A stretch of 64,000 bases of DNA, from the NCBI GenBank assembly GCA_951406725.2, contig OX597818.1:103726001-103790000 (forward strand). Direction: 5' to 3'. The translations under genes were made by a program, and so were the position numbers. Below the pieces are notes generated by a model. The model worked only from the letters and a program-made list of their open reading frames with translations, had not been told where the DNA came from and ran no database searches. The DNA is from Octopus vulgaris (Eukaryota). Below, one piece after another: positions 1 through 64,000 of the stretch (within the stretch, counting starts at the first letter, position 1; each line of letters begins with the position of its first letter).

Positions 1-182
1 AAGGAACATTGTTCTTTAAACATTAACATTTTAAGAATGTACGTTTTTACATTAAAACAAAGGAAAATTTGGGAAATTGGTATTTATACGTTCTTATGCC
101 ATGAGTTTATTGGTCCCGCCGGCTTGAGATCAAATGTCGGTTGAGATGTGGCCTGTGAACTAAAATGAGTTTGACAACCCTG
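1..182. mobile_element. Right end of a hAT (Charlie-like) MITE, cut by the window edge
   Basis: Ends ...aatgagtttgacaaccctg (reverse complement CAGGGTTGTCAAAC, a Charlie-type TIR), followed by GTATAGAA, a plausible 8-bp TSD. The left end is not visible. Confidence 0.5.
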
Positions 183-388
183 GTATAGAACAACTACCGC
201 ATTGTAAGTTTTCGTAAGTTTCATCGCTAATTTAACATTGTCATATTATGAACTGCATCAACTGTTTGAAACAGAGCCAACAATTTTTATGCTTAGAAAA
301 TTTTATGGCTTAGTAAATTATATAGACCACAATATTTGACAAGTATTTTTTTTTTCTTTTTTACTGACCACAAAAATATGAAATACAA

Positions 389-720
389 ATCTGCCGTAGC
401 GGAATTCGAACTCAGAATATAAAGAACTGAAATAGCTAAGCATTGTATCTGACGCGCAAGCGATTCTACTAGCACGTTATCTACATTCACGTAGCAATTA
501 TCGTTAGTACTGTAGAGACAGAGCCTGAAATTTTCCTGAGTGGTACTGGTCGATGTAATCACTGGTACGTCCTTCATCGAACCCCGAGGATGTAAAGCAA
601 AGTCAAACTAGTTGACATGTGGACACAGAACATAAGGCCAGAGGTATTGACAGAAAATAATCCCAGAAATATTGTCTATGAGCATTCTGTTCGGCGTGTT
701 AACGATTCTGTCAGCACGCC
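389..720 (-). mobile_element. Degenerate tRNA-derived SINE fragments (family A)
   Basis: Reverse complement of the family A head (cgtgctagtagaatcgc...ttctgagttcgaattccgc); a second diverged copy lies at about 540-720. Confidence 0.55.
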
Positions 721-1044
721 ATCTTTATTCCCACAGCATTAATAAATGAAATAACATTACAACCGGATTAATGGAGCCAACAACTCACATATTACATCAT
801 TAAAAGCCATATAAAAACCACATCCATAATCAACCATATGGGATAATATCCAGAAATACGCCACGCATGTGGTAATAATTGTATAGATGTACGAACTCAA
901 GCGTTTGTCGATAAGGAAAAGAACGTGATCATCGGAAATATAAAACTACACAAAATGACATAAACGAATGTAAAACACTTTTTGAATCCTGAATAAACAT
1001 CAATTGTACGATACTTACCAAGTCATAAAAATAAAATTCGCATA

Positions 1045-1424
1045 GGCGCAGGAGTGGCTGTGTGGTAAGTAGCTTGCATACCAACCACATGCGTGGCACC
1101 TTGGACAAGTGTCTTCTACTATAGTCTCGGGCCGACCAAGGCCTTGTGAGTGGATTTGGTAGACGGAAACTGAAAGAAGCCCGTCGTATATATGTATATA
1201 TATATGTGTGCGTGTGTATGTGTGTGTGTCTGTGTTTGTCTTCCGAGCATTGCTTGACAACCGATGCTAGTGTGTTTACGTCACCGTCACTTAGCGGTTC
1301 GGCAAAAGAGACTGATAGAATAAGTACTGGGCTTACAAAGAATAAGTCTCAGGGTCGATTTGCTCAACTAAAGGCGGTTCTCCAGCATGGCCGCAGTCAA
1401 ATGACTGAAACAAGTAAAAAGAGA
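1045..1424 (+). mobile_element. tRNA-derived SINE (family B) with internal microsatellite; B-box region deleted
   Basis: ggcgcaggagtggctgtgtggtaag head and ...gcagtcaaatgactgaaacaagtaaaa tail; colinear with the copy at 36854-37273. Confidence 0.85.
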
Positions 1425-2199
1425 ATATGTCCATGATATCAAAGTGGTCATTAGAGAAAGAACCACACACACTCAGTAATATAAAAGTAGGAAATATAAT
1501 GCAAAATACACATCCACTCCGTCGGTTGTAACGAGGAATTTTCCTACTGATACGATCAACATAACAGCATACTTGCTAGAGAAATAAATGAGCAAGTGGA
1601 TGAGCCCTCCACATATACGCGTACAATTAACGTACTTCTCTAGGATATAGAATATGAAGGAAATGTGACAAAGGATGGTCATTTCAAATGCAAGTGCAAC
1701 TCATATTTGCAAGCTCAATGAACTGCAGCAAGGTAACATAATTTTGAATGTATGTAGGTATGCATGCAGGTACGTATGTATGTATGTATGTATGTAGGTA
1801 GGTAGGTAGGTAGGTAGGTAGGTAGCTAGGAAGGATGATAGGTTGCTAGGTAGGTAGGTAGGTTGGTACGTATATGTCCCTAATACAGACTGGACGAAAG
1901 TTTCTAGTTAACTGCGTCTTTCGCCGAGCTTAGTAACTAAGCTGATAGCAGAGTTGGTTAATGGTCGAATCGATTAATGTCAGTTTGTTTCCTAATGCCT
2001 TGAGACAGAAACGCATTGCAGACTCTCGTTTTGTAGCTTATACAAATTTCCTGCGTTGTATATAATCTCCAAATCACGCTAGACTTGAAGAAATAACTTT
2101 GTAATCACATGATATATTATGAACAGGGCCGTTCTTTACTTAAGCTTCAACAGCTTCACCCGTGCAAGGTACATAGGAATTTGTCCTTTATGCTGGTTG

Positions 2200-3900
2200 G
2201 ATCTAGTGTGAGGGTCAGTGATTTCTCGTTCCGCAGACTTCTTGTGACCGTTGATATTAAAGCCATTAATAATACACTTGAACTGAATCGAATCAGAATC
2301 GGTAGGAATGCTATAATCAAAGTGGGTGTTTTAAAATGCCGATAATGTGTGTGGGTCAGGAAGGTGGGTAAAGGTTATTTGGGGTCAGAAGATGACGATA
2401 CGAGAATGTCAGATGTACTATCCTGAAGGTTACTTAAAATCAGCCAATTTGGAAAAAACTGGCATTATAAGACCGGAATAGAAAGTAAAGGGTTGGATTG
2501 TAACCTGTTGAGGGGAAGCTATAGCGCAGAGAGCATTGTAAGATATTCGGCTGAGGTGTTTCCTACATATTGACTAATATTTCTGTGCGTATATCAAAAT
2601 ACCGTCTAATGAGGTAACCTAACATCTGAAATGACCGTGAGACTCTCGCTGATTGCTGATGTGTGTGACATTATTTGCTAGATATGTATAATGCTTACAT
2701 GTGTGCTTTAGAAAGTGATAAGATTAATAATTTCATATAGATGGAGGCTTTAAATGTCTATATTCGTGGTATCATGACGAGCTTGGTATTTCATTTGAAG
2801 GATGAATGCTCATAACAGAAAGTTTAAAATGCTATGTGCGTAAGAAGGGAGGAAACCTTTTTAGTATGAGTCAGCATAGGCAATTCATGGATGGAAGGAA
2901 GTACAAAACCGATATCTTCGGCGACCAGTTTAAAAAGAGTGGCAACATGAAAGCATAGCATAATTGTCCGACCTGATATGAGTGAGTCAACAGAAAATTT
3001 CGAGAATCATAGCGGTTATCGATGTGCAGTTACGATAACGAATTTGCAGGCCTGATATCATGGAAAGCTGTGTTGACATCAATGGTAGTGATGTTGCTTT
3101 CAAGAAATTTGCATAAAGTGAAAACTCTATTGTAGCTAAACTTACGCATAATCATTCCTCATTAAAATGGAATAAAGATCGAGAGGAAGAAATAGATAGT
3201 GCGGGGGAAAGAGAAAGAACGCGCGCGAGAGAGAGATATATATACAACGTCGCTGTTGAGAACTGTCTTCAATACCAGAAGAAAGGTTAAGTTATGATGT
3301 ATATGGAGTAATTGCAACACATTAATAATCTAGTGAACCGATACTTGCGAAATCCCTGTTATGTTTCGAAATGAGGAATATATCAGTGGCATATGGTATG
3401 CTTTTGCGCGGAAGACCCCTAATGAGTTATTACTGAGAATTAAGGATGACAAAACATTCGCCTTTTCTCTATTATGTCTCACAGTCAATAATGCAAACAA
3501 CGTGTGAGTGGCAAACTATTATGAGCTTTTAAGTCAACGAGGAAGAGTATTTCGGTCAGAGGTGAGATACGCGTTTAGAAAGAAGATGTAACTGAAGATT
3601 TACTTCGGAGGTAGGAGCCGATATGACTGTGTAGAGCATGGAAATGAAACTTTGAATGAGAGAAATAGGTAGCCATTTTGTTAATACCCATGTGAGAGAG
3701 TTGGTTAATATGGAAAGAGGGGTCCACATACATACAAGTAATGCCTTTCGGAGTGAGGACTGAGTAAATTGACCATCTCGTCGAGCGGAGATACACAATA
3801 AACAAGGGTGGATACTTTTGTCTCTAAGAGGGGAACAAATCTTGTCGAATGTACGTAGGAAAGGGATGATGAGTTTAATCTAGGATTAATGATGCTTGCG
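2200..3900. pseudogene. Heavily decayed retroelement (probably PLE) RT/thumb remnants
   Basis: Only weak motif echoes, e.g. DFSFRRLLVTVDIKA on plus (like RT motif A, LFTMDIKS) and thumb-like fragments on minus. Many stops. Confidence 0.3.
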
Positions 3901-3923
3901 GTTTTTGGATAAAAGGAAAGAAA

Positions 3924-5838
3924 ATTGTCTTCTCTTATTTATAATCTTCAGGAAACCTAAATGGTCACTGTTTCTATAGCACAACGTAAAACTCCATCAG
4001 AAGGTTAGTCACTTTGCTTGCAACACAACGAAATCCAATAAATGCACCATCGAGTCAGAGGGCAAAATCAAACCTATGTGTGTGAGGGAGAATATTCCCA
4101 AGAGACGGAAGAAATACTGACGCCTGTAAATCATTATAACAAAACTGCATGCGGTTGACAGCAAACATAACTGTAGGTCCATTCCTACACTGATTTTGCA
4201 ATAGGAGTAGTAAACACGAAATTGCATGGAGGAATTTCAACCGTGTTTTGTGGTCTGCTACCACAACAGCTCCTTTATTGGATCCAGTTAGCTCAAGACA
4301 TCATCACGAGGAACGACGTCCGGTTTCAGCCCCTACTCCTCTACCGTTTTGAGGCCCCCCACCCCTTTCGGAGGTGTCTTCGGCTCTGGTCTTAGGTGCA
4401 TGTCTTCTTTCTTCTTCTTTCTTCTGTTCCCTGGCCTCTTCGATGTAGCGTCAACGAGTGTCAGCCGGCGACTGACTGACTTGTCAAATTTTTTCCTTTA
4501 AATAGCTGCTGCTAGGCTCCAGCAGGCAGCCCCAGCAAGTTGTTACGTGACACTGTCTCAACTTTAACTGACCAATGAAGGCACGTAGTCTTAGCCCACA
4601 CATTCTCTAAACGACTGTCACCTGTCAGTCAGCGAAGCTAATTCAGTGTCAGCTTGTCTCACCTAGTGCTGTCATTTTCCGCCGGCATGTTATGACTTTC
4701 AAGCCATTTTTGGTCTTCCCGCTTCAGCCATATATAGAAGCTTTTTTTTTTTTACCGCCTACTGAACTCTCATGAATTGTATTTTCGCCAGATGCCTGAA
4801 ATTTGTGGAGGGGGATTACATCGAACGCAATGCTTAACCTGCTACTTAATTTATCGAACGGGGGAGGATGAAAAGAAAAATCGAACTTAGCGGAATTTGA
4901 ACTCAGAATGGACAAACCTGACGAAATACCACTAATCATTTTGATAGCTCACCGACAATATTATGTGTTTCTTTATTACCGACAAGGGGCTAAACATAGA
5001 GGGGGCAAACAAGGACAGACAGACTGATTAAGTCGATTACATCGACCCCAGTGCGTGACTGGTACTTAATTTATCGACCCTGAAAGGATGAAAGGCAAAG
5101 TCGACCTCGGCGGAATTTGAACTCAAAACGTAGCGGCAGACGGAATACGGCTACGCATTTCGCCCGGCGTGCTAACGTTTCTGCCAGCTTGCCGCCTTCT
5201 ATTTATGTATGTATATATGTATTTATGCATGTACGTTTGTATGTATGTATGTTCAGCGTATTAATTAAATATCAGGAATATTATAGGAAATATAATAATT
5301 TCTTGTAATGTAAATGCTGCATGACCATTATAAATCTAACATTTATTATAGCACATTGCAGACTTTATCAGCCTCCTTACGTAAAATGTTTATAACATAT
5401 TTAATTACTCATATCTGCGCAGGTTTCAAATCGGAAATATTGTTGCACCCAAAATATTGCTATTACTATGAACGTTGAAGATGATCGTACGTTTCCAAAT
5501 TTGTAGGATACACATCCAAACAGTAACATTACTACTACTACTACTACTACTATTGCAAAACAAAATCATTGTAGGAATCGACTTACAGAACTGTTTGTTG
5601 TCAACCGCATGTTGTTTTGTTATAATGATTTAGAGGCGTCAGTATTTCTTACGTCTCTTGGGGAAATTCTCCCTCACACACACAGGTTTAATTTTGCCCT
5701 CTGACGCGAGAGTGCATTTATTGGATTTCGTTGTGTTGCAAGCAAAGGGACTAGCCTTCTCATAGAGCTTTACGTTAAGCTATGGAAACACAGTCACCAT
5801 TTAAGTTTCCTGAAGATTTTAAATAAGAGAAGACAATT
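3924..5838. repeat. About 290-bp diverged inverted repeat pair (3924-4212 and ~5540-5838)
   Basis: aattgtcttctcttattt.taatcttcaggaaac...gattttgcaatag aligns along its whole length with the reverse complement of 5540-5838. Confidence 0.85.
4968..5196 (-). mobile_element. tRNA-derived SINE (family A), full monomer
   Basis: Minus strand reads ggcggcaagctggcagaaacgttagcacgccgggcg (A box)...gagttcaaattcc (B box)...gtaataaagaaac. Confidence 0.85.
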
Positions 5839-6080
5839 GCGGTAGATTGCTTGGCACGGTTTGTTGCCGTGTTAACGCAAAGTAGTCAGGAAGATGTGTG
5901 TGTGTATGCCTCCAACCTGGACTTTCACGATACCCTTAAAGCCAGGAACATTTCAGCACCACTTCATGTATGTATATATATATATTTATATATATTTGAA
6001 ATCAGTTAATGTATTACACTAGAATCCTTATATGTTTACAACAGCTAGATAGGCATCTCCAACTGGCAGGCCATGCAGCT

Positions 6081-6121
6081 CCAGACTGATGACGAGCAAA
6101 GACTCAGAAACCAGTCTCTGG
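6081..6121 (+). ncRNA. Minimal type-I hammerhead ribozyme motif
   Basis: CCAGA-CTGATGA-cGAGcaaagaCTCa-GAAAC-ca-GTC-TCTGG: stem I CCAGA/TCTGG, intact core, GUC cleavage triplet. The first stem II pair is a C-A mismatch. Confidence 0.75.
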
Positions 6122-6447
6122 CTGTTGTTTAGTTTCCAATTCATTCTACATTATGGGATGAGGTAAATGGCTCGTGGTTTCGATTCCTGGACTTTGTAAG
6201 CAAAACACTTGATTTCACGTTGTTCCAGTCGTCTCAGCTGCCTAAAATCAATAATCGTGTGACTGTCCGGAGTCTCCTCCATGTGGGGAAAATAAACGTA
6301 TCAGTATTCAGGAAACCGTCCATACGATCCTCATGAAAAGCCTCTGCTGTTTTTCTATTTTTCTTAATCCTTGGTAGAGGGATTATTTTAGACACAATGA
6401 CTATCGCATATTTTGTTTCAGAGGTAAATATTTACAAAGATTAAAGG

Positions 6448-6990
6448 GGCGAGCTGGCAGAAACGTTAGCACGCGCCGGGTGAAATGCTTACCGGTATTT
6501 CGTCTGCCGTTACGTTCTGAGTTCAAATTCCACCGAGGTCGACTTTGCCTTTCATCCTTTCGGGGTCGATTAAATAAGTAGCATTTAATCTGTTTGTCTG
6601 TCCTTGTTTGTCCTCTCTGTGTTTAGCCCCTTGTGGATAGTAAAGAAATAGGTATTTCGTCTGCCGTTACGTTCTGAGTTCAAATTCCACCGAGGTCGAC
6701 TTTGCCTTTCATCCTTTCGGGGTCGATTAAATAAGTAGCATTTACGCACTGGGGTCGATATAATCGACTTAATCCGTTTGTCTGTCCTTGTTTGTCCTCT
6801 CTGTGTTTAGCCCCTTGTGGATAGTAAAGAAATAGGTATTTCGACCGTCTTTAGGTTCTGGGTTCAAATTCCACCGATGTCGATTTTGCCTTTCATCCTT
6901 GCGGGGAAGGAGCACTGAGATCGATATAATCAACTTATCTACATTCCAAAAAATGCTGGCCTTGTGCCAAAATTTGAACCCTATTTTCGA
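6448..6990 (+). mobile_element. SINE family A, three-unit head-to-tail multimer
   Basis: A-box/B-box head, then units restarting at ggtatttcg near 6651 and 6835. Confidence 0.85.
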
Positions 6991-8226
6991 ATGGGATATT
7001 GAGATCTGGTTCTTTTTATATAACCTGTGAAATTTAACTCGAAAACCGTGTATGTGCACACATGCTGAGGTAGGCACGCAACTATAAGTATGAGTCCGTG
7101 TGTGTGTGTGACTCCGTGTGTATTAGTTTGAGAGAAAGAGAGAGGAAGGGGAGAAGGAGTGTGTGTGTCGGTGGTATGTTGTGTAACGTATTTTAACATC
7201 CTTGGAAGCGGAAATGAGTAGTATTCGAATATCCTAAAATAACCAAAGAATTCAAAGTGAGTAGCCGGAGAAAAAGTCAACAGATTTTCTTGTAAATGTT
7301 TCTGAAATTGGACATCGTTTTATATTTTGTAGAATTGGATACCAAAAATGTTTCACACCTGCAATATAATAGTTTAATCGATAGTCAAGTTTTCAGCCTC
7401 CTTTAGCTACAAGTCATCACGCTGATGTATCAAATAGTTCAACATATATATATTGATCAATATAATTACTATTTCACTGAAGAAAAAATGAAGTTTTAAT
7501 AATATATAGCTAGCCAGAGAAAAACAATAAAAACAACGACGGTGTAGAAAATCATCAAAATATAGACAAAATAGAATAATAACATATATACAAGCAATGT
7601 TTAGATATGTATATGGCTGGAGAGTTCGAAATGTAACAGTTATAATTACCTGACTTAGTACAATTCAAAGTAACTCGATGCGACCGATAGTTCAAAGAAA
7701 TACAGACAGATGTAGTAGACATGAAAAGGAAAGTAGATTAACACCGCCATGGTTATTAGAAAAAGTTGACAAATACATTTACACATACTTACACAGCCAA
7801 ACACACACCAACATATATGTATGCATATTTATGAGTATGTGTCTGCGTATCTACATACCTACATACATATATGTGGATATCTACATATATATATATTCTT
7901 TATACATTCTTTATACCGATCTATTTCCGAAACGCGTACATGGGTAATCAAATATCGATTGATTTTTGTTATTTTTCCTCTCTGCCTGCGTGGATTGTTT
8001 TCGAGTACTTTGTTTTTTTCGGGAGTTTCTTTTTAAAGTAGAAGAAATAGCTAAGGTTCTTTGGCTGCTATTTCTAAACTTCGGTATGTGGTAAAGCAGA
8101 TCTTTGCTGAACCCTAATTATAAAGTATTACTTAAGTTTACCGTGAAATGGTCCGTTTTCATGCCGAATTCTACTTGGTGAAATTATTGATTACTAGTTA
8201 ATTAATTAATTTTACCCTTTGTTATT

Positions 8227-8273
<47 letters not shown>

Positions 8274-8847
8274 AAAGCAAAATAATATATAAAACATATG
8301 CATATATACATACATATATGTACATACCTACATCTATATGTATATATACATGTATATATGAGTACAGGACACCCCAAAAAAAAAACGTTGAACACAATGA
8401 GAAACGAAAGCATAAAAGCAAAAACATGGAAACGAACTTTTTTCAAACAACGAAAAAACTGAGTACAAGATACAACACAAGTAATATTCCCCTTTTTCAG
8501 TTGCCCCTGTTTCGGCTACTCCGCGTATACATACATATACAAAAGTGATTGGTATTGCGATAGAGTAGTTCTATATCTTACTGGAGCACATAAGAGGCCT
8601 AATGACATGATTTATGAAGGTGCGGACTTCAGTGTTTTAGGTGTTGCAATCGTTGTCATAAGATGGTGGTTTGCATTCCTGGAACTGGCGTTGCGTTGAG
8701 TGCTTGTGCGAAATATTCCCTTTCATATTGCTCCAATGCACTCAGCCTGCAACGAATAGGAGATATTACGCCCTGCAATCTGGGAAACCAGCTATATATG
8801 ACAAAGTTTCGGGAAGGAGGTTTATTCTTTTTTGAGAGCATAGTGCC

Positions 8848-11220
8848 TTCAATTCGATCAACTATCCATTAGCAAAAATTCGATCAACTGTCCACTGATC
8901 TAAATTCGATCAACTGTCTACTTGTGAAAATTCGATCAACTGTGCACTAGCAAAAATTCGATCAACTGTTCACTAGCAAAAGTTCGATCAACTGCCCACG
9001 GGTGTAAATTTAATCAACTGTTTAATTGTGCAAATTCGATAAATTGTCCACTGATGTAAATTCGATCTACTGTCCACTAGCAAAAATTCGATCAACTATC
9101 CACTGGTCAAAATTCGATTAACTGTCCACTGGTGTAAATATGATCAACTGTCTACATTTGCAAATTCGATCAACTGTCCACTGGTGTAAAGTTGATCAAC
9201 TGTCTACTTGTGCTTTTCAGTCAATTGTCCACTAACGAAAAGTCTATCAACTGTACACTGATCTAAATTCGATCAAATGTCCACTGGACTAAATTCGATC
9301 AACTGGGCACTAGCGAAAATTCGATCAACTGTTCACTAGAAAAAATTCGATCAACTATCCACTGGTCTAAATTCGATCAAATGTCCAAGAATGTAAATTC
9401 GATCAACAATTTACACTAGTGGACAGTTGATCAACAATTTACACTAGTGGACAGTTGATCGAATTTAGACCTGGTCAGTTGATCGAACTTATACCAGTGG
9501 ACAGTTCATCGAATTTACACCAGTGGACAGTTGATCGAATTTAGACCAGTGGACAGTTGATCGAATTTACACTAGTGTGCAATTGATCAAATTTACACCA
9601 GTGGACAGTTGATAGAATTTGGAAAAGTAGACAGTTGATCGAATTTACACTCTTGGACATTTGATCGAATTTAGACCAGTGGACAGTTGATCGAATTTTC
9701 GCTAGTGGACAGGTGAAAATTCGATCAGCTGTCCACTGGTCTAAATTCGATCATCTATCCACTGGTCTAAATTCGATCAACTGTCCACCGGTCTAAATTC
9801 GATCAACTGTCCACTGGTCTAAATTCGATCAACTGTCTACTTGTGTAAATTCGATCAACTGTCCACTAGCTAAAATTCGATCAACTGTTCATTAGAAAAC
9901 ATTTTATCAACTGTCCACTAGTGTAAATTCGAGCGACTGTCTACTTTTGCTAATTCGATCAACTGTCCACTGGTTCAAATTCGATCAACTGTCCACTTGT
10001 CTAAATTCGATCAACTGTCCACTTGTCTAAATTCGATCAACTGTCCACTGGTGTAAATTTCATCAATTGTCCACTGATCTAAATTCGATCAACTGTCCAC
10101 TGGTCTAAATTCGATCAACTATCTACTTGTGAAAATTCGATCAACTGTCCACTAGCGAAAATTCGATCAACTCTACACTAGAGAGAATTCGATCAACTGT
10201 TTATAGTGCTATTGCATGGATATACAGCTGCGTGCGTGCGCATATACACGCGAATACTGTCCAAATCTCCGACCAATCACATACAGCTAGCTGGCGTTCA
10301 ATTGGCGTATCAAGTTTCGGGCATTTTGTTTGGGTTTTGGATAGAAAATTCACCAAAAAGTCACTTCTAATGATTTTTGAATGGCTTTGCGGGGTGACTG
10401 GGGAAATGTAAAGATGTGCACGACCACCTTTGAACGGTTTTGAATGACCACAGAAAGTGCGAGCCCTCTAACTGAAAAATTTTGGATTTGTATGAAGGAT
10501 ACTGTCCACCGGTGTAAATTTGATCAACTGTCTTCTTGTGCATTTCAATCGTCCACTAACTAAAATTTGATCATCTGTCCACTGGTCTAAATTCGATAAA
10601 CTGTCCATTAGCAAAAATTCGATCAATTGTCCACTGATCGAATTTCGATCAACTGTCCACTAGTCTAATTTCGATCAACTGTCCACTGGTGTAAATTCGA
10701 TCAACTGTCCACTTGCGAAAATTCGATCAACTGTCCACTAGCGAAAATTCGATCAACTGTCTACTTGTGTAAATTCGATCAACTGTCCACTAGCGAAAAT
10801 TCGATCAACTCTTCACTAGCAAAAATTCCTTCAACTGTCCTCTGGTCTAAATTCGATCAACTTTTCACTGGTCAAAATTCGATCAACTGTCTACTTGTGA
10901 AAGTCGATCAACTGTCCACTGGTCTAATTTCGATCAACTGTCCACTGGTGTAAATTTGATCGACTGTCTACTTGTGCATTTCAATCAATTGTCCACTAGC
11001 GAAAACTCGATCAACTGTTCAATGGTATAAATTCGATCAACTGTCCAGTGGTCTAAATTCGATCAACTGTCCACTGGTCCAAATTCGATCAACTTGCTAC
11101 TAGTGCAAATTCGATCAATCGTCCTCTAGCAAAAATTCAAACAACTGTCCCCTAGCGAAAATTCGATCAACTGTCCCCTAGCGAACATTTGATCAATTGT
11201 CCACTAGCGAAAATGCCATC
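8848..11220. repeat. 26-bp tandem satellite (consensus about AAATTCGATCAACTGTCCACTGGTCT) with an inverted block and an interrupting Helitron fragment
   Basis: Dozens of units; orientation reversed at about 9410-9715; non-satellite insert at about 10200-10500. Confidence 0.95.
10202..10502 (-). mobile_element. Internal fragment of the Helitron family seen at 18377-18735
   Basis: atagtgcta.tgcat..atatacagctgcgtgcgtgcgca...gtgcgagccctctaactgaaaaatt.tggattt matches 18406-18695; both termini are missing. Confidence 0.85.
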
Positions 11221-11777
11221 TGCCTGTAAAACTTAGTATGAATTCTAAATATATATGATTAACCATATTGATGTGAGGAAGAGATATACTATAAAGAAAA
11301 TATAAATTAAGAATTGGGTAGTTGGTCTTTTGAGAAAAATGTGTAGTGCAGTGATATATTTAGGGTAGAAGACATGAGAATTAGGAAGGAAGGAAATTTC
11401 TAACTTTTCAGGCAATGTATCTATTCGATAGACTTATATAAGACTTTCAATTGTGCATATTTCGCATAGGATTTAGATTCAAAATAGTTGTAGGTGTTAA
11501 TTACAGTGATTGTTCTGGGCCTTGAGATTTTAGGGTATGTCTGTATTTATATCCGCTGTGTCTTTTCAATTTATCGTTTGTGGAATTTTGGTGCGGAAAA
11601 GCAGGAACGATTGTATAAAGTGGATGTGAGACTAGCCTGACAGATCATGTTGAGTAATTGCTGGACAAATTTAAGTATAGCTCTGATCAAGCAGATTCAA
11701 CTTAGGACTACACAAGAGGTAAGCACGCAGAGGCTCGCACACTCACGCACACGCACACGCACATACACAGTACAAAT

Positions 11778-11808
<31 letters not shown>

Positions 11809-12146
11809 TAAATTTGATTCAAAAACACTGTATAGACTCGATATTGGGAATGATCAAATTTAAATACTGTTGGATTTTACTCATCAAATATTGGGATCTT
11901 AAATATATACCATTTTACCTTAAAAATGGATTTACAAATTTAATATCCCTACATATCTCACATATAACTATTTTCGTCTCTCCACCTCACTCTCTATTTT
12001 GTATCATATCTAAATTAATTATTACTTAACTATTCTCTCACACCGTCTTCGATTAAGGGCATAATAAATATTCTAGAAACAGCAGTAAGACCTTCTATCT
12101 ATAAATGTTTTAAAATCTACACACCCATGGTTTTTTATCTCATTAC

Positions 12147-12187
<41 letters not shown>

Positions 12188-12189
<2 letters not shown>

Positions 12190-12345
12190 CGAAGGAGTAT
12201 CTGTGTGGTAAGAAAATTACTGCCACCCACCTCGTTTCTGTTGCACTGAATGGTACCGTGGGCAAGTATCTTCGGGTAATGTCTCAGGCCGGCCTCACCC
12301 TTCTGAGTGGATTTGGTAGACGGAAACTGAAATAAGCCTGTCGTA
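12188..12345 (+). mobile_element. SINE family B, 5' half
   Basis: ggcgaaggagtatctgtgtggtaag...gagtggatttggtagacggaaactgaaa. Confidence 0.7.
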
Positions 12346-12477
12346 CAGATATATATATATATATATATATATTTGATAGAAATGGTAAGACAACAAAACA
12401 ATGAAAGGGACCTCGATATTATGTAAATAGAGGAATTTATCTGTAAATATTATATGTGAAAATTATTCGGTAGCCAT

Positions 12478-12538
12478 GATAAAACTCTGAGTTTCGGATG
12501 TCTGGGTGGAAACCCATGCGGGCATCTCTTCAGTTATC
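12478..12538 (-). ncRNA. Type-I hammerhead motif in a (TA)n-anchored PLE-tail-like repeat (family shared with 33973 and 48028)
   Basis: Minus strand: GATAA-CTGAAGA-GATG...CATC-c-GAAAC-tcaga-GTT-TTATC. The flank 12372-12480 is homologous to 47925-48030. Confidence 0.7.
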
Positions 12539-12949
12539 GGGCAATCGAAAAAATGCTATGAGTGTTATATATTGGACTGAACACACAAACACACTCGGGT
12601 GTGTGTCTGTGTGTGTAAGTGTGCGTTAACAAAACGAAAGGTATTAGAAATTCACTTATGAAATACCAAGTCCTGTGTTTGATTCCACAAGACATCGTAA
12701 CCATAGACTACTGTTCACCGATGTCTTGTAACCGTATCCCCCACTGAATTACCATGTAAAGTCACCGATAAGCTTTACGCAGTTGAACGAAAATGTGAAT
12801 AGTTATAATCTATAACGACGGAGATCTATTTCATATGCTGTATACATATCATTATATAAACAAATAAATAACAATTCATATATGTATTCAGATACGCTTA
12901 TATGCATATGCACCCTACGCACACATGCATACATGCATACATACATACA

Positions 12950-12986
<37 letters not shown>

Positions 12987-13209
12987 CAAAGTGGAGTTGT
13001 ATATATATATATATATACACACATATATATACATATGCAAATATATATGCATATATACATGCATGTATGTAAGTATATATATATGTATATATATATGAAT
13101 ATTTATTTATATATACATATATATATATATATGCATATATGTATGTAAGTATATATATATGTTTATATATATATGCATATATATATATGTATATATACAT
13201 ATATATGTG

Positions 13210-13292
<83 letters not shown>

Positions 13293-15051
13293 ACGTATTC
13301 TAGTCAAAGGACTGCATCGATGCTGAGCAGTAAATTACTTATAGATATAATGGTTCTCGACTATATTTGTACACAGAGTTTTCACAATTTACACCAACAA
13401 AATCACCATCAATCAAAGACTGTTGGAACAAAATTGAAAATAGTATCAACTAAGTGTTAATAGACAAAAGGTCACTAAAGGACTATGTATGAAACTTTTC
13501 TAAATCTGTACAACGGATACAGCCGTTCGTCGGTTCGTTCAAAGGCCTCGGCTTTTTATACCTATCTATCGCATATTATGAATTAAACATTAAGGAGTTC
13601 TGTAACGTTTCTTTCGTTTCGGAGAATAATGTTTCCCACTTTAGTATCTACTAGTAGTCACATGATATATATCTGAATATATTTCGCACAAACATCAAAA
13701 TCGATACGATAAGTGATATAAGGCGAAGCGCTTGATCAAAAGATTAATCGCTATCAAATTGTGTCTGAAATATAATATATACCATAGCTACGTACACACA
13801 ATGTTTATGAATGTAAGAATGTATAAATGAATGTATGGATATGTGTATCAAAGCAAGTGTACGTTATATGTGATTCTTTGTGCGCATTTATGTATTATAA
13901 TATATGAGCGTGTATACGAACATATATGAATATATAACGTGTTTGTGCGCGCGCGCCTGTGTGTTATACCTCAAATTTATCTATGTGAATATGGAATAAA
14001 CCTGGACATGTGACTGTTTCTGTGAGTGCGTATGTGTGTTTGTGTGTGTGTGTGTGTGTGTATGTATGTGTGTGTGTGCGTGTGTGTGTGTGTACTGAGG
14101 GGGGTGATTGTCTATGCATTTGTGTGGTCTGCGCTTGTTCTAGTAATAGCTTTCCACCTGCTTTCAGATGTTATGAATAAATATATTTCGAAAAAGAAAA
14201 ATATTTGTATAAACACATTCCCTCCCTTTAAGATTGATAGCCCTTATATGGCAGACCTGAACTGCTTTGGTTTTGTTCCTTCAGATACTAACATTGGACA
14301 TCATGTAAAAAAATAAAACAAATTTTGTTGAACATCAGAGAATATACATTATATTTGAAATGAACGGCGAAACAATATATCGACAATGATGGCGTGTGTT
14401 GGAGTATGGAGTAACAATTATATAGAAAAACAAAGCAAAGTTGGTGTCAGAGTTAAAAATAAAGAAAAGAAATTGTAGATATAGGATGAAAGAATGTGCA
14501 TGAATAGTAGAAATGATAAAAATACATGAAGCAATTAAAATATTCACGCAATTTTGTGGTTTATTCATGTGAAGTTAGTATTTTTCAGTCCATTTCGGGG
14601 TCTCCTGGAGTTATTTATAATTCAAGATTTCTGCTATGATATTAATACTGAGAACTTCATTGTGTAGGATTTGTTACAATTGATCTTGTCTTTGCTCTGT
14701 GTAACATTAGATCCGTCAATATTTTTCGATTCGAAGTCATAGCCGGAAAGTTTCAGCCGGCAAAAGTTTTCGATAGCACCATTGCTTTTCTTGCATCAGA
14801 GATGTAAAACATTGTGTGATAAAAGAACAATAGATTAAGCATTACCTCCATCATTCAAATGCGTGTTCTTTGGCGTATTTATAGGAGTGAATTTACTGAA
14901 TTGATCTATGATGATAAATCATATATTTCCCAAGGTTTCTCTTGTGCCTTTGTATATTTGCGATCTGCACGTGCATGTGACTCCAGTTGTTTTGACTGGT
15001 GAGTTTATGTGGAGCTGTCTGCCGGTGATCCTCCCAATATTTAATGAAGTA

Positions 15052-15445
15052 GAGCGGCAGATGCGTTAACGCGCCGGGCGAAATGCTTCACGGTATTTCG
15101 TCTGCCGCTACGTTCTGAGTTCAAATTCCGACGAGGTCGACTTTGCCTTTCATCCTTTCGGTGTCGATTAAATAAGTACCAGTTACGCACTGGGGTCGAT
15201 ATAATCGACTTAATCCGTTTGTCTGTCCTTGATTGTCCTCTCTGTGTTTAGCCCTTTGTGGGTAGTAAAGAAATAGGTACGTTCTGAGTTCAAATTTCGA
15301 CGAGGTCGACTTCCCCTTTCATCCTTTCGAGGTCGATTAAATCAGTACTAGTTACGGACTAGGGTCGATGTCATCAACTTAATCTCTTTGAATATCCTTG
15401 TTTGTCTCCTCTGTGTTTTTCCCTATGTGAGCAATAAAGAAAGAA
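15052..15445 (+). mobile_element. SINE family A, dimer
   Basis: Same head and body as 6448; the second unit starts after gtaaagaaatag at about 15277. Confidence 0.85.
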
Positions 15446-15861
15446 ATATGTAATGAAGTAAAACACGGGTGGATGTCATTGGCAGAGGGGGGAGTATATA
15501 GATGGTTAGCTTGTCATTCCTATTATATAAAGATTTAAGGCTCCATTCCTGTGTGCAGGGACTTGAGGAATTCTTAAGCAACGCGGTTAATTTTACAATA
15601 CAAAACTCAACTCAAATATAAACGTATACCAGCAAAGTGATGGTATTTCAATATCTACTTCTCCACCCGACTCATTTTAAATGTTTGAAAGGTACAAATT
15701 GAGTGTAAGAACAAGATTATGTGTCCCCTAACTCTCTCTATATATGAGCTTGTTTGCGAGTTTATGTGTCTATATTTATGGAAGTACATGAACAATACAA
15801 TAAAAAAAATTATTGAATGTTGTGCCTTTTACGGCTACTGCCAGTCATATAATTCAAAACG

Positions 15862-15919
<58 letters not shown>

Positions 15920-16563
15920 GTTTGAAAAAGCAAGAAAAAGCATTGAGCATCACCAGTTACACTATCTTACCAAAGTATGTCTTTATCCAAGCAGAGGAAC
16001 TAGTCTACATCAATTGATGGTAACAATTTGCTTCTGACGAGCAGTTCCTGGATGGCTGTTGACGTTACTAAGATCCTTTTCCCATTAACATTGTTTTGCT
16101 TTTCGTCCTGCAACGTATCAAATACACCAATCATTGGTAGGTTTGCAAACTAAGGCACCTACGGCATATCATTGTTGTATCTTGTACTAGGTTGTGTCAT
16201 CGGTAACAAAGCCACCCTAAACTTTTAGTTCTAAATATACGATACCTCATGGTTCCAAAATATATGTCATCACAATTCATTTTTGTTGAACTTAGATAGA
16301 ATCCTACGGGATTAAACACTATCAACAACCTTTGATTATCTCTGGAGTTCAAATTCTATATTTACAGAGCGCTATATTATACAGAGCGGGAATTATTATT
16401 TGACATGTGTGCAGTGAATCGAGGAAGTACAGCAAAAACAATGAGGTTAGATATTGGTATGAGTAGAAATACGTTTTCGTGTTCCCATACTCAAACATAC
16501 ATTTACATACGTACACGTATATGTGTGTTCGTGTACCCATCACCGTGTTAAATGAAATCTAAG

Positions 16564-16612
<49 letters not shown>

Positions 16613-18376
16613 AGTTGATGGATTGGATTTTATCAATAGAATCTATTGATAAAATCTAAACCATCAACTTGTGACTATTTCTATTGTACTCTATCTAGCC
16701 CTGATGCGATTCTACCCAATATTATTCAAACTGATATTTTATTCTAATCTTTGGACTTATTCCATTCTTTGAAATTCCAATTATATATTGGATTGAACTG
16801 AAACGTACGTAGACCTTTTTTATTTTGCAGTATGTTAATAATTTAATTTTATATGCTTAACAACTCCCTTCGTTCTTCTTTTATCATATTTATACTTATA
16901 ATAATCCCATATAAATTGAAGAGATATTCCTGAAACGTGTTTGTGATGAAACCTGTGATATTTCGGATAATAATCCCTTAAGAGGAAAGAATATCCTTAC
17001 GTAGACCATATATGTGTGTCTATATAGATATGTATATAAATGTTTGTGTGTATATGTATAGAAAACATTTATATTGACATGTTAATATATGTGTGCAAGT
17101 ATGTATATATATTTGCAAACTTCATAAAATATGAGTGCCTGCTCTTTATATTCCTCACCACAAATGCCATTACTTACGTTATAATCGGTATCTATGATAA
17201 CTGTACTTTAAAATTAAAAACCCCTTTAAAATTTTGGCCCAAAGATGATGCAGATATATGTATCATGAGGATACCATAGATATCTGGAAATTACATTACC
17301 AAAGGATAGACATCAGTGTCACTAACTGTGTTGGTACATTATACATCGCACTGAGAAATTATTTTCACATCTCTCTAAGGTTTCATATAGTCAGCCTATC
17401 AATTTAATTTTCTTCACAGTGTCAACTTCTCTCTTCCCAATCTAACGTGGTATGCTATAACATGTTTAGCATCCCCGAACTTATGTGTTGAATGGCAATT
17501 TGGATTTCTTGTAAGGTATGGTTGTTTTATCCATGTCTTCGACTACACAGAGATGTTGTGAAACCGCGTGAGTTATATTTCGTGGATTGTGAAACACACC
17601 TGTGAAATACTGCATTCATTTTATGAGAATTCCTTTCTCATCGATTTAGGTGGATCCACCTTTAAAACAGAGAGGTGTATTTGTTTGGCGATAACGAAAA
17701 TATATCTTTTAACAAGCTGTCCTTAATAGTGAAGGGTATTCTTTAAAAAATCCTTTGCCTATCGGCAGATTTGTTCAGGCGCCACACATTTTTCATTGTC
17801 TTTCTTTCTCTCAGTAATATTGATTTATAGGCTTTGATAATTCCTTTGACTTGTAATATTCCTCGATATGTAAATGAAGATAGAAGAACTTAGATTGTAA
17901 TTCATGGTAAGTGTGTATGAGTTTAGATCTTTCTAATTTATTTTCATCAAATCTACCTTTGTGATTGCGTGTTCTGAAACACAAGTTATCACGATCAGGG
18001 GTCCCAAACACCGTTGTAGGAATGGTGACTATTAAACATTATTCGATGAATTTAACATAGATTCACCGTATGTTGTAGCTACTACTACATCTCAGAATTT
18101 ATCATCGTGTAGTAGTTTTGAGAACACACCTGATTTTTCTCTGTTCGATATATTTCGATACAAACGGCTCCTGAGTTCCATCTAGATTTTGAATATTCAG
18201 ATTTCAGAACATGTAGATCGATAGATTATATGTTACTTAACAGATTATATATATATTTAAGGGAATTTATGCAGAACTAGTATAACTTTCATAGTGTTCT
18301 TAAGCTTGCAAACGATCCAATCCCGAACTTGCGATGAATAATGTGTATTCTTTTATGTTCCTGCATTTATACACAA

Positions 18377-18735
18377 CTAGCACTATGACCCGACAACGCC
18401 GGGTCATAGTGCTAGTGCATACATATACAGCTGCGTGCGTGCGCACATGCACGCGAGTACTCTCCAAATCTCCGACCAATCACATACAGCTAGTTGGCAT
18501 TCAATTGGCGTATCAAGTTTCGGGCATTTTGTTTGGGTTTTGGATAGAAAATTTACAAAAAAATCACTTCTATTGATTTTTTTAATGTCTTTGCGGGAAA
18601 GGTAATGATGTGCACGACCACCCTTGAACGGTTTTCAATGACCACAGAAAGTGCGAGCCCTCTAACTGAAAAATTGTGGATTTATATAAAGGATACACAT
18701 ACACACAGACATTTTGCCATTTATATATAAATAGA
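18377..18735 (-). mobile_element. Non-autonomous Helitron
   Basis: On minus it starts TC after a host A and ends CTAG before a host T. The 3' hairpin is actagcactatgacccg-acaacgc-cgggtcatagtgctagt (18376-18416). No TSD. Confidence 0.75.
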
Positions 18736-20039
18736 TATTTGGGTGTTTTAAATGCATAAATGTTTTATATCAACGTATATATTACAAAACTAATACAACT
18801 TAATTCAAATTACGGTATATGTCCAGTGCACGTAAACCGAATTACGAATGAATACCTTAAGGAAAATTCAATTGTCACAGTGTGAACATCTAAGCAATTC
18901 GTTTTATAGCGTAAACTTAAAAGAGTAAATGTTGTGAATTATATAGAAAATAACTATAATCGTTCATATTTATACACTATTATAAAGAAAACACAAAATA
19001 CGGCAGTGAAAATTTATCTAAATTACTTTATTGATTATTTATACGCTTTTACCTTAATCCCATGAAAATGGATTATGAAATGGTGCTGGGGGCGTGCATG
19101 TGTGTATATATGTGTATGTGTATATGTGAGTATATATATATAAGCTAAAACGGGGAAAAATAGCGCCCCCAACGTCTTCTCTTCTTTATTTCTGTTTTCG
19201 ACTGCGATGAATTTATCTTAGTATTTAATCTTAATTTCTCAGCCGAATTTCGCTTTACAGGCTTCAAAACGATTAAACGTGACTGCAATAAAATTTTACT
19301 ACCCTCTATATAAAACTGAGGAGTTGAGTTTATGATGACGAATGAAACGCTTTCATCACCTGCAACTAATCGAAAATAGATACATGTTGGTTAAGAAAAT
19401 GTTCACATATTTCTACAGATGAATTGTGTAATAAATACCATTTATTATGTAGACAAAAATATTGATTACTCTTCTAAAAATTTCCCTGAACCGTTTTCTT
19501 ACACATTAGTGAGAAATAAAATAAAATTCATAAACAAACTAATTATATTCAATAATATAATTTATCGAAACAGCTTTAGTGAGAAACGTAATGTCTCATA
19601 TTTTGTTTATATTTGTATGTTTTGTTTTGTTCAATATATTAGAATATTTCCAATGTATTTATTGAACGTATAGTGTGTAGATGCTTATTGGAAACGTACT
19701 TAAATATATGACGCAAATTGTATAATAGCGATTGAGATAAAATATACTATCAAATAATTATCATACTTGTGATATCGAGCCAATCTAAAACGGTGGCATT
19801 CGAATATTATATTAAACTTCCAGATTTTAACCTATTGATAACAAGTTATATTGATTAACTATTATCATAATATGACGTAAATATATCGAGTAGACTATCT
19901 TATTCACAAAAGAAAAAAAAACTGTTTATGAAATTTTTTCATTTTTTCATACACAAATGTTTAATGTGTAATTATGTAAAGGTTTAATTGAAAGATTTAC
20001 CATACTTTAAAACTTACTTAAATTCATTATATGATTTCA

Positions 20040-20099
<60 letters not shown>

Positions 20100-20135
20100 T
20101 TATAATAATATTAATAATAATAATAATAATAAAAA

Positions 20136-20210
<75 letters not shown>

Positions 20211-20211
<1 letters not shown>

Positions 20212-20768
20212 TGGAAGCTATGCCAACAGTATAGAATAACAACAGAAAAAAGATGGTATAGGCACACACCAGAAAAGGTCACAGAAAACGAGAAGGCAAC
20301 CATACTCTGGGATATGCCAATAAACACAGATAGAGAATTTAAGGCCAACAGACCAGATATAGATGTCATAGATCACGAAGAAAAAAAATGCTTTCTAATT
20401 GATGTATCAATACCAGCAGATGACAATGTGTCTCTAAAAGAAATAGAGAAACTCTCAAAATACAAAGACCTGGAAATAAAGGTAACTAGAATGTGGAATC
20501 TAAAAACAGAAACAATTCCTATCATAGTAGGTGCATTAGGCATGATAAAAAAATATTCAGACAAATACATAACAAAAACACCAGGACTTACAAACACATA
20601 TAACATATACAAAAAATTGCACTACTAGGCACTGCACACATCCTACGCAGAACACTTTCAATACAGTAACCATCAGAGCATCACAACAAATCACAGCACG
20701 TGCCCAATGCACAAAGAGCTGTGCTCAGTAGTGAAGTGAAAGCACGTTATAAAAATAAAGCCACTGAA
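20211..20768 (+). mobile_element. 3' fragment of an R4/Dong-type LINE (REL endonuclease tail) inside (TAA)n
   Basis: ILWDMPINTDREFKANRPDI...LIDVSIP...EIEKLSKYKDL...IPIIVGALG; (TAA)n tracts on both sides. Confidence 0.9.
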
Positions 20769-20770
20769 TG

Positions 20771-20837
<67 letters not shown>

Positions 20838-21748
20838 GAAGAAGAAGAAGAAGAAGAAGAAGAGAGTTAATTTGAATCTAACTATCTTGCTTCGATCTAA
20901 CTAGAAAACAGACCAAAAATAACACCTACATCCGCTCCATACTGGGAGAAAAATGTACACTTTTGTTAAAATGCTCCTAGTTTTGCAACTAATGGAAAAT
21001 ACATAGATTTGACTACTCAGCATTTGGTTATATAACAGCCCAATTAGTAGTACAGTCGTTCTGGTCCATAAAAACTCATCTTTATTCATAAATGCAAATG
21101 TGACTTAAATTTACTATTCACTCTTCTGAAGCAATTATAACGTCATCTGCATCGGGTCCTATAAAATTGATTATATATGCGAAGGATCAAAAGTCTAATG
21201 GCTTCATTTAATCAATGGATGTAGTTATTTCACTGAATTTTTCTATAGCCAGAGCCTGACGTTGAGTGAAGTCATAAATATAATACTTGTTTCTATAGAT
21301 GATTCAATAATGCCCGCCCCTAAAATTTATTTGTAATATTTTATAAGTCTGTTCAAACTCGAATATATATATACGCTGGAACACGCAGAATATTAAATAC
21401 TGCCGAGTTATAGATGTGACTTTCATGAAATTCGGCTTCAATATAGGTAATTTCTGTGATAACAACAAAGAAATTATGCGGGATGTTCGATATTTTTGCT
21501 GTTCTTGACAGCATTTGTGATTGTAAAGCTGTGACTGGAGAAAGTGTACGAAGTGAGACTTAGGAATACATGCTTGCATAGAAATACACATAATTGGACA
21601 TGTTCCCACATACACCTGGCGAATATACGTTCCTACAGGAATACATAAATATATTCCTAAATACATACACATATGCAAACATGCATAGATACGCCAGCCC
21701 CATCTGTATGACTGACAGCGTATAACGGAAGATTGAAGCACATACACA

Positions 21749-21813
<65 letters not shown>

Positions 21814-21889
21814 GTATATATATATATATATATATATACACATACATAATTACGCCCATACACACATGAATACATGCAAATATGCATAT

Positions 21890-22042
21890 TTTGTGGCTGC
21901 GTGTTAAGAAATTTGCTTTCTAAACATATAGATACGGATTCAGTCCGACTGCGTAACACCTTCAGCAAATGTTTTCTATAACATCCTAGTGACCAGATCC
22001 TTGAAAGCGTATTTGGTAGACAGACAACAGAAGAAACCCGTC

Positions 22043-22101
<59 letters not shown>

Positions 22102-22355
22102 CAGCAAAATTTAGATTCAGATGAATATGGTACTTAAGATAAAGGCACCTGAATTTTGTATGGTATTATCCATATAAATCAAATGGGGTGATTATTATCA
22201 AAATAAGCAACAAGGATATCCAACGTAGTGTAGTACAATTCTTGCATGCTATTTCATTTTATTAAACACTGTAAGTATTACAACAATTTTAAAATGTCGA
22301 GCAATCTTCAGCCACATATAGAATTTTTTAATTAAACGGATATATACACACAAAT

Positions 22356-22392
<37 letters not shown>

Positions 22393-22407
22393 AACATATA
22401 TATATAT

Positions 22408-22457
<50 letters not shown>

Positions 22458-22700
22458 ATGTATGTGAGTGTGTTTGTGTCGGTGTTTGTCCTCCATCACC
22501 GTTTAACTGCTAGCGTAGGTGTGTTTATGTCCACGTAATTTAGCGATTCGGTAACACAGACTGGTCGACTAAGTACCAGGCGTATACAAAAGAAAAATCA
22601 AAAACCCATTGTACTGGGATTGATTCTATCAACCCAAAAATTCGTCAAGGCAGTGCTCCAACCTGGCCGCAGTCCAATAACTGAAGCAGGTAAAAGATTG
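21890..22700 (+). mobile_element. Diverged SINE family B whose internal (TA)n carries a PLE-tail insertion (22097-22325) with a decayed hammerhead
   Basis: SINE head at 21890 and tail at 22490-22700. The insert resembles 23660-23900 and reads on minus TGTGG-CTGAAGA...gcaag-aatt-GTA-CTACA, with GAAAC mutated. Confidence 0.6.
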
Positions 22701-23589
22701 AACATAAAAGACGTGTAGTATGATACTTTTCTATGTGAAAATTAAAGCACAACACTTCAACATAGAACGTAATATTTCTATTTATTTTAGGTTAGACCCA
22801 CAGCAATTAATAACATTCCCTGACGCTGATGTGTGTCTCAGAATTTTCTTTTGCTCACTTAACTCTTTATAATAGAGCGCCTGTAGTGAAAACAACTGAA
22901 AACATTGGCACCAATTATTTCTCAGAAACTACTGTGCAACTCGGCCACTTCCGTGTTGTGTGTTCTCTGGGCATTTTCTAATGCTATGTAAGTTGTCTAT
23001 GCTTTGTGCACCTATTTACATTCCTGCTCTCCCCATTTCAGAGAGTATTATTTTGTCTCTCATCAAACACCTGTTATCCAACACGTTGCCATCACACTAC
23101 GATGGCGATTTGTTGTATGACCTTTACATAATGATTTATGATGCGTTAAAATTTCTTCGTCTCATCTCTGTACCGTGATGCTTCATAAAGTTGTATACAT
23201 CGGAAGAAAAGCAAATTATAACACACTGTTATAATTCTGAATTTTTATTTATTCATTTATTTAGTTTTTGTGGCTCTTTTATTCTTTTTCTCCTCTTGTT
23301 CCTTTTTTGGTTAATTTTTCTCTTTTAATTACAATCAGCTTTAGTCATGCTGCTTTGTGATAGAATATGTTTCATTTCCTCTGTTGACGTTCGCGCGCAT
23401 GAAAGCTATATATATATAATATATGCATGTAAGTATATATGTATGCGCGTATGTATGTATAAGTAAATCTGACTTGTTTACACACGTCTGCATACTGTTT
23501 GTGTGCATGTCTGTGATTTTTGGGTCAATGGTGAATGCATTATTTTGTTCATGTATACAAATATATCTCTCTCTTTATCTCTGCCTCTC

Positions 23590-23660
<71 letters not shown>

Positions 23661-23807
23661 AAAAGCAATAAAGATTCAAGTTAATTTAAAAGAATTTACT
23701 TGAATATGGTACCTAACTTAGATGCACCAAAAAAAACTATACTGATTTAACAATACAGTAATGTGGGGTGATTATAAGCGAGAATGAAGCAACAAGAATG
23801 GATAGGT

Positions 23808-23898
23808 TTTTAGTACAATCGTTTCATACAAGGACAGGTTTTATTAAAAGTTGCAAAAATTACAGCATATAAACGTGTCCCGTACTCATCAGCTAAAA
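23808..23898 (-). ncRNA. Type-I hammerhead ribozyme in the PLE pseudo-LTR (sense to the ORF)
   Basis: TTTTAG-CTGATGA-GTACGGGACA...TGTCCTTGTAT-GAAAC-gatt-GTA-CTAAAA. Stem III ACGAUUGU is self-complementary with G-U pairs. Confidence 0.85.
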
Positions 23899-25413
23899 TA
23901 CATGTGAGTTCTCTAGACATCCTAGTGGTTGAGGCTATACTCATGAAGTAATGTAGATAATTAAGTAACATAAACAGATTTCAAAAGTTCATTCAAGTTC
24001 TTTAAAGATGATGTACAGTCTTATCACAGAATTTTAAAAAAAGTCTTAATAGCATCACAGAGAAGGTGACCCAATCCATAGTGCACATATGAATTTCCAG
24101 AGATATGATGAGGGATTACATACTCACAGAAGGCAAATTTATCCATTGTTAATTACAACGAGGTGGGTTTCAATTCCTGCTTATTAGAATTACAGAGAGG
24201 GTGAATTAATCCTTTGTATAGATGCACAATTTCCAATGGTGTAGGTGTAAATTTCCAAGGAATTTCATATTCACAGGCGATAAATTTATCAATGGTTGAA
24301 CACAATGAGGTAGGTATCAATTCTTGCTATATGATTAGGTATTTGCCACATTAATCACATTACTGCTATTTACAAGAGGCTGTAGCTATTTAACTTTTAA
24401 AGGCTGAAGGGCTTACTAGAGCTGTATAGAATAGAAAAGGGAAGGGCATAGAAAAAAAGAGAGAAAATAAAAGAGAGAAAATAAAAGAGGAGGGAGTAAA
24501 AAGGGGGGAAAGGGGGACTCAAAGAGAAGAGAAAAGGAAAAAGAGAATAAGAAGAAGAAAAAGAAAAAAGAGAAAAGAGAAAGAAATAGGGAAGGAAGGG
24601 AAAAAAAGAAAAAGAAGAAAAAAGAAAAAAAGAAAAAAGAAGAAAGAAGAAAGAAAAAGAAAAAAAGGGTTCTAGTTATACAGAAGAATTAGTAGACGAC
24701 AAGTCTGGTTTTAGTTTACAGGCATCTAGGAATTAGAGGAGAATATTATTCTTTGACCAGTTAAAACAGTTAATTTATTGCTGTTGAAATCAGCTATGAA
24801 TTTAAAGAGAATCTAAAGAGATAACACAGTTAGGGGTTTCGGGGTCAGATGCTAAAATCACCAGAAAATACATTAGGGAAAACTAGGTATAATCTTATCA
24901 AAAAGTCATCAAAATTTACTTATTTAATTTATTCATTTTATTGTCTTAAGGAGTTGCCGTTATTATTCATACATTGACGGACTACAGGTCAAATCTTAGA
25001 AGATCATTTAAGAGGTGTTAGGGGATTGTCTATCATAATGAAGATAATCATATTATCACCGAGGGAATAGTCTCATTTATTTAATTTTGAAATAGAATTA
25101 TGGGTCTATAGTAACCCAATTTAATTAATTAGATTTATGCTAATTAAATTAGATTAAGTTAGGAACTAAAATTAAAAATTACAATTAAGATTTAAAATTA
25201 AGAATTTAAAAATTTAAAAATTGTGAGTTTGAAATTAAATAAAGCCTCAATTAAGCAGCGAATAAGTGCTATTCATTTCCCTGTTCTCAAAAAACTGATG
25301 CAGATATAGGAAAAAGATAACTGTAGTGTGAGAACTCTTAGTTATCTACTTAAAGCAGTGCTATACCAGTAGAAATCAGGTTATATCTATCTATCTAGTT
25401 ACGAATATTCTAA

Positions 25414-27392
25414 TCATTTAAAATATTTTAAAGTCTTCAATTTAGCGTGGACACAAACTTGACCTAGTTCGATATGGTTATTCAATAGGTTTCTATGTTT
25501 TCTATGCTTTAGAATTTCATATGTCTCCATGGAGCATAGTTGGCAACCAACCCTACTATTTTTATACGGAATTGCTCTCCTAACTATTTCCCAATTAAGG
25601 TTATAATTTTTATTATTATTTTTGAGTTCCCAGATTTTGTTTGAAAGTGTGGTGGTACCAGCTTTATGACGTAATTTAAAAGTCGAGATGTGATTTGTAA
25701 CTCTAGCTAAAAAATTAATTGTACCTCCAATGTAAAAATATTTGTTATTCTCCGTGGATATGGTACATTTATAGATTACATTATTTTCTCCACATAGACC
25801 AGGTGCCGGGCATTTTGATTTTATTCTACACTTACACACAGGAGGAACACCTTCAGGCTTTGGATTATTCTTGGGTAGATGTTTTAGGTTCCTATTATTT
25901 TGATTATCATTTCTATAGTTGGTGCTGATATCTAAAGTATTGCTATTATTTCTTGATCCTTCTGTTTCATTATTTAGATCTAAAGTCCTACCATGATTTC
26001 TTATATTATTGGTAATGTTAATATTATTGCTAGTCTTTTTATCCGACTTCATATTGTTGTTATAGATATCACTAATATTTTCATTCTCCTTATTTTCTCT
26101 ATTTTCTCTATTTCTATTATTTCTATTATTAACATTATTACTTCTACTAATATCGGTATTGCTATTATTACTATTAATGTTAATGCTATTAGTCATTCTG
26201 TGGTTACTAATTTCACCTATGTTTTGATAGTTACTATTGCTGTTTTTATTGTTGGTAGTATTATTACAATTGCTATTGGTATTCATGCTGATATTATTAT
26301 TATTATTATTATTATTATTTATATTTCTATCTTTCCTGGCTAGTTTAATGTTGTTATTATTAATCTTAGCTATTAAAGTGGACATATTTGGGAGGGTTGA
26401 ATAAGAAATCCTAACTGTTTTCCTAGAAATAATTCTATGATATCTATGAGAGATAGGGAAATTTTTTTCCAGAATCACTTTGAATTTGTTCTGTATATCC
26501 GATTGTATCGCACAGTTGAAAGGAATATTCAGCCATAATATATCTTTTTTATTAAATTTAGGGTTCGTAGAATTATTACTATTCATCTCACCGGAGTTAT
26601 TGTATTTATTACCATTATTTTTATTTTTATTTGTGTGCATCTTAGGTTTATCTACTTCAATACTATCCGAGTTACCTATGTTCTGGTCAATGTTTCTATT
26701 TGAATTGTTGGGCCTGTACGCTAGATTAGCGTTTACCGTTAGTTTAATTCTACTTTTATTTCGGGCTTGGTCTTTATTGCTGCTTACGTGATTATTGATA
26801 ACTTCATTATTAGGAATACGTGAGTTCCCCTTATCAACGAATGTAATCTTTTGGTTGTATCCAGCCTTAGTTAACGCCGCATTATAATGCTCAGAATGGG
26901 AGTTAAAAATATCCTTATTGGATGATAATTTTGAAATTCTTAATGAAATATTTCTTACTAAAGATTCTATAATATTTGGGGGATGATTTGATAATTTATT
27001 TACGTAATTCGTGATTTCACCTTCCTTTCTAAATGGGTAATGTAGTTTGGAGTTAAGGTCTAGCGTAGTATCTAGGAAATTAACTATTTTAGTGCCCGGT
27101 TCATACGTTATACTGAGGTTGAAATCCCTAAAGAACTTATTAATTTTCTTTCTAATCCTTTCTATAACAGATTTATTATTACTAGGGATAACAAACAGAG
27201 CATCATCCCTATATAGACCCCCTTGTAATTCTGGGATATCCTTGCTTATGCATTTTAATAGATATGCGCCTACTAGGTTGGTTACCTCAGCCGGATCACT
27301 GGAACCCATTGGTATATCAAAAAAATTTGGTGTATCTGCTCTAGTCCATAATTTATCTTCAAATTCTATAAATGTCTTCCTAGCTAAAAGAA
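25414..27392 (-). CDS. PLE reverse transcriptase (C-terminal half, thumb) + Asn-rich linker + GIY-YIG endonuclease; N-terminus truncated
   Basis: The frame is open upstream of the annotated Met (LLARKTFIEFEDKLWTR..FDIPMGS). Motifs: LYRDD, VNFLD, SNHPP thumb, CKCRIKSKC (CxCx5C), VIY..YIG, R..NH, CQLC..E. Confidence 0.93.
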
Positions 27393-27491
27393 CTTGAATG
27401 AACTTTTGAAATCTGTTTATGTTACTTAATTATCTACATTACTTCATGAGTATAGCCTCAACCACTAGGATGTCTAGAGAACTCACATGTA

Positions 27492-27582
27492 TTTTAGCTG
27501 ATGAGTACGGGACACGTTTATATGCTGTAATTTTTGCAACTTTTAATAAAACCTGTCCTTGTATGAAACGATTGTACTAAAA
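27492..27582 (+). ncRNA. Second copy of the same hammerhead in the inverted pseudo-LTR
   Basis: Reverse complement of 23808-23898. Confidence 0.85.
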
Positions 27583-27613
27583 ACCTATCCATTCTTGTTG
27601 CTTCATTCTCGCG

Positions 27614-27658
<45 letters not shown>

Positions 27659-28653
27659 ATGTATATATATACATATGCACATGTGTGTATGTATGTATGT
27701 ACCACTTTTTCGTCAAATATCTGACTACCCATAAATATGGTGATATTGAATTGAGAAATACTGGTCGATATGATCTAATAAGAATAATAGTGGAAACCTT
27801 CCCAGAATAGCCGTAATCCATTAAGTGACACCAACAGCAGAATAAGAGAATAAAAGAATAACACATGACATTACACAGCTATCTGAATGAAATAAATAGG
27901 AATGGTATATAAACAAAACTTATCAACAATGACGTTCGTTTTTCTAAAACGAATACTCACAGTGCTGCAACTTCTTACTTATTTGAGCTCACCTTATCGG
28001 CATAACAAAACTGAAGATTTGTCTGTGTATAAATTCAGAATCAATGAAAATAAATCATATTTATTGATAAACCCAGACAAGGGAAGAAATAGTATCGTGG
28101 AGAAAATTCGTTTAGTAAAGAAATAACTAAATCTTCATAACCTGAACCGGTGATATAATCAAGGATTATTGTCTAGACTGCCAACTATCTGATAATAAAT
28201 AAATTCTTTCGCGTTAAATATGAAATATTCTGAATGATGCTTCTCTTCAGATAGCGTTCTTTATAGAATTTAGTGACAGAGAAACACTGAAAAACTTTGT
28301 ATTTTTATTTTTCGTTTTATTTTAAGAAATAATCTCTTTCTGACAGAGTTTATATTTTCCAACTTTAGATTTCAGTATGGTTTTATTTGGAATAGAAATA
28401 CTATGCAATGCATATATGAACATATATGAAGTATTCAGGGAAAGTATTTAGGCAACTATAACAATGATGAATTTCAGTTTGTAATGTGTATATATGTATG
28501 AATTATGTATATAATTCCTTAAATTTTTATATCTTATATTTATATGATTCCTGAAGTTATTTATTTACTTATTTATACTTATATACTTGTAATTAATTTT
28601 GACAAACATAGTGATATATAAGGAGCAATTATATTTATAAATGTGGGGAAATT

Positions 28654-28750
28654 GGACCTGATGATTGGGAGTGCGTAAACATAATGAGATTTTGAATGAG
28701 ACTATGTGTCTTAACAATACCCTACGTACCCTCATGAAACACGTGTGCTC
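28654..28750 (+). ncRNA. Decayed type-I hammerhead motif
   Basis: ggac-CTGATGA-TTGGGAGTGCGTA...TACGTACCCTCAT-GAAAC-ACGT-GT-g. Stem III is the palindrome ACACGTGT, but the cleavage nucleotide and stem I are damaged. Confidence 0.55.
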
Positions 28751-28799
28751 TGTAATATGGAAAATTTAGGGATTATAAATATAAATAGTAAGAATATTA

Positions 28800-30465
28800 T
28801 TTAATATTGTATGGCTTGGGTGAGTTAATATAGTTTGGAGTTCATTAAGTTGTGGGTGTTTCTATCTCCAACATTATTTTGATATATACGAATTATGCAT
28901 CTATAGATATATAATAAAATAATGATTCAATTAGAATCAGGTACTTGAAAAGATATGCACCAGTTAGTGTTGGATAGACCTGTGGTTCCTGCCTATGGTT
29001 GTTAAGTATCAAATAGGATATTCCGGTGGCGTACGCAGAAAGAACGAACCCTATGAGTATTTAGTGCCCAGGGGACGGTCCAAATCACGCGTTACTTTGA
29101 ATAGTATGTTGTGAGTATACTCTAGGCTGTCCGAGAAGTCGTAAATCCCTTTGTTGTATTATAATCAAATGAATAATAATATACGATGGATAATTGTCAG
29201 CATATTACATCTGTTTCTTATGTATCTTTTTAACAGGATAACGAGAACATTACTCCATTAAAAAAAACGTAACCACTAGATGAAACGTAATTTTACACAG
29301 ATAAGAATACCCCAAGGATACAGCAGGGATGTGGCTGAAGTTCGTCGAAGCCGACTATGAAATGGGTGAATGACCGACAAAGTTGTCCATTGAGGTTAAG
29401 AATATAGTTCCCGAAAATATATTATATCATATCTTAGCTATAAGATCCGGGTGAGATTCGAATCAGCTAGACAGGTTGTTAGGTAGGCTGGAGAGGGGGG
29501 TGTAGGCTTAGAGCAGTGGGAAGCAAGGAGGAGTCCTAATATAAATTAAGGATAAAAAAATACAGGAACAATAAAGCAAAAGTAAAGAGGAAGAAAATAA
29601 ACGCATACAAGCTAATTAGAAAAAGGGTTAGTGTTTAAGATTTGCTAGCTAAGGCTAAAGAACAAAGCGAGGAGGGAAGAGCTACACAGAATTCAGGGTG
29701 TATTCTGTGGATATTGGTTAAAGGTTATGAGAGAGGGTACGAAGGCAATTGAATAATAAGATCTAACATTTATGGAATTGTAGTGTTAGTAATGATAGAG
29801 TACTACTTATTATTAAATAAAGGTGGGGTTATATAAAAAAATTACACCTGGTACGGTATTGGTGGAAATACCAGATCGGATATCAAAGAGTAGTCTAACG
29901 TTTAATAATATAGAATGTTATACAGGTTGCGTTAATATCATTCAAATAGTTAGCATAATAATAATTGTGTGAATCAGGCAAAGGAACTCCAGACAATAGT
30001 CGCGGGTAAGTGGTTGGGATAGTGTGTTCCATCTATTGTGTAATAAGCGCAGCACAAATAACTGTATTTTGGTGTAATGATTGCTTACCTGGTAGAATTG
30101 GAAAAGAGCTGGCTATGGTGTGCAGGCTACTAATTCTAGGTTAGATATGTTTGCTATTGATATTGCATAATACTGGGCACACCACAGAGAGAATGGTTAG
30201 TCCCTTCAATGTAGTATACCATGCAAGTATAGTAAGAGGGGTTAAAATGCAATGGTAAAGGGAAACGAGACTAGAAAGACTCAGAAACAAATAGGTAGAT
30301 CTATCACCAACAGAGGGAGTGAATTAGACTGGCCCTAGCTTAGGAGCTTTAATAGAGGTTGTTTAATATCCTTAAAATATCTAAATGTGCGAGTAGCCTT
30401 ACGTATACAGGAAAGACGAAGATGCAGTTTATTATTTAGTAGACTTTCAATATTTGATCTCTAAC
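28800..30465 (-). mobile_element. Older PLE copy: last codons of the ORF plus putative long 3' UTR
   Basis: 30372-30460 translates on minus to SNIESLLNNKLHLRLSCIRKATRTFRYFK, like the ORF end RNLLNNHIELGQVCVHAKLKTLKYFK at 25414. The UTR extent is a guess. Confidence 0.55.
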
Positions 30466-30569
30466 ATTTCAATCGCATCCATGCAACAAATCCTGCGCCC
30501 GTATCTGCTGTTTAACTCAAATCAGATTTAACATTGTCATACTTGAGTACCCAAATCTTTGTATATATA

Positions 30570-31405
30570 TATATAATAATTATAATTAAGGGTTAAGTTG
30601 CTCAAAACCACATACCGAAAATATTAGCTGTTTGTTTGTGGAGACTTTTTATTAGTAGAGGAAATAGTGATCAATTTTGGCTGCTATTTCTAATATTTTC
30701 GGTTTGTGGTTTTGAACAACTTGTTGCATTTAACCCTTAATTATAATTATTATGACCCTTACCAAATATGGTCTTTTCCATACCGATAAATCTACTAGGT
30801 GAAATTGATTAATTTTATTAAATTAATTATATTCCACCCTTTATTGCATATTGAATACTTTTTCTCCCTTACAAGTTATCTGCGAATTTTTCGTTTCGTT
30901 GGTAATGTTTTTGTAGCTCACGTGGTAAATTTTGGAGGGAAATATGAATTCGCATGTCTGCATAGGTGTAGGAATGCTAGCAGTTCCGTTAGACCGTCCG
31001 ATGTCGCTGGTCGTGCTGGTGTAACGGGTGAGTTTTTCCCGTAGCATTTCTAGATCTATAGGAAATATTATATTGACAAGGAAATGAACCTTCGGTTTTA
31101 ATCCAGAAACGAGTCGTCTATAATTAATCCATAGGCTGGGATTTCGTTATTTTCTGCCTTTTTTGCCATATACAGCTTACAAATTCTGTTTGTTTGTGGA
31201 GACTTTTTATTAGTAGAGGAAATAGCGATCAATTTTGGCTGCTATTTCTAATATTTTCTGTATGTGGTTTTGAGCAACTTGTTGCATTTAACCCTTAATT
31301 ATAATTATTATAACCCTTACCAAATATGGTATTTTCCATACCGATAAATCTACTAGGTGAAATTGATTAATTTTATTAAATTAATTATATTCCACCATTT
31401 ATTGC

Positions 31406-31410
<5 letters not shown>
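30570..31410. repeat. (TA)n-flanked element with a fold-back (30572-30752) and a ~220-bp direct duplication (30628-30850 / 31186-31408); related to 8030-8230
   Basis: ataattataattaagggttaa..gaaaatattag versus ctaatattttc..ttaacccttaattataattat; ctgtttgtttgtggagac...ttattgcata occurs twice. Confidence 0.8.
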
Positions 31411-31448
<38 letters not shown>

Positions 31449-31465
31449 TAGATAGATAGATAGAT

Positions 31466-31535
<70 letters not shown>

Positions 31536-31551
31536 CGATCGTTAGCCACTG

Positions 31552-32418
31552 CACACATTTTTCTCTCCTAGTTTCTCTCCTTGTTTTTTGTGTCCCTTTC
31601 TGTAGAAGAGCGTAGGCTCGAAACGTAAAAGACGTTTTCTATTCCTGAGCGTTTTACTAATACATCTGTTTGTTTTGTACACCACCTGTCTTCGTATTGT
31701 GTTTTTTTCGTAAATTCTCCCTATATATATATATGTATATATATATACACATATATACTGCTCCCAGTTGTGGTCACCACACACTACCAAACTAACAGCT
31801 GAGTGCGTGGAGCAGCTCAACGACACTACACTGAAAATATTGAAACCATGCAGCGGATCAGATACACGGATAGGCTGAGAATACTGCAACTTCACTCCAT
31901 GGTGCGAAGGCGTGTGAGATATGTAATAATCTACATATGGGATGGAAGCACTCCGTCGGTTACGACGACGAGGGTTCCGGTTGACACACATATTTTCTCT
32001 CCTAGTTTCTCTCCTTGTTTTTTGTGTCCCTTTCTGTAGAAGAGCGTAGGCTCGAAACGTAAAAGACGTTTTCTATTCCTGAGCGTTTTACTAATACATC
32101 TGTTTGTTTTGTACACCACCTGTCTTCGTATTGTGTTTTTTTCGTAAACTCTCCCTATATATATATATGTATATATATATACACATATATACTGCTCCCA
32201 GTTGTGGTCACCACACACTACCAAACTAACAGCTGAGTGCGTGGAGCAGCTCAACGACACTACACTGAAAATATTGAAACCATGCAGCGGATCAGATACA
32301 CGGATAGGCGGAGAAAACTGCAACTTCACTCCATGGTGCGAAGGCGTGTGAGATATGTAATAATCTACATATGGGATGGAAGCACTCCGTCGGTTACGAC
32401 GACGAGGGTTCCGGTTGA
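31552..32418 (+). repeat. 434-bp tandem duplication spanning a PLE-tail-like repeat, (TA)n, a CR1 fragment and a SINE 3' end
   Basis: 31552-31984 and 31985-32418 are nearly identical. Confidence 0.9.
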
Positions 32419-33000
32419 TCCGAATCAACGGAACAGCCTGCTCGTGAAATTAGCGTGTAAGTGGCTGAGCACTCCACAGGCACGTGTACCCTTAACGTAG
32501 TTCTCGGGGATATTCAGCGTGACACAGAGAGTGACAAGGCCGGCCCTTTGAAATACAGGTACAGCAGAAACAGGAAGTAAGAGTGAGAGAAAGTTGTGGT
32601 GAAAGAGTACAGCAGGGATCACCACCATCCCCTGCCGGAGCCTCGTGGAGCTTTAGGTGTTTTCGCTCAATAAACACTCACAACGCCCGGTCTGGGAATC
32701 GAAACCGCGATCCTATGACCGCGAGTCCGTTGCCCTAACCACTGGGCCATTGCGCCTCCACTATAATCTACATATGAAACACTCTAGAAGGGCTAGTACG
32801 AAATTTCGCCATTGAGTGTTATACAAATGCTAGACCTGGCCGTCATTGTATTGTACCAAATGTACCATCCACTCCATCCTGTACTGCAATAGTCAAGGGT
32901 TGAACGGCCTATAGATCTCCAATGCCCTACTACATGAATCAAGTAATCTGCTTAAGGGGGAAGTATATGTCTTCAAAGAAGAATCTATACGTCCTCCTCT
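32189..33000 (+). pseudogene. 3' fragment of a CR1/L2-group LINE ORF2, split by a SINE
   Basis: YCSQLWSP...QRHYTENIETMQRIRYTDR.RKLQLHSMVRRRVRYVIIYI then ..LEGLV; typical post-RT CR1 motifs. Confidence 0.75.
32374..32762 (-). mobile_element. Full-length tRNA-derived SINE (family C) with a 14-bp TSD
   Basis: Head tggcccagtggttagggcaacggactcgcggtcataggatcgcggtttcgattccc; TSD ATAATCTACATATG at 32360-32373 and 32763-32776. Confidence 0.92.
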
Positions 33001-33207
33001 CGACAATACTGGATGAACCAACAGCCCTACATAAGGTGCAGACTAGGGCATCGGAATCAAAATTGCTTAGACACCAAATGGGATGACAGCTAGAACGAAG
33101 GCACGTACAGGAGTGATTATATGAAACACGCCAGACTGAAGAAATCAGAAAGGAACACGGTGGTGCTCCAGTATAACCTCCGCCGCATAACTGAATAGAG
33201 TAAAATA

Positions 33208-33314
<107 letters not shown>

Positions 33315-33324
33315 CATATGTGTA

Positions 33325-33874
33325 CGAGATCTGAGAAATAAGTAACCGGACTGTTGAAATAGTAACTAAACTAAAGCACGCAGAGTAAAGCGGCTTGACA
33401 AAAGCTGACTTTGAACTCTGCTGTACATGCGACTAAGTTCCGCTGTTCATACCAGCGCTTGGAACGGCGTGAAGCATGTGATTGTCGCATTGTCCATGAC
33501 AGGGAAATTTGTCATGGCGATACTTGCTCAGAAGCCTGCACAAGCAGAAAATGTATGGAGAGTAATGAATGAGCTGCACACAATTGTACGTGTGGTCTAG
33601 ACGTTTTCAAGATGGCCGAAATCAATCTTAATATTGACAAACGTTTTGGGATTCAGATTCTCTGCCGAATTTCCTCTGCCATGTTCAATTCGGCGATCAC
33701 ATGCTACACACCTTCCTTCCAAGTACTGCTGTAAACACCGAAATTGAGATAAAAGCTAACACGTAGTTGGCTTGCATAGCAGAGTTCAAGGTCAATCTGT
33801 GCCAAGCGACTTCAATTTGCATGCTATAACTTCGTTACTATAGCGACAGTCCGGATACCTATTGATCAGAGCAT
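33325..33874 (+). mobile_element. Internally deleted mariner element
   Basis: Long imperfect TIRs (aataagtaaccggactgttgaaatagtaac / gttactatagcgacagtccggatacctattg) after TA; HTH remnant LYVWSRRFQDGR. Confidence 0.75.
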
Positions 33875-33972
33875 TATACACACACACATACAGGGTAAGT
33901 GATTGTAAAGTGTATTCTTTCTTAGAATTGTGGTCTCTACACCACATTAAGGTTCAAAGGGTAAGATGACCA

Positions 33973-34033
33973 GATAACCGAAGAGATGGTGGTGTGGATA
34001 TCCACCTCGCCATCCGAAACTCAGAGTTTTATC
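33973..34033 (+). ncRNA. Hammerhead motif with a U4C core variant
   Basis: GATAA-CCGAAGA-GATGG...CCATC-c-GAAAC-tcaga-GTT-TTATC, followed by (TA)n. Confidence 0.6.
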
Positions 34034-34043
34034 TTGGCTACCG

Positions 34044-34110
<67 letters not shown>

Positions 34111-34111
34111 G

Positions 34112-34520
34112 AGTGTACACACAAGAGGCATCCAACATAGGAATCCTTGTACGTTAGAAAGAACAGTTAAATTCGAAACCACTCTTAGGGATAAAACTTC
34201 GAAGGGAATGAAAAATAAACACGTTTGCCATCAATATCCTAGACCATGGTTTCAGACTTTTGGGGATTTGAAACCATTTGTCCAGTGTTTTGATGGTAAA
34301 TGATTTTTTTTTTTCATTCCTTTCGAATTATTATCCCTATATAGTGGTTTCGAAGTTAACTGTTTTGTCTAGCGTGCAAGGAGTCCTATGATGGAAGCCT
34401 CTTATAAATGTACACTGTATTTATATGAATAATATATAGTCTATTGACTAAAGTTTTACACGCTAAGCCACTGGTAGTAGAAATTTTTAATATTTCTTAT
34501 TATCCTTGATATTATTAATT

Positions 34521-34525
<5 letters not shown>
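34112..34525. repeat. (TA)n-flanked fold-back: ~145-bp arms (34112-34257 / 34266-34418) plus ~105-nt tail
   Basis: gtgtacac..aagaggc..ttcgaaaccact..atggtttca versus tgaaaccat..agtggtttcgaa..gcctctt..tgtacac. Confidence 0.8.
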
Positions 34526-34568
<43 letters not shown>

Positions 34569-35161
34569 CTGTTTTGAATAACAGCAGGTTTCTTTATATA
34601 TATTCCAGAGAAATTTCTTTCTGATAATATTGTATATAGCCGTAGGTTGTAGTAACATTTGTTGTATTCGGAGGTAGTACTTTGATGACAGATTTGGTTA
34701 GTAAGTGACCATACGAATAACTATACACATAAAGGTGGCTTAATCAAAGTTTTCGGTTGCATATTGTGATTTCTGGGGCAACATTTTCTTATTTGCTAGA
34801 TATTATGTGGCAGTCACTTGCTCTTAAATTGCAAATTCATTCCCTTTGAACCTTGATGTGGTGTAGAGACCACGAATTTAAGAAAGAATACACTTTATAT
34901 AAATATTAGTGTCATCTTCTTGTCTTCGCTAAACACACATACATAATCATTTTATGGGATGCACAGCGTTTCAAATCCAGGTGCACTTTGAGGTTTGTTA
35001 GTCCAGCTGCTTTCGGACTGTACAGAAATTCACCAGGATGCGAGTGCTTCCAGAGATAACTGCTGACGTGTACAATTCGGTTCATTCTAAGTCTGTCTGC
35101 AGTGATCCCAAGTCTATACTTCCTTCATCTCTAGCTAAAATCTGTCAATATCACTCCATAG

Positions 35162-35440
35162 TGGAGACACATGGCCTAGTGGTTAGAACAGCGGACTCGC
35201 AGTCGAGGGATCGCGGGTTCAAATCTCAGACCGGGCGATGTGTGTTTATGAGCGAAACACTTAATCTCCACGCGGCTCCGGCAGAAGGTAATGGCGAACA
35301 ACTGCTGAATCTTTCACCAGAGCTTTCTCCACGCTTTCCTCCTGCATCTTGCAGCTCAGCTGCGATGTCCAAGTGGGGAACCTATACGCCAAGGAAACCG
35401 GGACACCGGCCCTTATGAACGACGCATGGTTTGAGAAGGA
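35162..35440 (+). mobile_element. tRNA-derived SINE related to family C, with a different tail
   Basis: tggcctagtggttagaacagcggactcgcagtcgagggatcgcgggttcaaatctc (A and B boxes). Confidence 0.8.
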
Positions 35441-36853
35441 AAAATATCACTCCGTGAAAGTTTCTAGTTAATGTCAGGATCTTGTTACATTTGGAAACTC
35501 TGGAGTGGATTTCATTAGCTGACCAGGGATATAACACACATCTTGGTCACTGCACCGGCACGACAAATTCATTGTGAGATACTGTCTTGTATTTCCGACT
35601 ACTATGTTTCTAAATGTGGTGTAACATTTTCAGACCAGTGTATTTATAATCATTGCACTTCTATATGATATCGGTTACTGTATAGGAATATATAGCAGTG
35701 TGGAGCAGGATGGTTAACGAGAAAATTGGTACTGAAGTTTCGTATTTCGAGTCCTAATTGTCCCCGTTAATTAATCAAATACAAACACATCTTATATAGC
35801 AAACCGTTCTTATATCTTTTATATGTTTTATCTCTCGCTGTTCTGGCCGATCGTAGCAATCTTGATATAGATCTTCAGGTCACCCATAAAAAAATTATGG
35901 GTCACATTATGATTTCTTGTAATCGTACAACCTAAAATACAGCCATCGTATTTTGCTTTTCTTCAATAACTTTTGAGAACACAGCTTGTGACTTTTGTTA
36001 ATTTTGCATGAAATATAGTTAGTGAGGTACAAAACCATTATTCTTCTAACATTCAATTATCATCGTTAACCATCCAATATGGCGACGCAGATTGTTGATG
36101 TATACTTCAAGTTTTATTTCCCATCAGGTTTCCGTTTGTTTAGTAATTTCATAAGCACGTTTACTGCAGTTTTCTTTCTTAGCTCTTCGTTAATAGTAAA
36201 AGCAGCTGTACATATGACGGTATTAATTGTGCAGTAATTAATATCACACGTTTCCATTTGTTCTCCAACAACAACACTGATATATCATTCCACATGAGAG
36301 CAGTTGGTTTTTTTTTTTACCTTTGGAATCTTTGATTATTTTTTTCGTTGACGAATTGTAGTTTCAAAAGGATCTTAAAGTGAATACATTCTACAGTCAT
36401 TTCTGTAGCATCATGTGGATATACCTGAGCACTCAGTAATAATTGAATTGGATTTTTTTACGTTATATACGATTTCTCATGTAAAAGTTGGGCTGATTCA
36501 CATACGTCTAAGATGATCGACTGTTAGAACAGTAATCAGCCTCTGCGATGGACAATTGCTATTATATTTTTCAAAGATGCTTGCTAGCAAAGCTGTCTCG
36601 CTGTAAAATAATTTCAGTAATAGTGAGTTTTATCCTGTTAATGTTATCAGCTTCATATATTCTATAGTTGGGCCATCATAAGTTATAACAGCTGGTAACA
36701 GATGTGGAACGTGACAATACCTGCATACTGGTGGATCCATCGGAACAAAAAAAAAGAAAGAAAATGGACAGATATGAACGGCAAAAGCAGAAATTTTATC
36801 TGCTGCATTAAGTGCCCGGTTAATGGTCTGGATTTTAAAATATCTTTAACATA

Positions 36854-37273
36854 GGCGTAGGAGTGGCTGTGTGGTAAGTAGCTTGCATACCAACCACATG
36901 GTTCCGGGTTCAGTCCCACTGCGTGGCACCTTGGGCAAGCGTCTTCTATTATGACTTCAGGCCGACCAAAGCCTTGTGAGTGGATTTGATAGACGGAAAC
37001 TGAAAGAAGCCCGTCGTATATATATGTATTGCATGTATATATGTATGTGTGTGTATATGTTTGTGTGTCTGTATTTGTACCCCCCCCCCCAAGATCGCTT
37101 GAAAACCGATGCTGGTGTGTACATCCCCGTGACTTAGCGGTTCGGCAAAAGAGACCGATCGAATAAGTACCAGGCTTACAAAGAATAAGTTCTGTGGTCG
37201 ATTTGCTCGTCTAAAGGCGGTGCTCCAGCATGTCCACTGTCAAATGATTGAAACAAATGAAAGAGTAAAAGAG
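36854..37273 (+). mobile_element. Full-length SINE family B
   Basis: A-box-like gtggctgtgtggtaag, B-box-like ggttcagtccc, internal microsatellite, aaagagt repeat tail. Confidence 0.9.
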
Positions 37274-38383
37274 TATATGAACATAAACAAATTACGGAAG
37301 AATTCCACCGATTGAAATAAAAACGATCAAATCCAACTATATTTACTCACTCACAAACCCATTACACGTAAACGGCAAGCTAATTGGTTAAAATTATGGC
37401 GTGATCTATAACAGTAATATTGGTGCGTTCGACAAACCGTGATATTTAATTTGCATGCTGAGTGGTCAAAATCGTATTCGAAAAATTCAAATTGATGATT
37501 ACTACAAACGGCTGAAAGTGCTAATTGAACTTTATGAACATTACAATATATTTTTTTAATCGTTAACACACTCGAACATTGTAAAAAATATTTTTTAAAT
37601 GCAATAATAAAAAACGTGAAAATGAGACCAAGTTATAACTTTATTCAACTGATGTGTGTGTGTGTGTATCTATGTGTGTATGTTTATATATATAAAACTG
37701 TATGAATATACATATATGTATATATTTATTCATATAAATATATGTGCGTGTGTATGTGTTTACGTGTGTATGTGTTTTGTGTGTATGTCTACGTGTTTGT
37801 ATATGTGTACGTGTTTGTATGTGTCTTTCATTGTTTGTATGTGCGTTTATGGAAATCTAAGTGGAATTAGAGTTTCATCTCTCACCTCGATCTTCATCTC
37901 ATTGTTTCCAGGAAGAACTCGTAGAACTGATTTCGGTGGAATACTTTAATTCATTGGCATCGGCCAGGTTTCTTCCTTTGTGTCTTTTCATTAATTTATT
38001 TCATGAGAGGATTTATAGATACTTGCCCTACTTCCACACTCATAACTTAATTTTTTCTTTTCATATGACATTTATCTTCCTCCTGGTTTGACGTGTGGAG
38101 ATTGCATAGCTTTGCGTTTTTAAAGTTTCTTAATAAGTTGTCTTTCATATCATCGCATTATATCTCCAGGTATTAAATTTATTGCAGGACTGAAATATTA
38201 TTTTATCCTTTGCTAATGTTTAAGGAACTTTACTGTGTGGTTGAGTCGTGAGTGGCAATTTTCTGGTGAAATCTATGGCATATATTATTTTTGGGCTTTG
38301 TGATTTTATAAGTGTCATTTTATCCAAAATCATTTCACTATAATGTTTTCAATTCTAAGGGTGTTTTTTATGCGTGGCTTCCA

Positions 38384-38445
<62 letters not shown>

Positions 38446-38457
38446 CATCATCATCAC

Positions 38458-38515
<58 letters not shown>

Positions 38516-38563
38516 GTTGTTGTTGTTGTTGTTAGTGTTGTTGTTGTTGTTGTTGTTGTTATT

Positions 38564-39085
38564 GTGTGAGAGAGCAGTGCATGCCATCAAAGTGACACTG
38601 GAGTAAAATATATGAAGCCCAGTATACCATCACGATAAGGGTACACTAGGCACATGTATTACAACCATATGTGTGCGACATGGTGATCTAATATCAAAAT
38701 AAACAGCATATGACCTTTCATGTGATGCCCTGTTAGAGTTTTCTTCTGGTCGAGTAACCCATACAACTAAAAAGGTCACTGAATAAGGGTTATTTAAGGG
38801 TGTTGAACGAAGTACCCATGTTTCCAGAGGTGAATTATTCAAACCCTAAAGTAACCCTCTCAATACACCGCTATGATAATCCCCACTACATCTGATCGTG
38901 ATCAGAGATGCACATATCGTCAGCCACTAAGGGACATGGTCAACTGGTTAAGGTCAAACACCTGACAAGCCAATCTGTGGTATTCAGCAGAATATTTGCT
39001 ATAGCCGACCTTTTATACCAAGACAAAACAACGTACATGGAAACGCTTCCAATCAGATAAGATCAGAAGCCACGAGAGCCACTCC

Positions 39086-39086
<1 letters not shown>
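38564..39086 (-). mobile_element. Non-coding ~525-bp (TAA)n-inserted element, copy 1
   Basis: Homologous to 42558-43112; TAA-type tracts on both sides. Confidence 0.8.
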
Positions 39087-39158
<72 letters not shown>

Positions 39159-39159
39159 G

Positions 39160-42100
39160 TTCCTTTTTTCTTTCTTCTTTCAAATTTTCTTCCATTTCTT
39201 GCCGAGTGTCTTCCCGACTCCTAGGGCAAAGAAACTCATAGTGTATATTGGTAGGCCATTAAACCAAACTCAGTAGTTCGTTCATTTTTTTTTTATTTAT
39301 TATTTTTTTTAAAGTTAAATTAAAATGCATGAGCAGCAACAGTTCTCACATCGACAATGCTCTTCTCAATACGTGTGATGTACCAGTTAAGACAATCTTT
39401 TGCACTTCTTGCAGGGATGGTAAGCCAGGGATCATTCTCATATAATTTTCGGTTCCCTTCTTGATCATTCCTAGTGCTCCTACGATCACTGGTATTGTAA
39501 CCGCCTTGAGATGCCACATTTTCTCAATTTCAATGAGTAGGTCTTTATATTTTCTGAGCTTGTCAAACTCTTTCGCTGAGATATTATGATCACAGGGGAT
39601 GCTCATGTCGATCAATAAGCAAACTTTATTGTTTTGGTCTTTCACAACAATATCTGGTTTATTGGCCTTGATGGTTCGGTCTGTATGTACTGGAAAGTCC
39701 CACAGAATGGTTACATTTTCTCCTTCAGTTACAGCCTCAGGGTGGTGATTATACCACTTGTCGGCAGTTTTGATATTGTAATGCCGACTTATTAGCCAGT
39801 GGAGATATTGGCCAACTCTGTCATGTCTTAATTTATACTCCACTGGTGCTAAGACTTTACATCCAGAGATTAGGTGGTCCACTGTTTCAATCATGTCGTT
39901 GCAGAATCGGCATTTTGGGTCTGCTCCATTTTTCATCACATTGGCCTGGTAGTTCCGGGTTGATAGGCTTTGGTCTTGAGCAGCCAGGATGAAACCTTCG
40001 CTCTCTGCTTTTAGCCCTGAGCTCCGTAGCCACTGATGGGTTTGCTTCTGGTCAACATCAGCTTGTTTGCTGCGGGTCACATATTTGCCGTGCAGAGGTT
40101 TCTCCTCCCACCTATCAGCCAATTGCTCGTGCGCTTTTTTCATTGCCATCATTTTCACCTTCTTTGCAACAATAGTTGCCGTACTTCCCTCGGGTTGTTC
40201 AGTTTGGGTATCCTGCACAAGATCAATAGCAAATTTTTTGCTTTCCTTGATGATAGAATGAAGCTTCTTTCGTCTCTCGTGATTTTCCACGAGCTTTAGC
40301 ATCCAGTCATTCGATATTTCGAGATATTTGGCCAGTCCAATTGTGGTTGTTTTGTAAGCTAGTTCAAATTGGATCAGGCCTCGACCTCCTTGGGCTCTGG
40401 GAAGGTAAAGGCGATCTACGTCTGCCTTTGGGTGGTGCATCCTATTACAACTCAGCAGCTTGCGTATTTTTCTATCTATATTCTTTACTTCACTCATATT
40501 CCAGTTCAACACATTGTAGCTATAAGTAACAACTGGAACTGCTAGGGAATTTATAGCTAACACCTTGTTACGTGCATTTAGTTCAGATTTCAGGACTGCA
40601 CGAACTCTCCTATAACATTCCTTCCTGATTTTCTCTTTCATGCTTGCATGCTGAATACCAGAGCCTTCATTTATCCCTAAATATTTGTATGTTTGTTCTT
40701 GCTCAAGCTCTCTTATGACTGTGTCAACATCTAACACGACTGAATTTGTGGTCTTCACTTTCCCTTTCTGGAAAGTGGCCTTGGCACACTTCTCAAGTCC
40801 AAACTCCATCCCGATGTCATCGCTGAATGATTTCACGGTGCGCAATAGGCCTTCAAGTTCATTATTGTCTTTACCATAAAGTTTTAAGTCATCCATATAA
40901 AATAGATGGCTTATTTTTTTATTGGCAATTTTATACCCATACCTTGTTCTGTTTAATTCACTTGTAAGGGGTATTAGGGCTATGCAGAATATTAAAGGTG
41001 AAAGTGAGTCACCTTGAAAAATTCCACAGTTGATGTTTATATTTTCTGAGGCAAGTACTCCATTAGAGTGGTATAATTGGAGATTCGTATTCCACAACGA
41101 CATATTGTGCTTCAGGAAGTTTGAAATCACAGGGGAAATTTTGAAGATGTCCAGCGATCTCAAGATCCATGGATGCGGTATACTGTCGAAGGCCTTTTTA
41201 TAGTCAATCCATGCGGTGCTGAGATTTCTGCGCTTGTTGTGACAGTTCTCAAGGATCATACGATTGATTAGCAGTTGATCTTTGCATCCGTAAGAGCCTC
41301 GGCGGCACCCTTTTTGTTCAATGGGGAAAATATCGTTCTTCTCCATGAATGCATATGTTTTCTCCGCCAGGATAGATGTTAGGATTTTATACGTGGTGGA
41401 TAGACAGGTTATAGGCCGATAGTTTTTTGGAAGGTTGGTTTCGTTATTCTTTGGGAGTAGGTAAGTAATGCCACTTGCTAACCATTCAGGTGTTTTCTTT
41501 GGGTCTCTCATAATTCCATTGAGCAGCTGAACTAGCTTACCGTGTGCGCACGGGAGCGATGCGAGCCAGAAATTCGGCACCCTATCTTTACCGGGGGATT
41601 TCCAATTATGGGCCTTCGTGAGTGCCTTTCTTAGGTCTGCTATTGTGATGTCTTCCCATGCTTGTTGTTGTAAATTTTGGTAGGATCCTTCAGTTTGTAT
41701 AATCCAGTCTGCATTTATGTTGTACGTCTTCTTGTCACTCCAAATCCTTTTCCAAAAGTTTTGAACTTCTTCCATGGGAGGGGGTCTTTAACGGTTACTT
41801 TCTCCTTCCCTATTTCTCTGTAGAATCTTTTGGCATTGGATGTGAACAGCTTATTTTGCTTGTAAAACTTGTTTCTCTTCTCAAATCTTCGTATTCTTTG
41901 GGCTTTTGCTTGGACTTTTTGTTTCAGCGTTTCTTTTATTGATATCAGTTCTTCTCTTGGTGAGGATCCAAATTTTCTCTTCATCTTTCTTCCTGTTCTG
42001 GATCTTACATCATTTCCACATATTAGTTCATTTAATATTGATATTTCCCCTCTCATAAATTCAATCTCTTTTTCAATTTTACTTCTCCAGGTTTGATTTC

Positions 42101-42500
42101 TTCCCAGGTTTTGTTTTCTTTGTTTTTTCGGGGGCATACAGCTGGTTTCAATTGCCCTAGCAGAAGCGTAAATAATTTCATTTAACTCAGTAAAATCAGC
42201 TTTTAATTCTCGTATTATTTCATTTGTTACATAGTTGCCAATTTGGATTTGTTTTTTATTTTGGTTTGTATTTGAGAGTTTATGAAGCGGTTCTCTATCA
42301 TTCATACTTGTATGTCTTACAACTTCAAGCGTATTCAGGATTTTCTGCCTCATTTCTGCTATAGACTCTCTGTGTTCTTCAGCAAATGCGAGATCTTCAG
42401 TTACTGTTGTTTTTTCGTTTTCCTGGCTATCTTTAACAGGTACAATAGAATTTCTTGTATCTTCAGGCCTTTGCGTACTTTGGTCAGATGGCAGTCTTTC
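39160..42500 (-). mobile_element. R4/Dong-clade non-LTR retrotransposon, 5'-truncated, in (TAA)n
   Basis: Single RT-REL ORF and a 185-bp 3' UTR; both junctions run directly into TAA repeats. Dong-type elements are known to target TAA. Confidence 0.92.
39346..42500 (-). CDS. RT + CCHC zinc knuckle + restriction-like endonuclease; one frameshift near 41780
   Basis: KSPGKD, NYRPITCL, IDYKKAFDS, GIFQGDSLSP, YMDD, CRFC..ETVDHLISGC, RHD, KPDIV..LIDMS..K..KY. The 212-aa and 809-aa ORFs join if one C is added to the run at KDP-P-PMEEV. Confidence 0.93.
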
Positions 42501-42557
<57 letters not shown>

Positions 42558-42561
<4 letters not shown>

Positions 42562-43112
42562 TGAGAGAGCAGTGCATGCCATCAAAGTGACACTGGGCTA
42601 AAATATACGAAGCCCAGTATACCCATCATGACTACCCGTCTGATAAGGGTGCACTAGGCACATGCATCACAACCATATGTGCGCGACATGGTGATCTCAT
42701 ATCAAGATAAACAGCACATGACCTTGCAGGTGGGGCCCAGTTAGAATTTTGTTCTGGTCGAGTAGCCGATCCCGCTCAAAAGGTCCCTGAATAAGGGCTG
42801 TTTAAGGATGTTGTACGAAACACCCCTGTTTCCAAAGGTGAATTATTCAAACCCCAAAGAGTCCCTCTCAACACATGGCTATGATTCTCCCCCACTACTT
42901 TTGATCGTGATCAGAGATGCACATATCGTCAGCCACTAAGGGATATGCTCAACTGGTTACGGTCAAACAACTGACAAGCAAATCTGTGGTATTGAGCAGA
43001 ATATTTGCTGTAGCCCATCTTTTATACCAAGACAAAACAATGTACATGATAACACTTCCAATCAGTTAAGATCAGAAGACATGATAGCCACTGCCTGGTA
43101 CTGCATCAGGGC
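42558..43112 (-). mobile_element. Non-coding ~555-bp (TAA)n-inserted element, copy 2
   Basis: Homologous to 38564-39086; on minus it ends ...ctctctcactgaa(taa)n. Confidence 0.8.
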
Positions 43113-43117
43113 ATTAC

Positions 43118-43197
<80 letters not shown>

Positions 43198-43202
<5 letters not shown>

Positions 43203-43537
43203 TAGTTTTATTTTTATAGCGTGCTTTCACTTCACTACCGAGCGCAGCTCTGTGTGCCTTGAGTATGTGCTGTGATTTGTTGTGATGCTCTGATGGTTAT
43301 TGTATGGAAAGTGTTCTGCGTAGGATGTGTGCAGTGCCTAATAGTGCAATTTTCTATATGTTATATGTGTTTGTAAGTCCTTGGTGTTTTTGTTATGTAT
43401 TTGTCTGAATATTTTTTTATCATGCCTAATGCACCTACTATGATAGGAATTGTTTCTGTTTTCAGATTCCACATTCTAGTTACCTCTATTTCCAGGTCTT
43501 TGTATTTTGAGAGTTTCTCCATTTCTTTTAGGAAACA

Positions 43538-43539
<2 letters not shown>
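43198..43539 (-). mobile_element. 3' fragment of the R4/Dong subfamily seen at 20211
   Basis: EKLSKYKDLEIEVTRMWNLKTETIPIIVGALG plus the same 3' UTR; (TAA)n on both sides. Confidence 0.9.
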
Positions 43540-43619
<80 letters not shown>

Positions 43620-44193
43620 TGGTGGGAAATCAGATTAGTTTCGCAATTAGAATTTATTTTGGCGTTTGCTGTGACATACGACTTCATTCCAGTTAGTTAG
43701 TGAGTAGTTCTTATTTCATTGTGATATTGAATGTCTGTGCTGGATACGGTGTAGATTTTGAAACCATTATTGTGTAATATTTCGCAAAACGCCTTGCTTT
43801 TTCTATATTTGTGGCTCTATTGTTTTCATTTAAAATCGGATGGTTAAGCAGAGACGGTGGGTGTTTTGCATGTGTCCTGTTATTTGTATATGTATGGTAT
43901 TTATCTATCTTCAGCAGAGTTAATAAGCTGTTATTTTTTTCATGCCCCCATGGTATACACTTGTTTCGATGCAATTTCAAGAATAGACATGCGCACGCAT
44001 ACATATGTATATAAGTATACATGTACACATACACACACACAGACATATATTTATATAAATATATATGTATATATATCTATATCTATCTATCTATATATCT
44101 TTGTATATGTACTCATATATGCGTGTATATGTACATGTAGAGGTAGGTACGTACATATATGTTTATATATATGCATATGTTTTATTTCTTTTA

Positions 44194-44241
<48 letters not shown>

Positions 44242-44254
44242 CGTATATATATAC

Positions 44255-44331
<77 letters not shown>

Positions 44332-44334
<3 letters not shown>

Positions 44335-44571
44335 AAGCACTCCGTCGGTTACGACGACGAGGGTTCCGGTTGATCCGATCAACGGAGCAGCCTGCTCTTG
44401 AAATTAACGTGTAAGTGGCTGAGCACTCCACAGACACGTGTACCCTTACCGTAGTTCTCGGGGATATTCAGCGTGACACAGAGAGTGACAAGGACGGCCC
44501 TTTGAAATACAGGTACAACAGAAACAGGATGTAAAAGAGAGAAAGTTGTGGTGAAAGAGTACAGCAGGGAT

Positions 44572-44572
<1 letters not shown>
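44332..44572 (-). mobile_element. SINE family C, 3' portion
   Basis: Matches 32378-32620. Confidence 0.9.
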
Positions 44573-44607
<35 letters not shown>

Positions 44608-44609
44608 CA

Positions 44610-44660
<51 letters not shown>

Positions 44661-44708
44661 TACATATATATATATGTATTTATGTATATTATATATATAT
44701 ATATATAC

Positions 44709-44918
44709 TTTATTTTAAGCAGCAGAAAATTCAACAAAATCGTTACTATGAGTTTCTCGTTGCCGTTCATCAGACAGTTTTTGCTAGACTGTCTGATAAC
44801 GGCAACGAAAACTCAGAGTATTTTGTTGATTTTCTGCTGCTAAAATAAAGCATATTACTCTACCACTGGTATTTGAGTACTCTTTTTCCACCTTGTTTCA
44901 CATTTATGTGTTTACTCC

Positions 44919-44920
<2 letters not shown>
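44709..44920. repeat. (TA)n-flanked fold-back containing a minimal hammerhead motif (44741-44777, minus)
   Basis: Arms 44709-44777 / 44789-44848 plus a tail to 44920. The minus arm reads ctgt-CTGATGA-aCG-GCAA-CGa-GAAAC-tcata-GTA-acg; the plus arm core is mutated. Confidence 0.7.
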
Positions 44921-44991
<71 letters not shown>

Positions 44992-46008
44992 GTAGATAGA
45001 TAGATAGATGGATGCTTATGTATGCATATCAGTACCAATGCATTAACATTATTTTTTTGTTTTATTAATGTTTAAACTTATTTTTATGCGGCTATAATAA
45101 CAGCTAATTAGATAAAGGGCTTGTTACTTTTGATTGATGTATATCTTGATAGCGAAGAATTTTGTAATATGGTAAAATATATTATTTGCCTGAGCTGCAG
45201 TATTCCACATGAATAGCTGATAAATATACTGAACGATAGATGTCAAAGCTCATATACAGTTATATCTACTTGTACAGCGATAGAGTGACCTCCTTGTTAT
45301 AATATTATATCACAACACAGTGGCGAAATATCCGAACACAGTGGGTTTATCTACATGCATTAAAAAAAAATGAAGAACATAATTGAGGTTGAAATACTTC
45401 GGGAAAACGAACATTTTTCAATGTAATCAATATTTCCAAGCTTAAAGGCATAGGTGTAGTGTTAGTGTTATGAACTCATTTCAGATTTATGGTTTCAGTA
45501 ATATTAGAAAATCAATGATTCAGCAATAACGGAAATAGGATTCAAAATCACAACTACACTAAATCATATTTTCCAGTTGTCGTAATATATCATAATGCCG
45601 GCGTACAATTTATTCATATTGGCTTCTTACTAAGGGACAAAGCGACATTTTCTCTAGGTGAGGAGGGGATAGAAAATTGCATCAGCCTCGTGAGGATGAA
45701 ATTCGATGTCGGCTTTGTTGGGATTTCAACAAAGCAGGTAATGGAACTTAAATGCTACGTTGCATTTTGTCCAAATATTTATGACACGTGGTTTGTAATG
45801 CTAGGAATCTAAATGTCATAAATTGCCTTCTTAGAAGTGAAACCAATAACAACAACGTTGAAGATCAATATTAAAAATATTCATTGTTCTATGCTTGGCC
45901 ACACTAAAAATGTTATACAACCATATGAAGAATTATTATTTACTTCTGCCTCAAACCCGTTCTGATATATATATATATATAGTGTAACACTCTCGCCTCA
46001 GAAATGAC

Positions 46009-46430
46009 CGGCGAGCTGGTAGAGACGTTAGCACGCCGGGCGAAATGCTTAGCGGTATTTCGTCTGCGGCTACGTTCTGAGTTCAAATTACGCCGAGGTC
46101 GACTTTGGCTTTCAGCCTTTCGTGGTCGATTAAATAAGTACCAGTTACGCACTGGTGTCGATATAATCGAATTAATCCGTTTGTCTGTCCTTGTCTGGCC
46201 TCTCCGTGTTTAGCTCCTAGTGGGTAGTAAAGAAATAGAAATAGGTATTTCGTCTGCCGCTACGTTCTGAGTTCAAATTCCGCCGAGGTCGCCTTTGCCT
46301 TTCATCCTTTCGGGATCGATTAAATAAGTGCGAGTTACCCACTGGGGTCGATATAATTGACTTACTCCGTTTGTCTGTCCTTGTTTGTCCTCTCTATGTT
46401 TAGCCCCTTGTTGGCAGTAAAGAAATAAGG
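46009..46430 (+). mobile_element. SINE family A, dimer
   Basis: Second unit restarts at ggtatttcgtctgcc (~46244). Confidence 0.88.
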
Positions 46431-46980
46431 AATATCCGTTTCGACTTCCGTACCACACACGTCTTCCTCTTCTATCGAACGCCGTTCTCATTTCTATCAC
46501 GTCTCTTCAACAACTGTCCAGATTCTGATAGGATTAAGAGGTAACACTCGATTCATAATATACACAGTGCTACACTGTGTCACCCTAATCTAAGTAATGG
46601 TGTATACATCAAAGTGGATTTGCACATTCCATCAACCTGTATGCATATATGAACCAGAGAGAAAATACACACATGTTCAGTTCAACATGTGTATAAATGT
46701 ACACAAATACATAAATAGAAACATTCACTCAAAGAAGCATATATGCAAGGCGTGAAAGGTAGTTTAGGATACAAAAGAAGGAAAAAAGCGCGATGAACTT
46801 CTGGAAATATATGGGCAAAAGTGTTACGTGCCAACATTCGAAATGCTTCAGCACCTTATGTAGATGAACTTCCTATGGAAATGGAAGTCTCAGGGGCAAG
46901 CGGGAATATTTCGGTTGTATAAATATGTGTTTGTGTGAGTATATGTAGGTATGTATGTATGTATATATGTATATATATAT

Positions 46981-47032
<52 letters not shown>

Positions 47033-47035
47033 ATG

Positions 47036-47073
<38 letters not shown>

Positions 47074-47919
47074 CATACAACCTTCAGCTGCACAAAGTCA
47101 TAGAATTTAATTAAATTAGAAGGACACATTATTATAATTCTGCCTAAAATCTTCAAGAAGTTAAGGAGATATGCAAAGAACAAGTTTTACCAACAACATC
47201 ATAGTTGTAACTATGATGTTGTAGGTGAAACATGTTCTTTGTCTATCTCCTTAACTATGATATTGTATCCCGTAAGGCAGGGATACAAAATTCCTAGGCA
47301 CAGGGAGGAATATAGATGGCTTAGGAGCATCTATTAATGATCTAATTAATCCACAGAATAGACAGGGATTCCTTGAAGCAGAGAAAATGCATTTCCTGGA
47401 AATTATATCGTATTCTTTCGCGTATCGTACTATGAATTAAGTTATGCTGTACTTAATTCTGCCCTCCTTCAATCTCCATACAAAATCTGCCTAATATGTT
47501 GAATGTCTCTTATAAACTGTTTTGAAGCTGGCGACATGGTTACGGTAACGATTCTTAAAAGAATCAGCCGTCTGCCAAACGTAAACATACGCTCCTTCCA
47601 TAGTGAGCGCAATACATTTATATAGACGAATTGTACCCATACAGAGAATCATTAGTGACCATTTTGATTTTTCTTTGCACGAGCATTTATCGTATTTTTT
47701 GTATAAAGGGCAGTGTCGAAATACTTGCCGTATTTTATAATAATTCCGTTATATTCCATCTTCCGTCTTTAATTTGCCATATACATAAACGATCACTGTG
47801 AGTGACCGTGGTTTACCAGTAAGCTTCCAGGGGTAAACCATTCGTTTTATTATCGTATATATATATACATATATATACATACAAATATATGCACAATACA
47901 CATACATATATATATATAA

Positions 47920-48140
47920 ATATTGGTAAAAACGGTAAGATAACAAAAGAAGGAAAGATATCTCAATATTATGTAAATAGAGGAAATTTATCTGTAAAAT
48001 AATATGTGGCAATTAATCAATAGCCAAGATAAAACTCTGAGTTTCAGATGCCGAAGAGGAAATCCTCAACACCATCTCTTCAGATGACCAGATAACCGAA
48101 GAGATGGTGTTGTGGATTTCCACTTCGCCATCCGAAACTC
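47920..48140. repeat. PLE-tail-like repeat with a fold-back of its hammerhead region
   Basis: Minus arm CTGAAGA..GAAAC-tcaga-GTT-TTATC (48028-48083); plus arm gataaccgaagagatgg..ccatccgaaactc (48091-48140). Confidence 0.7.
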
Positions 48141-48287
48141 GTGAATGAATTATCTTAGTATGGACAATTCGCTTAACCGATACCCGGTAGCAAATTCACG
48201 TCAGAAAACACGGTTGAAGCTACATGCTAAGGGCAGAAATCACGTGTTTTCGTATTGAAATTTATGTGTTTTTTTAACTATAAATAA

Positions 48288-49341
48288 ATGAAAGAATGGA
48301 GTCGAACGACGATTTTAACAAAATTCCTTTACTCTCGACATATGTTTCGAAGACTGCATATTCGTAATTCCGAAGGAATAAAGGGTGCATTATGCCGCCT
48401 TCTCATCAGGAAAGACAAGGAACCTATGTCAGCATCATGACGAACATAAACGTTTAGATGACTGCCCACATGGAGTCCACAGTGATAATGAGTGTTTCTT
48501 TAAAATATTCCGTTATAAGTAGTGGCGTCAAAATTGGTTGGATGGAGAAAGTTCTAAAAAGTTCAAGAGTTCAAAAATGGTTGGAAGGAGAAAGTTCTAA
48601 GAATAGGAAGGGGACAGAGTGCAAGTCGTATGTATGGGGATGCGTGGTTGTTTGCTTTTGCTAATGAGTTTGAGTGTCTATGTGTGTGTATGAATATAAC
48701 TGCATTCGTGTCTGTGTGTGTGTATGTGTGTGCGTGATTGTGTGTATGGGGGGACAAATGCCAAATACATCTCTCTACCTCTCCCCCCTCTCTCTCTCCC
48801 TCTCTCTCTATCATAAGCACAATCAAACACACAGACACAAACTTGTCACTTCACCACTAGGTGTATTTGGCATTTGTCCCCCCCCACACACACACAATCA
48901 CGCACAGACATACACACACACAGACACGAATGCAGTTATATTCATACACACACATAGACACTCAAACTCATTAGCAAAAGCAAACAACCACGCATCCCCA
49001 TACATACGACTTGCACTCTGTCCCATTCCTATTCTTAGAACTTTCTCCTTCCAACCATTTTTGAACTCTTGAACTTTTTAGAACCTTCTCCATCCAACCA
49101 ATTTTGACGTCACTACTTATAACGGAATATTTTAAAGAAACACTCATTATCACTGTGGACTCCATGTGGGCAGTCATCTAAAAGTTTTTGTTCGTCATGA
49201 TGCTGACATAGGTTCCTTGTCTTTCCTGATGAGAAGGCGGCATAATGCACCCTTTATTCCTTCGGAATTAAAAATATGCAGTCTTCAAAATATATGTCGA
49301 GAGTAAAGGAATTTTGTTAAAATCGTCGTTCGACTCCATTC

Positions 49342-49347
<6 letters not shown>
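48288..49347. repeat. About 485-bp inverted repeat (48288-48770 / 48862-49347) ending at (TA)n
   Basis: The arms are near-identical reverse complements; the ORF track shows mirrored peptides at 48458(+) and 49177(-). Confidence 0.95.
48332..48414 (-). ncRNA. Intact type-I hammerhead ribozyme
   Basis: CTTTC-CTGATGA-GAAGGC-gGCATA...TATGCa-GTCTTC-GAAAC-ATAT-GTC-GAGAG; stem III is the palindrome ACATATGT. The mirror copy near 49221-49303 has GAAAC changed to AAAAT. Confidence 0.88.
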
Positions 49348-49424
<77 letters not shown>

Positions 49425-50278
49425 GTGTATGTAGAAATACATCATTATATAAGGTGTGAAATTTTAATGTCAAATTCAGCAAAAATATTCACTTCTACTT
49501 ATGTTATGCAGTATTAACTAGCGTAGGATATTTGTAATTAATTGATACTTAAAGCAATTTATAGTTATAGAGTAAAATAATAGCATATCACATTTAACTT
49601 TATTTCCATTTAATAATTATATTTATTTTTGAAATTGGTATAATTATGACTTATGTGTAATAACACTTGATACTATATACATAGTCTGGAAAAAGGTAGC
49701 TTTCTGTGAAATGTGCTATAACGCATTAGAATTGCTATTCTTTGTCTACTGATTATTTTGAGCATATAATATATATATATATATATGCCTATGTGTGTAA
49801 GTGTTTTTTAGCGTACGTTCCGATGTTTTCATGTATAGAATTGAGGTATAAATATCAAAGAAAACCATACTTTAATTATGTGGTGCATAAGCGATACATC
49901 CGGGCTGGAAATATTTCCCTAAATATATATATATATATATAAATATGCACCGATATATAGATGGATAGATAGATATAAGCGGTTACAGTGAATTGAACAG
50001 GAAAATATTGTCTAAATGAATAAAAGGAGAAATTTCATATATTCATATTTTAATATTCTCCAACAGCTGTTTCATTAAGATACAGGCTTTCAAATGTGTA
50101 AAATTATGTAAGTGAAATAAAGATTAAAATTTTTTCTTCCCTAACCTCGTGAATGGTATGCCTTGTTAAGCAGAAATCTCAATGTCACGTATATTCTTTA
50201 CCTCTTTATATTTTGTATAAATATATATATAGAGGGAGATCCAGAGAAAGAAAGATGGAGAGAGATAGAGGTAAGAGA

Positions 50279-50808
50279 GACGCAGGTTTGGCTCTTTGGT
50301 ACAAAGCTTGCGTTCCAACCATATTGTTTCCGGTTCAGTCGCAATGCGTGGCACCTTGGTCGAATGTCTTCCACTATAGTCTCGGACCGACCAAAGCCTT
50401 TTTGAGATTTAGTAGATGTAAAGTGAAAGAAGCATGTTGTCTATACATACATACATATATATATATATAATAAAATATTAGGGAATAAATCCAAACTTAC
50501 AGGGAAAAATCAGATTTAGGATTGAATCCAATTTTATAGTAAAATATTATATTAGATTAGATTAGAGATAAAACCACTATTAGGCAAATCATACAATGAA
50601 AAACTCAAGCCAATACATAAGATTAATTAATTTATATTATTTTAAATATATATCAAAATTATTAAAAAAATATAATTAGTGTTATACTAATTATCTTTTT
50701 TTAATAATTTTGATATATATTTAAAATAATATAAATGAATTAATCTTATGTATTGGCTTAAGTTTTTCATTGTATGATTTGCCTAATAGTGGTTTTATCT
50801 CTAATTTA

Positions 50809-50844
<36 letters not shown>

Positions 50845-50875
50845 TATACATACACATGTATATATATATACATAC

Positions 50876-50926
<51 letters not shown>

Positions 50927-51137
50927 CATATACATATGCGTGTGTGTCTTTGTGTCTGTGCTTCCTACCATCGCTTGACAACTGATGTTGGTGTGTTTAC
51001 GTCCAAGTAACTGAACGGTTCGGCAAAATGTATCAACAGAATAAGTCCTAGACTTTCGATGTCGATTTCTGCGAGTAAAACCCGTTATGGAACTGCTTTA
51101 ATCTGGCCACAGTCAAATAACTAAACAATTAAAAGAA
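50279..51137 (+). mobile_element. Diverged SINE family B; its internal (TA)n holds a fold-back insertion (50470-50815)
   Basis: SINE head at 50279-50440 and tail at 50940-51137. The palindrome 50545-50815 has a 5-nt spacer and a ~75-nt tail. Confidence 0.75.
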
Positions 51138-51513
51138 TGGACACGGACTCTACCATCGTTAGATTTTATAATAAAGCTGTTCCGCAATTTCCTGTGAATA
51201 ACCATATAGTTGTCTTGTTTATGGGAATCCAATCTTTGGATTCCCATAATCTCGCTCCCTCCACCAAATCGTCAATGCTTGTAGAGGTGCCCGATGTGCC
51301 ACATGTCAGATGACGAATTTACAGCAGAGCAACGTGAAATGATGTATTTTTTCTCAAGATCACAGCGCATCCTTGGTCTATGAAAAGTAACTTAGATCTC
51401 ACAATTGTGAGTACAATGCCCTAACGATTAAGTCATGCTCCATATTATATATATATATATATATGTGTATATGCGTGTGAGTGCCCGTGTGTGTATATTT
51501 GTATTCGTCTGTT

Positions 51514-51554
<41 letters not shown>

Positions 51555-52424
51555 CTGTGTGTGAGTGTCATTTTGCGTGTTTGCGTGAAAAGATGTGGGA
51601 ATTTAAAAATCACTGAAAACTCCAAATCAGACGAGATCAATAACTCCGTACTTGATCAAGAACAGTGAATATCGATATGGCGCTGTTATGTCTGCTCATC
51701 GGCACAATATACCCGAATCAACTGAAAAATAATTCGTGACGCATGTCTAAGTATATATTCATATACCATAAAATATTTCTATTGTTATGCCACACCACTG
51801 CAAAAGAAAAGAAGATTAAATTTTGCTTTAGAAACAGTCTTAATTATTTAAAACGCACTGATACGATATACTTCATGTATATGCTCTGGTTTATACTTGC
51901 TCTTGATGGCTACGATACGCGTCATAAGAATTCAACATCGGTAACACTTAGTTAATTGGAGGAGGTTCTCATTTAAAATACACTTTTGTTTTACTTGTGT
52001 GATGTTGCTCCACATCCGCAGTTAGATTTCACCCAGCCTGCATTTATGCCTCAGACAAGTCACTCGAATTTCTTTCGAGGTGATTCGGGTATACATTGGT
52101 GATGAGCTGAATTCAGGGCGAAATACCGATATTACCTGATCTCGTACATGTCCTCTTGTTCGCTTCGTCTGGTTTTAAGCACTGAGTGGTTTTTAACGCA
52201 GGGCAACTAAAAGGGTTTTTTCCGTTAACGAATTCCGCAACCAATAAGTACTTATGTGTGGGCCATCGGTAAAAATTATGTTATTAGGCGTATCTCTCGT
52301 TGGAAATTTAGTTGTGTGTATATACATACATTAGTAGCTCGGTTTTCGAACAACTCTGATCACGAATAAAACATGCATTATATATATATACAGAGACAAT
52401 TACAAGTATATACACAGACGCACA

Positions 52425-52544
<120 letters not shown>

Positions 52545-53597
52545 TGGGACAAGAATGCAAAACATCCAGAAGACGATACAAAAAACACGAACGGTTTATT
52601 CAAAGCCTTTAATCTTCAGTCAAGAACCGGATCATCCTCGCAATTTCGGCTGACTAATCTTGAGATTGCTCCAATCTGGCCAGCCCCAAGTTAAAACTAA
52701 GCTAAGAGCATTAGGTTCCTTGGAAAAAAGTTTCGAATGTATACGAAAGAAGGAAGGAAAAGCGGACGATGTTACACGAATATAAATACAAAAATTATAC
52801 AAAAAAATAATGATAATAATAACAGGACATAACAACAGGCGTCTTTCGACTGGAGATGAATTGAATTCAGCTGGCATGTTAGGAATTAAGCCTTACGGCA
52901 GAGGAAAAGTGTCGATGTGACCGCGACTGCTGCCAAACGCAAAAAGCCCAGCAGTCAGCCAACAGTCACGTGAGAAGAGAAGACAGAGAAAAAGAGGAAC
53001 AAAGGAATTAAGGAGGGGAGAAGAGAGAGGAAAAGAGGAACAAAGAAATATATATATAAGTACTAGAATAAGCACTGGGCTTCCAAAGAATAGGTCCTGG
53101 GCTCGATTTGCTCGACTAAAAGGCGGTACTCCAGCATGACCACAGTCAAATGACTGAAACAAGTAAAAGAGTAAAGAGTATTGTTTTCTTCTGTGCATCA
53201 CGAAATATATTTCTCTGATAGTTTCATAGTATATCACTCAGCAAGAAAACCGCCATTAAGGTATAAGTGTTAGTGATATCCATGCTAATATAAAGGAAAA
53301 TGTCATGAAGGAATAATCCGCTTTGCCTATAAGCCGGGATTATATATCTGACCCTGTCAATATATGTTGACATACCGACTTCGAGAACCTAACATTCGTG
53401 CGGATTACGTATCCTTTATATATTTCCATAATTATTCTTTCATCATATATTTGTGGGCGCATATGCGTGTACGTTTGTATAGACACGCATATAAACAATT
53501 TAGAATTTGATACACATAGACACAGACACACATAAATATATACAGATAGATAAATAGATAGAGAGATGCATAGATAGAAATATATATATATATATAT

Positions 53598-54020
53598 ACT
53601 CTTTTACAATTTTACTTGTTTCAGTCATGTGATTGTGGCCATGCTGGAGCACCGCCTTTTTAGTCAAACAAATCGACCCCATGACTTCTTGTTTGTAAGC
53701 CTGGAATTTATTTTATCGGTCTGTTTTGCCGAACTTCTAAGTTACGGTGAGGATAAACACACCAGCATCAGTTGTCAAGCGATGTTGTGGGGACAAACAC
53801 AGACACACAGGCATATACACACACTTACATACATGCACACACACACACACACATATATATACACATATATACGACGGGCGTCTTTCAGTTTCCGTCTACC
53901 AAATTCACTCACAAGGCTTTAGTCGGCCCGAGGCTATAGTAGAAGACACTTGCCTAAGGTGCCACACAGCGGGACTGAACCCGGAACCATGTGGTTAATA
54001 AACAAGCTACTTATCACACT
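53598..54020 (-). mobile_element. SINE family B
   Basis: Reverse complement of the family B head, body and tail. Confidence 0.85.
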
Positions 54021-54194
54021 CCATACACACCACACACATATATATGTGCATATATGTATATGTTTGTATATATATCTATACGTATATATTATGTGTGCAC
54101 GTATTCCTGTCGGTGTGTGTGTTTGTGTGTTTGTGTGCGTGTGTGCGTATGTGTTTTTGTGTGTATCTATTATTTGTGTGCGTGTATACATATA

Positions 54195-55200
54195 CAAGTG
54201 TGGGCTGAAAAAGTCATAGACTAACCATGAAGGAAGGATGCGAGTGTTTTAAAATCTTTCATGCATTAATTTCAACTTTATTTTTTAATTACCGCACTGT
54301 TTGTTTCAAGGCAAACTCATCTGACTTTTAGGAGACTACTTCAAAATCATTTGGCGGCAACAACAGCTATGACGTCATCATCACTGTGATACTGGTTGTT
54401 AGCCATGTATTTTTATATTTCATATTGGGGAACAGATGATCGTGTTATTGACATAAATCAGGAGAGTAGTGACACGGTGGTCAACCTGTTGAAAGCCTGT
54501 CAAACACATCAGTTATCAAAACCAACGACTTGTGTGCTGGAGCATTGCTCTCATGAACTACATCATCATACAGTGTTTTAAATCCCTGTTTTGTCCCCGA
54601 TAACTGGCCTGGCCGGGTCTACCTAAATTCCACAGGAACCGATGGTGGCAGGTGCACCCCACCCCAACATTTGAGCTGGCTGGCTCCCATTCTCTTTTGC
54701 TATCATGAAGCTTTTTTGGAGCCGGACTTTCTACGGGGAACATGTCCTTGCTTACCCCTAAACTCAGTTTCTAGACATGAGTGGTCTCGAGACCAAAACC
54801 TCTACCACGATGATTAAGAAAGTTGGCAATATAATCTCCATTGATGGTATCATCCTTTTGAAAATACTCAATGAACACAATGCCCTCTGCGTCCCCCAGA
54901 AGCTGAGACCATCACCTTCCCGGCATATGAGACGAAATTGACCTTGTTTGGGGCAGGTGAGGTAGAGTGTTTCAACAGCATGAATTATCTGTTTGTCTCT
55001 GGCTCAAGGGATGAAAGCAACAGTTAAGAAAATTTCAGGGAAAGCGGATGGGTCTGTCTCAAACAATGTCAGATTTCCCCGCGATGTGGTCAGTTTGTTG
55101 TTCCTTTGGTCAGGTGTAAGAAGCCGTATCACCCACCGAGCAGAAACTTATCATGTTCAACGCGCAGAATAGTCCCAACTCCCTTACAGGATATGCTTGT
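54195..55200 (-). pseudogene. Decayed mariner (DD34D-type) transposase, with an unrelated insert at about 54573-54810
   Basis: Minus-strand motifs VSARWVIRLLTPDQ (WVPxxL), AGKVMVS, DAEGIVFIEYFQKDDTING, HESNAPAHKS (HxDNAPxH) and HLFPNMK. Confidence 0.85.
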
Positions 55201-55985
55201 AGTACATCCTTTGAGATATTGGCCCTGGCATTAAGGCAAAACCATATCTTTGAAATGTTTTCGCACTTTGCTTTTCATCTTTCTTGAAGTAAATATAAAC
55301 GGAATATGTCTTTTAAACTTTTCTTTTCTTAAGTGTTGTGTTTCACATATGGCTGTGCTATCGAGAAAGAAAAAGGGAACTTGTTTTGGAATAATTGTAC
55401 ATCGTGCTGGCGTTTTGGGCAATTTAGAATATTGACATATTCTTAAGGCATATGTTCCGAGGATGTAGAATACGTTTCGACAGTGTGAAATGTCAGCAAC
55501 AAGGTATGGTTGCCAAGTCAGTGGAAGATTTCGATCTTTAACATAATTTCCCAAACAGGACTACATTGAAATATTATTTCCGAATCTGACAGTTAATGAA
55601 GTTCATAAACAAGGTATGGTATAACCATAATTATATTATTAAGAAATGCATTTGATATTTTTGACTACGGCAAGCAGAAATGATTCCCTTAAAAGGGAAA
55701 ATAAGTTGCTTAAAATTATAGAAACCATACCATCAAGCACAATGTTAAATGAAGCGCAACTTTCGCGCCTTCTGCCGCAGACCCTTTCCGTCCTTAAATA
55801 CTACTAACAAAATGATTATCTATTTAGCAGCAGAATCTACGAGGAATCGCAGGTAACTTTCCTACATACGTTTTATATTGCATCTGAAAAACGATAAAGG
55901 GGACGCCATGTACAGTAGACCTTCAGCCCTTGTTCTTGGGTATTAGAGCTGATTGAGGCTAAATAGAAACGGCCAAAGGTATATA

Positions 55986-56499
55986 CAGTAAATCCTCGAG
56001 TATAATCCGCATTTTTCCCCAAAATTTAACGGTCAAAATCCCTAGTGCATACCAGGTTGAAAAGTTAAAATATTTTCTTGGCAATGTCCGAGTCTCTATT
56101 TGCTGTCCGGAAATTTTTATTCAGACGCATTTTGTGATGTCGGGCGCGAAAATACCTTAAACTAAGCCTGAAAGCAATGAAGCCATAAAAGAATCATCCA
56201 TAACTTGCAATGAGCAACATTTATTAAACGTTATTACTGTTATTATTGTTATTTCTTTATTTTCTACAAACAAAATGCACAAAAAAGCTACACGTTTGCA
56301 TTATGTTATATATAAAATAATAATAAAGGATATTATCATATACATTTTTAGAAACCAAGGACGTCATATAGACCTCCTTGACTCAAGTTAGAGAAGGGGG
56401 TGCGTATTATACACAAGGTTTAGGATTTTCAGAAGTACAGCCCCCTAAAAATCCCCTGCGTATTATACTGAAGAGCGGACTATACTCAAGAATATACGG
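55986..56499. mobile_element. Tc1/mariner-superfamily (pogo/Tc2-like) MITE
   Basis: TIRs cagtaaatcctcgagtataatccgc / gcggactatactcaagaatatacgg, with TA on both sides. Confidence 0.8.
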
Positions 56500-57310
56500 T
56501 ATTTTTCTTTATAAGTGGTTAGTGAAACGTTAGATTAATAGAGATGTCTACTACTATACTTTGCAACTGTATTAGATCGAAAACTATTAAGAAATATTTG
56601 TCTTTCAGATACTCTAAATAATTAACAGTTAAGAACGTTTGATAATCTGCACATAATAACTTTTATAAATTCGTCAGTATGTTTAAACTTTTATGCATAT
56701 TGCACAGAATTTGAGTTTATTATATTAAGTACTTTCAATAATTGGCTAGATTTTAATTGTAGCTACGTTTAAATCAGTGTATTTGCTGTTATCGCTCTTA
56801 ACATCTAAGAAAATGAATTAAATTCTTCTTTATTATAATGTTACCTACAGCTATTATGTACAGTTTATTAGGGGTTGAATGAGATAAATTTAAGTTGGGA
56901 ACTACTGCTTCAATTATATGTCAGAATTCGATGGCTCATTTAGTTACATTACGACATAAATTTAATATGAAACGTTATAGTAACTCCAGAAATAAATTAT
57001 AAATGCAATATAATAGACTACTGAACGATTAATGTTAGTATTCGGTTAGCTATCTCGAGTGCTTTTATTTTCGTATAGGAATAAATGCTGTTGATACTTC
57101 TAGTATCGGTTCTGTATTCTGCCTGCTCATATGAATGACAACATCCGAGAAATTTATGGTATCGACACATTTGCGTTTCAACAGATCAGTTGAATGACTT
57201 TCCGTTAGATAATATATATTCGTTTTCCGAACTAAAATTATTTCTATGAATAAAGACAAGCTAAGTTCGATAATATTCCCATTCATACTTCTATCTATCC
57301 ATCTATTTAT

Positions 57311-57427
<117 letters not shown>

Positions 57428-57451
57428 CATATATACATACATACACATGCG

Positions 57452-57496
<45 letters not shown>

Positions 57497-57505
57497 TTAT
57501 CATTA

Positions 57506-58050
57506 ATTTCATTCGGGTTCGATCTGCCAAGGGTTGTATTGCACTATCTTCTCATAGTAGATATTATTTTCCAACATGGAGAGTATTAAAGTTTTGTAGT
57601 ACTCTGTGTCCATCACCACTACCGCACTTCTTTTTTCGGCTTCTTTAATGGTGAGGCTTATTTCATTTTTTAACTCGATTAGGTCTTTCCATTCATTTAC
57701 ATTAAGGTTGGATTTAATTCGTTGTTTTTGAAGGGTATTAAAAGGAAAACTGGTAATGTGTTCACAAAAAGTATCAAGTGTTATATTTCTGCCTTTTGTA
57801 GGACAGCATTCATTTGTGATCTTCGCTGGTGTAGTTGTGAAATGCTTCTGTGAAGCATAAGTTTCGGCAGACATCCGTAGTGTTATCCTCAATTTCATTC
57901 GGGGTTCGATCTGCGAGGGGTTAAAGCTCTTGCTAGAATTTTCGTTTGTGTAACACTTAGATTTTCTTTGATAAGTTGATTATTTTCGGTTGTTCTTTTA
58001 CATTTTGTTCTATTTCTGATTTAGGTCTAAACACGGTTGTAGTAGGTGGG
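57506..58050 (-). pseudogene. N-terminal (DKG-region) fragment of a PLE RT ORF
   Basis: KSNLNVNEWKDLIELKNEISLTIKEAEKRSAVVVMDTEYY matches NL..E..L..L....IK.ADKG..VV.MD...Y. Confidence 0.8.
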
Positions 58051-58180
58051 TTGTTGTGGAAAGTCTGTATTGTGTTTGGTTAGCACTTACACAGCATTAC
58101 CTGACACCTTTGGGTCTTATTGACACCATTACCTCTCATAACATCTATATATATATATTTGTATGCATGTATGTTATTAG

Positions 58181-58211
<31 letters not shown>

Positions 58212-58294
58212 AAAATGAGGGTGAGAAATTAGATATTAATTCAACATCGATTTCAAAGCAGTGGTCTGAAGGTTCAGTAAAATTGTATTATATA

Positions 58295-58677
58295 CTAGCA
58301 GTATCGCCCTGCGTTGCTCGGGTTTGTAAGGGAAATAACTATATAAGCATTTTTAGAAAGTTATAGCAAAGAAATGCATTAAAAATGGAAAAAAATTATG
58401 CTAAATTTTATTAAAACTCGTTGACTCATCGTAGACATTTTTAGAGAGTTACTTCCCTTATATAATAGCGAAAAAATGCATTAAAATGGAAAAAAATTAT
58501 GATAATTTTTTTCAATCGTAGACTCATCGTAGACGCGCGCTAATACCCAGAAGGGCTCGATATGAATCACGACAATAAGATACCCGGTTTTGGTTAAACT
58601 GCACCGCAAAATGTGGGAGTAGTTAGGAATCTAAATCGTAGGAGTAGGACACACAACTTCTCTTTTATACATAAAGA
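58295..58677 (-). mobile_element. Non-autonomous Helitron with an internal duplication
   Basis: On minus: A|TC start, cccgagcaacgcaggg hairpin, then CTAG|T end. aaatgcattaaaa..gactcatcgtagac occurs twice. Confidence 0.75.
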
Positions 58678-58902
58678 TATATTAGGGGGAAACCACTATG
58701 TGGACACCCTTATGCTAGAAATAGATCCGCTATGGTCTTACCACTAAGAAATGTTCTCAAGAAAAATTTAGCAAAACAACAAAAACGTAATCGAGCAAGA
58801 CAAAAGAAAAAGCAATAAAAATATGGATTATTCTTAGTGGTAAGATCATAGTGGATCTATTTCTAGCATAAGGGTGTCCTCATAGTGGTTTCCCTCTAAT
58901 AT
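58678..58902. repeat. Fold-back with ~72-bp arms ending at (TA)n
   Basis: atattagggggaaaccactatgtggacaccc..ccactaagaa versus ttcttagtgg..gggtgtcctcatagtggtttccctctaatat. Confidence 0.85.
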
Positions 58903-59133
58903 GTATATATATATATATATATAATGATAAATATCAAAGTGAGTTATATACAGTAGCGGTAACACATCGTGGCGTATTTTTGCCATTTCAATATGGCTAA
59001 CCCCTAAGGGTGGATGCTACTGTAGTTTTTAGCCCCAGGAGGACACACTCCTCCAGCTGGCCATAGATACACTATCTGTGTCCTGTCAGTATTTGCAAAG
59101 GGAAGTCATCCTTCCCGTCTTCAACTTATGATA

Positions 59134-59178
59134 CACACGGACTCGAGTTTCGAGGTATTGACCTCTCGTCAGCGTGTG
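59134..59178 (-). ncRNA. Intact type-I hammerhead ribozyme
   Basis: CACACG-CTGACGA-GAGGT-caat-ACCTC-GAAAC-TCGA-GTC-CGTGTG. Confidence 0.93.
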
Positions 59179-59936
59179 ACAATCATAGTTGTCGCCGAAA
59201 ATCAGATTTCTTTCACAAATACTCACGATTTTTCCAGCGCTACTGTCGCTGATATTGAAAAAGTGAAATCAAACAATGATAAATATCAAAGTGAGTTATA
59301 TACAGTAGCGGTAACACATCGTGACGTATTTTGCCATTTCAATATGGCTAACCACTAAGGGTGGATGCTACTGTAGTTTTTAGCCCCAGGAGGACACACT
59401 CCTCCAGCTGGCCATATACACACTATCTGTGTCCTGTCAGTATTTGCAAAGGGAAGTCATCCTTCCCGTCTTCAACTTATGATACACACGGATCATCTAA
59501 TTGTGACAATCATAGTTGTCGCCGACACAAATACTTATACTTTTCCAGCGCCCACTGTCGCTGATATTGAAAAAGTCAAATCAAACAATGATAAATATCA
59601 AAGTGAGTTATATACAGTAGCGGTAACACATCGTGACCTCAATATGGCTAAACTCGAGTCCGTGTGTATCATAAGTTGAAGACGGGAAGGATGACTTCCC
59701 TTTGCAAATACTGACAGGACACAGATAGTGTGTCTATGGCCAGCTGGAGGAGTGTGTCCTCCTGCTAAAAACTACAGGCATCCAAGGGGTTAATATTGAA
59801 ATGGCAAAAATACGTCATGATGTGTTACCGCTACTGTATATAACTCACTTTGATATTTATAATTGTTTGATTTCACTTTTTCAGCGGGTTAAAAAGTATA
59901 AGTATATTGAAATCTAATTCTCGGCAAAATGATTGT

Positions 59937-59975
59937 CACACGCTGACGAGAGGTCACGAAACTCGAGTCCGTGTG
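59937..59975 (+). ncRNA. Hammerhead copy with a 6-nt deletion in stem II
   Basis: CACACG-CTGACGA-gaggtcac-GAAAC-TCGA-GTC-CGTGTG. Confidence 0.7.
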
Positions 59976-60278
59976 TATCATAAGTTGAAGACGGGAAGGA
60001 TGACTTCCCTTTGCAAATACTGACAGAACACAGATAGTGTGTCTATGGCCAGCTGGAAGAGTGTGTCCTCCTGGGGCTAAAACTACAGTAGCATCCACCC
60101 TTAGGGGTTAGCCATATTGAAATGGCAAAATACGTCACGATGTGTTACCGCTACTGTATATAACTCACTTTGATATTTATCATTGTTTGATTTCACTTTT
60201 TCAATATCAGCGACAGTCGCTGGAAAAAGTATAAGTATTTGTGAAGGAAATCTAATTCTCGGCGACAACTATGATTGT

Positions 60279-60323
60279 CACACGCTGACGAGAGGTCAAT
60301 ACCTCGAAACTCGAGTCCGTGTG
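60279..60323 (+). ncRNA. Intact type-I hammerhead ribozyme
   Basis: Identical to 59134-59178 on the opposite strand; predicted cleavage after C60317. Confidence 0.93.
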
Positions 60324-60486
60324 TATCATAAGTTGAAGACGGGAAGGATGACTTCCTTTGCCAAATACTGACAGGACACAGATAGTGTGTCTATGGCCAC
60401 CTGGAGGAGTGTGTCCTCCTGGGGCTAAAAACTACAGTAGCATCCACCCTTAGGGTTAGCCATATTGAAATGGCAAAAATACGTCA

Positions 60487-60521
<35 letters not shown>

Positions 60522-60596
60522 CACACAACACACAAACAGATAGCAGGAGAGAGAGGTAGGCAGACAGATAGATAGATAGATTAGATAGATATATAA

Positions 60597-60628
<32 letters not shown>

Positions 60629-61058
60629 CTATAGATATAGGTATTTTGATAGATACACGCATATGTATATATGTGTATGTGTGATGGCTGCGTATGGCGG
60701 GGTGGGTGCTGTGTTTCTGGATGCTAAAAACAAATTGTCAGCTAGACAGACGGTGACCTGCCTGGGAAAGAATTGAATATTTCTACTGCCATGGTAAATT
60801 ACATCCAGTGACTGATATCCTAAAAGTAAAAGCCTAATTGGGCAACCACTTCAAATACTGAGACAACACTAAAAAAAGAAGCTGTCGGTTAGCTACTTGC
60901 TGATCTTCATCTCTTAAAGCATCAGATTAAACTTAAGATATTATGTATCCTCGACATCCTAGATTTTCAAATTACATCGTTTTTGGATTCATTTATAGCT
61001 GAGTCAGGTGAATAGTAATAATGCCGACGATTATGACGATCATGATCATATAATAATG

Positions 61059-62153
<1,095 letters not shown>

Positions 62154-62379
62154 CAAACAATGCTTCAGTGGCATTAGCGTGTGCATCTACAGTTAAATAC
62201 AGACGAATATTTTTTTTATATATCATATATTTATATGTAAATTATATGTAACCGTATAATATCCATGCACGTATATATATATGATTTTATATGTGTATGT
62301 TTGCATCTGTATATGTATATACATGCAGATATGCATGAATTATGTATGTTTGTAAATATTCATATTCAAGTGTATGTAT

Positions 62380-62478
<99 letters not shown>

Positions 62479-62789
62479 GAGAGAGAGAGAGGGGACATCG
62501 TATTCTCCCTACGATGGGAATTTTTGCATGTTCAACTATAATTATTAACAGTCGGTATGAATAAAATATATAAACCTATAAGTTCATCTATGAAATTATG
62601 AACAGAATGTATCAAGGAACAGCTGTAATCTGGATGTTGACAACAAGCTGATTCATAGCAACTGAACAAATCTCCTTTAATATGACTCGGCGTCTTCTGA
62701 CATTAGTGGCAGAATATGTGCATTTGCTGTATGTATCTTTCATATACGGTAACGCGATATTCAGAATTTTGGATCTTCTTTTTTTTAAC

Positions 62790-62992
62790 TATCTTTTACT
62801 TGCTTTTGTCTTTTTAGTCATTTCACTGCGGTTATCATGGGGCACCACATTAAAGTTTTTTAGACGAGCAAATCGTCTAGTATTTATTCCAACGGTTTCG
62901 TTTGCCGAACCGCTAATTTATAGGAATGTAAACACATAACCACATTTTTCTAGCGGTGTTGGGACGGATAAATACAGACCCAGAGACACACA

Positions 62993-63081
<89 letters not shown>

Positions 63082-63250
63082 GTGTGTGTGTGTATGTATG
63101 TGTGTATGTATATATATACGACGGGCTTCTTTCAGTTTCCGTCTACCAAAGCCACTGACGAGGCTTTGGTTGGCCTGAGGCAAAAGTGGGTGCAATCAAG
63201 TGGGACTGAAATTGGAACCATGTGGTTGAGAAGCAAGCTTCTTACCACCC
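62790..63250 (-). mobile_element. Diverged SINE family B
   Basis: cgacgggcttctttcagtttccgtctaccaaa...ggaaccatgtggtt..aagcaagcttcttaccac. Confidence 0.75.
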
Positions 63251-63300
63251 TGTCACAGGGCAACAATTTTGAACATGATTTAGGCCGAGTCGGCTTTTTC

Positions 63301-63878
63301 ACTTGATTTAAACTAAAATCGGTATGCTGATTTCAAAATTACTGTCAGTTTTCTATCACGTCAAATCTTATTTTCTACAACGTTCTCGCGACTAATCACA
63401 GTGGTATTGTTTATCCATAATTAACAGTGTTGGTTATCTGCTTTCATTATTTAATTGATAAGTAGATTCCACACGTTCATCATGGATGATGTTATTTACA
63501 AAAAAATTAGGCCTGTTATGTAAACATGAGATGGTTAAAAGAAATGCGTATATATATACTTATATGTATATACTAATACATATTTAGACAAATGCATATA
63601 TACGTGGTTTCGTAACCACAAACCTACTTACACATGCGAGTGGGCAACAATTGTGAACATGTTTGTGCACTTGATTTAAAGCGATAAAATATGCTGATTT
63701 CAAAATTTCACTGTCATGCTTTTATATCGCGTCAAATCTTATTTTCTACAACGTTCTCGCGACATATATCACAGTGGTATTGTTTATCCATGAAATTAAT
63801 CAGTGTATGGTGTATCTGCTTTCATTATTTGAATTGATAAGTAGGATTCCACACGTTCATCATGGATGATGCTTATCC
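63301..63878 (+). repeat. About 200-bp direct repeat (63301-63500 / 63669-63878)
   Basis: acttgatttaaa..atgctgatttcaaaatt..ccacacgttcatcatggatgatg occurs twice; the copies differ mostly by 1-nt indels. Confidence 0.85.
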
Positions 63879-64000
63879 AAAATTCTGTATACCTCCTTTT
63901 CCTTAATATATAAAAACTGTACACAAATAGAAACAATATATGCAAGTACAGATAAGCAATAGTTGAGAGCCTCCCAGACTCTAGATTATTCATCCAGGAG

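What the first reader, a model, noticed from the sequence alone, without database searches (positions are those of the whole stretch)
58923..59660. The retrozyme array has a PLE integration footprint, and its inversion falls inside the hammerhead
Seen: both ends abut (TA)n. The two halves are inverted, and the left arm extends 43 nt (58923-58965) beyond where the right arm stops (...tacgtcacgat|atat). The flip at ~59651 starts at aactcgagtc, in the palindromic stem III about 10 nt before the cleavage site. The coding PLE at 23660-27612 has the same geometry (inverted arm, unpaired 3' tail, TA targets). Inference: the retrozyme is copied in trans by a TA-targeting PLE RT/GIY-YIG, and the multimers could reflect rolling reverse transcription of a circle.
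Basis: partly seen in the sequence, partly recalled or inferred. Interest (0 to 1): 0.75.

Follow-up and report, generated by a model that had tools for sequence, protein, structure and literature searches.

The report
Retrozyme pasted by Penelope two-site priming
This is one of hundreds of young copies of a protein-less repeat carrying a predicted self-cutting RNA (a known kind, a retrozyme); its two-armed copies nearly always pair two different fixed ends in TA repeats, which likely means a Penelope-type enzyme copies one RNA from both cut DNA ends, while the break inside the ribozyme seen in this copy is incidental.

Summary
The element is real and spans 58923-60490: two back-to-back arrays of a 353-nt non-coding unit with a type I hammerhead, both ends in (TA)n, one arm 43 nt longer. 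Across 119 fetched loci, all 78 two-armed copies point outward, and 67 pair one end at unit position ~310 with one at 353/356 (one B+B, no A+A). Both arms and all units of a locus share one haplotype, arms run cleanly through the ribozyme cut site, and in a third of loci neither arm can be a copy of the other. This is the Penelope-like (PLE) footprint, also shown by Hydra- and Neptune-type PLEs in this genome. The flip inside the hammerhead is not a family trait (11 of 156 flip ends; 20 expected). Rolling on a monomer circle fits most loci, but two loci need longer templates. The neighbouring coding PLE (Hydra type, ~119-nt tail) shares geometry but no sequence; the partner is unidentified, with a Neptune family the weakly better candidate. 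PLE mobilisation of animal retrozymes and rolling RT are already proposed in print, and this scan has reported the same footprint for other families in this genome. Verdict: new member of a known kind, with useful mechanistic evidence.

The parts
58904..58922 (.). (TA)n target tract, left
58923..59651 (-). Left arm ('B arm'): unit positions 276-353 plus two units, 3' end at unit position 353 (window 58923)
58923..58965 (-). 43-nt unpaired tail = stretch between end A (310) and end B (353)
   Evidence: (I15)
59134..59178 (-). Intact type I hammerhead, predicted cut between 59140 and 59139
   Evidence: RF00163 32.2 bits, E 1.2e-5
59490..59510 (-). Inner unit of left arm whose hammerhead core is deleted or garbled
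   Evidence: alignment
59650..59651 (.). Flip: 2-nt overlap joining unit position 276 (left arm) to 126-127 (right arm, in GAAA/stem III)
59650..60490 (+). Right arm ('A arm'): positions 126-353, one unit, then 1-310; 3' end at unit position 310
59937..59975 (+). Hammerhead with a 6-nt deletion in stem II
   Evidence: (26.8 bits)
60279..60323 (+). Intact type I hammerhead, predicted cut between 60317 and 60318
60491..60521 (.). (TA)n target tract, right
23660..27612 (-). Comparison element: 5'-truncated Hydra-type PLE (open frame 25414-27429, RT C-half plus GIY-YIG), short inverted arm 27387-27612, ~119-nt tail, in (TA)n; not sequence-related to the retrozyme

Best explanation
The element is a young non-coding repeat with a type I hammerhead in each 353-nt unit (a non-LTR retrozyme) that is likely inserted into TA microsatellites by the reverse transcriptase/GIY-YIG protein of an autonomous Penelope-like element, which likely primes two separate cDNAs, one from each cut DNA end, at two fixed internal sites of one RNA template. 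Shown: two fixed 3' ends (unit positions ~310 and 353/356), one of each per two-armed insertion; TA targets; scattered 5' ends usually joined by short overlaps; shared haplotype across both arms. Inferred: the endonuclease cuts both strands in (TA)n; one end primes at site A, the other at site B; each cDNA runs back through the unit, past the ribozyme cut site, for a variable length (mean ~430 nt); the two cDNAs are then joined by microhomology, which gives the inverted form with a 43/46-nt tail on one side. Single-armed copies (mostly A) would be events in which only one cDNA was kept. The usual template is probably a ligated monomer circle copied round more than once (about 0.55), with uncut read-through transcripts also used. 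The flip position is essentially free, so its place in the hammerhead in this copy is chance.
For: Two-armed loci: 78 of 78 outward-pointing; A+B 67, B+other 7, A+other 3, B+B 1, A+A 0. In the 49 loci not chosen by their ends: 22 A+B, 0 like pairs, 5 with a non-standard end; 67 of 76 3' ends at TA vs 6.8% background. Neither arm is contained in the other in 26 of 68 A+B loci (before one duplicate was removed), so simple fold-back fails. Mismatch at common polymorphic sites: 1.6% within an arm, 2.2% between arms, 21.7% between loci; 8 of 430 site-by-locus tests discordant vs 180 expected; 27 rare variants shared by all covering units of a locus. 205 of 205 units cross the cut site without an indel; 3 stops at 137-143 vs 3.4 expected. 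36 of 77 flips overlap by 3 nt or more vs ~5.5% for random exact joins (BLAST overlaps may include mismatches). One locus has the same frameshifted Tx1-like LINE in both arms, 98.5% alike vs 96.3% to two other copies. Coding PLEs here follow the same rule: Hydra family 8 of 8 inverted partners end at the short site; Neptune family 5 of 6 loci with both ends seen are A+B. In vitro, a Poseidon PLE cuts and extends both strands and starts RT at two internal sites that bound the tail (PMC11167929).
Against: No autonomous partner found by sequence: three Hydra families and one Neptune family give z -0.8 to 1.9 against shuffles. Self-cleavage, circles and expression are untested. Against a monomer circle as the only template: L066 has a unit-specific variant in register in both arms, L207 carries 5.3 kb of LINE in an arm, and L014 is a mixed array. 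Gene conversion between arms could also homogenise them. Arm lengths are weakly correlated (Spearman 0.35), which fully independent cDNAs would not predict, though locus selection may cause it. 10 of 78 two-armed loci have one non-standard end.
Confidence: 0.8

Rival explanations
1. Same PLE machinery, but templates are always uncut linear read-through multimers, with arrays made homogeneous earlier or afterwards by unequal crossing-over (close to the model in bioRxiv 10.64898/2026.07.22.740005).
For: L066 in-register variant; L207 LINE cargo whose B arm stops exactly at the LINE's first base; HHR cleavage is dispensable for PAc in vitro (PMC11167929).
Against: Rare variants present in three or fewer loci are shared by all covering units of a locus, including both arms (27 cases), while unit-private variants are many (208) yet only one was clearly copied in register in both arms; hammerhead core intact in 196 of 201 complete units.
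Confidence: 0.3
2. The inversion arises by fold-back or self-priming at palindromes such as hammerhead stem III.
For: This copy and four others start the A arm at 125-136 (5 of 71 A arms vs 2.4 expected, p 0.09); some flips are symmetric at palindromes or hairpins (L112, L123).
Against: 11 of 156 flip ends in the core vs 20 expected; 2 of 54 in the unbiased set; symmetric flips 9 of 78 vs 5.7 shuffled, p 0.11, none at stem III; 26 of 68 arm pairs cannot be copies of each other.
Confidence: 0.05
3. The element is moved by a LINE (L1-type twin priming) or is a DNA-transposon/MITE with terminal inverted repeats.
For: Outer ends are inverted repeats; a Tx1-like LINE is physically associated with some copies.
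Against: Ends are asymmetric by a fixed 43/46 nt and internal to the unit, arm lengths vary freely, both arms copy the same part of the unit, no poly(A) tail or fixed target duplication in the flanks read; the LINE sits in the retrozyme as its target, with a 20-bp duplication.
Confidence: 0.03

Closest known systems
Metazoan non-LTR retrozymes (Cervera and de la Pena 2020, PMC7229834; Li, Clavereau and Pollet 2026, 10.64898/2026.07.22.740005)
   Same: Non-coding tandem units of ~350 nt, low GC, canonical type I hammerhead in each unit, dispersed; PLE mobilisation and rolling RT of circles already proposed there.
   Different: Here the insertion footprint is resolved (two fixed internal 3' ends, one per arm, TA targets, shared template); no pLTR homology to an autonomous PLE was found; cleavage and circles untested.
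EN+ Penelope-like elements: inverted pLTR with one-sided tail (PMC8557442, PMC3846280) and two-site internal RT initiation of Poseidon PAc (PMC11167929)
   Same: Head-to-head inverted 5'-truncated arm, tail on one side, microsatellite targets, RT start internal to the RNA and downstream of a hammerhead.
   Different: No ORF; the tail is described there as optional, whereas here the two ends are assigned almost strictly one per arm; start sites lie 174 and 217/220 nt past the cut.
Non-autonomous Chlamys PLEs such as MRC1 (PMC8557442 passage)
   Same: Non-autonomous, multicopy head-to-tail insertions made by PLEs.
   Different: [quoted passage not shown]

Membership tests
Metazoan non-LTR retrozyme | Short tandem units (about 170-400 nt), GC under 50% | tested here: met
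   353-nt unit, 150 of 353 G+C, up to ~6 units per arm
Metazoan non-LTR retrozyme | Type I hammerhead in each unit | tested here: met
   RF00163 32.2-32.8 bits, just under gathering score 34; core intact in 196 of 201 complete units; paired change in helix II and a different palindrome in stem III in sister families
Metazoan non-LTR retrozyme | No protein coding, no LTR-type terminal direct repeats | tested here: met
   No ATG ORF of 40 aa in five clean units; only short ORFs in the window copy; ends are internal unit positions
Metazoan non-LTR retrozyme | Dispersed multicopy family | tested here: met
   597 exact matches of one 30-mer; best BLAST matches on many chromosomes at 96-97%
Metazoan non-LTR retrozyme | Self-cleavage of the transcript | not testable with these tools
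   No assay; fold only
Metazoan non-LTR retrozyme | Accumulates as linear and circular monomer RNA | tested here: inconclusive
   Only assembled contigs of runs guessed to be RNA were available
Non-autonomous PLE-mobilised element | Inverted 5'-truncated arm, head to head | tested here: met
   78 of 78 two-armed loci outward-pointing
Non-autonomous PLE-mobilised element | About 30-40-nt tail on one side | tested here: met
   43 or 46 nt, 67 of 78 two-armed loci A+B
Non-autonomous PLE-mobilised element | Microsatellite/AT-rich targets | tested here: met
   67 of 76 3' ends at TA vs 6.8% background
Non-autonomous PLE-mobilised element | Sequence homology to the pLTR of an autonomous PLE | tested here: inconclusive
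   None to three Hydra families and one Neptune family; other PLE families of the genome not sampled
Hydra clade PLE (window element 23660-27612) | RWK, DKT, CxCX5C linker, CxxC and CxH in a C-terminal GIY-YIG; (TA)n targets | tested here: met
   Motifs read in the window ORF and its 97-99% full-length relative L111 against PMC8557442 section 11; no tree built; Pfam gave no hit
Hydra clade PLE (window element 23660-27612) | Hammerhead in the pLTR | tested here: inconclusive
   Core words with a long stem II seen by eye at 27492-27582; no Rfam hit in L111; fold z -0.65; similar motifs in sister families
MITE/DNA transposon or Helitron | Symmetric fixed TIRs with TSD, or Helitron termini | tested here: not met
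   Asymmetric internal ends, variable arms, single-armed copies common; Helitron end motifs are recalled, judged by eye

The most novel reading that the evidence does not exclude
The inverted-plus-tail footprint of Penelope-like elements in general is made by an asymmetric protein dimer that holds one RNA and primes both ends of a double-strand cut, one at each of two fixed internal sites, and a 353-nt ribozyme circle with no sequence likeness to its helper has captured this reaction by structure alone, giving a minimal natural substrate for the whole PLE integration cycle.
Probability: 0.45. Interest if true: 0.72.

Novelty: new member of a known kind. Interest (0 to 1): 0.48.

Why it matters
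How animal retrozymes get back into DNA, and how Penelope-like elements make their inverted, one-side-tailed insertions, are both open questions with published proposals but little direct evidence. Hundreds of near-identical young copies give a natural experiment: one start site per arm, a shared template, free passage through the ribozyme cut site. A 353-nt RNA with two mapped start sites is a ready substrate for an in vitro test. The class itself is known, and the ribozyme-linked inversion that made this finding look special does not hold.

Tried and rejected
Flip clustering at the hammerhead: rejected; the visible excess of 5' ends is at unit positions 251-275 (34 vs 16.5 expected; 33 if the window's break is placed at 276), a post hoc bin. 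Neighbouring Hydra PLE as partner: no similarity. A direct repeat 5.6 kb apart in the sister family looked like pLTRs of a coding element but is a local duplication without a PLE ORF. Search by Pfam PF26215 failed: family not held. A-to-G editing signal among locus-wide variants (a lead from e1-8662707): 6 A>G vs 5 T>C of 27, no signal in this family. Expression and circularity: no RNA holder on record, only contigs. Whether the window copy's inner deletions are real or an assembly error in a palindrome: no listed contig bridges the unique junctions, undecided. Hybrid PLE-retrozyme insertions: 1 of 41 single-armed loci (L002) has a PLE arm joined at its 5' end; two other PLE hits lay over 870 nt from the junction. 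Rfam at gathering threshold finds nothing in the window; miRNA hits are hairpin artefacts.

Full report
OBSERVATION. The element runs from 58923 to 60490, between (TA)n tracts. It is built from a ~353-nt unit. The left arm (58923-59651) reads on the - strand and the right arm (59650-60490) on the + strand when the hammerhead is taken as the RNA sense, so both 3' ends point outward. Outer pairing begins at 58966/60490, leaving 43 nt unpaired. Rfam places type I hammerheads at 59134-59178(-) and 60279-60323(+) (32.2 bits, gathering score 34) and a damaged one at 59937-59975. Using a real unit as ruler (cut after position 136), the right arm ends at 310 ('A') and the left at 353 ('B'). The inner 650 nt carry many deletions, more than any other locus (76 of 1593 positions; median 0); I could not decide whether this is decay or an assembly error.

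FAMILY SAMPLE. One 30-mer has 597 exact matches in the 2.8-Gb genome. I examined 121 loci: 50 clustered from the first 100 listed matches (not chosen by ends, all on two chromosomes), 40 chosen for having a B end (from the first 100 rows), 30 from the best BLAST hits, and the window. Two segmental duplicates (L034, L090) were dropped, leaving 119; still holds L034, and L076/L077 are two halves of one insertion split by a LINE. All 78 two-armed loci point outward: A+B 67, B+other 7, A+other 3, B+B 1, A+A 0. In the unbiased 49: 27 two-armed (22 A+B, no like pair), 22 single-armed (14 A, 4 B, 4 other); 67 of 76 3' ends lie at TA against 6.8% background. B ends come as 353 or 356. Two loci scored single-armed are A+B by eye (L120, L135). 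A sister family about 75% alike shows two ends 43-47 nt apart at the homologous places.

THE FLIP IS NOT TIED TO THE RIBOZYME. 11 of 156 flip ends fall in the 45-nt core (20 if uniform), 2 of 54 in the unbiased set. Five A arms start at 125-136 (2.4 expected, p 0.09), no B arm does. Symmetric flips are 9 of 78 (5.7 after shuffling, p 0.11), none at the stem III palindrome. 36 of 77 junctions overlap by 3 nt or more, against about 5.5% for random exact joins; 14 have filler. In 26 of 68 A+B loci neither arm is contained in the other, so there the second arm is not a fold-back copy of the first.

TEMPLATE. Units of one locus share a haplotype: mismatch at common polymorphic sites is 1.6% within an arm, 2.2% across arms, 21.7% between loci; 8 of 430 tests are discordant against 180 expected; 27 rare variants are in all covering units of their locus, while 208 are private to one unit. 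Arms cross the cut site 205 times without an indel and stop just after it 3 times (3.4 expected). So templates are not cut linear monomers, and a one-unit bottleneck occurs often, which is what rolling on a ligated circle predicts; a canonical hammerhead with a 2-bp palindromic stem III is expected to cut as a dimer and stay quiet in a monomer circle (PMC4209133, passages). Against exclusivity: L066 has a unit-specific variant in the same register in both arms; L014 is mixed; and the locus L207/L224/L225 is an A+B insertion with the same frameshifted Tx1-like LINE in both arms (98.5% alike over 1.9 kb vs 96.3% to two other copies), best read as both arms copied from one LINE-bearing transcript, though two insertions plus conversion is not excluded.

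HELPER. The coding element at 23660-27612 has the Hydra-clade motifs of PMC8557442 section 11, belongs to a young family and pairs its own two ends the same way (8 of 8 inverted partners among 20 loci chosen by the long end), but its tail is ~119 nt and it has no similarity to the unit. Twenty-one Hydra loci (three main families) and a very young Neptune-type family (784-aa open frame, tail 32-38 nt, 5 of 6 loci with both ends seen are A+B) also show none (z -0.8 to 1.9; sister-family control z 50). One locus (L002/L271) joins a Neptune B arm head to head with a retrozyme arm inside one TA tract, with a short retrozyme-derived filler; that arm ends at 57, not at A. With the closer tail length this makes Neptune the better candidate, on n = 1. 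Clade names rest on motifs, not on a tree.

MECHANISM. Shown: two fixed ends, one per arm; TA targets; shared haplotype; microhomology joins. Inferred: a PLE protein cuts both strands of (TA)n, primes at A from one end and at B from the other on one RNA, and the two cDNAs are joined at chance overlaps. This matches the in vitro behaviour of the Poseidon element PAc, which cuts and extends both strands, starts at two internal sites bounding the tail, is predicted to be a dimer and does not need its ribozyme (PMC11167929, parts 1-2 of 4 read). Confidence 0.8 for the two-primed PLE route, about 0.55 that a monomer circle is the usual template.

WHAT IS KNOWN. PMC7229834 (passages and discussion read) defines animal non-LTR retrozymes and proposes both rolling RT of circles and PLEs as helpers. 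The 2026 preprint 10.64898/2026.07.22.740005 (parts 1-3 of 5, abstract to end of discussion; supplements not seen) links them to pLTRs by homology and co-occurrence and does not analyse insertion junctions in the text I read. The inverted form, one-sided 30-40-nt tail and TA bias are described for PLEs (PMC8557442 passages and section 11; PMC3846280 passages, which explains inversions by self-priming). I found no paper stating the one-site-per-arm rule or showing this footprint for a retrozyme in searches; the library lacks most subscription papers. This scan has reported the same footprint for 359-360, 485-495 and 535-nt families of this genome and the Tx1 targeting; those notes are unchecked, my counts of ends, flips and haplotypes preceded them, and a look-up by this unit's sequence found nothing.

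VERDICT. A real, young retrozyme family, new as a family, known as a kind. The PLE footprint is well supported; the ribozyme-linked inversion is not; the helper and the circle remain open. Interest 0.48.

Noticed in passing
L205 (G000:C2:132132550-132137881), L206, L207/L224/L225, L229, L208, L212, L215, L223, L228: A Tx1/L1-like LINE (zinc-knuckle ORF1, endonuclease-RT ORF2, 5.3 kb) inserts at one site of the retrozyme unit (3' end before position 78, 20-bp duplication 78-97). Among 30 of 44 pattern matches fetched, all 9 of the young subfamily end at this site, 4 in this family and 5 in an 88% sister family; most of the other 21 belong to an 88-89% subfamily that ends at other sequences and forms 5.28-kb tandems. 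Earlier scan notes report the same.
   Followed up: partly
L002 / L271 (G000:C17:47711500-47714100): Neptune-type PLE arm joined head to head with a retrozyme arm in one TA tract; a possible hybrid insertion pointing to the helper.
   Followed up: partly
L268 and loci: Very young Neptune-type PLE family with many identical intact 784-aa open frames, 4.4-kb period, minimal hammerhead-like motif with a palindromic stem III (UUGAAAA in place of CUGANGA in the copies read), two ends 32-38 nt apart in TA.
   Followed up: partly
window 23660-27612; L111, L152-L171: At least three Hydra-type PLE families with open frames of 842-1091 aa and Asn-rich linkers; their hammerhead candidates have a ~50-nt stem II; the window family's tail (~119 nt) is far longer than the 30-40 nt described.
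   Followed up: partly
L049:5323-5782, L172-L201: Older sister retrozyme family (~75% to this one, 2802 first-look candidates) with the same two ends; many copies have a decayed hammerhead core.
   Followed up: partly
window 59275-60184: Cluster of small deletions in the inner units of this copy, far above all other loci; decay or long-read error in a palindrome.
   Followed up: partly
unit positions 251-275: Excess of arm 5' ends (34 vs 16.5) in a predicted multi-hairpin region just upstream of site A.
   Followed up: no
single-armed loci L039, L049, L058, L067, L087, L130, L139: 5' ends recur at unit positions 282 and 326, which begin with ATAT or TATATA, suggesting joining to the TA target by microhomology.
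   Followed up: no
window 58666-58915: 250-bp element with 85-nt inverted arms (91%) just left of the TA tract; looks like a high-copy MITE-type repeat.
   Followed up: no
window 6086, 12533, 19316, 44773, 48083: Other CUGANGA...GAAA motifs in repeats of the window that may be further hammerheads.
   Followed up: no
window 8851-11214: 26/52-bp minisatellite of about 90 copies.
   Followed up: no
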